A DNA stretch of 64,000 nucleotides, taken from NCBI GenBank assembly GCA_951406725.2, contig OX597817.1, positions 79,546,001 through 79,610,000 on the forward strand, read 5' to 3'. The notes under the pieces were generated by a model. That model made no database searches. It was not told the DNA's origin and was given only the letters and a program-made list of their open reading frames with translations. The position numbers and the translations under genes are program-made. Each line of letters starts with the position of its first letter. Positions within the stretch are counted from its first letter, which is position 1. This document shows, in pieces, positions 1 to 64,000 of this stretch. Origin of the DNA: Octopus vulgaris (taxonomy: Eukaryota).

Positions 1-72
1 CCCCATCAAATTTATGGATTTTTGCAACTATCAGAAAGTTATCTTCATTAATAATAATTGTGGAAAGATGAG
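1..72 (+). CDS. candidate exon, 5' end cut by window; PIKFMDFCNYQKVIFINNNCGKM(R); product unknown
   Basis: Frame 2 is open up to donor GAG|gtaata. The phase-2 end joins the phase-2 start at 6933 (AG+G=Arg). No homology recognised. Confidence 0.3.
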
Positions 73-231
73 GTAATACTTTAGATAATAAGGCTTAGTA
101 AAGGGATTCAACATTCATCATGAATAATTCATGTCTATGTGGAAGTAAACATGGAGGAACGAGAAAAGAGGTATAAAGAGAGTTGTATATATGTACACAT
201 GCATGTGTGTGTGTATATATATATATATATA

Positions 232-453
232 AAGAGTTGGCCAAAAGTCACCTGACAGTAAATCAAAACCATCTAATTCCAAGATTTATTTATGTTTAAC
301 AACTGAATGAATTTAATAAAAGCATCTAGATATGAAACATCATGACAATTGTTCAAACTGAAGTCCTTCTTGAGCAACACCATTTTCCTAAAATTGAGTA
401 TTAAGTATTTATAGAATTTTGGTTAACTGTCGGGTGACATTTGGCCAACTCTG
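232..453 (-). mobile_element. Tc1/mariner-type MITE
   Basis: ~36-bp TIRs: (C)AGAGTTGGCCAAAAGTCACCTGACAGTAAATCAAA versus the reverse complement of 417-453. Flanked by TA. The internal minus strand reads VAQEGLQFEQLS*, like a transposase C-terminus. Confidence 0.85.
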
Positions 454-1022
454 TATGTGTGAGTATTAAAACAAAATTTTATATAGAGTTACCCAAGGTT
501 TCGCACCCACAAAGCAAAGCCATATGGACAGCTCATCATATGGACAATCTAGGGATCTACTTTTTAGAATGTGCTTCTTTCTCATATTTATATATATATA
601 TATAGATAGATAGATAGGTGTAAAAAAGGTTGAATTTAGATTCGTCCTTTAATTTGGAGGTTTCCAAAAAAGATTCCTAATATTGATTCTTCATATTTTG
701 CTGGTAATTTACAGGCGTAAATTTGTGAATATGAAAATAATACTTGTATATGGTGTGTTGTGAATTTACGGACAGAAATCCCATAAAACTTAACAATTTA
801 ACTAAAAATGAAGAAGAGAAGTTGTTAAAATATATATAAGATAATTTTAATATATATATTAATATTTTACAGTAATGAACTGTGTATTCATTTTCATTCT
901 TAAAACTGTTTAGCAGATTTGAACATAAATATGTTAGTCACTTTTGTATTACATCTTTGAAGAATCCCTTCTTCCTATGGACAATGTGGGCTGAGAACAC
1001 AAAATTCAGTATAGAAACAAGT

Positions 1023-1069
1023 CTCTAAGATACAGGCATTTTGACATGACTGTGTCCCTTCAGCTAAAG
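1023..1069 (-). ncRNA. degenerate minimal type-I hammerhead ribozyme
   Basis: Minus strand: CTTTAG CTGAAGG GACA cagtca TGTC AAAAT gcctgt ATC TTAGAG. Stem II is perfect, stem I pairs, and the core is mutated. Confidence 0.55.
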
Positions 1070-1354
1070 CTATTCCTGGATACCAGATCCAAACAGGACA
1101 TGTGGTCTTTGTTTATAGAATTCAGAAAACATATTTACTCATGTATGCTGGTGCCTGCCAAATCAATATTAGGTTATAGTGAGCTTATAAAGCAGTGAGA
1201 ACGAAAAGCAATGATGTAAATATTCATTTTTAGCATCTTCCTGCAGATTTCAATGTGAATATGTTAACCTCTGTTGTATTTCCCTTTTAGACAACAACCT
1301 CGCCCTTCAGAGGATGTGTGCTAACAACACACACAATCCGATGATGAAGGAAAT

Positions 1355-1401
1355 ATTTAAGAGACTAGTGTTTCAACATTATTGTATGTCTTCAGTTGAA
1401 G
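1355..1401 (-). ncRNA. degenerate minimal type-I hammerhead ribozyme
   Basis: Minus strand: CTTCAA CTGAAGA CATA caataa TGTT GAAAC ACTAGT CTC TTAAAT. CUGANGA and GAAA are intact; stems and cleavage triplet have decayed. Confidence 0.55.
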
Positions 1402-2198
1402 TTACCTGAATGTCAATAAGCATGGTAGTTCTTGTTTATAGAATTCAGAAAACAAATTATTTGCTGAAATATGCTGATGTCTGTCAAGTCAATGATAATA
1501 TATTATGAGCATGTACTGCAGTAGAAATCAAAATAATGATGTATATATTCTTTGTTAACACTTGTTGGTAGCAACAATGATTTTTTTTTTTTTTTTACAA
1601 ATACTACTGCTGATAAGAATGGCTTCCATTTCTATGATTTTACATACCTCTTAAGTCACCTGGGTTTCTTCCTGGCGAGATTAATGCAAAATTATGACAA
1701 AAATTTCATTCAACAAATCTTGCTCCAAGCATATGTTCAAACATCCAGACATACATGCATGAATTTACAAACACACACAAAATATCACACCATTATTAAA
1801 TACTCATGTACTGTTTCAGCCTAAGGGTAATGTTCAGCATACAAGTGCCTCGGGTATACTCAGTCGATTATTCTATAATTCAATGCACAGGAAGTACACT
1901 TGATTGAGCAATTACAATACTCAACAATTCATGGATGAAACAACTCACAATACATTAACTAGCACAGCTTTATGATGTGCAGTGAATGCAGTGTTCAAAT
2001 CCTGCAGGCAATGTTACAACTTTTTTTCATCTCCCATGTGACACACACACACACACACACACACATTGTATGTGAGTGTATCATCAACATCAGTATAATT
2101 TAATGTCCATCTTCAATGTATATATGCAAAATATCAACATATATACATACATGTGTACATGTATGTGTGTATTTACACATACGTACATCCATACATAC

Positions 2199-2413
2199 AC
2201 ACATACTTATATGGATATGTATGTGCAAGTGTTACTATGAGTATGCATATATATGTGTATATATATTTATATATATATATATATACATACACATGCATGC
2301 ACGTATGCATACACACACATGTGCATGAACAAACGCACACACTCACATGTATATATATAGACAGATAGATATATATATCGATATATAGTATGCATGTATG
2401 TATGTGCGTCTAT

Positions 2414-2449
<36 letters not shown>

Positions 2450-2668
2450 TAATATGTATGATATGTATGTATGTAAAAAAGGTACATATATATCGATATA
2501 TCTATCTGTCTATCTATATATATACATGTGAGTGTGTGCTTTATTCATGTGCATGTGTGTGTATGCATACGTGCATGCATGTGTATGTATATATATATAT
2601 AAATATATATACACATATATATGCATACTCATAGTAACACTTGCACATACATATCCATGTAAATGTGT
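2199..2668. repeat. long inverted repeat (arms ~2199-2387 and ~2487-2668)
   Basis: The non-periodic string ATGGATATGTATGTGCAAGTGTTACTATGAGTATGC recurs as its reverse complement at ~2623-2658, and the match extends over ~185 bp. Confidence 0.9.
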
Positions 2669-2801
2669 ACAGCATACGTATGTGTGGAAAGGGCTATGAC
2701 TATGTTAAGAAATAGGTAAATACAAAGACATACTGATGGTTACACAGCCAAATAAAAGCAGATCTGGCTAGCTAGCTAACAATATATTGAGAGACAGACA
2801 A

Positions 2802-2802
<1 letters not shown>

Positions 2803-2884
<82 letters not shown>
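2803..2884. repeat. (GATA)n microsatellite
   Basis: Directly visible. Confidence 0.95.
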
Positions 2885-2885
<1 letters not shown>

Positions 2886-3502
2886 AGAGAGAGGGATAAA
2901 ATAGACAGCTCGACAGACAGACAGATAAATAGACAGACCTGTTGTTTGCCAAACGGGTTTGCTGATGTGTGTTAGCTTTAAACATCGGGTAGTATTGTTG
3001 ATAGAACCAATTGGCACTCCTACAAGACATTACTGAGTTCCAGGAGGATATTTCAAAGCCAACTAGTGTAGTGAAAGCTTCAGGATGTTTGGCCTTTGGG
3101 TATTTATTTTATTTTATTTTTTTGTGTATTTTTGTTCCTCATTTTGTTGTTATTGATATTGTTGTTGTTGTTTTCGTCATGTTTTTGTTATTTTATTATT
3201 ATCATTATTATTTTTGTTTGTGCTATGCCAAAACATTATTTGCTAGCATAAGTGACTGCAAATCTGTAACCTTCTTCAAATAAAGTTATAGATTTGGAAC
3301 AGAAATTATATATGTTTCTATGTGTGCATGTACCTACATAAATACACACACACATATATGTATATGTATATATGTGTTTGTGTGTATACATATATATATG
3401 TATATATATGTATGTATATATATATACACATATACATACATATGTATGTATATGTATACACATAGGTATGTATATATTTATATATATATGTATGTATGTG
3501 TG

Positions 3503-3541
<39 letters not shown>

Positions 3542-3929
3542 CCACACATATTTATTCATACATATATGCGTATATGTTTTTGTGTATATATATACACATG
3601 AATATGTGGGTGTATAGTAAGAGACATATTTATGCATTTTTTATATAGATGCACAACAGAAAATACATTACATACAAATGCACACTCATTCACACACACA
3701 CATTTCCATATATGTTCATTTTTGTGAGCATATGTATATATATATATATATATATACACATGTATATATACACACACATCCATATATACATATATATATA
3801 TTTATATACATCTGGGTAAATATATGTACATATGTATCTGTATTTGTATAATATGCATATCTGTGTAACCTTGAGTGTATATATATATACATATATACAT
3901 TAGTATATATATAAATAATGTATATATAA

Positions 3930-4033
<104 letters not shown>

Positions 4034-4597
4034 AATATATGTGTGTATGCATGTGTGTGTTTGCATGTGTGTGTGTGTGTGTACTTGTGTGTATACATGT
4101 AGTACTGAGTGCTTGATTTTGGGTGGCTTTTTTTTCTACTTGTCTTCTTTCACAACGCTCAGAGTTAAAGAAATGATTTCAACATTCCTTCTTCTATTGT
4201 GTTTGCCTCCTCTTTCATTTCTTTCTATTTCCTTTAGGATTTAGCAGAGATTTCATTTTAGCAAAAACTGCTTAGTATTGAGTTATTGTTGCTGTTCTTG
4301 TTGTGTAGCCCCAAGTTAGCACTAATTGAACAGGTCTATACATAATCAAAATTTTTTTAACCATGACCCTCCTCACTTTTCTTTCTTTTCTCAAGTATTT
4401 GTATGTAACTAAGGCTGCCTTATGCAATATACCCCTTGCTTTTCAAGATGCTAAGGGTTCATTTTGATGAGGTGAGATTGATTGCTATTTTTAGCAAGCT
4501 GAGTGACCATGGATTAGTACATGTATATGTAGCAGTATAATGGCTTCAGGAACTAAAATCAATAGATTACTGACCTGCATGCAGGGAAGTTCATTAT

Positions 4598-5282
4598 GAG
4601 ACCTTTAATGTACAAAATGTAAAAAAAAGTTAACAGATTGAACTACTATGAAAGAAAATATTAAAACTCACTTTTGTTGTTCTTGCATAGTTTCAAACCA
4701 GCTCTGGTTATCAAGCAGTGAAAAGACAATGTTACACACACATACACATATATACATTCATAGCAGTAGTAAATACATATAGTTATAATCTGATAAAGGA
4801 GAAGCAGTTTTCTTGAGACTAACACAACAGTGATTACCATATTTCTGTTCAAACCAGCCAGAAGAAATATGCAATTCATTGGTTCAAATCTTACTCTTTA
4901 CCATGCAAGTGGCGATTTATTGTTCAAATTGAGACCCTTAATTTACAACATGTAACAAAAAAATTAACAGCTAGAAGTGCTCTGAAAGAAAATAGTAAAA
5001 CTCTCTTTTGTTGTACTTGTATAGTTACAGGGATGTAATCAAACCAACTCTGGTTATCAAGCAGTGATAAGACAAACATAAAACTACACACACACATATA
5101 CATTCATAGCAGTAGTGAAAACATACAGCAATAATCTGGTAAAGGTGAAACAGTTTTCTTGAGACTAACACAACACTGATTAGCATATTTCTGTTCAAAT
5201 CAGCCAAAAGTTATTAAGAATAAATATGCAATTCATTGTTTAAAATTTCCTTCTTTACCATGCAAGTGCAATTTATTGTTTC
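4598..5282 (+). repeat. tandem duplication (4598-4925 and 4931-5282) of the same unit family, opposite orientation to 874-1565
   Basis: The two copies share CTCTGGTTATCAAGCAGTG and CAGTTTTCTTGAGACTAACACAAC. The reverse complement GGCTGATTTGAACAGAAATATGCTAATCA matches AGCAGATTTGAACATAAATATGTTAGTCA at ~912. Confidence 0.8.
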
Positions 5283-5401
5283 TTAACTTTATCTTTTACC
5301 TTTTATTCATTTCTATTTTTGAACTGTTATTCATTTCTATTTTTTAGTTTCTTACAATTTCAAGGAATATAGAAAAGCAAAACATATAAGTTACATAAAA
5401 T

Positions 5402-5443
<42 letters not shown>

Positions 5444-5444
5444 G

Positions 5445-5640
5445 CAGCTGTGCTGGTGCCATGTAAAAACCACCCAGTAGACTCTGCAAAAAGTGGTTGG
5501 TGTTAGGAAGGGCAACGGACCGTAAAACAGACACACAGACGCTGGACCTAGTGCAGCCTCCAGCCTTACAGCTCCTGTCAAACCATCCAGCCCATGCCAA
5601 CATGGAAAATAGGCATTAAATTACGATGATGATGATGGTG
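5445..5640 (+). mobile_element. retroposon family D 3' part, (GAT)n tail, RTE-like end
   Basis: GTTAGGAAGGGCA...CCCATGCCAACATGGAAA is shared with copies at 7310-7520, 8040-8630, 11545-11870(-), 18815-19275(-), 27085-27300(-) and 40950-41200. Confidence 0.75.
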
Positions 5641-5844
5641 ATAAGACATGGCTGTGTGGTAAGAAGCTTGCTTCGCAATCACATTTTTCCAGGTTCATTC
5701 CCACTGCATGGCATCTTGGGCAAGGTTATCAAACTCCCACCTTCACCAAAAGCCAAACCCATAGAATTGACCAGTTAAAAGGTGATTACACTGGCAGTAC
5801 CCTAGCATCACTGCAGCCTCAAGGCTGAAACATAAAAGAATAAA

Positions 5845-5903
<59 letters not shown>

Positions 5904-6932
5904 GTATGTATATATGTATATGTATGTATGTATGTTTGTCTGCATCTATGTATGTATGAATTCTGAAAAATTTTATATTTTTTGTTCTTTATATACTTTG
6001 GTTGCAATTGAATAGTTTATTATCGTGACATTCAAAACCGTGTTCCATTCTTTGGTGGGGTGGGGAAGGACATACTTTATCATCCTAATATACTTTACAT
6101 TTTTAAATTGGTTTAATGTTATTTCATAGAAATGTGGTTGCTATTTCTAGCAGAGAAACTGATCCAGTAGAGGTTAATTTATTGGCTTTTGAGTGTCTCC
6201 TCTTGTGTTGTTTTTCATTTCTGTTGTCACTCCTGTCATGAGCATACTGTCTTTTATCCTTCCAGCTTACTATTGTCATGTAAAAAGAATTATATATCCA
6301 ATATCTCCGTTTTATTTTTAAAACACAGAATGTGCAGATGTTTTGAGAAAACTTTAGTTGTTATTTTTAGCTATAGAATCCTCCTTGACGTTTTAATGGT
6401 GTTGCCATTGTTGTTGTTGTTGTTATTGTTATTGTTGTCATCTGTTATGTCATCTGTCAGATCATTGTCATGTCACCTACTGTCGGTGCATCTGCAGTAA
6501 TCGCATAAAATCTGTCATTAATTTTATCTGATATATCTTAACCTTATTACATCTGTCGTAATCTCATCACATCTGTCATCAATTTCATCACATCTGGTGT
6601 TAATTTCATGTCTGCTATTTTATCTAAACCTTCTCTCTCTCTCTTACTCTCTCTCTCTCTCTCTCTCACACACATACATATACATACACACACATACACC
6701 CACTCAGACACTAAATAGTTATTTGTCAACTATTGATACTCTATCCAATATCTGTTGTTATTCTTGTTTCATCTATTATTGTTAGTATTTTAATGACCTA
6801 GTTTTCTTATGATAATTACTAATACAAGTTGTTGTTGCTGTAGTTATAATTACATACTCTTTTGCTTCCATTGTTTCTATATTTGTTGTTGATTTGACTT
6901 ATTGCTATGAATAGAGCATAAGCATATTGTAG

Positions 6933-7018
6933 GTATGACAAAATCGAGTGGCATAACATGGATCGCACGGAGTACACATCACATCCACTTAATAAATGCA
7001 TCTTTACTGTAGTAACTG
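6933..7018 (+). CDS. candidate exon YDKIEWHNMDRTEYTSHPLNKCIFTVVT; product unknown
   Basis: Acceptor tattgtag|G, donor CTG|gtatgt, open frame phase 2 to phase 1, in a unique-sequence island. Confidence 0.35.
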
Positions 7019-7657
7019 GTATGTTCCGTTTTAAGGAACAGAGTAGTCAGTTTGACTACTGCACAGGTGGCATAAAGCCATGCTAAGCAACTGACAAATC
7101 CACAATTTCTTTATTTAAATTGTATATCTAGGATACACTATTGAAAGCATAGTTTTATTTAGATAGCATGTTGTAGTTTGTGAACATAAGTGCAAGAATG
7201 GAATTTCCTTTGGGGATGTAAACCTAAGTTCAAAATATTTTACAAAAAAGGTCAATTTTTTTCAATCTTAATATCAAAACAAACACAGGTATAATAATTC
7301 CTCACTACTATGAGTGGCATACAAAAACCATCCAGTACACTCTTTAAAGTGGTTAGCATCACGAAGGGCATCCAACCATAGAAACCACACCAAAGTAGAC
7401 ATTTGAGCCTGATGCAGACCTGCAACTTGCCAGTTCCCTGTCAAACTGCCAATCCAATGCCATCATAGAAAGCAGACATTAAGTGATGGTGATGATGACT
7501 ATGACAACGACAATGACAATGACCAACTGCTGTTTCAGGCAGTTGTTACCAAAATGGCCAATTCCCTACCAGATGGGTTTTAAAACATGAACTACAAAAA
7601 TGAAGATTCAATAGAAGACATCAACAAGCAGAAATAAAAGAATCTACGTTAATGAAT

Positions 7658-7955
7658 GTGGAAGTACATGGCCTAGTGGTTAGAGCAGCGGACTCACTGT
7701 CGAGGGATCGTGGGTTCGAATCTCAGACCGGGTGATGAGTATGTTTATGAGTGAAACACCTAAGCTCCACACAGTTCCGGCAGAAGATAATGTTGAACTT
7801 CTGCTGATTCTTTCACCACAACTTTCTCTCACTCTTTCTTCCTGCATCTTGCAACTCACCTGCAACGGACCAGCGTCCCATCCAGGTGGGAAACCTGTAT
7901 GCCAAGGAAACTGGGAAACCAGCCCTCATGAGCCAGGCATGGCTTGAGAAGGAAC
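7658..7955 (+). mobile_element. tRNA-derived SINE family C
   Basis: A box TGGCCTAGTGG, B box GGTTCGAATC, and V-domain-like CCTGCAACGGACCAGCGTCCCATCCAG. Related to 48118-48420 and 54668-54964. Confidence 0.85.
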
Positions 7956-8039
7956 AAACAAACAAAACTCTAATGAATAAAACTTTGTTGTGGAATGTAT
8001 ATTTTTCTTGTTTATGAATATATATTTTAAGGCAAATAC

Positions 8040-8632
8040 AAGCAACCGAGACCTTTGGAGATATGCTGTGCTTCAGAAGACCTGGCAAGCCAAATGAGAT
8101 TGTAGCTGTGGCCGATGCCAGTGACGCATAACTAGCCCATTTAAAAGTGCCCCTTCAATCGTCAGGCAATATGCTGTGCTTTAGAAGACTTATTGAGGCA
8201 AGTGAAATCATAGTTGTTGCCGATGCCAGTGCCAGTGGTCTGTATAAAGCACCATTTGAGTGTGGTCGCTGCCAGTGCTGCCTGACTGGCTCCCGTGCCA
8301 GTGGTATGTAAAAAGCACCATTCGAGTGTGACCAATGCCAGTGCCACTTAGCTGGCTCCCATGCTGGTGGAACGTAAAAAGCACCCACTACACTCTCGGA
8401 ATGGTTGGTGTTAGGAAGAGCATGCAGCTGTAGAAACCATGCCAGATCAGATTGGAGCCTGGTGCAGCCTCCCAACTTGCCAGTCCTCAGTCAAACCATG
8501 CAACCTACGCCAACATGGAAAGCAGATGTTAAACGACGATGACAACGACGACGATGATGATGATGATGATGACGACGACGATAATGATGATGATGATGAT
8601 GCTGACGACGACGACATGATGATGATGATGAT
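8040..8632 (+). mobile_element. retroposon family D with internal tandem duplications
   Basis: Repeated AAAGCACCATT(C/T)GAGTGTG blocks, the family 3' end, and a (GAT/GAC)n tail. Confidence 0.75.
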
Positions 8633-9644
8633 GTATGTTGTGGTTCTTGACTATCAAAAAATGTTCATCATACATGTCCGTTCTTATCAAATGTCTTAAC
8701 CATCTCTGCTTTATTGCATGAATATTAAATCAACCCAATATCTAATTGGCAATTATAATTCTACACAAATCTAGAATGTTTTATAGGAATATCAGATTGA
8801 CCCAGTAGTTTGCCAGGTTCAGTTTTTATCTTAGTCTTTTATTATATTTTCTTTTACATCTAGGCTGCTTTATATTCAATATCTTAATTTCCACTGTAAT
8901 GTCTAGCAGGTTGTTCTAAGACAGCATGATAGGTTTATGAAACATATTAGACCTTTAATGAGATTTTAGGGAGTTAGTTCAGTGGCAGTCTGGCAGAATC
9001 CTTAGCATTCCAGGTGAAATGCACAGCGGTATTAAATCCGTCTTCTTTATGTTCTGAGTTCAAGTTCCACCATGGTCAACTTAGCATTTCGCTTATTTCA
9101 GGGTTGATAAAATATGTACTATTTGAGCACAAGGGTTGATGTAATTAATTTAAATACTCCTGAGTATAAAAACCTCTATATATCTTCCAAGCCATGTCAA
9201 TTCAGTGTGGCAGAATAGGCTCATCAAACCAGTATGAACTTAATCTCTAATTCATGGCCTCCGCATCAGACCATGACTGGTGGAGAGAACATACTGAGGT
9301 CTTCATCTTGCAGTGGGCTGAGTAGAGACAGTCCAATCAAATCCAGCCCAGCCCAGCATAGAGGCATGGACTCTTTATCTATCTGAGTCCTGGGCTAATG
9401 TGCTGCTGCGTCAACCAGGATTTTCCTGTCTTGGTTCCTGTCTTGGTTGATACATAAAGGAATACGTTATGCAAAATGACATTTCCTTCTCAAGACAGTA
9501 GCATGGCACTTAAGGGGGATTTGCTACTATGCTATGTAAAGGTTCTCTCACTGGTTTACATTTGTTGTCGGTCTTAGTATACTCTTTTACTCTTTTACTT
9601 GTTTCAGGAAGTAAAAGAGGAAAGGAAGTATAAGTTGAATATAA

Positions 9645-10150
9645 GTTATAAAGGAGGAGGAGGAGGACGAGAAGAAGGAGGAGGAGAGAGGAGGAAGAAG
9701 ACGAAGACGAAGAAGAAGAAGAAAAGAGGAGGAGGTGATGAGGTAGAGGAAGGGAGGAGGAGCAGAGGAGGGGATGAGTAGGAGGAGGGGAGGAGGAAGA
9801 GAAGGGGAGAGAGAAGAAGAAGAAAAGAGAAGGATGGGAAGAGGAGGTTGAAGGGAGGAGGGAAGGAGGAGGGGAGAGGAGGAAGAGAAGGAGAGGAGGA
9901 AAAAGTAAAGAGGAGGAGGGGATGAAGTGGGGAGGATGGGAGGAGGGGAAGGAGGAGATGTGATGGATAGTGGAGGAGGAAGAGGAGGGAAGGAGGAGAG
10001 GAGGATAAGAAGGGGAGGAGTAGGAGGACTATCATGACGACTATTACAACAACAACTACAAGAACAACAACCACAACAACAACAAGAGGAAGAACAAGAA
10101 GGAGAAGCAGGAGAAGGAAGGAGGCAAAGAGAGAGAGGGTAAGAGAGGAA
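9645..10150. repeat. polypurine (GGA/GAA)n low-complexity tract
   Basis: Directly visible. Confidence 0.9.
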
Positions 10151-10419
10151 ACAAAGAATAGAGTACAAGACAACATGTTATCTGGAGAATTACCTTAGAA
10201 TTATTTTTTGACCAAAAATCAGAAAGAAAGGAAGGAAGAAAGAAAGAAAGCGATGTTGTTGACATTTATATCCCGGTTCTAATGAGAGGTCTGCCTTGTT
10301 GGTTGTATTGTGACATTTCTAATTCTGTCTACAGTGGAACCAAGAAAAAATGACCATATGCAAATACAGAAACAACCATCCACATCTTGTTACTCTCAGA
10401 AATACAAGCAAACACACAC

Positions 10420-10457
<38 letters not shown>

Positions 10458-10513
10458 ACACAGGCACACATTTCTGTTCTCAGTAACACACACACACACA
10501 CATATATATATAC

Positions 10514-10560
<47 letters not shown>

Positions 10561-10668
10561 TATATATCGTGAGAGAGAGAAAGACATACATATAAACATA
10601 TATATATATACATTCATACACACACTCATATTATATATATTATATACATATATACATGTATGTATATT

Positions 10669-10715
<47 letters not shown>

Positions 10716-12159
10716 TATTTACATGTATTTATATATGTATATATATCTATGTGCCTGTGTGTGTATGTATGTATGTATGTATGTGTATATATACAGATTG
10801 AGAGAGAGGGGAGAGAAAGAAAGAAAGAGAGCAAGAGAGAAAGAAAAAAAGAGAGAGTTTGAAAATTAGCTAGCAGTACTGTTTAAGTCTTGGATGGATC
10901 TTATTTTGTGGCATTTGTTTCAACTCTTAGTGCAGTGAGTCCAAAATTGGCCAAGATCTATTTCATGTTCCATTCTTTCAGGTTTGGTAAAGGAATTACT
11001 AAGCTATTGGTGTAGGCATGGCTGTGGGATATAAAGTTTGTTTCCTATCTGCAAGGTTCTGTGGTAGTGCCAAAGGTAGTTTCGCTACCTTTGGCTAGTT
11101 TCTTTTTCTATAGCCCTGGGTTTCTATAGACCAGGGTTGACCAAAGACTTACTAATGTCAAATACCATAGCATGGAAAGAAAATATCAAATTTTGTTGCA
11201 TCTAATGGGGAGGGGGTCATTTCACCAATAATAAACACATGTATGGACTCAATTTCACTTCTTTATTATTATCTGTCAACCAAGATGATGCCCCAGCATG
11301 GCCACAGTCTAATGAATGAAGCAAATAAAAAGTAAAATTAAAAAGATAAGTTATTCAACACACAAGTTCACAAGAATCTTGCAAATTAAGTTAAATGTGA
11401 AATAGCTAACCAATTACTAAATAACAATAAAGAAGTGAGTTGAATCAGTGTGTGTATGTGTGTGTGTTTATTGGTGTAATGACCCTCCCAATATACCACA
11501 AAATCTTTTTCAACATATGAGTTTGGGTTCACATCAAGAATTTTGCAACATCAACATCATCATTTAACGTCTGTTTTCCATGCTGGCATTGGTCGGATGA
11601 TTTGACCAGAGCTAGTAAGGCCGGAGACCACACCAAGCTACTTTGTCTATTTTAGGATGGTTTCTACAGATGAATACCCTTCCTAGTGCAAACCACTCTA
11701 CAGAGTGTACTGCGTGCTATTTACATGGAAACCAGCACCAGTGTTTTTAATGTGGCACCAGCACCAGAGCATTTTAAGTGGCACCAACACCTGCATCAAT
11801 TCTGCTGTGATGGAGATAGGTCTTCTTGAGTAAACCAATGTGCCAGATATTTCAGCCCAACAAAATGTGATGACAGAAATACACAACACAGACCGAGGTG
11901 TGTAGTTTATGTGCAATCAACAAATTTACCATAACCACTAAAATTGAATGCCACCACCACCACCACCACCACCACCACCAATATCAACACCCCAATCACC
12001 AAAATATTTATTGTAATAATAAACACCAAACCAATCATAACACATCCATAACAATATCTTTATTTGCAATATCCTAAAAATCACAAAATCACTACAATAA
12101 TAATTACTACTACAACCATTCCCAGCAAAAACAATGATGAAAGTACCATAATCTTCCCA

Positions 12160-12655
12160 CTCCTATTTCTCTTCTTTTTCCTCTGCCTCCTCCCCTTCCT
12201 TCTCATCCTCCTTTTCTTCCTTTCACTCTCCTCTTATCATCATCATCATCATCATCATCATCATCTTCACCAACACTATCCACCTCTTTACCCTCCGCTT
12301 TCTCCTCCTCCTTCTCCTCTTCCTCCTCCTCTTCCTCCTCCTATTCTCCTCTTCCCCTTCCCCATTTTCTTCTTCCTTTCCCCTCTCATCTTCCTCCACC
12401 TTTTCCTCCTGTTCCTCCCCTTCCTCCTTTTCTCCTCATCTTTCTCCTCTTCCTCTTCCACCTCTTCCTCAACCCCCTCCTCTACCTCTTCCTCTACCTC
12501 TTCCTCCACCTCTTTCTCCAACTCTACCTCTTCCTCTACCTCTTCCTCCACCTCTTTCTCCAACTCTTTCTCCAACTCTTCCTACTACCCCTGCTTCTTC
12601 TTCTTCCTTCTCCCCCTCCCCTCATCATTTTCACCACCATCATCATCATTGTCAT
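12160..12655. repeat. polypyrimidine (CCT/CTT)n low-complexity tract
   Basis: Directly visible. Confidence 0.9.
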
Positions 12656-12804
12656 GAACATCGTTATTATCCTTGTCACCATCTCTCCGCACAAACAGTT
12701 GCATCATTTCTTCATGGAACGAATTGTAAACAAAGGCAGGGAAAAGTAAATAAAATGAAAAAAAAACAGCAAAAACAATAGTGGTAGTCTCAATGACAAC
12801 AACA

Positions 12805-12897
12805 TCAATAATAATAGTCATAGTAATAATGAATATAATAATAATAATAATAATGATGATGATGATGATAATAGTAATAATAATAATAATAATAATA

Positions 12898-12941
<44 letters not shown>

Positions 12942-12954
12942 AGTAATAATAATG

Positions 12955-12988
<34 letters not shown>

Positions 12989-13002
12989 TGATGATGATGA
13001 TG

Positions 13003-13045
<43 letters not shown>

Positions 13046-13059
13046 TGATGATGATGATA

Positions 13060-13100
<41 letters not shown>

Positions 13101-13118
13101 AGTAATAATAATAATAAT
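12805..13118. repeat. compound (AAT)n/(GAT)n microsatellite with higher-order unit
   Basis: (AAT)n(GAT)n-AGT blocks are repeated four times. Confidence 0.9.
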
Positions 13119-13148
13119 TGACAATAATATAAATTGCTTCCAATGCAG

Positions 13149-13224
13149 CTGGGAATCCGTTGTTGCATTTTGTAATAGCAGCAGGTGCAAACACTGGCTC
13201 AACTGTTTTCAAGAATCAAGGATC
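13149..13224 (+). CDS. weak candidate exon GNPLLHFVIAAGANTGSTVFKNQG
   Basis: Acceptor ttccaatgcag|, weak donor ATC|gtaaaa. Phase 1 to phase 2 bridges the neighbouring candidates. Confidence 0.2.
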
Positions 13225-13327
13225 GTAAAAAAACTAAATAAATGAAATAAAAGAAAAAATATTGGAATAAAATGAGTATGAAAAATGGTAAGAGGAACTA
13301 TAAAAAAAAATGTACACACACACACAC

Positions 13328-13365
<38 letters not shown>

Positions 13366-13379
13366 ATACATACATAATA

Positions 13380-13545
13380 GGTGCAGGCATGGCTGTGTGG
13401 TAAGAAGCTTGCTTCCCAACCACATGGTTCAGTGTTCAGTCCCACTGCGTGGCACCTTACCCAAGTGTCTTCTGCTGTAGCCTTGGGCCAACCAAAGCTG
13501 TATGACTGGATTTGGTTGATGGAAATTAAAAGAAGCCCATCGTAT
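13380..13545 (+). mobile_element. SINE family B 5' part
   Basis: tRNA-like head TGGCTGTGTGGTAAG...GTTCAGTCCC. Confidence 0.8.
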
Positions 13546-13825
13546 ATATGGCTGAATTAAATGCTAAAATATTAAGATGATTGTAATAGCTTTAGTGACA
13601 ACCAAGAGAAAAGCTTCCAATATTTTCAAGTATGAAGCAAATAGTCTCAGCTGCTTATTCCACCTAATTTTGAGGAAAATTTGATTCCTATTTCTAGCAT
13701 GTTAAGGGACCAATTAGAGGCTTCATCATTGGCTTGTTTCAGTCTGGTTATGAGTATGAGGGTCTTAGAAAATATGAAAGGACAGAGACAAATGAGTGAG
13801 TGATAATTTGAGTTGGATGGTTAAA

Positions 13826-14135
13826 ATGGCAAGCTGGCAGAATTGTTAGCATGCCAGGCAAAATACTTAGTGGTATTTCATCTGCCGTTACGTTCTGAGT
13901 TCAAATTCCGCCGAGGTCAACTTTGCCTTTCATCCTTTCAGGGTCGATAAATTAAGTACCACTTACGTACTAGGGTCAATGTAATTGACTTAATCCGTTT
14001 GTCTGTCCTTGTTTGTCCCCTCTGTGTTTAGACCTTTGTGGGTAGTAAAGAAATAGGTATTTCGTCTGCCTTTGTATTCTGAGTTCAAATTCGTCTGAGG
14101 CCGACTTTGTACTTTTTTTTTTCAGGGTCAATAAA
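13826..14135 (+). mobile_element. SINE family A with partial tandem duplication
   Basis: GCTGGCAGAA...GAGTTCAAATTCC (B box) followed by GCCTTTCATCCTTTCAGGGTCGATAAA (Meta-domain-like). Confidence 0.85.
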
Positions 14136-15569
14136 ATACTGTATTTTAACATGTATAAGGAACCCTTTTATGTCAAAGATTAGGTTTAAAAAATATGGGA
14201 GTTTCTTATACATGGATAGTATTATAATTATCATCCTCATTCAGTGTTTTAAATCCAGGTTTTGTCCCCATTAACAGAGGTGGCCGGATTTACCTCAGTG
14301 CCATAGCAACTGCCCTCACACCATCTTGCCATCTTGCCATCTTGCCCAGTTTTGGGCATCCTCTCTTCTCAAGCCAACCCTCCCAATCTCCTCCACCTGT
14401 CCACTCCACATTTCTTTGATCTACCTCGCTTTCGTGGTCCATTTACCTCAAACTCAAGCACCCTCCTCAGAACATGCTCGCTTACAAAACCTTTTTTCCA
14501 AATTTTAAACACCAAAAATTAGAGGTTTCTTTATACAGGTTAAGATACGGTAAGTACCATTTCAGCCCTGGAGTTGTTGTAATTGACTTACCTGCTCCAC
14601 TGAAATTATTGGCCTTGTGTTAAAATTTGAGTTTGATGGAGTGGAGCATGTAAAAAGGAAGTTGAGTGAGGGTGGGAAGGGAGTGGAGGTAGAACTGGTA
14701 TGAGAAGGGAGTATCATTTAGACAGATAGAGAGAGAGAGAGAGAAAGAGAGAGAGATGGTTGGGTGGAGAAGTTGTTAAGGTTTGAAGGAAGAACACAAG
14801 AAAAATAAGTGAAATAACCAATAGAAGAAAATCAAGAGAAGGAGAGGTGAATGGATATGAATGAAAAAAAGGGAGGAGGGATGTGAAGAAAGAAGACAGG
14901 GAAGAGGAAAGGACAAAAGATTGTTAGATTCAGTATGAGGGTGGGAGGAACACTATAAGTGAATGAATGAGTGAATGAGAAGGGAGATTCTAAGAAAGAG
15001 AGAGGGAACCAGGAGATGGATAGGAGTGAGGGGTGGCAGACAGATAGTGATGTAGAGAAGTAGGAGGTGAGTATTGGTGGAAGGAGATGATCAATAGAGT
15101 GAGAGATAGAAGAAAGTGAATGTGGGTATGAGTGAGAGTGATCTGTGTGAGACAGAGACAGAAGCAGAGCAGTGAGAAAAGAGGAAGAGGAGGAAAGAAG
15201 GAGAGAAGGAAGAAAAGGAAATAAATAAGGCTGTTTAAGATACAGAGATGAGTAGCAGAGAGAGAGAAGGCAGCATTACAAAGACGTTGAGAAGGAAAGG
15301 AAACATACTATGAGAATGAGAGAGAAGTGAAAAAAAGAAAAACAAAAGGGGGGGGGAGAAAAAGTGAACGAAAGAAAGAAACATCAGGGAAATGGGAAGG
15401 AATAGAGGCCCCGGAAACACTTTAAGAATTGTGTATTTGTAATCATTTAATAGGGGAAGTAGAAATATTGTAAAAATAAACAAAAGAGTAAACAAATAAG
15501 ATGAACTATATATAAAATAAGTAAAATAAGGAATAAATTTGAGCATACTTACACACAGAGGCATGTGTT

Positions 15570-15610
<41 letters not shown>

Positions 15611-15627
15611 ATATATATATTTGTGTT

Positions 15628-15658
<31 letters not shown>

Positions 15659-15912
15659 TTACATGAACAAATATGCACACATGCATACTTCAATGTAATG
15701 TATATACATGTATACATATATACATATCTCTATATATCTCTCTACATATATATAAATGTAGATAGATATCGGCATATGATATATATATGTATATATATAT
15801 GTGTATTTATATATATGTATGTGTATGTATATATATATATATATATATGCCGATATCTATCTACATTTATATATATATTGTATATATATATATATATATA
15901 CATATATATATG

Positions 15913-15945
<33 letters not shown>

Positions 15946-15946
15946 G

Positions 15947-16017
<71 letters not shown>

Positions 16018-16103
16018 GTATATATATGTGTATATATGTATGTATTGTATGTATCCCTGTATAGATACCTAAGTGTGTGTATGCGTATATATACAGAGCC
16101 ACA

Positions 16104-16143
<40 letters not shown>

Positions 16144-16976
16144 ACAAATTGGGATAAAAAATAGCCAAAATCCCACAGTCCTTATCAGCAATATATCAAT
16201 ATCAACAAAATAATTATTTCGGAAGAGAAAAAATAAATGCAAATAGAAAAAAAAACATTATTTTAAAGAATTTGAAAGGAAATTATGAAAAATATAAATT
16301 AAGAAAAAACACAATGTTACAAGAATATTAAGAAAAACATTTATAGTGAATAAAAGAAATTTAGATTAGCTCCTTTCAAAATTGGTAGGAAAATATATAG
16401 AAGTGACATAAAACTAAATTATAAGAAAATGTATTGATAATTGCAATTATTAATGACATGTACACACATGTAAATGTAAACATACAAATACATACATATA
16501 TATATATATACATATATATACATATATATACACATATATATATATATTTGCATGTGTGTACATCATTAATATATATATATGTAGATACATGTGGTCACAT
16601 GGTAACACATATTCTGAACCTTATTTCACCCACTGCATGTGTATAATAAGCCCTATTAATGATTTGAAAAAGCGTACAAATTATGTGTATGAGTGTGTGT
16701 TTGTGTCTGTATATAAATATATTTATATATATATATATAGATAGATAGATATGCCTGTGTATATGTATGCATATGTGTTGATAGATAGATGGATAGATAG
16801 ATAGATATGATAGACAGTTAAATATGCTTGTATGTATGTGCGTATTTCTTATAGTTTGGGAATCCTCAAAACAGACAGAATCCTTGTAATTGACCCATGT
16901 ATACAGCGAACACATCCATTCATAATAATATAAGCTTATATGCATGTGTATATAGGTACATATGCATGTGTGCATC

Positions 16977-17016
<40 letters not shown>

Positions 17017-17717
17017 TACAAGTACATACTTATATATACACATATATAGATATCTACATGTATCATGTATTATAGATATGTGAGTGTGTATATGTGTATA
17101 CATATGCATGATAAATAAACAAGCTTAAATAAATTAAACAAATACAAAAGCATCGACAACAACACTTTTATTGAAATTTGAGAAAAATATAAAAAATAAC
17201 GTATATATACATAGATATATATATATACATATTTATATATATGTGTATATACATATATGTATACATAAAAAGGAGAATACATTCACACACCTTGAAAAGA
17301 TTACATGCCCTGGGCAGGTAGAATTTAAAGAAATCTATAAGTTATATAGTTCACAGCATTTCTTGAATGAGGTTTCGAACTTTCATGGGAAGTAGTGCTT
17401 GTTGGGTAGGAGCTTATTTTTTTGTATTTTTTTTGTGTTGCTTTGTTTTTTTTGTAAATTGTATTATCTTTTTAATATATTTTTAATCTTGTTTGTTTTC
17501 TCGCATTTTACTTTTGTCATTTCTTTTTTTTTTAAATGTTTTGTTTTCAAACTGTTTAAGAGAATGTTGTGAATGGAACATTATGGAATGGCATGGGAGA
17601 AATCTGTGTGTAAGGAAGTAAGAGACAAGGGCTGGTGTGAAAACGTGTGCTTTCAGAGGGATGGCACGAAATGGAGAATTATAATATATATGCATGTATA
17701 TGTCATATATATATATA

Positions 17718-17806
<89 letters not shown>

Positions 17807-17871
17807 TATATTATTATATATATATAAATAATATATATATATATGATAATATATATATATGTATATGTATA

Positions 17872-18003
<132 letters not shown>

Positions 18004-18389
18004 GTCCATACGTATATATATGTCTGTGTAATTATGTACATACATAAATGTATATAGAAGAGAATCAAATAAGGTAATGAAGTGAAATAACTAAAAATTG
18101 AAAAGGGTTTTTTTCCCCACCCTGTTGTAAGCACTTCTCCATAATCACTAATACTACCCCCAATGAAAAGCACCACCAACACCACCACTGCTGCTTCCAC
18201 CACTGCCAGAAACACTCATGCAGTTTTATAAACAAAAATATATTTTGCCTAACATGTTGATTATATTGATGATAATATCTGTGGTGATAGTGACAGTGAA
18301 ACTGATATCGATAACAATTCATTATTGTATTGGCACAAATTGAAACTTTTATACAGTCAATTTCTTGATTCGATGTATGCAGTCAATTT

Positions 18390-18740
18390 AGTGAAAGTAC
18401 ATGGCTCAGTGGTTAGAGTGTTAGGCTCGTAATCACGAGGTAGTGAGTTTGATTCCCAGACCAGGCTGTGTATTGTTATTGAGCAAGACACATTCTATTC
18501 ATGTTGCTCCAGTTCTCTCAGCTGCAGAAGTGAGTTGCAACATCACTGGTGCCAAGCTGTATCAGCCTTTGCCTTTCCTTTGGATAACATGGTTGGAGTG
18601 GAGAAGGGAGGCTGGTATGCATGGATAACTCTTTGTCTTCCATAAACAGCCTTGCCCGAACTTGTGCCTGGGAAGATAACTTTCTAGGTGCAATCCCATC
18701 GTCATTCATGACCAAAGCAGGTTTTTACCCTTTTTACCCT
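18390..18740 (+). mobile_element. tRNA-derived SINE (family C variant)
   Basis: tRNA head TGGCTCAGTGG/GAGTTTGATTCC. An inverted relative lies at 20925-21265. Confidence 0.8.
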
Positions 18741-20102
18741 TTATACAATCAATTTAATGGACCAATTTTCTCTTGCATGTGTTACTGATTAATATGCTAT
18801 CAATACAAATTTAAATTCATTATCATCATATAACGTCTGTTGTCCATGCTGGATTGCATTGGATGGTTTGATTGGGCTGGCACACTGGAAGGCTGCGCCA
18901 GGCTCCAGTCTGATTTGGCATGGTTTTCTACAGCTGGTTGCCCTTCCCAACGTCAACCACTCTGAGAGTGTAATGGGTGTTTTTATGTGCCACTGGCAAC
19001 GGGTGCCATTTACATGACCCTGGTATCTGCCACGACTGCGATTTTGCTTAGCTTGATGGGTCTTCTTCACAAGCATGACATAATGCCAAAGGTCTTGGTC
19101 ATTGCCACTGTAAGGTGCAACGCTTGAAAGAAACACATCCACTTTGCCCCATGGGGCCCAATGCTCAAAAGGTACTTACCACTGTGAGGCCCAACACTCG
19201 AAAGGAACTCAGCCACTTGCCTCGATGAGACCCAACGCTCAAAGGAACTCAGCCACTTACCTCCATGGGGCCCAAATAAGTAAATTATACATTCATCTCT
19301 ATTGGCCACAGTATATTATTGTACTGATATATGAATCTCAGAAGAATTAAAGCCAAATTCAACCAAACTGTAATAGTATTTCATCTCAGAATAAAAGATT
19401 AAGTTAAATCCTATTTAGCATATTTGTCTGGGTTTCTGGGTTTCAGATAATCTGATACTTTTTAACAGCATTAATTATTGACTCTCATTCTAAGTGACAT
19501 TTAAGGCAGAAAGCTGGCAGAATCAATAATGCTCCAGGCAAGATGCTTAGTGGCATTTCATCCATCTTTATGGTCTGGGTTCAAATTCTGTCCAGGTCAA
19601 CTTTCCCTTACATCCTTTCGGGTTGATAAAATAGTTCCAGTTGAGTACTAGTGACAATGTAACCAACTTGCCTCTGACCAAAAATTGCTGGCCTTACACC
19701 AAAATTTGAAACTAGTCTAAGAGATGCTTAAATTGTCTCTTTGTACTGTACTGGATACCTAAAGTACTGTGTAGTTCATATATTCCCAGGAGAGGAGCTC
19801 CTATTCACTCGTCCTGTCCACCTTACATTTGTTAAAAAGAATTTTATCCCTGGAGTAATTTCTGTATTTATTTAATTTTGTCCTTAACTATTTACCATTC
19901 CTGTTCACTCTCATTCTCATCATCACTGGATGATAGGATAGTTGTGCTGCTCAGACCAAGCAGTTGAGATCTCTGATTTGAGTTCATTGCACTGATTAAC
20001 AAGTTGTGCAGCCATTAGTGCTCTGAAAATTACCGTTTCTGTGATCCATGGTTATTGTTGCTACCGCTACTTTTTCTTATTTTTCTCTTTTCCCTCTTTC
20101 AG

Positions 20103-20162
20103 CTGCTTTGAACAGAACACACTTAAATGGCTCTTACTGTCACATGCTGATAAGAGACTAAG
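20103..20162 (+). CDS. candidate 60-bp exon CFEQNTLKWLLLSHADKRL(R)
   Basis: Very strong acceptor ttttctcttttccctctttcag| and donor AAG|gtatgg. Only the phase-2 frame is open. Confidence 0.4.
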
Positions 20163-20581
20163 GTATGGATGTTCCTACTTCTGTCATGCAGGGCTGCCTA
20201 GCAGGTATTTTCTCTGATAGATATTTCATTTTGAGAACCTCTACATTTGAGGAAGTTCCATCAAGAGAATGATGGATATAAACACTTCTCTACTTTCCAT
20301 TTTAGAATCATCATTCCTTCCATTTTTGTTGAAAGACATACATGTATGTTTCAATTTCCTTTTAACTGTTTTGGAACCAACCCACCTGAGACTTTTTTTG
20401 GTTCTATGATACAAGATTCATTTTAAAATGATATAAATGAAAAATCTTCCATCAAACTTCATATTAATCTTTGTTCCAAACAGCTTAATATTGAATCATA
20501 TTACTAAATTATTCCTAATCCTCTTCATCATCATCATTGTCATCAACACCAAATTCATTGTAGTCATCATCATCGTCATCG

Positions 20582-20612
<31 letters not shown>

Positions 20613-20924
20613 CATAATCATCATTACCATCATCATGTAAAATCCATATTTCGTGCTAGCATGGTGACAAGGACTAGCAGAAATATGAGAACAAAAAGGT
20701 TAATTTACCACCATGCCACCATGTTCTGGTTTCTATTGTTGATCACAATATTTATTTTATTCCCCCACCCCACCCCCGGAAGAATCAAAGGAGAATTCAA
20801 CCTCAGTGGAAGGAACTGAAACTCAGAAGGAAAAGGAGCACAACAAACAACATCAAGGAATTTGTCTATTTCTTTAGTGGTTTACACATTTCACCAATAT
20901 GTAACAACTTTTATTATAACAGAG

Positions 20925-21265
20925 CAAAGGGTAAAGACCCCTTTCAATCAAAACTGACCACAGGATTGCACCAAGAAAGTTATCCTCTGAGACACAAGTC
21001 CAGGCAAGATTGTTTATGGAAGACCAGCAGTGACTCATGCATACCAGCCTCTCCTCTAAATGCCTCCGATGTTATCCAAGGGAAAGGCAAAGGATGATAC
21101 TGCTTGGCACCAGTGATGTCATAACTCATTCCTACAGCTGAGTGAACAGGAACAATATGAAATAAAGTATCTCGCTCAAGCACACAACACACAGCCCAGT
21201 CTGGGAATCAAACTCATTACCTCATGATTGCGAGTCTGACACTCTAACCACTGAGAGATGCACCT
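20925..21265 (-). mobile_element. tRNA-derived SINE (family C variant)
   Basis: Reverse complement of 18390-18740. Confidence 0.8.
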
Positions 21266-21569
21266 ATTGTAATAGAACAACTCAAGTAATTCAGAAAAAT
21301 AAAGAAATATTATTCTTCAGCATCTGTAATAGATACTACATCCTTCACATCATTTACTTCTGGTATAAGTTAACTAATATAAAAAAAGCTAGCATCATTA
21401 TCTCTTGAATTAAAAATGAAATACAGGAATCAATAATCACTGTATTTTTTCTTTCCCTAAATTAAACAGGCCAATATCAAATTCTTTGCCAAATTGGAAA
21501 TTTCTTATGTGTTTCTACTTATCAAATTATAGTGTTAAACTGCAATTTTTTTAATCCTGTTATATTGTG

Positions 21570-22165
21570 CACACATGGCTATGTGGCTAAGAAACTTGCT
21601 TCTGAACCATGAGGTCTTGAGTTCAGTCCCACTGTGTGATGCCTTGGACAAATGTTATCTATGTTATTTGGTCAGCCCGGGGCTGATCAAATCCTTATGA
21701 GTAGATTTGGCAGACAGTAACTGAAAGAAGCTGAACATGTATATAGACGTAAGAGTGGCTGTGTGGTAAGTAGCTTGCTTATGAACCACATGGTTCTGGG
21801 TTCAGTCCCACTGTGTAGCACCTTGAGCAAGTGTCTTCTACTATAGCCTCTGGCTAACCAAAGCCTTGTGAGTGGATTTGGTAGACAGAAACTGAAAGAA
21901 GCCCGTCATATATATGTATATATGTGTGTGTATGTGTGTGCATATATGTCTGTGTGTTTGTGTTTGTCCCCCCCCCCCAACATCGCTTGATAACCGCTGC
22001 TGGTGTGTTTACGACCCCCGTAACTTAGCAGTTCGGCAAAAGAGACCTATAGAATAAGTACTAGGCTTACAAAGAATAAGTCCTGGGGCCAATTTGCTCG
22101 ACTAAAGGCAGTGCTCCAGCAGGGCCACAGTCAAATAACTGAAACAAGTAAAAGAGTAAAAGAAT
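21570..22165 (+). mobile_element. SINE family B: truncated copy followed by full-length copy
   Basis: tRNA head, CORE-like ACCTTGAGCAAGT, internal (TG)n, and 3' CTGAAACAAGTAAAAGAGTAAAAGA. Confidence 0.85.
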
Positions 22166-22959
22166 ATGTATATATTGTGTTTAAATTTTATTTAAGTTGT
22201 TCCAAAGAGAATTAAAACCAGTTGCTAACAAAGCGACAAATCTTTTTGAATTAAGAGATTTCCTGTTGTTTGTAAACATGTGGTTTGGTTGGCATATTGG
22301 TTGAGCTGAATATGATGTCTTTCTTTTTTTTTAGGCTTTATTTTTTATCATATATCTTTTACTTGTTTCAGTAATTAAATTGTGGCCATGCTGAGGTACC
22401 ACCTTGAAGAATTTTAGTCAAATGAACTAATCTGAGTTGTTATTTCTTTGTTTTAATCCTAGTACTTAATCTATTAATAGTGAAGGTGTGTGGCCCAGTG
22501 GTTAGGCTGTTGTACTCACAATTACTAGACCGTGAGTTCAATTCCCAGACTGGGTGGTAGGGTGTGTTCTTGAGCAAACCACTTGATTTCACATTGTTCC
22601 ATTTTCCCTTTCTTTTCAATCATGAGGTGCAATGTCGGACTGCATGCATAGCCAGTGAGGTGGCATCATTTGAATGCTAAAACAATGCAAAGGCATATTA
22701 TGACCAGCGATGTGTAACAACATCTGATAGCCTGGTCAATCACATGTGTGTGCGTGTGTGTCTTTGACTTAATCTATTGATGTCTTTTCCTGGAGACATG
22801 AAAACACCAGCATTGGTTGTCAAGTGGTGGTGGAGGAAAACACATACAGGCACATGAGTGGTCAAGATCGCCAAATTTCCCCAAAGAGGAGAATTAATAA
22901 TGCGCTTAAATTTTGAGACAAGGTCAACAAATTTGTAGTAAGAGCTAAATCAAAAACAT

Positions 22960-23630
22960 TTATTCCTTTATTGCCAACAGGGAGTGGTGGCTAAACATAG
23001 AGGGGAGAAACAAGAACAGACAAAGGGATTAAGTCAATTACATCAACCCCAATACATAACTGGCGTTTATTTAATTGACCCCAAAAGGATGAAAGGCAAA
23101 GTCGACCTCGGCAGAGTTTGAACACGGAACATAATGGCAGATGAAATACCATTAGGCATTTTGCCCGCCATGCTAATGCTTCTTATTTCTTTATTGCCCA
23201 CAAGGGGCTAAACATAGAGGGGACAAACAAAGGGGTTAAGTCAATTACATCGATCCCTGTGCGTAACTGGTACTTAATTTATCAACTCCGAAAGGATGAA
23301 AGGCAAAGTCGCCTTCGGCAGAATTTGAACTCAGAACATAATAGCAGACAATATACCAATAAGCAGTTTGCCCAACATGTTAACATTTCTGCCTGCTCAC
23401 CACCTTTATTAAATCAATCAATTACATTGATCCAGGAACTCAACTGGTACTTATTGTATTGACTCCAAAAGGATGAAAGGCAAAGTCAACCTTGACAGAA
23501 TTTGAACTCAGAACATAAAGATGGACAAAATACTGCTAAACATTTTGCCCAATCTGCTAATGTTTCTGCCAACTTGTTGCTTTACAGAGAATTAAAAATA
23601 ATAATGATTTCTAATTGAAGCACAAGGCCA
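22960..23630 (-). mobile_element. tandem cluster of three SINE family A copies
   Basis: AAAGGATGAAAGGCAAAGTC occurs at ~23085, ~23291 and ~23468. Confidence 0.85.
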
Positions 23631-23828
23631 ACAATTGTAATAGCAGGGTGTTAGATGATGACACTAAGCTCCCACCTCATCCACCCCAGTACTTGGCTGG
23701 TACTTCTTTATTCTACTGAAAAGCCAAGGTGACCAAGGTGGTATTTGAACTCAGAATGTAAAGAATCAGGAAAAAAAATTTTCTGCTATGCGTTTCTTCT
23801 GACACTCCAAAAATCTGTCAAAATAATG

Positions 23829-23879
<51 letters not shown>

Positions 23880-23903
23880 GTAATAATAGTAATAATCATA
23901 ATA

Positions 23904-23959
<56 letters not shown>

Positions 23960-24016
23960 CATAAAAGAGAAAACCTTTCAGAGTCAAGGAACAGTTTGGA
24001 CAGGGTGAAGAGAGAG

Positions 24017-25033
24017 AAATGTGGTCTATAGTATAAGATGTATAGAGGGAAGATGCAGTAACAAGACAGTAACATACGTAGGGAAACTGCAAGAAGCATT
24101 GGTGAGCGGGTGAATGAACATTGGAGACAACTCAAGGAAGGTAAAAGCTCATCGATTCTGTACCAACACGCCGAACAAGAACACGGGGGATCAATCAATA
24201 ACATAGAGATTAAGATATTGTCCACACATAGAACAGATGCAACAATTAGACAAATTACAGAAGCTACACATATAATAGAAAATAAACCTAGCCTGAATAG
24301 AAAACTAGAATGGAGCAATAGCGCACACCACAACATATGACAATAGTGGATCCTGCAAACATAATAAATACACAGGTAATTAAAGAAATAGAAATGAATA
24401 TCTATATGTATGTATATGTGTATATATATGTATATGTATATGTGTATATGTGTGTGTATATATGTATATATATATATGTATATGTATATGTATGTATATA
24501 TATATATATGTATATGTATATTCTTTTTTTTTTTTTTTCTCGATTAGATTTATTATTATTATTACTAATATTGTTGTTATACATACATACAAGCATATGT
24601 AATGATAATAATGGGTGGATGTAAACACATGAACAAAATTAGAACAAAAGCAACAACAACAAAAACAAAATACAAATTACAAGAATGTATATAACCAGAA
24701 GATACAAATATTACAGACATCCCCCCCCCACACACACACTAAATAAACATAGACGCACATAGAGATATAAGCATGCGCAAATGAAGACATACAATAGAAA
24801 TACAAAATGGCTGACGGTTAGTAAGGAGAGACACAAGTAAGTGAGAAGAAAACAAAGGACCACTGATGCGGTCACAGGAGTGTGACGATAGAACTTTGGC
24901 CGAAATAAGATTAAGATTAATGTAAAAAATAAATATCACTGAAGCAAAATAACACCAAATATATAGTGCGTGTGTTTTTATTGGCTAAACTGGCAATATG
25001 ACCATTCCGAAATATAACAATAATAATAATAAT
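24017..25033 (+). mobile_element. 5'-truncated Penelope-like element (GIY-YIG C-terminus plus 3' region)
   Basis: NVVYSIRC...TYVG, then a frameshift, then [13 protein letters not shown]...[23 protein letters not shown] (24017-24340). Flanked by a 60-bp direct repeat. Confidence 0.85.
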
Positions 25034-25340
25034 AAACATAAAAGAGAAAAGATTTCAGAGTCAAGGAACAGTTTGGACAGGGTGAAGAGAGAGGAGTTGT
25101 TTTTATTGTTGTTGCTGGTGGTGGTGTTGGTGGTGGTGGCGGTGGTGGTGGTGGTGAGGTAAATGGAAAAAAAAACAATTAAAAAGCCAAACAGAAAATA
25201 TGATCCCTATGATATTTCCAAGGAGGAGCAAATGGTGGAAAAGAGGGAGAGAAAGAAGGCTATTTCAACAAATTTAGTCATTGGAAAATGTCGATAAAAG
25301 GTGAGCAACTCGAAAAATAATAACAACAACAACAAAACAA

Positions 25341-25438
<98 letters not shown>

Positions 25439-25463
25439 TGATGATGATGATAATAATGATAAC

Positions 25464-25494
<31 letters not shown>

Positions 25495-26026
25495 CTGGTT
25501 TGTCTCCATCAAGAAAGTCATCTGGCCGTTCCTTGTGTCCTTGGTCATTTCAGGCTATGTAGTGGTACCTGTCGGATATGCCACCAAGTGCATGTCTATC
25601 GTCAATGTATTCACTCTTGAGTTGTTCCATTATATACACCTGCATATATACATACATATACAATGCATAGGCATGCATACGTGCATACACTCTTATACAT
25701 ACATGCACCCAAAAATCTCTTGTGACTTAGTCATAACATATTTTCTTTTATTTTCTTTTGCCCCCACCAAACCCCACCGCATTGACACAAATACCCATGT
25801 TTGCATACATACACATATGGACACACGGACACACACATATAAACACTTTGCCTGTTCTCATATTTATCCTCCTTTTCTCCCTCTCTCTTCCTTACTACCC
25901 ACTCCTCTCTCACTCTCACATACACACATACAAATACATATATATATCATCATCATCATATATATACCTACACAGAAGTTTATATATAGATATACAAGTA
26001 TATACACACATAGAGAAACAAGTATA

Positions 26027-26072
<46 letters not shown>

Positions 26073-26222
26073 TATATATATATATGTATATATATCTTCA
26101 TCACCAGCTTGCCACTGACACAAAACCAACAATAAAAACACAAAAAAGAACATACCTAAAAAAACACATAAAAAACCCACAAAAAGATTGCATCTAGACA
26201 AATACACACATACCCATGTATA

Positions 26223-26258
<36 letters not shown>

Positions 26259-26376
26259 TATGTATATATGTATGTATATAAATATATATATATATATATA
26301 TACATACATATATATACATCCATATATATATACATATATATACATTTATATATATATATACATATATATACATATA

Positions 26377-26428
<52 letters not shown>

Positions 26429-26813
26429 GTCGCAGACACATACACTCACATATAAACATATATATCAATAATAACAAAAAAACTCTCACCCTGCTCAACA
26501 TTTTTTTATTTTTCATAATGTCCTTTTTTTCATTTTTTATCTCCATTTACTCTTCTCCATCTTTCTGAGCCTTTTACAGGCTTTTCATATTCCTACTTCA
26601 TATTTCATCCTTTGTACGTATATTTTTTATGCATTCATCTCATACGCTTTCATCCGTTGTATTTGTTTTCTGTGTTCACTTTTTTTTTTATTTTTTGCTT
26701 TTTATGTATCTTTATACATGACCATCAAGTCTGAGTACACACATATAGACAAATGTGTGACACATACATTTATGTACACCGTTGGAGGGTAGATACAGAG
26801 CTATATGTACATG

Positions 26814-26852
<39 letters not shown>

Positions 26853-26890
26853 TTTATATATACATATATATATATATACATATATATATA

Positions 26891-27016
<126 letters not shown>

Positions 27017-27407
27017 CGTGTGTATGTATGTATGTATGTCATCATGTCTGTTTGTGATCATGTACTTAATGACAATGCACTTAATGATCATCATCGTTTA
27101 ACGTATGTTTTCCATGCTGGCATGGGTTGGATAGTTCAACTGGGGTCTGGGAAGCCAAGAGGTTGCATTGAGCCCCAATCTGATCTAGCAGTGTTTCTAC
27201 AGCTGGATGCCCTTCCAACACAAGGGGCCAGAGGAGCTGGCATCAACCACGATTGGATGGGGCTTTCTATGAACAATTTGGTGTGCTTGTTTTGATGGCC
27301 TACTAATGTATACATCACATTTCTCTATCCTAGGTGTCAGGAAGACACTCAGCAAGAAATGGAAACAGAACTGAACGAAAATGCTAATGAAAATGATAAT
27401 AATAATG

Positions 27408-27458
<51 letters not shown>

Positions 27459-27693
27459 GCAACAGCAATAATGATAATAATCCTCTCTACTGTATGCATG
27501 AGGCCTGAAACGTGGGGGAGGAGACTAGTCAATTACATTGACCCCAGTATTTCACTGGTACTTAATTTATCAACTTTAGAAGGATGAAAAGCAAAGTCGA
27601 CTTGGGCTGAATTTGATCTTAGTATATAGCAACAGATGAAGTACTGCTAAGCATTTCATCCAGCATGCTAACGATTCTGCCAACTTGCCACCT

Positions 27694-27747
<54 letters not shown>

Positions 27748-28386
27748 GATGATGATGATGATGATGATGATGATTTAGGCAGAAAGGCAATAATTTTGAG
27801 GGGAGGGTCTACTTGATAACATTGTCCCAAGTACTTAACTACGCCACCAATTTTGATGTTACAGAGTAAGATGAGATCATTTACCTTACTACTTCACTGA
27901 TACAGTATTTCTTTAAATCTGAAATGATAAACAAGCAATATTGACTTAAAAGGGATTTGAACTGAAATCATAAAGAGCCAGAAGACATACCACTAAGCAG
28001 TTTTACTAATGTTCTAATAATTCTGCCAATAAACCAATAATAAGAATAGATGTATACATATGCATTCCTGGTAGGCTGAATTAGCCTCTTTCATCTTCGT
28101 GTGGTGTACCTCTTCTAATTAACTAAAAGCACTCTGAGGGTTTTGTAATACTGTTGTATTATGATAGCATGGGCTTACGTGTACTTCTTTCTCATACTGA
28201 TTTACTTGAAGATACTCTTCTACAGCATGGGCTTTAGCTACTATGGTCTGTGCCTAGCAGGGTCCCTTGATTTCTTTTTAAATCAAGGCGGTGCTCCAGC
28301 ATAGACACAGTCAAATGATTGAAACAAGTAAAAGAATAAAAAGATGATATATATATGCATATACTCTCTCTCTCTCTTTCTCTTTA

Positions 28387-28417
<31 letters not shown>

Positions 28418-28493
28418 TATATATATGCTTGTATGTATGTGTGTATAAGCTGTTAATTACAACCTCATCTTTCACAAATAGCTTTCAATCAAA

Positions 28494-29579
28494 TGAGGTT
28501 TGATCAATAAGTATCCAGACTGTTGCTATAGTAACGAAGCTAAAGCACGCAAAGTAAAGCCACTATAATCTTTTTCTTTTATTCTTTTATTCGTTTCAGT
28601 CACTTTGACTGCAGCCATGCTGGAGCACCACCTTTGGTCAGCCTGAGGCTATAGTAGAAGACACTTGCCCAAGGTGCCACACAGTGGGATTGAACCAGGA
28701 ACAATGTGGTTGGTTAGCAAGCTACTTACCACACAGCCACTCCTGCACCTTTGTCACTTGGCAAAGATTGACCTTGAACCCTGCTGTGCATGTGCACTAA
28801 GTTTTAATATTCTAGCTCATTTTCACTGTTTACAGCAGTACTTGGAAGGAAGGTGTGTAGCGTGTGATCATCGCATTGACCATGACAGAGAAAGTTGTCA
28901 TGGTGATCCCTGCTCAGAGGCCAGTGCAAAGTTGCAGAAAGTGTATGGAGAGGAGTGCATGAGCCACTCAAGTATACAAGTGGTTCAGATGTTTCAAACA
29001 TGGCCCAAACATGTTGATATTGATGAAAGTTCTGGGAGACCTGCAACCGGCAGAACTGAGAAAAACATCACAGATGTGTGTGCAGTTGTGAGGAGAAATC
29101 ATCGAATCACCAATTGTGAGTTATCAGAGGATGTGCAGATTAGTTACGGTTCAGTTCAGTCTATTATCATTGAAGATTTGTGTATGAGATGCGTGTCTGC
29201 CAAGTTTGTGCTAAAACTGCTTTCAGCTAACCAAAAAGACACTCAGGTTTCAATTGCACAAGATCTCCTTGATTGTGTTCAGAAAGATAAAAACCTTTTG
29301 AAAACTTTGTGTAGGCCTCTGAGAAAGTATTGTCAAAATTCTGGCAAAATTTGATGCTGATTCTCTGCCCAACTTTCTCTGTCATGGTCAATGCGATAAT
29401 CAAATGCTACACACCTTCCTTCCAAGTAATGCCTTAAACAGCAAAAGTAAGCTAGAACATTAAAATTTAGTGTGCATGCACAGCAGAGTTCAAGGTCAGT
29501 CTGTGCTAAGCAGCTTCACTCTGTATGCTTTAGCTTCGTTACTATGGCAACAGCCTGGATACTTATTGATCAGACCACG
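28494..29579 (+). mobile_element. mariner fold-back derivative with long inverted arms; N-terminal transposase remnant
   Basis: TIR TGATCAATAAGTATCCAG at both ends and TA at 29580. ORF remnant KVYGEECMS...SGRP...VSAKFVLKLL (HTH to WVPxxL-like motif). Catalytic domain absent. Confidence 0.9.
28570..28750 (-). mobile_element. internally deleted SINE family B nested in the mariner left arm
   Basis: AGAAGACACTTGCCCAAGGTGCC...CTTACCACACAGCCACTCCTGCACC. Confidence 0.8.
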
Positions 29580-29861
29580 TACCTGAATAACTGATGTTTG
29601 ATCTTAATACCATCTAACACATAACCCATTTTTACCTTTCTAATGACAGGGGATTCATGCAGATGACAAATAAGAGTGGTGATAAGCTGTCTCCCTGAAA
29701 TATACCTTTTCATATGTTAACAGATCCTAACTATCTCCTACAGAAAATTATCTCTGTTTTCCAGCTGGCTGTTGATCTGGCACCTGAGCAAATTTCAGAC
29801 ACTCTAATATCCAGCTGTGGGGAACCATGTCATAGGCTTTCATATAGTCCATCCATGGCGT

Positions 29862-30125
29862 AGTGGAGGTGTGTAGCTTTGTAGTTAGGACATTGGACAC
29901 ATGATCATAAGATTGTGGCTTTGATTCCTGGACTGGGCGACACATTGTGATCTTGAAAAAACATTTCATTTCATGTTACTCCCATCCACTCAACTGACAA
30001 AAATGAGTAATTCTGCAATGGACTGATGTGCCATCCAGGTGGGGAATTTACACATCATAGAAACCAGGAACCCAGCCCTTATGAGTCAATATAACTCGAA
30101 AAAGTAACTTAACTTTTTCTACTTT
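29862..30125 (+). mobile_element. SINE family C nested in the LINE RT
   Basis: tRNA head plus CTGCAATGGACTG...CCATCCAG. Confidence 0.75.
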
Positions 30126-30631
30126 TTACTCATGTCATGGCAACATTCTTGTTTATTTTCATATTCAATAAGGATTATTTTATTAACCAGAAGTTTACCT
30201 TTTGTACTCCTGTTGTTCTTTTTCCACCATTTATGCTCTTTCAGTACAATTTTTCACTCCTCAAGGAACCTATAGAACACCTCAAAGATGATTCCAGTCA
30301 TAAGTTTACACCTTAGTGGCAAGCAGGATATGAATCTATAATAATCTCATGCATTACCTTTAGCAAAGTCGTTCCAACAGGGCAGAGTCCTATCTATTGT
30401 CATTCATATATGTATCTCTGCCCAGTTGTTTAACATTTCATTTATTTGAGCTGTGATTTGTTCATGTAAAGATGTCAGCTTTTTCAGCCTAAAGCCCTCA
30501 GACCCATCAGGTCTTGGAGCTTCTCAGCTGGGAATGTTTTGGTTTAAATGTATACTGTTACAGTTGTTATTTCAATATCTCTTTGCTTCACATTTGTTAA
30601 TTCTTCCACAATTCCTTCAGCCATTCAGCAA

Positions 30632-30683
<52 letters not shown>

Positions 30684-30827
30684 GTTATTATTATTATTAT
30701 TATTATTACTTTCCAGTTGTTTGATATTTTCCTTCTGCTGTCCAAGACATACCTTTTCTTGCCCCACATTGTCAGTGACAATGTTTACCAAAGAATATAT
30801 AGTGATGCATAAGCATACATACATACA

Positions 30828-30862
<35 letters not shown>

Positions 30863-30974
30863 GTCTGTGTGTGTGAGTTTGTGAATTTATGTATATATTT
30901 ATATATATATATATATGTACTGATATATCTATGTGTGAATATACGTCTTTCTATATATTCTATGTATATATTTT

Positions 30975-31200
30975 TTTACTACCCACAAGGGGCTAAACAC
31001 AGAGGAGAAAAACAAGGACAGACAAAGGGACTAAGTCGATTACATCGACCCCAGTGCGTAACTGGTACTTAATTTATCGACCCCGGAAGGATGAAAAGCA
31101 AAGTTGACCTCGGCGGAATTTGAACTCAGAACGTAACGGCAGATGAAATATGGCAACGCATTTCGCCCGGCATGCTAACATTTCTGCCAGCTCGCTGCCA
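30975..31200 (-). mobile_element. SINE family A, well preserved
   Basis: Near-consensus sequence with CpGs retained. Confidence 0.9.
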
Positions 31201-31649
31201 ATATTCTATGTATATATGTAAGGCTTAGTGGTTAGGGTGTTGCACTCATGATTGTAAGATCATGGGTTCAATTCTAAGACCAGGCATTGCATTGTATTCA
31301 TAAGCAAGGCACTTCATTTCATGTATTTCTGTGATCATTTCCGCATCTGACATGTGGCATACGGTGCCCCTGTACAAGTACTGTCAATTTGATGGAGGGA
31401 GTGAGCTTACGTGTACACAAACATTTAATCACTATGAACAAATCAATCATGTGGTTGTTTAGTAAGAAATTGCCAAACCCACATATGTCATCTAACGATG
31501 GGAGAGTCCATGTTATATATATGCATATTCATTCAAATATGTGTGTATATATATGAGTGCACATATATATGTATATATGTATATAGAAAAAGTATACACA
31601 CATATATATACATATATAACTGTTGTAATTATATAAATATATTTCCTGA

Positions 31650-32042
31650 GGCACAGAAGTGGCTGTATGGTAAGTAGCTTGCTTACAAACACATGGTTCC
31701 AGGTTCAGTCTGACTGTGTGGCAACTTGGGCGAGTGTCTTCTACTATAGCCTCGGGCCAGCCAAAGCCTTGTGAGTGGATATGGTAGACGGAAACTGAAA
31801 GAAGCCCATCGTATGTACATATATGTGTGTGTGTGTGTTTGAGTGTCTGCGTTTGTCCCCCTGACATCACTTGACAACCAATAGTGGTATGTTTACATCC
31901 CCATAATGTAGCAGTTCAACAAAAGAGACTGATAGAATAAGTACTAGGCTTACAAAGAAGTACTGGGGTTGATTTGCTCAACCAAAGGTGGTGCTCCAGC
32001 ATGGCCACAGTCAAATGACTGAAACAAGTAAAAGAATAAAAG
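31650..32042 (+). mobile_element. SINE family B, full length
   Basis: Colinear with 21745-22165. Confidence 0.9.
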
Positions 32043-32364
32043 ACTATACATTCATATGCATATATAACTATTATAATTATATAAATAAATGCATGCACAT
32101 ACATAAAACACACATGTATATATACACATATATATGTCACTTGCTTTTGAAATTCTTGCGACTATTCTTCATGTGAAAGTTCTCCCCAACTCAATATTTT
32201 AATATCCCTTTGGTCCAGAGTGTATTTCCATCAGTAAATGTCATCTCCCAATGACTTCATGCATCGCTGCACATACATATCAATACATCTTTACATCTCT
32301 TATCATACCTCTCAAACTGCATCTTGTTCTTTCTCTCACACCTGGAAACACACACACACATACA

Positions 32365-32433
<69 letters not shown>

Positions 32434-32750
32434 TGTAGGTATAGAGTTGTATGCAATGAATATATATTTTTTAATATAAAGAAGTCATATTAGCAAAGTG
32501 TACCATATTACAAAATCATATATTTTTGTATATATATAAATGACTTTACTTGCATATATATATATATATATATGCATATATATATATACACACATATACA
32601 TATAAATATATATATATAAATATAATGTATATATATATCATATAGATACAAATACACATATATATACATACACACATATATATAATTGATGCATATATAA
32701 TATATGTATATGTATTAATATATATGTATATTCATATAAGTATATGCGCG

Positions 32751-32807
<57 letters not shown>

Positions 32808-33376
32808 ACACACACATACACACACAAACAACCACACACACTTATATGCACTCATATTTACACATGGAGATATGTATACACATATATGAGTGGGAAAATA
32901 TATACACTTTTTTTTACTTCATACTCTATTTGATTGCCCAACAAGGGACCATGTAAAAGGAGAATGGTAAAAAAATAATAAAACAGATAAATAAAACCTT
33001 AGGAACATGGTTTATATTTTAGATGGGCACCAAAATACAGTAGAAAGAACAACACTGTAAAGTGATATATAAAAAAATTCTACAAGCATACATATTGGGT
33101 GCTATATAACTAAGGGATACATTTGTTTTCATATCTATACCTGTTCTTCTTCATGCATATATACATGCATAAACATATATATATATATATATATCTCATA
33201 TATATTTATAGCATGTGTGTATATATATATACATCTGTGTACATATATACATATACATATATATATGTATATATATTTTTATACATATGTATTTATATCT
33301 ATATATATCTACATATATATGTATATATATATATACATATATATTCATATATATATATACATATATATATACATAT

Positions 33377-33419
<43 letters not shown>

Positions 33420-34068
33420 CATACATACATATATATATATATATGTATGTATGTATATATACATAAATGTGTGTGTGTGCCTGTATGTATGCATGTGTCT
33501 TGTCCACCAGAGCTGTCTCATCATTTTCTCTCCACTCTTCTGCTTCGGATACAATAAAGTTGTTTATTGAAAAATTGCTCATATGGGAAAGTTTAGAACA
33601 CTTATTCGCAAAGTAGCATTTATTGACTCTTCTTACACTGAAGACTCCCACCAAATTTCTTTTTTGTCCTTAGATATTGTACATTATTTTGTCATTTTCC
33701 TACAATACTTTTTGATTGCCAGTTTTTATAATTATTTGTTTTTTTTATGTACTGTTTTTAACCCTTTTGCTTATTTCTATTCAGTTCTCTATGTTTTATT
33801 TTTGTCCCTTTTTACTATTTATTTCAAATTAATGTTATATTTTATTTTCAAAAAATTACTTATTCTGCTTTTAAGCACATTATTATAGATGAGATAAAAT
33901 TCCATATTACACATGCACTCATAAGCATCTGCCCATTGGCTCAATCCTAGCTACAGAAAGTTAAAATGCAAATAATTCTGTTTCAGTTACCACAAAGGTT
34001 TCTTTGAGGTATTATTTGTCTTTAGTTATTTATTTATTCATTTATTATTATCATTATTATTATTATTA

Positions 34069-34177
<109 letters not shown>

Positions 34178-34179
34178 CA

Positions 34180-34315
34180 TCATTCAGTAGTTTTCCTTTT
34201 ATAACGTGCTTTCACTTTACTACCGAGCGCAGCTCTGTGTGCCTTGGGTATGTGCTGTGATTTGTTGTGACTCTCTGATGGTTACTGTATTGAAAGTGTT
34301 CTGTGTAGGATGTGA
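34180..34315 (-). mobile_element. R4/Dong-type LINE 3' end inside (TAA)n
   Basis: Minus strand HILHRTLSIQ* plus 3' UTR, with (TTA)n on both sides. Confidence 0.7.
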
Positions 34316-34561
34316 TTATTATTATTATTGTTATTATTATCATCATAGAGTGAGAGAGCAGCGCATGCCATCAAAGTGACACTGGGGTACAAATATTCAA
34401 AGCCCAATATACCCATCATGATCACCCGTCTGATAAGGGTACACCAGGCACATGCATCACAGCTAAACGTTTCAGTGGGATTGAGCCCAATGCTCCGATC
34501 ACCACTGATATCATTTTTACATTACCCTCTCACATTCAATACAGCCTTGCTATTTGCACTT

Positions 34562-34755
34562 TTGATTATTCTGAGTACTTGGTGATTTTTTGAACTTTAC
34601 TCACAACATTCATGTCATTTGGTATGGCTACATCAACGATCTGACAGTATTTGTCTCTCTTATTCAATATGATAATATCCGACCAACAGTGCTCGACTAC
34701 ACGATCAGTCTGAAAATCATAGTCCCAGAGTATAATGTCAGACCTATCCACCTTG
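34562..34755 (-). mobile_element. R4/Dong-type LINE restriction-like endonuclease fragment
   Basis: ILWDYDFQTDRVVEH..SDIII...IVDVAIP...KITKY. Confidence 0.85.
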
Positions 34756-35399
34756 GACTCAAAGTCCTCAGCAGCATAGCTCTGACACTCAGTCGTTTAG
34801 CCATCTCACCACGTTGCGGTTAAGGGCGGACTTATGGAAAGGTATAACTATTTACATATTGGTCTATCTGATAGCATAGATATTTGAATTTGAGCTGTTT
34901 TGTTGTCAGGTTGAGTTATATCTCCTAATTCTCCTACCAGGCTATTAAATGATTTCATTCATAAGTGACCATGTTTTAAGTCAATGAATAAAAGATATGT
35001 TTTGATTGTTAAACTTATGTATCATTAGGTAACAAATGTAATGTGAATATAAACAGGATACACATCTTTTAAGTAGTAATAATGACTTTAGAATCAGTCA
35101 TTAGCCCTAAAACGGATAAGACAACAGCTCAATTAAGTTTCCATAGAAGTAATTGAGAATACAGTACTTCCACCTCTGAACGGGCCATCAATATGTTGCA
35201 AACTTACCTTGCAGCTATAACTGGGACTCATTTACAGGTGAGTGATCTGGAGCCTTACGAAATGTGATGCTTTGCTATGGAACATAGTGGACAGTCAAAG
35301 AATCAAAACCATAATCTTATGTATGTGAGTGCAAAGTTCCAACCACCTGGCTACACACTTTCACCAAAATGACGTAACTTAATACAAAATATTAGTATC

Positions 35400-35613
35400 T
35401 CTTTTCTCTTTTTTCTTTTACCTGTTTCAGTCATTTGACTGCGACCATGCTGAAGCACTGCCTTTAGTTGAATAAATCGACTGCAGGATTTGTTCTTTGT
35501 AAGCTTAGTACTTATTCTATAGGTCTCTTTTGCCGAACCGCTAAGTTACGGGGACGTAAACACATCACCATCAGTTGTTAAGTGATGTTGGGGGGACAAA
35601 CACAGACACACAA

Positions 35614-35682
<69 letters not shown>

Positions 35683-35850
35683 TACAACAGGCTTCTTTCA
35701 GTTTTTGTATACCAAATCCACTCACAAGGCTTTGGTTGGCCCGAGGCTATAGTAGAAGACACTCGCCCAAGGTGCCACGCAGTGGGATTGAACCTGGAAC
35801 CATGTGGCTGGTAAGCAAACTCCTTACCAAACAGCCACTCCTGCACCTAT
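35400..35850 (-). mobile_element. SINE family B, full length
   Basis: Reverse complement of the family B consensus. Confidence 0.9.
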
Positions 35851-35964
35851 AATGAGATTAAATTTTAAAAATTGAGAACATGAAAGCTGAGAAAGGAAAC
35901 TATTGGGAAAATATTTGGAAAATAGATGTAGAATAACAGCTAAGCTTTTTTTATCTGTCTACAG

Positions 35965-36035
35965 AACACGTGATTGGCTTGTAGTCACACAATGTCGATA
36001 CCATGGTGTAAAACTGGTGGAATGCAAAAGAATAG
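35965..36035 (+). CDS. candidate exon TRDWLVVTQCRYHGVKLVECKRI
   Basis: Acceptor ttttttatctgtctacag|, donor TAG|gtaatg, phase 2 to phase 1, unique sequence. Confidence 0.4.
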
Positions 36036-36643
36036 GTAATGAATAAAACAAGAATTTAACATACTATTTCTCTTAATCTGGCAGGCAGGATACACTTAAT
36101 AATGAACTGATATGAATGTTGGTCAGAAATTTTTCTTGAAATTATCAGTCTATCACTCAAGCCAGATAAAAATCTTAAAATGTTATTTCTACTTTATCAT
36201 ACAACAAACACATCACAATTTGTAAGTCTACATAAAGATCAATAAGATGGTAACTCTTAGATGATGTTAGTAATTAATAGTGTTGGTGGTAAACGATGAT
36301 ATTTTTCTGAGAGATTGCCAATAAAATAAAACACAAACACATATATATATATATGAACAAATAGAATAAAATAAAATGAAGATACTTTTTGAAGAGAGAA
36401 ATATCTGCCGATCTGTAAGCAGGAAGGTGTAGAAAAGTTTTACACAAGACATTAAATGGGGAGTGGATAAGGATAGTGACTTTTAGCGTATTTGCCTGCA
36501 ATGGATCTATCTTATAAGGGATTAGACTTAGTGGAATTGGCAAACCACATGTGAATTAAAGGTTTTGGTTCTTTGCAAAATCCCTTAGATTTGACTGAGT
36601 CAGTGGATTATTTATTAACAAGAGTGTTACCTATCATAGGATA

Positions 36644-37045
36644 CTCTTTTACTCTTTTACTTGTTTCAGTCATTTGACTGTGGCCATGCTGGAGCATAGC
36701 CTTTAGTCAAGCAAATCGACCCCAGGACTTATTTTTGAAAGCCTAGTACTTATTCTATCAGTCTCTTTTGCTAAACCGCTAAGTTATGGGGACGTAAATA
36801 CACCAGTATCGGTTGTCAAGCAATGTTGGGGGGACAAGCACAAACACACAAACATACATATACACACATATACATATATACATATATACGACAGGCTTCT
36901 TTCAGTTTCTGTCTACCAAATCCACTCACAAGGCTTTGGTTGGCCCAAGACTATAGCAGAAGACACTTGCCCAAGGTGCCATACAGTTGGACTGAACCCG
37001 GAACCATGTGGTTGGTAAGCAAGCTACTTACCATACAGCCACTCG
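36644..37045 (-). mobile_element. SINE family B, full length
   Basis: Reverse complement of the family B consensus. Confidence 0.9.
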
Positions 37046-38264
37046 GTAATATCAGAGAATATGACGGTTTTAGTTTATTTATTCAAGCTTGACCAAACAA
37101 GTATACTATTTGTTGTTCTTGTTTATAAAAACTGTTATTCTTATAGGGCTGTGAAGAAAGAATCCTATATTTTTAACTGACAATGTGCAATGATATAGAA
37201 ATGCATACATCCTACAATCTGATGATGTCATTTATTGTCCAATATGTTTTCACACACATTTTCTATAAGATGAATTTCTCCTAAGAATATTTCAGCAGCA
37301 AAGAGTCTTCCCATGCCCATGTGTACACAAACATGTTAGATGTGATTTTTATAATATAACTTTTATTAAATGTCTTGGTGTGTATTCAAAATGATGAAAT
37401 GAATTCTAATTTTTAAGTTAAAAAGTTTAAAATTTCTTATTTGTGTATTTGCGATAAATATTTGGCCATATTTTTGTAGATTTAATCAAGATAATTACAA
37501 TTCACTCTACTGAAAACGTAATCACAACAAAATTTCGTTATAAAATACAAATTTTTCAGAAAGTTATATAGACCTGTACTCTGTATTTCTTTCTTTTTAT
37601 ATATCTGTCTCCCATTATCTCAATATGATGTAAAGTGTGAATGGAAAAATCAGCTAATTAACGTTTACATTGGCTATTATTATATAGAGTTTGCTTGTTT
37701 GTTTGGAATAAACTCAGATAAATATTATTTATGTAAAATGAAAGAAAATACAGCACCATAACTACCCCAACTCTAACCATCGGCACCACCACCACCACTA
37801 CCAAAATAGAAAGACAATTCCAAATTCAAATTCTGTATGATTTGCTATTGGAGTTTAGTACCATATTCTTGGCATATATATTCAATGACACAATTTCAAT
37901 TCCTAGTCTGGAATATCTTGAAATAATGAAAAATACCCCTTGTGCATGATTTTGTATAGAAATGAATATATTTATATTTTACCTCAACCTAGATCGATCA
38001 AGGCTTTGAACACAAATAGAAACATTTTTTGTTGTTCTTACTAGGTGGTGAGCTGGCAGAATTGTTAGCATGCCAGTCGAAATGCTGCTAAGCATTTTTC
38101 CTGTCTTTATGTTCCGAGTTCAAATTGTGCTGAAGTCGACTTTGCTTTCCATCCTTTCAAGGTCGAGAAAATAAGTACCAGTTGAACACCAGGTTTGACA
38201 TAAGTGACTATCCCCCTCACCCAAATTTCACGCATTGTTCTTATAGTAAAAAAGATTATTATTC

Positions 38265-38530
38265 TATTGCCTTTGCACAGCTTCTAACGCTGGAGATGTT
38301 TTACAGTGTCAACTGTTCATTACCAGTGAACTAAGGTAACACCTCTTATTTTTCGAGCACCATCTGAAGTATTTGAGCGGTTCCAAGCAGTGCTGTTTTC
38401 TGCAAGTGTTCCACCCTTATTGCAGCCTCTATTTGTCCCATGTACTTCTCAAGATTTTTACTCACTGTTCTCAGGGCTTGGTACTACAACTACCACCTTT
38501 TTCAGTGACCACAACAGCCCAAATTCCTTT
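38265..38530 (-). mobile_element. R4/Dong-type LINE 3' end
   Basis: KNLEKYMGQI...LQKTALLGTAQILQMVLEK*, adjacent to (TTA)n. Confidence 0.8.
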
Positions 38531-38727
38531 ATTATTATTATTATTATTATTATTGTGTTTTTTCCTTCTTTCTTCAAATTTTCTTCCGTTTCTCGCCGAG
38601 TGTTTTCTATACACCTAGGGCAGAGAAGGGCATTGTATGCATTCCCAGATTACACGTGCAAATTCACAGATAACATATGTATTTAAAAATTAATAAATAA
38701 ATTCATGGATGGATGTTATTTTCACAG

Positions 38728-38795
38728 CAATAATGCTCTTCTCAGTACATGAGCCGTTCCAGTTAATAAGATTTTTTGCACTTCCTGTAGGGATG
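38728..38795 (+). CDS. candidate exon IMLFSVHEPFQLIRFFALPVGM
   Basis: Acceptor ttattttcacag|, donor ATG|gtaagc, phase 1 to phase 0, compatible with the 35965 candidate. Confidence 0.35.
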
Positions 38796-38832
38796 GTAAG
38801 CCTGGAATCATTTTCAAATAGGTTTCAGTGCC

Positions 38833-38896
<64 letters not shown>

Positions 38897-38898
<2 letters not shown>

Positions 38899-39248
38899 GT
38901 TTGATTTTTGCTTTGTCATACAAGTTGGCTCCAGGTCTCACCCAGAGACCTCAAGAGACAACAAGCTAGAAGTTCATGTTGGTGTTATGCCTAGAGTGCC
39001 ATATATTTGGTTTTGTACAAAGTGTTGTTCTAGAGAATGTTTAAGAAACCATAATAAATTTATGTTTTCAAATTTGAGATTACACAGACAGTATTTTACG
39101 TAGGATATGGGTAGTTCCCATGAGAAGTACCTTTTGAATTTCTGCCATTTGGTGGGTTTCCTGGTATCTGAACTAGGTAGCAATCAGCCCCTTTTGCTAT
39201 CATTCCTAGGGCACCTATGACAACAGGTACTGTTTTAGTCTTGAGATC
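38897..39248 (-). mobile_element. R4/Dong-type LINE 3' end between (TAA)n tracts
   Basis: KTVPVVIGALGMIAKG...EIQKVLLMGTTHILRKILSV*. Confidence 0.85.
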
Positions 39249-39252
39249 TTTA

Positions 39253-39285
<33 letters not shown>

Positions 39286-39292
39286 CATTATT

Positions 39293-39339
<47 letters not shown>

Positions 39340-39565
39340 ATGCTATGGCAGCGAGCTGGCAAAATAATTAGAACGTTGAGCAAAATGATTAGCGGCATTA
39401 TTTCATCCGTCTTTACGTTCTGTGTTTAAGCTCCATAGAGGTCAAATTTGCCTTTCATTCTTGGATGAAATAAGCACCAATCGAGCTCGGTGGTCAATAT
39501 AATCAACTTCCCCATCATCTCAAAAATTACTGGCCTGGTGCCAAAATTTGAAACCATTATTAAAT

Positions 39566-39916
39566 AAAAAGAATACGATGCAATTTGTAATAGATCGTTT
39601 ATTTAACGATTTGAACGATATTTCATCACATTTACATAATACATATCGACTAAATATCCTTTTCTCTTTTTAACTATTATCTTTTCTGCTTTTCGTTTTT
39701 TCTTTCTTTTTCCTTTAGCCTGTAATGAAATTGAACATTGATGTCATCATTCTATCAAAACAGGAACACAGGATGTCCTCCTTTACATTTTGAATTTCTG
39801 TTTCTGCAGTTGTTTTCATTTTACATTTTGAACCGAGGGATGAAATTCGAGCTGTCAAAATATCGTTCAAACCGTTAAAACAAACAATACGTTACAAATC
39901 ACATTGAGCTCTTTTT
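39566..39916. mobile_element. MITE-like element with ~65-bp imperfect inverted arms
   Basis: TTTAACGATTTGAACGATATTT (left) versus AAATATCGTTCAAACCGTTAAA (right). Confidence 0.6.
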
Positions 39917-39961
39917 CCTGTCTAGTTCCATTCGAGAAGAATTACGTCAATCTCTATATAA

Positions 39962-40021
<60 letters not shown>

Positions 40022-40029
40022 CATTATTA

Positions 40030-40560
40030 TTGAGTGAAAGAGCAGTGCATGTGATCAAAGTGACACTGGGGTAAAAATATAGGAAGCCAAGTATACCCAT
40101 CATGACTACCCGCCCGATAACGGTACACCAGGCACATGCATCACAACCATGTGTGCGCGACATGGTGATCTCATATCAAGATAAACAGCACATGACCTTG
40201 CAAGTGGGGCCCAGTTAGAATTTTCTTCAGGTTGAGTAGCCCATCCCGCTCAAAAGGTCCCTGAATAAGGGTTGTTTTAGGATGTTGAAAGAACCACCCA
40301 TGTTTCCAAACGTGAATTATCCAAACCTCAAAGAATCCCTCTTAACACATGGCTATGATACTCCCCCACTACTTCTGTTTGTGATCAGAGATGCACAAAT
40401 CGTCAGTCATTAAGGGACATGCTCAACTGGTTAAGGTCAAACAACTGACAAGCAAATCTTTGGTATTGAGCAGAATATTTGCTGCAGCCCATCTTTTATA
40501 CCAAGACAGAACAATGTAGATGTTAACACTTCGAATCATGTATATGATAACACTTCCAAT
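40030..40560. mobile_element. (TAA)n-flanked interspersed repeat, probably LINE-associated
   Basis: A second partial copy lies at 34348-34460 (GAGAGCAG..ATCAAAGTGACACTGGGGTA). Both abut (TTA)n. Confidence 0.65.
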
Positions 40561-40750
40561 TATCATTATTATTATTATTATTATTATTATTGGACAAAAT
40601 GCTTGTCAGAATTCCTTCCAGCTGTTTATGCTCTAGATTCAAATCTTGTTTGAGTAAAAACGCTGCCTTTCATCGTTTTGCATCACTTCATACTTTTGTA
40701 CCACATTGCCTTTCATCGTTTTTATACCACCTGTATGTATGCATGTATGC

Positions 40751-40783
<33 letters not shown>

Positions 40784-41379
40784 TGTATGTATGTATGTAT
40801 GTATGTATGTATGTATGTATGTATGAACGTGTGTATGTATGCATGTGTGTATGTATACATGTGTGTATGTATGCATGTGTGTATGTATATATGTACGTAC
40901 GTACATACGTATGTACGTACATATGTATATATGTATGTATGCATGTATCTATGTACATGTGTGTCTTCTTACTTTGGTTTCATGTAATAGCTGTAAATGA
41001 GTGTCACAGTCATGCAAGCATTGCTCTTCATTCTCAAACTTACAATTAAACATGTCTGGTTATAGGGAATTATTACCTTACTTGGAAACAAGTGATGGTT
41101 GGTGAAAGTAAGAGCTTCCATCTGTAGAAAATCATCTATCTCAACAAATTTCACCAGACCCATGCTAGCATGGAAAAGTGAACGTTAAAACGATGAGAAG
41201 TAAAAGAGGGCTACTTTCAGTTTCCGCCTCGTAAATCCACGCACAAAGCTTTTGTCAACTATCAGCTATAGTAAAAGTCAGTCATACAAGTTGCTGCACA
41301 GTATGACCGAATCCAAAACCATGTTATTAGGAAACTAACTTCGTAACCATGTCACAACCATGTCATCTACGCGCGCGCG

Positions 41380-41415
<36 letters not shown>

Positions 41416-41772
41416 TTAAATCGATCATTTGTTTGGTTTATAATTTTGTATGTAGAGGAATATTATTTATTACTTAGAATCTAACTATGTAAAATTGTTC
41501 AGTTACATGCATTTGGAATGAGAAAACACATTTCAAATAAAATGCGTCTGATAATACATGAGAACAAAGTGTTCAACAAAATAAACAGTGAAAGCTATAA
41601 TGCAAAATTGGAAGAAAATTTTAAATGATGCTCAATCATAAATTCAAACAAAGACAAATAAATTTAAAATTTAATAGCTGAGAACCTTACAATGGTTCTG
41701 AAAAAAGATTATGTAAGTATGAAATTTTATTGGTGTATATTTGTGTGTGTGTCTGTGTTTGTGTGTGTGTGA

Positions 41773-41803
<31 letters not shown>

Positions 41804-42158
41804 TGTGTGTGTGCACATACTTTATTTGCATGTTTGTGTGAATATATATACGTCTGTACGAACTGTACAGACAATGCAATGCAGATGTACAAATGCATTC
41901 ATGCTAACTCACACGTATATGTATGAACATACACACACTTATGCACATACTCACTCACATAAATATACATACAAATAGATAGATAGATAGATAGATAGAC
42001 AAATCTGTATATATACACACACATATATCAATACATAGATATACATATCTAGAGGCACACTCTTCCGTATGAATACATTTACATATATATGTGTGTATGA
42101 GTAAATATATAAACATATATATATATACACAAACACACACAAACACACACACACACAC

Positions 42159-42196
<38 letters not shown>

Positions 42197-42199
42197 ACA

Positions 42200-43230
42200 C
42201 AGGTGTTGGACAAAATAATGGAAACACCTTACAGTTTCAAAGAAATATATTTTAATATGGGGTAGGACCACTTTTGGCAGTAATTACAGCTTGAATTCTA
42301 TAAGGAATGGACTCGTACAGAGTTTGAATGTTTTCCAAAGGAATTTTTGTCCATTTTCCACTTCTTGTAGTCATGATGGTGGAGGATGTCAACTCTTTAC
42401 TTGCTTTTCTAAAATGTTCAATAATGAGATCTGGGGACTCCGGTCGTCAGATAAGATGTACAACTTCACTAGAATGTTCCTCGTGCCACTCACTAACAAA
42501 TTTAGCTATGTGAATTGGTGCATTATCATCCTGAAAGATTGCATTTCCCTCCGGAAACAGTTCTGCAAACACAGGATGAAATTGATCAGATAAAATGCTT
42601 AGCCTTGGCTTTTAATTCTGCCATGAAGGGAAACCACTGAGCCTGCGGATTTCCAAGATATACCCCCACCCCCAGATCAGCACAGATCCTCCTCCATATT
42701 TAGCAGTTGAAAGAAGGCAATCTAGGTCAAATGCTTCTTATGGCTGTCTCCTCACATATACTCGCCCGTGGTTGGAAAGAAGGTAAATAATGGCTCGTCC
42801 GAGAAAATAATATTCTTCCACTGTTCTCGGGACCAATTCTGTAGGTTTTTACTCCACTCTAAATGTTTTGCAACGTTTGTTTTTGAAAGTAGTGGTTTTT
42901 TATTGCAGCCCTCCCATGAAATCCGGCTTTGTGCAGCTCCTGGCAAACAGTTTTTGTGGAAAATTGGTTCTTGAGGTGGTCTTTAAGCTCTGCCGTAATT
43001 TTGGGAGCTGTACTTTTGTAATCCTTTCTAACAATTCGCGTAAACGTCTGTATCTGAAAATTTTGCTTTTCTTCAGGAATTTTGTATCAACGAGGAGGTT
43101 TTTCCCTCTTTCTCAAAGGCTGTCATTACTTTCGAGACAGTACTTCTTAATACACCACACATTTCAGCTGTTTTTGTTATGCTAGCGCCTGCCATGCGAG
43201 CACCAACAATTTGACCTCTTTGAATGTCGG
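42200..43230 (-). mobile_element. Tc1-family transposon (decayed transposase plus 3' TIR)
   Basis: QRGQIVGARMAGAS..., KKPLLSK...WKNIIFSDE, C-terminal AVITAKSGPTPY*, and TIR CAGGTGTTGGACAAAATAATGGAAACACC. Confidence 0.9.
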
Positions 43231-43738
43231 GCTTGTTGATTTTTGTTGTTGTCACTTAAAGCATGCGGAACCTATGATCCATACTTCTGAACTTTTCTCA
43301 TCGAGTGAAGATGCTTCTCTATAGCAATGTGGGAGCATTCCATTTTCTCTGGCAGTTCCCTTGTCGTCTGACGAGAATTTTTGTGCAAAATTTGGTTTAA
43401 TCGCTCTTCATGGAACTCAACTGGATGACCAGAACGAAGTGTGTCTTTGAGGTCAACATTTCCATTTTTGAACTTGGCATACCAATCACGAGCGGTTCTT
43501 TATACACAGCATAAATGTCGCGAGCAGCTTTTGCGGCCTTAGAACCATGACTAAAAGTAAAACAAGGGAGGTGTCGAAACTGCTCGTTTTCTTAATTTCA
43601 CATTCCATTTTAATGATCTGAAAATAAACAAAAATTAACTAAAATTAACTAGAAAAAAAATATAGATTCCAAAATTTAATAAAGCAATAAATTCCAAAAT
43701 TAAAAAAAAACGGTTGGAACTTAGTTGCCAACCCCATA
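43231..43738 (-). mobile_element. mariner 5' half (TIR plus N-terminal transposase, ATG at 43608)
   Basis: FRHL..SKAAKAARDI..RTARDWYAKFKNGN..RSGHPVEF..*VPHALSDNNKNQ, and TIR TATGGGGTTGGCAACTAAGTTCC next to TA. Confidence 0.9.
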
Positions 43739-44305
43739 TATATATACAAAAGAACAAAAGACGAAGACGGGTGTGTAAACGTATACATATATGCACATGC
43801 ATACACACACACGCGCGCGCACACACACATATATATATGTTTGTGTATGTGTGTGTATATATATATTTGAGCATATATTTCTGTAAAGATACATAGCCAC
43901 ATATATTTCATGTAATTTATATTCATGCAGATTTTCATTAATAGAATTGCATAAAGTAATTTCGCAAATATTACTAGGTATTCACTTATTTGAGCATAAG
44001 CACATACACATGTGCACTCACACATACATACATATGCACACGCACTCACACATACACATATGCATATGCACAAATGCATATGAACATTTAAGGACAACGA
44101 ATCTTGAACTTTGATTTTGTTAGAGGAATTACCACAGTAAGTCGATCATATTATGCACCTATTTGTTCATGGGTTTGTTTAGTGTGTGTGCGTATATATT
44201 ATATACATACATGAATATATTATATATTATATATATGTACTGATACACACACACACACATATATGTATGTACATATGTATATATGAGCACATGCATATAT
44301 ACATA

Positions 44306-44343
<38 letters not shown>

Positions 44344-44567
44344 CACACACATGTATGTATGCATGTATATACGCATGCAAGTTTAGTAAAACAAAAAGAA
44401 GTGTTGAACTTAAAACATGAGCATATACATATGACTTTTATACAAAATTAGCAGAAGTTACAGAGTGACTCAAGGGCCAAGAGTTTCATTCATTAGTAAG
44501 TGCTAATGCATGAAACTCTCAACCATTGTATTATATATATATATGAATATATATATATATATATATA

Positions 44568-44757
44568 GTTAATCCAAACATGAAGACACAAAGAGAAAAC
44601 ACAACAACGCGAGGACGTGGAACAAATATAGTATTATTGGACGCTCAGGAAGGAAGGAAAGAAGGAGAATTTAACCTTTCGAGCGTAGCTCTTCGTCCGA
44701 ATCATAGGAAAAGGAAAGATCCAAAGAAGGGAAAACGGAGGGAAAAAATCGCCAACG

Positions 44758-44760
<3 letters not shown>
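44568..44760 (-). mobile_element. Penelope-like terminal repeat fragment with degenerate minimal hammerhead
   Basis: Minus strand CGGACGA A GAGC tac GCTC GAAA (44677-44699), between (TA)n and (CA)n. Confidence 0.6.
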
Positions 44761-44822
<62 letters not shown>

Positions 44823-44901
44823 CATATTTATACATATATATGTATATATATATGTGTGTATATATATATGCGTATATACTTATCCATATATATATATACT
44901 T

Positions 44902-44968
<67 letters not shown>

Positions 44969-45179
44969 GGTGTGTGTATGTGTGTGTTTATGTGTGTGTA
45001 TATATATATGTATGTATATATACATGCACACACAGTGGAAACTTTAAGGAATTCAATCCGAAATTTTATACACGCACAAGCACACACATTTATGCATGTA
45101 AGCACACAGATTCCTAGATTTGCATGAATAACAATGAAACAAGAACAGCAAAAATAAACAGCTCTGAAAAAGACATCTG

Positions 45180-45213
<34 letters not shown>

Positions 45214-45579
45214 TGCATCATTTAAAATAACATAAACACCAAAAGATTATAAGTGAACTTAAAACACATTTTTAAAAAATTAAAATTAAGGAAAATAAGT
45301 AAAATCCAATTTCTGTTTTTGCTTGTATTTTGAAAATTTTTTTAAAAATAATTTTTAAGCAAAATTTCAGTTTTCAAAAGTTTTATTTTTAAAAACCTGT
45401 AAATATAGTATTTTCTCATTATATACCCTTGCTATGCTATTATTGATCAAAGGATAGCAAGGAAAAGTGCATTTTTAATTATTATCTAAGAAAACAAACT
45501 TGGTTTCTTTCAAAAGTTCTGATATTTTTTACTGTTCTTATTACGCACCAATATTTTTGTGTTGGTTTTGGTTAAATGT

Positions 45580-45654
<75 letters not shown>

Positions 45655-45984
45655 TGTTTATTTATTCTTTTAGTTCTACTGGGTTGTTTTGTTTTACGTT
45701 TGTTTGTTGGACTGATATCTAAGAAGGAAGGAAGTAATGGAGAAGAAGGAATGACTGTGGAGGTGGCGAGATAAGAGTTAGAAAAAGAAAGAAGAATATA
45801 TGCGTGTGTATATATATATATATATATATACACCAACATACACACAAACACACATTTACACATCCTCTGTTATATTGCTCTTACAATTAATAATCTTACC
45901 ACCACCACTACTTCTACCACCACCACAACTACTACTAATGCTGCTGCTGCTACTACTACCACTATTGCTGCTGCTACTGATAAA

Positions 45985-46590
45985 CACCTGCTTACTGATT
46001 GACATTTCAGTAGCTTCTGATCAAAATATTGTCCAAAAAGAAGCGGAGAAAATGTCAAGGTACAAAAACCTCGAAATTGAATTATTAAATAAGTGGGGCG
46101 TGAAGGTAGTAAAATTAATACAAATGATAATTGGAACATTGGGCATAATAAAAAAACATAAACTGTAGAAGCTATACCTGGATTCTCAACACTACACAGT
46201 ATCCAAAAAGTAGCCCGGCTAGGAACATCCCGCATCCTAGGCAAGACACTATCAATTCAATAATACAACCTAAACAACACAACCTACAAACACAAGACAC
46301 TCTGTACAACAATTACCCAGTGAAATAACCTTCCACCAGCAGGCTAAATAACCAACGCATAACACAATCAATGCACAATACAAGCAGCAACACAAGAAAA
46401 GATTGCACTACACCTCAAGAGAAAAATAAACTAATACAATACGATACTGGGAAGAGTTTGCACACACCCAACAACAGAAAAGAATACACAATGCTACACA
46501 TACCCCAACAATACGGTGTAGCAGGTGATGCAGTAGAAATTTGCCTCAAAATATTAAATGTCGAACAGTTATACAATAATAATAATAATC
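45985..46590 (+). mobile_element. R4/Dong-type LINE 3' end (endonuclease C-terminus plus 3' UTR)
   Basis: CLLIDISVASDQNIVQKEAEKMSRYKNLEIE...IQKVARLGTSRILGKTLSIQ*, ending in (AAT)n. Confidence 0.85.
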
Positions 46591-46875
46591 CTTTCTACTA
46601 TAGGCACAAGGCCTGAAATTTAGGGATGAGGGGATAGTCGATTACTTTGACCCCAGTACTTGACTAGTACTTTATTTTATCGACCCCCATAAAGACAAAA
46701 GAGGAATTTGTACTCAGAACAAAAAGAACTGGAGGAAATACCACAAAACATTTCCCCTTTGTCTTGATATTGCATTGATGCTACGAATCCAATGCCTGAA
46801 ATAGATTCTGATTTAGACACAAGGCAAACAACTTCAATGTACATACATACATACATACATACATACATACATACA

Positions 46876-46953
<78 letters not shown>

Positions 46954-48117
46954 CATATACATGTGTGTGTATATGTTCATGTTCTGTTCAACCTGGGGCT
47001 ATAGGAGAAGTATCTCTCTCTTGGTGCCAGACAGTGGAATTGAACCCAGAACCATATGGATGGGAAGCTAACTTCTTACCATACTCTCACTACGAATTCT
47101 AAAACAATTCAACGGCTAAGCCTAAAATCATACAACACAAATAACATTATAACCACTTCATGAAGTTCAAATCACTCTTGAAGTGACCATATTATTTAAT
47201 CCTTCCAATATTTCACTATATTTGGTTCACTCAACTATACATCCTCATCTATGAAAACGGGGCCTTTTGCTTGGTGCAAAGAAATCAATATTTGAACGAA
47301 TATCAGAGCCAAGCAGAGGTAAATATACCAGGAGAACATTCCAAATTATACAAAAATAATTGGTAATTCTATTATCAAACTTTTGAACAGAAATGAATTT
47401 TAATTCTTCTCATTGTGAGATAAGTGGATGTTAAAATTGTGGGCGTTATGATGATCTTAAGGCTGTTGATGATGATTAAAAAATGATGATAATGATGACG
47501 TTTGTGATTACTTACTATTAGCATTGGCAAATGTGATCTCTAAAATGAGTATGTCGGTGAACTGGCAGAGTTGCTAGAACTTAGAGCAAAATGCTTTGAG
47601 GTATTTGTTCCTGCGTTTGTAAGTTCAAGTCTACCGAGATCAACATTGTCATTCATGTTTTGCTTTTTTTTTTTTGGTGAATGGGGTCAATAAAATAAAG
47701 TACCTGTTCTGGCTGGTTAATTGACTGAATAATTAATAGGTCTGTGGTATATGTTCTTGTTCATTGCGTTCACATTCTGAGGTGTTATAGTGATTGAATT
47801 ATTCAGTCATTGATTTAAGACAATCTCTTGGTTGGTACTTGGTGGTCTTTAGCAGGATTCGTTCTGTGTAAGCATTCGACTTGGACTCTGGCTTAAAACA
47901 AATTCTTTTCTTTCTTCCACGTGCTTTTTAAAAATCCCGAGAATATAAGGTCATAGATTTTGCCCTTCCATTCCTGAAAGGTAATATTTATTTATTCGTT
48001 TCAGCTAAGTGGTTACGGTTGTGCTGGAGCACCACCATGAAGTAGTGAATTTTCTCATTTCATAATAGTAACATTTCTCATTTTCTTTTTACAAGATATA
48101 GATTTCGGCTTTTGTTT

Positions 48118-48420
48118 TTGCCCTTTTGAAGCCTAGCCAGGCTCATGGGCCCGGTTTCCCGGTTTCTGTGGCCTATGTGTTACCCCCAGCTGGACGGGAC
48201 GCCAGTCCATCGCAGTGTTACTCAAGAAACAGGAAGAGAGAGTGATAGAAAGTTGTGACAAAAGATTACAACAGGAGTCTCCCCCCCCCTGCCGGAGCCT
48301 CGTGGAGATTTTTGGGTGTTTTCGCTCAATAAACACACACAACGCCCGGTCTGGGAATTGAAACCGCGATCCTCCGACCGCGAGTCCGCTGCCCTAACCA
48401 CTGGGACATTGCGCCTCCAC
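48118..48420 (-). mobile_element. SINE family C, well preserved
   Basis: tRNA head and CGATGGACTGGCGTCCCGTCCAG on the minus strand; nearly identical to 54668-54964. Confidence 0.9.
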
Positions 48421-48988
48421 TAGATTTCAACTGGTTAAGAAAATATAGAAAACTTACCTTTCACATAAAACGGTGTCTCATAATTCTTTCTCCAATAGGC
48501 ACAAATCATGAAATTTCTGGGGAGATGGCAGGTTAATTACATTGATCTCAGTACTACATTTTATCGACCTCGAAAGAAGGAAAGGTGAGATTTGAATTCT
48601 GTACATAAAGAGCTGGAAAAAATGTCTCTAAATATTTTGTCTGGCCTACTAACTATTCAGCCACCTCGCCATAACAATGGTTTCATATTAAGCACAAGGC
48701 CAGTAGTTTTTGAAGGGAGAGGGAAGTTGATTACATTGACCCCAGTATCTGGGTGGTATTTATTCTATCGGCTCTGAAATGAATAAAAGTAAAGTTAACC
48801 TCGGCGGGATTCGAACTCAGGATGCAAAGACGGACGAAATAGCCTTAAGCATTTTATCCGGCATGCCAACGGTTCTGCTAGCTTGCAATCTTATGCTATT
48901 TTATGATAATGACTTCACATTTGGCACAAAGCCAGTGATTTTAGGAGAGGAGATAGTTAATTACATCGATCCTAGTGATTAACTGGTA

Positions 48989-49444
48989 CAGGTCGTCATT
49001 GACTTACAACCAATCCAACTTACGACCGATCGACTTTACGACGATTGGCACGCCAGCTCCTGGCAACCATAATAAATAGTCCACTTGAAATTTAATGGGT
49101 TTAACGTCTTAGAAATTAACCCGTCTACGGATGTGGTCTGTTAACAAATGCTTTCCTTAGGTTATCGATTGCCACTGTGGTTATCCCAAGAGTTGGACGA
49201 ATATCTTGTCGTGGAGACATCGAGGCAACATTGTATTTGTTTATAAGACGACTGCTTGAAACTCTGAAATCTTTTACTAACGCCAGTATAATAGTATAAT
49301 ACAGAATGCTGTGTGTGACTTTTACCTGAGAATGTACCTTAAGAATGTGAAAATATAATACAAAGCTATGTATATATAGGCCTACAGGCCGACTTACGAC
49401 CAGTCAGTCGGAACCAATTGTGGTCATAAGTCGACGACGACCTG
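48989..49444. mobile_element. pogo/Tigger-like MITE inserted in a SINE family A copy
   Basis: TIRs CAGGTCGTCATTGACTTACAACCA and TGGTCATAAGTCGACGACGACCTG, subterminal ACTTACGACC repeats. It splits the SINE motif ACTGGTA|CTTTATT at TA. Confidence 0.85.
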
Positions 49445-50271
49445 AACTTTATTTTATCAACTACGAGAGGATGAAAGGTAAAGTTAAAACGGTAGTATTT
49501 CAACTCAAAACATAAAGAATCGGAAGAAATGACGCCAAGCATTTTCTCTCTTGTAGTAACAATTCTGCCAGCAAACCACTTTAAATGATGTCTTATAATA
49601 ATTCTTCCTACTACAGGCAAAAGACCAACAATATCAGGGGAGGTAATAGTTGATTTCATTGACCTATCCCCACCCCAGTGAAAACCTGGAACTTATTTTA
49701 TCGGTGTTGGATGGGTGACAGTAAAAATGAAATGCGGTGTCTTGACATCGCATGAGGGTTATAAGCGAATGTCAGCGTAATACCAGCAGTGGCATTCATT
49801 TCCAATAATCAGCAAAATGTAATATATTTATTCTGTTTATGAGTAAATATATTACACTACATGGAAACAGCTGAGGGTTCGTATCCGGAAGAGAGTCAAA
49901 CTGTAGTAAATTTGCCTCAATAAACTCCGATAAACTCCGGCAAACATGGTAAAGAGCATATTAAAAAGATGATCATCATTCACGCACACATAAGTATGTA
50001 TGTATGTATGTATGTATGTATGTATGTATGTATATACATATATAAATATATATATGTATATATATATATATATATATATCTATATATAAACATATATATA
50101 TGCATGCGTGTATGTATATCTATACATATATGTATATATGTGCCAATATATATTTATATTCACATATACATAGATATGCATATACATACATATATATGTA
50201 CATATGTGTGTATATATATATATATGTATGTGTGTATATATATATATTTATGTATGTATGTATAAATATAT

Positions 50272-50969
50272 ATCAAACTGTGCAACATGTCCAAACCTGC
50301 TAGAAGGATCAGAATTCCTCTTCAAAGAGGGACAGAAATTCAAGATCAAATCTAACTTTACTTGTGCCTCTGAAAACATAATTTATGTCATAAAATGCTC
50401 GGGCTGCCACCAAGACTACGTGGGATCCACGGGACTATCACTCAGACGTAGATGCACACTGCATCGAGAACAGATTGCATTCCCAGAATACAGAATTATA
50501 CCTTTTAGTGAGCACATTGAGAAATGCGCAAAGCAACTACTACCACAATTTTTAATCTTTCCATTTTACTAATGTGCTATCGGATCATCAACACAAATTA
50601 GACTAAACAAGGAAACATTCTTCATTGAAAAGTACAAGCCCAGACTTAACCATTCCAACATACTGATACAGAGAAATTCACACCAAGGGAAAGGCAAAAA
50701 ATTTTAAGCGATTATCTCCCTTACACCGGAAGAAATCACTCATTACCTCCCCTTATTTAGAACTCTTTTAAACATAAACATAACGATAACTCTGTTCAAC
50801 ATAAACATAACGATGTAAGAAATTTGAAAAGCTAAACGCGAAACCGGTCTTTCTTCTAAATTATGTCATTGTAAGAAAAAAATTTTTAATATTCTTCAGA
50901 CATATTGACTCAAATATATATTTCTTAACCTTTAAGCCTTCTGTAGTGTTTTCACTTTTTACTATTTTC

Positions 50970-50970
<1 letters not shown>
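50272..50970 (+). mobile_element. 5'-truncated Penelope-like element (Cys-linker plus GIY-YIG; Neptune/Naiad-like) in (TA)n
   Basis: CATC...FTCASENIIYVIKCSGC..YVGST...H...RLNKETFFIEKYKPRLN with one stop codon. The 3' region has CGAAACCGGTC, a hammerhead 3' half. Confidence 0.9.
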
Positions 50971-51003
<33 letters not shown>

Positions 51004-51009
51004 CATAAA

Positions 51010-51093
51010 TACAGAATGGCCGAGCAGTCTAAGGCTCGAGACTCGAGTTCTGGTCCATTAATGTGGGCGAGGGTTAGTATCCCACTTCTGACA
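51010..51093 (+). pseudogene. tRNA-Leu(CAA)-type pseudogene; anticodon reads CGA
   Basis: 84 nt colinear with metazoan tRNA-Leu GTCAGRATGGCCGAG.GGTCTAAGGC..AGACTCAAGTTCTGGTC..GGGTTCGAATCCCACTTCTGACA. The T-loop (GTTAGTATC) and first two acceptor pairs are broken. Confidence 0.85.
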
Positions 51094-51293
51094 GTTAATT
51101 TTCACTGGTGATGCCCCAGCATGACCGCGGTGTTAGGGTTGAAGCATACAAAAGAATAAAAGAATACATACATACTTAACAAAAAAATTACTGGGGTGGA
51201 TTCATTTCGGTTAAAAATTCTTGAAGGCATTGCCTCAACATGACAGCAATCTAATGACTGAAACAAGTACGATAAAATACATGTGTGTATGTA

Positions 51294-51324
<31 letters not shown>

Positions 51325-51725
51325 TTGTGTGTCTGTATGTGTGTATATATATATATACATATGTATATGTATAGTATTTAATTTAGTTTTAACTTTCTTC
51401 TGCCCTCTCTCCTCAGCTGTAGCAAGCTAGTAATTGGAATATCGAAAAGTGCTTCGACTTTGTTTCTTTTTAATATGTAGTAATATTTTTGAAATTTGCA
51501 AACTGTGCTGTTGATTGTATGACAATTACAACAACTAAAAACTCCTATGAATAAATAATATTTTCACCTGAATAAATAATATTTTCGGAAAGTATTATTA
51601 AAATTTACTAGCTTAGGCTATTTATTGATCCTGGTAACAATTCATAAAACTAATAACTACATATTATATTTACTTTACGTATTTGAGTTTGTATTCATAT
51701 ATGCATGCGTGTGTGTGTGTATATG

Positions 51726-51820
<95 letters not shown>

Positions 51821-51824
51821 CAAG

Positions 51825-51900
51825 GTGCAGCAGAACACTATATTGTAAATGACACAACCGCCCGAACTGATCGTGTAAATGATTATCAATTGAAATGTTG
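51825..51900 (+). CDS. weak candidate exon AAEHYIVNDTTARTDRVNDYQLKC
   Basis: Acceptor (tg)n tttcaag|, donor TTG|gtaatt, phase 1 to phase 2, compatible with the 57285 candidate. Confidence 0.2.
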
Positions 51901-52169
51901 GTAATTTATAACCTGTCACCAGATTTGTACCGCAATGTGTCTGTAGCCCCAACTAAACTAACTCTCAACAGCCTAGTCCACCTTGCTGTAAAACATAAAC
52001 AAATAGCTTAAAAAATAATATTCCTCCGCATGACTATGGGCAACAGATGCACTTTTAAAATTAATGATTGTTTTGATAGCTTGCAATAAGAAGATTAACT
52101 TCTCTCATGATTACAGCTTGGAGAGGAATCGTTTCTACCTGCCCACCATACACTGTATAAATGCAGTTT

Positions 52170-52550
52170 CTTCTTCTTTCACCCTTTAATTGTGTCAGTC
52201 ATTGGACTGCGGCCATGCTGGGACACAGCCTTGAAGAAATTTTAGTCGAAAGAATCGAACCCAGTATTTACATTTTGTTAAGCCTGCTACTTATTCTATC
52301 AGTCTCTTTTGCCAAACAACTAAGTTATGGGGACGAAAACACACTAACACCGGTTATCAAGCGTTACTGGTGGATTACCCCCCCCCCACATACACAACGC
52401 ATATATATATACATATATATATATATATACGACGGGCTTCTTGGCCAGCTTGAGGCTATAGTAGAAGACACTTCCCGAAGGTGCAATACAGTGAGACTGA
52501 ACTCAACCATGCGGTTTGGAAGCAAGCTTCTTCCCACACGGCCACGTCTG
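52170..52550 (-). mobile_element. SINE family B
   Basis: Family B motifs on the minus strand. Confidence 0.8.
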
Positions 52551-52769
52551 TTTCCTGATTTTTCTTCCATAAATTATCCAAATAAAGAAGGATTGTAGCA
52601 ATGATCTTTATGAGCCATTTTCGGATGAGGAAATTGCTGTAGTTGTTGATTACTTTGAAGGCGATGTGCACAGAACAACAAGGGAAGAATTTCCAGAAGT
52701 TTTGTTCTAGGGAAAGTGCTTTTACACATTTATCCTTGAGACAAGAAGAGATAGACAGAAATATAAATT

Positions 52770-52935
52770 TAAGGCGGCGAGCTGGCAGAAACGTTAGCAC
52801 GCCGGGCGAAATGCTTAGCGGCATTTCGGCTGCCGTTACATTCTGAGGTCAAATTCCGCCGAGGTTGAGTACCGTTTGTCTGTCCTTGTTTGTCCCCTCT
52901 ATCTTTAGCCCCTGGTGGGCAATAAAGAAATAAGA
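52770..52935 (+). mobile_element. SINE family A, internally deleted
   Basis: AAGGCGGCGAGCTGGCAGAAACGTTAGCACGCCGGG head and 3' GGGCAATAAAGAAATA. Confidence 0.85.
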
Positions 52936-53523
52936 AATATAAGGTTGTATCCGTATATGAGCAGGTCTTATATATATATATCTTTTAGACAGTACAGTAA
53001 TGTAGTCTATCATCAGTCAAGTATCTTGGCAATCTGGCATTCCGTCAGTTACGACGGCCAGTGTTCTAGTAGATCTAATCAACAGAACAGCCTGCGTGTG
53101 CTATTAAAGTGCAAGTGGCTGAGAAATCCACAAGCACACTCACCATTAATGTAGTTCTCAAAGAGATCCGGCGTGTCACAGAATGCGACAGGGCTGGCCT
53201 TATGAATTGCGAGTACAACTCATTTTTGCCAGCTCAGTGGACTGAAGCGAAATGAAATAAAGTTTCTTGTCCAAGGACACAACGCACCGCCAAAAATCAA
53301 ACTCACTACTTTACGATTGCGAGCCGAATACCGTAACCATTAAGCCATTCATCTGCCAATATTTAAGTTTAGGGTGCATTCATATAGCATTCAGTGTGAT
53401 TCATGGTGAAAAACAATAATAGTGATGGAGTGCCCGAGGTTTCTGCAAAACGGTAAAAGAAGAATCATATCTTGATCCTACACATGAGGACTGGTTTCCT
53501 AAATATTCCTAATGCTGAAGAAT

Positions 53524-53875
53524 TGGAGGCGCGTAGCTTGGTGGTTAGAGTGTTGGACTCATGATCGTAATATTGTGGTTTCGATTCCTGGACCGGGTGT
53601 TGCGTTGTGTTCTTCTTCTTGCTCTTGGTTGAGCTGGCTTCATTCATCCTCAATGCTGCATCTCTCACAAACGCCGACTAGACCTGGCGATTTGAGGCTA
53701 ACGACCGCGTGATCTCCAACCACTCCCTATTCCAGCGGCGAATATAGATTGTGTTCTTGAGCAAAACTCTTTATTTCACGATTGTCCGGCATCCCGTTCA
53801 GGTGGGGAAAATATACGCCATGAAACCGGGAAACCGGCCGTTATGAGTCAGCATGACTCGTGAAGATGACCTTTA
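53524..53875 (+). mobile_element. SINE family C carrying a nested LINE 3' end
   Basis: tRNA head; the SINE resumes at GAGCAAAAC after the insert. Confidence 0.8.
53615..53748 (-). mobile_element. short 5'-truncated RTE-like LINE insertion with 10-bp TSD
   Basis: TSD TTGTGTTCTT at 53605-53614 and 53749-53758. Minus strand W...LASNRQV*SAFVRDA with an (AAG)n tail. Confidence 0.75.
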
Positions 53876-54667
53876 CTAATATTAAATAATGTAACTATCC
53901 TAAGGCTTCATCAAATTATATTTCACCCGAACTTTCTTTTATGCAGTTTCAGCGCAATGAAGAGATGGGAATCTATATTAAATGTCAAAATTCACTTGTA
54001 TTCACAATACAAAAAATTATATTTCATGTATTTTATCAACATTTTTGTCAGTGATTTCTAGTTGTCTGAGATTCTATATAGATCGCCTATCTTTTTTCCA
54101 ATATATATACAAATATGATGTGTTATTGTGGTGAGATTTCGTTCTGGTGTAAATAGAAAATCGTGTCTATTACTTACATGGTCACACAAGTAATACATGC
54201 TTGTGTTCTGTCGGTCTTTTGCTGTTGTAGTTGCTTAGCCTCAGATCAAACCTGCTTGAGTAAACATATGATCAATAAATTCCATCAATCGCAATTCTGT
54301 TTGTTAAGCGTAATGTCTACAAATACATTATTCAATATGTCCTTTATTTATGATGGTAGGGTTTATTCTGAGGAAGAATTGGCTGCTGTTTCAACATAAA
54401 CGAGTGACCAAGTAGAGGCGTCCATGTTGGCTTATATTCTGTTTGTTTTGCTAGACTTCAGTAAAAGATTTCGAAATAAAGCTCTTGAAATTTCACACAA
54501 ATGAATATGTAAGATATCATACCAGTCATCTCTGTGCAACAAAACAGCCGGAAAAATGCTTTAAGTCATAATGTAACGAAGAAAGTTAACGTGAATATAT
54601 ATTGCCAAACCTTCTACACTTTCGTGCAATGATATCCGTGTCTGTGCGTTCATAAAATGATAAACGT

Positions 54668-54964
54668 CGCCCTTTTCAAGCCTAGCCAGGTTCATGGGCC
54701 CGGTTTCCCGGTTTCTGTGGCGTATGTGTTCCCCCAGCTGGACGGGACGCCAGTCCATCGCAGCGTTACTCAAGAAACAGGAAGAGAGAGTGAGAGAAAG
54801 TTGTGGCGAAAGAGTACAACATATACAACATGGGTCGCCACTACCCCCTGCCGGAGCCTCGTGGAACTTTTAGGTGTTTTCGCTCAATAAATACACACAG
54901 CGCCCGGCCTGGGAATCGAAACCGCGAGTCCGCTACCCTAACCACTGGGCCATTGCGCCTCCAC
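54668..54964 (-). mobile_element. SINE family C, well preserved
   Basis: Nearly identical to 48118-48420. Confidence 0.9.
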
Positions 54965-55499
54965 CTGTGCTTTTATAGCTCTCCTATTTGACTATTTCAC
55001 TGTGCTATCAATGTGCCCAGACACACAAACACGTGCACAAATATGCATACATACACACTTGCACAAACCCTCATTTACACACACACACATACACACACAA
55101 GTGTATAATTCAGCTAATTATTTAAACGCAAGGCCTGAAATTCAATGGAGGGTCGTCTCTTCAACAAGTATTTACGGTAAAACTAAAATACACTTCCTTA
55201 CACCGTTCTGCATATCACAACATTTATATTTAAACATGACTTAGTGGTCTTTTTTCCTTTCTGCTCAAGTACAGGTGCACACATCCATACATACGCCCAA
55301 CAAATATGCACACCAATACACCTTACCCCATGCCTGCTAATAAATGTGTACACACTGTGATACAAGTAATTTCATAACTGTCCATATTTTTCCCTCCTCA
55401 CTGCACTTCATGAGACAAATTTTTAACTGGTTTAAACCCTTCGTCTTATTCAGAAAATAGTATTAAGTTCAGTCCCGCCCATACCTCATTCACACTCAC

Positions 55500-55625
55500 A
55501 CGCGTTCTTTCTTCCATTCTTCTCCTTTTCAATCCGAAGAAGGTCAAAAACTCGAAACGTCAAAGTCAGTAAATTCTCTAACTTTTCTTTCGAGTATCCA
55601 ATGCTTCGTTTTTAAGTATAATATG
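55500..55625 (+). mobile_element. Penelope-like terminal repeat remnant with degenerate hammerhead
   Basis: CCGAAGA AGG tcaaaaa CTC GAAAC GTC at ~55534-55561; resembles the 44.7 kb motif. Confidence 0.45.
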
Positions 55626-56421
55626 AATGATTGTGCGTGTTTGTACGTTTATTTCTATGCTCGTGTGCATGCGTTTGTGCATGTTTGTAGTTTGTGTGTG
55701 CGTGTATGTGCATATGGATGTGTGTGCGTGTGTGTGTGTGTATGTGTGTGTGTGTGTGTGTGTGTGTAAGATACAGAGAAAGAGTATGTGTATGTGTGGA
55801 GAGGGAGAGAGAAAGAGATAAACAGATGGACAGAAAAATACATATATGTAGGTATATGTAAAATATATTTATAGTTTAGAATCTAAATTTACACGAAACA
55901 ACTTAATGTGCATGTACATAGGCTCGCACAAATTAATGCAACGTATCTAAGTTGTATGGATGCCTTTATGCATAAATGCATGCATTCATATACACAAGCG
56001 TACTCGTATGTATATTTTTTCATGTTAATTTATCTAAGATAAACGAAGATTGCGTACACAAATACACACATAAAAAAACACATATACGGAGAGTATAATT
56101 CTACAGAAATATATATTCAGTATTGTTCATTAAGTTCACGTTGTGTTATATAATGTTATATGCGTACATCAAAGAATGTGATTACATATCGCTACACAAA
56201 TTCCTATGTATATATGTACCATGTCACTGTGTGATTGTGTGCTCATGTGTGAACGCATGCAGTATTCCTTACAACATTTCACAAATGTATTTCATACCTA
56301 CCTTTCAGAGACATAATTTTCCCAAACTCTGAACTAATGTTGACCAATACATTGTGTAAAAGGGTAATAAAACCACCAAAAATAGTAACGCATCACCTTT
56401 GCATACCCGGAAAAACACAAC

Positions 56422-56495
<74 letters not shown>

Positions 56496-57284
56496 TGTGT
56501 AAATACATATGCACACTCACACACACACAAATATCTGTATATATATACATATATATTTATACATCGGTATATTATATGCAGATACATTTATATATAACTC
56601 TGTACAATAAATTTATTATATATATTTAAATGTATAAATATATGTATCTCTAAAAATCTTATGTATACTTAAGTATATATAAATTTACACATACATATGC
56701 ATGGATATACGTATATACCTGTATATATACACACATATATAGATATATATGAACATATATATATATGTATGCATGTATGCATATAACTATATATATATAT
56801 ATATCATATATATATATATATATATATATATGAACATATATATATATATATATATATATATTACACACATACGCACACATAAGTATTTGTACGGCCATTA
56901 TGATACCCGAATCAATGTTTTAAAGTTTAACTGCCTTCTTTTTTTCTCTCCTCTTCTCTCACTCAAACAAAACATGCTAGACTAATATATCTCATTGTAT
57001 GGATACTTAAAAGGAAAATTTCAAATATATTCAAAGGAGTTTTATTGTTATTTATTGAACTGTTTTGATCCATATAGTCATTTCACTACACTTTTTTTTT
57101 GTTACTGAAAAATTAATGTATCACAGAAAAAAAAACAAGTAATTTTTTATAAGATTTGCTTATTTCTGTATCTGTCCATCCGTCTCTCTGTATATTTGTT
57201 TTCTGAATATCCGTCTAGCTATCTAACCTTTTTGCCTACTTTAATACCTTCGTCTTGTTTTTTGATTTTGGTTTTTATTTGCAG

Positions 57285-57387
57285 TCATGTGTTTCTCCAT
57301 CAGGAGTGCTGTGCAGTGACCATGGCAAAGATGTTTAATTCTCACAAGCACAACTATATCATTCTATATAGTTATAATATATTCTAT
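57285..57387 (+). CDS. candidate exon HVFLHQECCAVTMAKMFNSHKHNYIILYSYNIFY (may be non-coding)
   Basis: Acceptor ggtttttatttgcag| and donor TAT|gtaagt. Confidence 0.25.
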
Positions 57388-57759
57388 GTAAGTAAGTATA
57401 ATATATAGGTTTATTATGCATATTTCATTAATGTAAGGACAAAGTGCACTTACTCACAATAGAATGAACGTGTAATTCAAATGTTGAAATGTTTGTTGTA
57501 GTGAAGTGAAAGAGAACCATCTCTGTACACATCCTATTATGTATACTTCCACTCAGTAATTAGTTACCTAGGTCAGAAGGGTAGAATTGGACACCGGGTT
57601 GTGCTTACCAATGTCAGAGTACATCCCCGTAGTGAGGGAGAGACTGAAGCGTTTGGTGAGTATAAGCGCAGGTTCTGGGACGTAGCACATCAGTGCGATA
57701 GAAGCAGTATTGTCAGGGTCGGTGGCATTACATACATACATACAATACATACATACATC

Positions 57760-58158
57760 TTTCCTACTCTAGGCACAAAGCCCGAAAATTTGGGAGAGTG
57801 GAGCCAGTCGATTAGATCAACCCCAGTACGTAACTGGTACTTAATTTATCGACCCTGAAAGGATGAAAGGGAAAGTCGACCTCAGCAGAATTTGAACTCA
57901 GAACGCAACGACAGACGAAATACCTATTTCCTTACTACCAACAAGGGGCTAAACACAGAGAGGACAAACAAGGACAGACAAACGGATAAAGTCGATTATA
58001 TCGACCCCAGTGCGTAACTGGTACTTTATTTATCGAACCTGATAGGATGAAAGGCAAAGTCGACCTCGGCGGAATTTGAACTCGGAACACAATTACAGAC
58101 GAAATACCGTTAAGTATTTCACCCGGCATGCTAACGTTTCTGCCAGCTCCCTGCCTTC
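57760..58158 (-). mobile_element. SINE family A dimer
   Basis: Two tandem GGATGAAAGG.AAAGTCGACCTC cores. Confidence 0.9.
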
Positions 58159-58269
58159 CTACATACATAAATGAATATATCATGATGGTTACTTCCTCGT
58201 TCTATATAAGTATAAGATAACGATACCGGTACGTCAAGCGATGACTGTAAATGAAGCTTTTAAAAGTTC

Positions 58270-58525
58270 AGTATTATTGAACATTTATGGTGCATTTTAG
58301 AAAAACAAGTAAGGAGTTGATACCCTCCACCATCATCACTACAAGAACTGGAGAGTGTTTTAGCTGAAGAATGGGCAAACATTCCTTTGGAAACAATTCA
58401 AACTTTGTACGAGACCATACCTCGTAGAATTCAAGCTGTAATTACTGCCAAAGGCGGCCCTACCCCATATTAAAATAAATTTGCTTGAAATTTTAAGGTG
58501 TTTCCATTATTCTTTCCAAGCCCTT
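58270..58525 (+). mobile_element. Tc1 3' end, same family as 42200-43230
   Basis: IIEHLWCILEKQVR...IPRRIQAVITAKGGPTPY*, TIR GGTGTTTCCATTATT, then TA. Confidence 0.9.
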
Positions 58526-58592
58526 ATATATGTATATATATATAGGGATGGTATTATTAAAATACCATCACAAGTGCCGTACAGGCAAATTA

Positions 58593-58958
58593 ATAAAATA
58601 TATACATACAATATTAGATATGTACATATATAAACAAGGGTACTACATGAGCACCTATATCGCTAATGATAACAGTCAAAAAATACTTCTGTACCAATGA
58701 ATAGTCACAAACCTATTACAGACAAGATAGGAAAAAATATCAGTGAACAATTATAATGTCTTACCTCAAATGGGTCAGAACAAGTAAATGCTGGTCAACT
58801 TGGTACCGGTTTCGAAATTTAGCGCCACCTAGGCGCGGGATTTGTGACTATTCGGTGGTACAGAAGTGTTTTTGACTTCTATCATTAGTGATATAGGTAC
58901 TCATGTAGTACCCTTGTGTATATATGTACATATCTAATATTGTATGTATATATTTTAT
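58593..58958. repeat. inverted repeat with ~120-bp arms (58593-58713 and 58838-58958), probably an inverted Penelope-like terminus
   Basis: CAAGGGTACTACATGAG versus CTCATGTAGTACCCTTG. The spacer has minus-strand CGAAACCGGTA, and the whole lies in (TA)n. Confidence 0.85.
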
Positions 58959-58977
58959 ATATATATATATATATATG

Positions 58978-59009
<32 letters not shown>

Positions 59010-59566
59010 TGTATGTATGTATGAACATACATGTATATGTATATACACACACCTAAATTATTTTCCCTAGTTTCAGGCATTAGACAGCAACCATGCTGGG
59101 GTACCGTCTCGAAAGTTTTGGTTCATTAAATCGATCCTAGAGCTTATTTAAAGTCATATAGTTATCTCACCGTCTCTGTTTGCTGAACCGCTAAGGATAC
59201 GATAGCATGATAACATGAACATTGTCCAATTTCTCAAAGGTAAGCGCGCGCGCGCACACACACAAACACACACACACACAAATACATGCACATGCATGTT
59301 TAAATGAAATTGCATTCAAAAGCGCTGATCTCGTCTGCCTCTAATAGAAGGTACTTGCCCAAGGGTTTGCCTGCACCTTTTTACACATTAAATTGCTTTT
59401 AACATAAATCATATTTTATAAATTTGACACGTATTGTCTTTATATGAGGTGAAAATTGATTTTGTTAAAAGGTGAGGTCAGTGTCGGAAGGGATTTTAAT
59501 ACTAATATTTGATAAATTGATAAACGAAATCGATGTGAGAGCTGCCATATTTGTGTATAAGACATA

Positions 59567-59623
<57 letters not shown>

Positions 59624-59822
59624 GTACATACGTATACAGACACATATATAATATATATAATATACATGTATATACTATATGCATATATGCATAAATCATA
59701 CACATATATACATTATATATATATGCATATTTATGTATTTACATACATATTTATACATACTTGCAAATATATACATTTATATAATCATACATAAAATAGA
59801 TATGCATATATATAATAATATA

Positions 59823-59867
<45 letters not shown>

Positions 59868-59916
59868 GTACATATGCATATATACATATATATATATACA
59901 GATATAGATATATGTA

Positions 59917-59991
<75 letters not shown>

Positions 59992-60106
59992 ATGTATGTA
60001 TTACAAATATTATATATATATAATATATATATACATATATATATGTATGTATATATATGTATAGATAAATAGATAGATAGATGTATATGCATACACACAC
60101 ACACAC

Positions 60107-60148
<42 letters not shown>

Positions 60149-60306
60149 TTCACATACACACATTCACACGCACGCATGTATATGCAAGAGGTGTGTTTAG
60201 GTTTATTCGTCTATTCTTTTAAAATTTATTTTATCAATTCCAATAGCAGAATAACCTAAACTATTTCCCCTGTCATCTGCCTTAATGAAGACATTGCATG
60301 ACTTAC

Positions 60307-60333
60307 AGAACACGAAAAATTGCCTACTCCCAG
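60307..60333 (-). other. candidate 27-nt microexon
   Basis: Minus strand tctgttttctcttcag|CTGGGAGTAGGCAATTTTTCGTGTTCT|gtaagt; frame-preserving length. Confidence 0.4.
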
Positions 60334-61044
60334 CTGAAGAGAAAACAGATGATACAACAAACAACTCTATTATTTCTTTGTCTCTTTGCGTTTCTCATTC
60401 CCGATTCTTACTTATTGTTACTGTTCATATTCTTACGTTTTAGGTGAGAGTAGGTTTTATCTTCAATTGTTAGAGTAGGAAATTAAATATATTTATAAAT
60501 CTTCTTTTTTATTTTCCTTTAAATTACAGAGAATTTTTTCATCAAAACTTTACATGATCCTATATATATATGTGTGTGTGTGTATGTGTATGTGTATATG
60601 TGTGTGTGCATGTGTATGTGTATATGTGTGTGTGTGTGTGTGTACTCAAATCTCGTAATCTATTTCTTTTTTCTTTGTCTTTCTTTTTTCATATGTCGTT
60701 CTTAATATTCTAATTTATTTTACCAAACAGTATCAGCAAATTTCTGGATAAAGCCACAAGTCATAACACTAACATTTTTGAAATGAAATAGTTGTTATCT
60801 TAAATTTCTTGGAAATTATTTTTCTTTTTCTTTTTTTTGTCATCATTAATTTTGGCTTATGATAAAGATACTCGAATGTAACTATGTCTGCGTGCATACA
60901 TGCGTCTGCTCACTTGTCTAAGCATGTTTTTATTTGGTGTTTATTTTAACCCATTACTCTTGAAAAAATTATAGAAGTTATATCAAGAAACGTCTATATA
61001 TATGCACACATTTATGTATATGTATATATATGTATGCATTTATA

Positions 61045-61109
<65 letters not shown>

Positions 61110-61517
61110 CTGTCTGAGCATGAGCGAGCCTGCGTGAATGTATTCATTCCTCCTAAGGATAACATTAAATTCTGCGTGCGCGCGTATATGTGTGTGTATG
61201 TGTGTTTGTGTTTGTGTTTGTGTGTGTACGTGCGTATATGAGTAAATGTGTATATGTATGAGTATGTTTCAATTTCTTTTTTACTGATGCTCTTTTTTCT
61301 GCTTTTTTCCCCATTAGTTTGTAACTATGAAATAAATAAGATTTGAAAGATATATCACATTCTCATGGAAAATAACTGTTTATATGACATGGAATTAGAA
61401 AATATTTGCCGTGAAAATAATTTGTACCTTAACTCGTAACCTTATTGGGAAATCTCCGAAAAACATTTGAAAATCTATATTTTGTAAAGGAACATGGTTT
61501 ATTGTGAAAACACATAT

Positions 61518-61890
61518 CTTAGTGGTTAGGGCGTGGCTCTCACGATTGCCAGAACGCGGTTTCGACTCCCAGACCAGACGTTGTGTTGTGTTCTTGTGCG
61601 AAATACTTCATTTCACGTTGCTCTAGTGTTGTGTAGGGACCGACATGTCAAAGAATAAACTCAACGTTTCATCCTGCGTGTCGTAAAAAGCGACTAAGCG
61701 GTTGAGGTACGAAGTGCAATCAGACCTCGCAAAACCCTCAACAGCAACGACTACTCAAACAAGTCCATGGGTTGGAGAGTGTTCCCGCCTAAGTGGTGCA
61801 AAGGTTGCCGCCAAAGTGGTGCCAGGAGTAGTAGGGAATCACGAAAAAATGGTGGATGCAGTGACGTGCTGTTACAGTGCATGACTCCCA
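61518..61890 (+). mobile_element. tRNA-headed SINE with a distinct 3' body and (CTA)n tail
   Basis: AGTGGTTAGGGCG..GGTTTCGACTCCC head and CGTGTCGTAAAAAGCGACTAA stem-loop. Confidence 0.65.
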
Positions 61891-61895
61891 TACTG

Positions 61896-62005
<110 letters not shown>

Positions 62006-62789
62006 CTTAGCTAATGTTCCTTTATAGAGTATTTTGTCTCAATTGTGACACATATGAGATTTTACCAATCACTCATGTTGTTGTTGTTGTTGTTGTTGCC
62101 ATTATTCTTCTCCTTCTTCTTCTTCTCCTCTTTCTTCTTCAGCTGTTGGTCAACTCTGATCAACCCCTATCTATCAGTAAAAGCCACCTAAGCTCCAATC
62201 ATCCCAGCAGATAACAAATGTAGGATTGCATTATTCAATGTATCCTTCTCTTTTTTACGGCTGCGGTTTTTAAAGGAAGTTTAGCCGCTATTTCTAGCAG
62301 ACCGGCAGATCATGTATAGGTCTTTCCATTGCCTTGACATACAATAAGGAACTGAGAACATAGATAATGTGTTCCATATGATATTACCTCACAAAAGCAC
62401 ATCATTAGTCTTCTGGCATCATGATGTCTCATCATCATCATCATCATCATCATCATTTATTTTGGGGATTTCACTATTTGTGACATGAAGAATTCATCTC
62501 AGCTTTTGAAGTTATGATGCCATCAAAAATTTTTAATGCAATATAGTATTAAGAATTGGGTGTACCCATTCCGTGACAGTTCTTTAATCTCTGCGAACCC
62601 ATTTGTCGTTGTTTTTGTTGCTGTTGTTGCTGATGTTACTGCTGCTACTGTTGTTGGTCAACCCTGATCTAGCAGACCAGTAATCAAATAGCATTCCTGC
62701 CATGCCCATCCCGACGTTTGTTTTCTGACATAGCCTGTGTGTCTAAGATTTAATATGTTGCTAAATGTATTATTTATATTAAGCAAGTA

Positions 62790-63400
62790 GTGTCTAGCAT
62801 GAACTGAATGCAGTTTGCAGTAAATGTTAAGCCTTCAAAAATCATTATCTGCAATATTTACAGCGAAGATCTGAAACGATCCTAAGTACATTCTGACAAA
62901 TTTCAATGCAGTATGTTAATCGCTGTTGTGTACGTCACAGAAGAACAACTCCTTTCTCTTAAGACGTCAATGTATTCATAACACACTCGGATTATTGGCG
63001 CAAGAGATTTTGGGACATCAGTGTTTCGACATCTGGTATCTCATTAGTCAGAATTATCCGGATCCCTTTAAGCCGAAACAAACCACTGGTTCTGCTTAGA
63101 ATTTTAGTGAATAAATGGTTTTCTGATCAATGCTAATATCTGCCAATCGATTAAAAATCATTATTTTCGCTGTATATAGCAAGATCTGAAACAAACACAT
63201 GACACATAGATCGAAAACGAACATATTGTCGAGGTAAAAGGGAGAAGTTGTTCTGTGACTTATACAACAATGACTAGCATATTTACATTAGAGAGTCTAT
63301 AGGAACGTATTAAAAATAAATATGCCAATCATCGTTTCAACAGAACAACGACGTAAGCAAGAAAATAATTCTAGAGATTTTTTTCTTTTTTGGCAGCAAT
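62790..63400. repeat. third locus of the retrozyme-like unit: ~1.2 tandem copies plus an inverted partial copy (63230-63400)
   Basis: AAAAATCATTAT...AAGATCTGAAAC at ~62837 and ~63153. AATTTCAATGCAGTATGTTAATCGCTGTTGT matches GATTTCAATGTGAATATGTTAACCTCTGTTGT at ~1246. Confidence 0.7.
63007..63054 (-). ncRNA. degenerate minimal type-I hammerhead ribozyme (best-preserved copy)
   Basis: Minus strand: ATTCTGA CTAATGA GATA ccaga TGTC GAAAC ACTGAT GTC CCAAAAT. One core change (G to A); GUC triplet intact; stem I partly mismatched. Confidence 0.6.
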
Positions 63401-64000
63401 GAGAGATTACATTATTTAGAATGGGACTTGTGGATGTGGCAAAGTTGAAATAAGATGTGATATGTGTATATCCCGTGGACTTTGTAGGTGGAGCACAATT
63501 TGATAGTTGAGAAATGAGGAGAAACATTGTAGCAATGGTAAAAAAGTCGATGAGAGGTTAAATTAAGTATGTGTTTTAGTGGTTGCTTGGCTATTGTCCT
63601 CGCCATCGCTGTTATCGTTTACTTCAGGTCATCTGCGTTAATGAGAAGGTATGTTCTCAAACAGTATTGTATCTTTGACGATTCCATCGTTTTAGGGGAT
63701 CCGAGTACTACATTGTTGAAAGCATCACTTTCTTTTTTAATAAAGAAGGGTGTGACACGAGTAGATTTGACTGCTATTTATGGTGGATCTAGGGACCATC
63801 TAGAGACTCCTTCAGTGGCTCGAAGGTTACTAGTTGTAATGAGTTGAGTAGTTCTTAAGCAATTATCATATTTGTCTATGCATCATATAATTGTATATAA
63901 CATCAGAATACATCTCTAGTTTACGGAGCAGTACTCTAATCCGACTCACTATTTGGCCTTGTAGAGAGTTTGCAACTAAAGCCTGTTTTTGACCCTAAGG

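Follow-up and report, generated by a model that had tools for sequence, protein, structure and literature searches.

A decayed tandem repeat of about 330 bases with an ancestral type-I hammerhead motif in Octopus vulgaris, probably an extinct retrozyme family

The window analysed here is a stretch of 64,000 nucleotides from contig OX597817.1 of the Octopus vulgaris genome. It contains a dispersed, multi-copy repeat at four loci, designated A to D (Table 1). The units have a GC content of 31–35% and a period of 315–333 bases, within the retrozyme range of 150–450 bases. At locus A, the 5' unit (A2) and the 3' unit (A1) lie head-to-tail in the minus sense, with 222 of 328 aligned columns identical (68%; z 36 against 100 dinucleotide shuffles) and a period of 326–332, confirming the head-to-tail unit of ~325–336 bases that a preliminary description of this DNA had placed at 874–1565. 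Since A2 starts ~35 bases before position P, the point at which A1 ends, the insert corresponds to two units with a short terminal redundancy, and another unit therefore sits 5' of a unit. The dimer is not an assembly slip, since one contig of run X2, a run that is perhaps the source of the assembly, spans 765–1567 with 0 differences; contig cover falls at 1566, and reads are also cut by the tool at the poly-T beyond. Tandem Repeats Finder gave no ~330-base period among the rows listed (150 of 174, the others lying beyond 56.5 kb), as expected given the divergence of the units. A separate high-copy repeat at 760–836 abuts the left side of locus A, with a summed contig depth of ~11,000 compared with 51 for single-copy sequence in X2, and is present in run X23 too. 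Further to the right, a long imperfect inverted duplication rich in microsatellites was noted by eye at 2144–2660, ~2165–2460 being mirrored at 2480–2660.

Table 1 Positions of the repeat units, hammerhead motifs and the Penelope-like element in the window
Feature	Position	Strand	Remarks
A1, 3' unit of dimer	873–1231	-	3' end at ~873 (position P), followed by AT-rich flank
A2, 5' unit of dimer	1232–1567	-	starts ~35 bases ahead of position P
A1 hammerhead, decayed type-I	1023–1069	-	10/12 core letters; cut site after 1029
A1 hammerhead parts			stem I 1069–1064/1028–1023; core 1063–1057; stem II 1056–1053/1046–1043
A2 hammerhead, decayed type-I	1355–1401	-	12/12 core letters; stems damaged; stem III palindromic
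Dimer B	4590–5280	+	288/359 identical (80%); period 333
Fourth copy D	37127–37290	+	hammerhead at 37171–37217
Penelope-like element, young, 5'-truncated	50273–50975	+	linker cysteine motif, GIY-YIG end, 3' repeat; lies in TA microsatellite
C main arm	62837–63192	-	one unit (~315) plus 41-base repeat of its own start, tail-like
C hammerhead, decayed type-I	63008–63053	-	11/12 core letters; GUC intact; cut site after 63014
Cp, inverted 5'-truncated arm	63190–63340	+	head-to-head with C main arm; ends near P; no hammerhead

Locus C is homologous along the unit to both A2 (178/287 identical, z 15.2) and A1 (181/304, z 6.7). The preliminary description had listed it as a tandem at 62790–63400; the homology stands, but the locus consists of one unit with a 41-base extension that adjoins an inverted arm. 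In essence, both C and D are monomeric. The downstream flank of D resembles A1 (z 7.2), with z of 2.1 for A2 and 0.3 for C, and a possible inverted arm at 37093–37131 scored within the shuffled maximum and was left out of the counts. No target-site duplication was evident by eye at A, B or C.

Locus B, described earlier as the same tandem at 4598–5282, is indeed a dimer, but it matches the A unit over just ~90–110 bases downstream of the hammerhead, the 3' part of the unit, and lacks the hammerhead itself. Identity is 68/89 between B2 and A1, with z of 2.1 for A2–B1 and 1.0 for A2–B2. B has the 3' ~110 bases of the family together with a ~40-base extension, and none of 22 descriptor sites or 14 covariance-model matches gave a hammerhead-like site in B. 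Its middle resembles a common dispersed repeat at 36760–36880, a piece of which stands in the place of the hammerhead. As B is a dimer of like period without a hammerhead, dimers need not stem from a ribozyme. Copies of the common SINE-like dispersed repeat were observed at 36640–37045 and near 21940–22050, 31820–31930, 35520–35640 and 52300–52420, with one copy directly left of D; this repeat is putatively an octopus SINE.

For reconstruction of the hammerhead, A2, A1 and C were aligned using MAFFT blind to the motif, and a 2-of-3 majority was taken. All 12 core letters stand in type-I order in this majority; stem I has 5 pairs, stem II has 4, and a stem III is present. It scores 35 with our own descriptor, compared with 24.2 ± 1.4 (maximum 28) for 400 column shuffles, none of which scored as high. 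The claim of a hammerhead at the same position in three copies was thereby upheld. The stem II consensus given earlier, GACA/TGTC, was right on its TGTC side; the majority stem II is GAUA/UGUC, and two G's of the full consensus given earlier are letters occurring in one copy of three. No other descriptor site of the window scores as high as the A1 hammerhead (33); 21 others lie at 29–31. As stated before, the GUC cleavage triplet is kept in one of these three copies, C, being AUC in A1 and CUC in A2. The further statement that several of the disabling changes are CpG-type found little agreement, such changes accounting for just 3 of 23 departures from the majority, one of them uncertain.

The motif consists of a 4-pair helix II straight after the core, a 6-base loop 2, a helix III of 3–4 pairs and a helix I of 5–6 pairs. 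These helix I and helix II dimensions are those of the 'canonical' rather than the 'minimal' class described in PMC4209133, and helix III is longer than the 1–2 pairs given there for the hammerheads of Penelope pseudo-LTRs. The motif, introduced in the preliminary description as 'minimal', is better called canonical-like.

A covariance model was built from A2, A1 and C, with D held out. It found D at 37170–37220 (+) with 34.8 bits and E 6e-6, the next match being a TA-rich stretch with 20.6 bits. This fourth copy, absent from the preliminary description, carries 11 of 12 core letters with identical spacing and 11 of 14 pairs, and is without G8 and the G10.1–C11.1 pair; the hammerhead occupies one common unit position in A2, A1, C and D. 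In the three copies 35 of 42 stem cells pair, compared with 24–50% for slid partners, the structure having been derived from these same sequences; with D added, pairing extends to 46 of 56 stem cells, and 5 pairs show changes at both partners. The covariation score was reached by 146 of 500 shuffles for three copies and by 5 of 500 for four, a value within the range that relatedness alone can give. Nine of the 12 core columns are invariant in the three copies, compared with 117 of 273 columns overall (P 0.025), a figure biased by the motif being the reason these copies were noticed. An ATG in loop 2/stem II is also invariant in these copies.

Other tests gave no signal in the decayed copies. 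Rfam yielded no hammerhead among the matches listed for A (7 and 2) or C (1), or among the 150 of 559 listed for the whole window, all of them microsatellite-driven. The hammerhead regions fold no better than shuffles (z +0.45 to -0.78), nor do three whole decayed units (z -1.0, +1.8 and -0.4), whose fold signal would be erased by decay. The minimum-energy fold of the majority sequence is not the hammerhead, and folding of the four copies and the majority did not give a consistent distal helix I. The aligned sequences give good support for one type-I hammerhead motif in the ancestral unit, with none of the four window copies intact.

The stretch was found in 20 of 24 listed runs, with shares from 1.00 down to 0.05 and seven organism codes, small shares counting only where contigs were aligned, and the contigs of four runs were aligned to 760–1660 at 80% likeness. 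Orthologous contigs were recovered from X12 (organism E; 820–1462, 53 differences) and X11 (organism F; 976–1567, 35 differences). Judged from the rows listed, which hold 40 of the 85 differences, at least seven orthologue substitutions lie within the two hammerheads, four of which go to the family majority or restore GUC and one of which matches C. Specifically, substitutions at 1025, 1038 and 1050 bring A1 to the family majority, the GUC of A2 is restored at 1363 in both orthologues (E and F) and in one paralogous X2 contig, and the substitution at 1359 matches C yet leaves a mismatch in A2. As counter-evidence, both orthologues turn the A1 core C3 into U (1063), X11 departs from the majority at 1356, X12 carries a 2-base insertion in loop 2, and the substitution at 1038 breaks a local pair in A1. 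The A1–A2 distance is 0.44, whereas the orthologues in organisms E and F lie at 0.088 and 0.062; if A1 and A2 were identical at insertion, the insert would be some five to seven times older than the E and F splits.

The contigs aligned in three DNA-type runs number 333, 371 and 233, partly on the neighbouring repeat at 760–836. At position 1430 alone, 65 (X2), 55 (X12) and 38 (X11) loose contig ends were counted, which are lower bounds per run for distinct contigs carrying the unit; the loose ends agree at just ~0.54, and the aligned copies are therefore diverse. Among the joints of paralogous contigs, those in which the alignment goes back, indicating tandem copies, occur in X2 and X12; opposite-strand joints were seen in these two runs and in X11, along with collinear skips across the hammerhead region. 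At 80% likeness the paralogous contigs stop short of the hammerhead, and the loose-end consensus ends ~10 bases before stem I. Run X23, guessed to be RNA, gave 8 contigs, mostly on the neighbouring repeat, with at least one on the unit at 1428–1487, which speaks neither for nor against expression. Exact-pattern scans for further copies returned 0, 0 and 0 matches in viral, 0 and 0 in metagenome and 0 and 1 in prokaryote sequences. The single prokaryote match, L001, is a bacterial contig of high GC content that bears no relation to the unit, and was rejected as a copy. The site at 797–841 (-) of this Planctomycetaceae contig is hammerhead-like: its core is full and stems II and III are good, but no stem I adjoins.

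The ends of the copies were compared by aligning them to the unit. A and Cp stop near P, 137–156 bases past the cut site, and the C main arm and B stop ~40 bases beyond P; the four ends are decayed and their positions were judged by eye, with a gap of ~21 bases in C immediately ahead of P. Penelope-like insertions can carry an inverted 5'-truncated copy and a 30–40-base tail on one end (10.1101/2021.04.23.441226), the tail reflecting two reverse-transcription start sites and being termed unique to these elements (PMC11167929). The loci resemble Penelope-like elements, as described in PMC4209133 and these two sources, in opposite-strand pairs 100–700 bases apart, and apparently also in an inverted 5'-truncated arm and a tail of that length. 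Since it comes from so few decayed ends, the signature of tail and inversion is a lead, not proof, for Penelope-type insertion.

The Penelope-like remnants of the preliminary description were recovered as the element at 50273–50975, but the 3' repeat of this element is unrelated to the unit. Over 135 residues the element has 94% protein identity to P0001, and it contains one stop and an internal duplication of 27 bases, and resembles a protein that has both a reverse transcriptase and, at its C terminus, a GIY-YIG domain. Its linker cysteine motif fits the definition of the Neptune type, and its named animal relatives are from oysters, with 44–45% identity. A search of the window with Penelope proteins and a profile matched only 50273–50677 and, weakly, 24083–24304. 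The element is unlinked to the unit, and shows that Penelope machinery exists in the genome. Its 3' repeat (50640–50975) was considered as the parent of the unit and rejected, the two being unrelated with z at most 1.3.

This 3' repeat has a minimal hammerhead-like motif of its own at 50817–50855 (+), identified by eye and without an Rfam match, with a stem I of 6 pairs plus one extra T, a stem II of 2 pairs and a CCGG palindrome before UC; its core carries the U3–A8 swap described in PMC4209133. The weak match at 24083–24304 (+) is a second GIY-YIG-like remnant (E 0.005, 2 of 122 queries, no Pfam match) lying between AAT and TA repeats. DNA-transposon remnants were observed at 28920–29351 (+), a mariner-like frame with three relatives at 43–60%, and at 42862–43086 (-), a Tc3-type helix-turn-helix (E 2.6e-7). 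Pfam analysis of 65 of the 113 longer stop-free stretches revealed no host exon, the rest being frames of simple or common repeats or already scanned.

At none of loci A–D did the 122 Penelope-type proteins or the profile give a coding match, in a search with Neptune-type proteins and Pfam that old remnants could escape. None of the 78 stop-free stretches around A–D matched a reverse transcriptase or GIY-YIG domain. The frames behind the stem II ATG contain 2–5 stops and have no significant match to 81 N-termini, and a frame with reverse transcriptase and GIY-YIG domains lies beside the unit at 0 of 4 loci. The repeat is an old and long-dead family, with a tandem unit, many genomic copies, tandem and inverted joints, and no adjoining coding sequence.

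Several features of the family agree with the metazoan non-LTR retrozymes described in PMC7229834, which are non-coding tandem units of 150–450 bases with a GC content under 45–50%, carry one type-I hammerhead per unit, occur as dimers to multimers without LTR, PBS or PPT, and co-exist with Penelope-like elements; the mussel units have 350–390 bases. In coral, mussel and axolotl, retrozyme repeats undergo self-cleavage and build up as circles (PMC7229834). In contrast to these, every copy seen here is dead and old. The inverted arms and tail-like ends are not among the retrozyme features described in the parts of PMC7229834 compared here, and octopus or cephalopod is mentioned 0 times in its main text. 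The enzyme that moves animal retrozymes is still treated as a hypothesis in its discussion. In cephalopods, 235 Rfam Hammerhead_1 loci have been annotated in the giant squid genome (PMC6962438), the passages compared describing no family, unit or tandem structure for them.

A recent study of vertebrate Penelope-derived retrozymes (Li, Clavereau and Pollet 2026, 10.64898/2026.07.22.740005) likewise reports monomers, dimers and multimers. It proposes kinship to Penelope pseudo-LTRs, including a Xenopus case, and found that one of nine tested dimers cleaved. Unlike in that case, no parent pseudo-LTR has been identified for the 330-base unit. As set out there, the survey covered 35 genomes (31 vertebrate, 3 insect and 1 coral) and no mollusc, and its pipeline requires two intact hammerheads, so that a fossil family like the present one would escape it. 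That study defines an active element as two consecutive units with intact hammerheads; none of the 4 window copies has an intact motif. In a literature search to which Dfam, Repbase and several supplements were external, no description of the 330-base family was found. The class is already known from mussel, coral, axolotl and Xenopus, and the family would be an addition to it, grouping there on its testable structural features.

Taken together, we consider it probable that this decayed, dispersed, non-coding repeat of 315–335 bases is an extinct non-LTR retrozyme, and that a Penelope-like enzyme moved it in trans. The preliminary description had already proposed a retrozyme, and this is still the best reading, now supported by the orthologues and the held-out copy D, although B proved to be only a partial relative. 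The unit may have arisen by loss of the reading frame from a Penelope terminal repeat, an origin from a pseudo-LTR having been proposed for Xenopus. A multimeric transcript would have cleaved itself at one site in each unit. By analogy, the ancestral motif presumably cleaved, and its palindromic helix III would probably have favoured the dimer: dimeric cleavage is the more effective mode for type-I hammerheads whose helix III is short and palindromic (PMC4209133; PMC6155905), as established for newt and viroid hammerheads. A Penelope-like reverse transcriptase/endonuclease, acting in trans, would then probably have returned copies of multimers or circles to the genome. Reverse transcription would have begun at two fixed sites, ~140–155 and ~180–195 bases downstream of the cut site, which would give ends with and without the ~40-base tail.

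A retrozyme and a solo Penelope terminal repeat are not fully separable on four loci. The unit could itself be a pseudo-LTR belonging to an autonomous Penelope-like element now extinct, its copies being 5'-truncated insertions or partial tandems with no separate non-autonomous family. Hammerheads are conserved in Penelope pseudo-LTRs, some with a small palindromic helix III (PMC4209133), and like the present motif they are type-I, with the palindromic helix expected to make them act as dimers (PMC4209133; 10.1101/2021.04.23.441226; PMC11167929). The inverted arm and tail are features of autonomous elements (10.1101/2021.04.23.441226). The reading frame of the anole element opens at stem II, with reverse transcription initiated ~110 bases into that frame (PMC11167929), and the invariant ATG of three copies here lies in loop 2/stem II. 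However, what lies 5' of a unit at locus A is another unit, twice over, and no reading frame adjoins the unit as in Penelope pseudo-LTRs, a coding match being present at none of the four loci. Penelope minimal hammerheads typically have 7–8 pairs and an unpaired 5' base in helix II, which are absent here, and the window's only clear Penelope 3' end shows no relation to the unit. On this balance we regard a pseudo-LTR without a separate family as unlikely.

Less likely again is spread of single units in the manner of a SINE, with dimers formed by later local DNA duplication and hence uninformative on multimeric or circular RNA. It would account for B, the younger dimer of similar period without a hammerhead, for the monomeric state of C and D, and for the lack of an evident target-site duplication at A, B and C. 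Against it, the duplicated span of locus A is the family unit and excludes flanking DNA, the 41-base extension of C and the 35-base lead-in of A are unit-to-unit junctions at independent loci, and joints that go back are found in paralogous contigs of two organisms. A hammerhead likeness arising by chance, from the alignment of a small number of decayed, AT-rich copies of an ordinary repeat, would fit the lack of an Rfam match or folding signal and the 21 loose descriptor sites besides A1, but is very improbable given the shuffling result, the same spacing in held-out D and the GUC restored in orthologues.

Under the retrozyme reading, B stands apart: it combines the period and 3' module of the family with a middle like the dispersed repeat, and has no hammerhead. 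In the anole study, insertion in vitro was independent of hammerhead cleavage (PMC11167929), so a hammerhead-less derivative such as B would be allowed. More speculative, and in our judgement somewhat doubtful, is the idea that a unit with a Penelope-unique insertion signature and a ribozyme-less sister, B, together constitute direct genomic evidence that Penelope machinery inserts retrozymes by recognising a 3' module and can do without the hammerhead, in what would be the first described retrozyme family of its lineage (probably cephalopod), kept at orthologous sites across several species.

Since the class is known, including in a mollusc, the 330-base family itself mainly extends its distribution map. 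Extinct ribozyme families that are invisible to Rfam and to pipelines requiring intact motifs are recoverable from decayed copies combined with orthologues. The main value of the family is mechanistic, in that its tail and inversion signatures bear on the mobilisation of retrozymes by Penelope-like elements.
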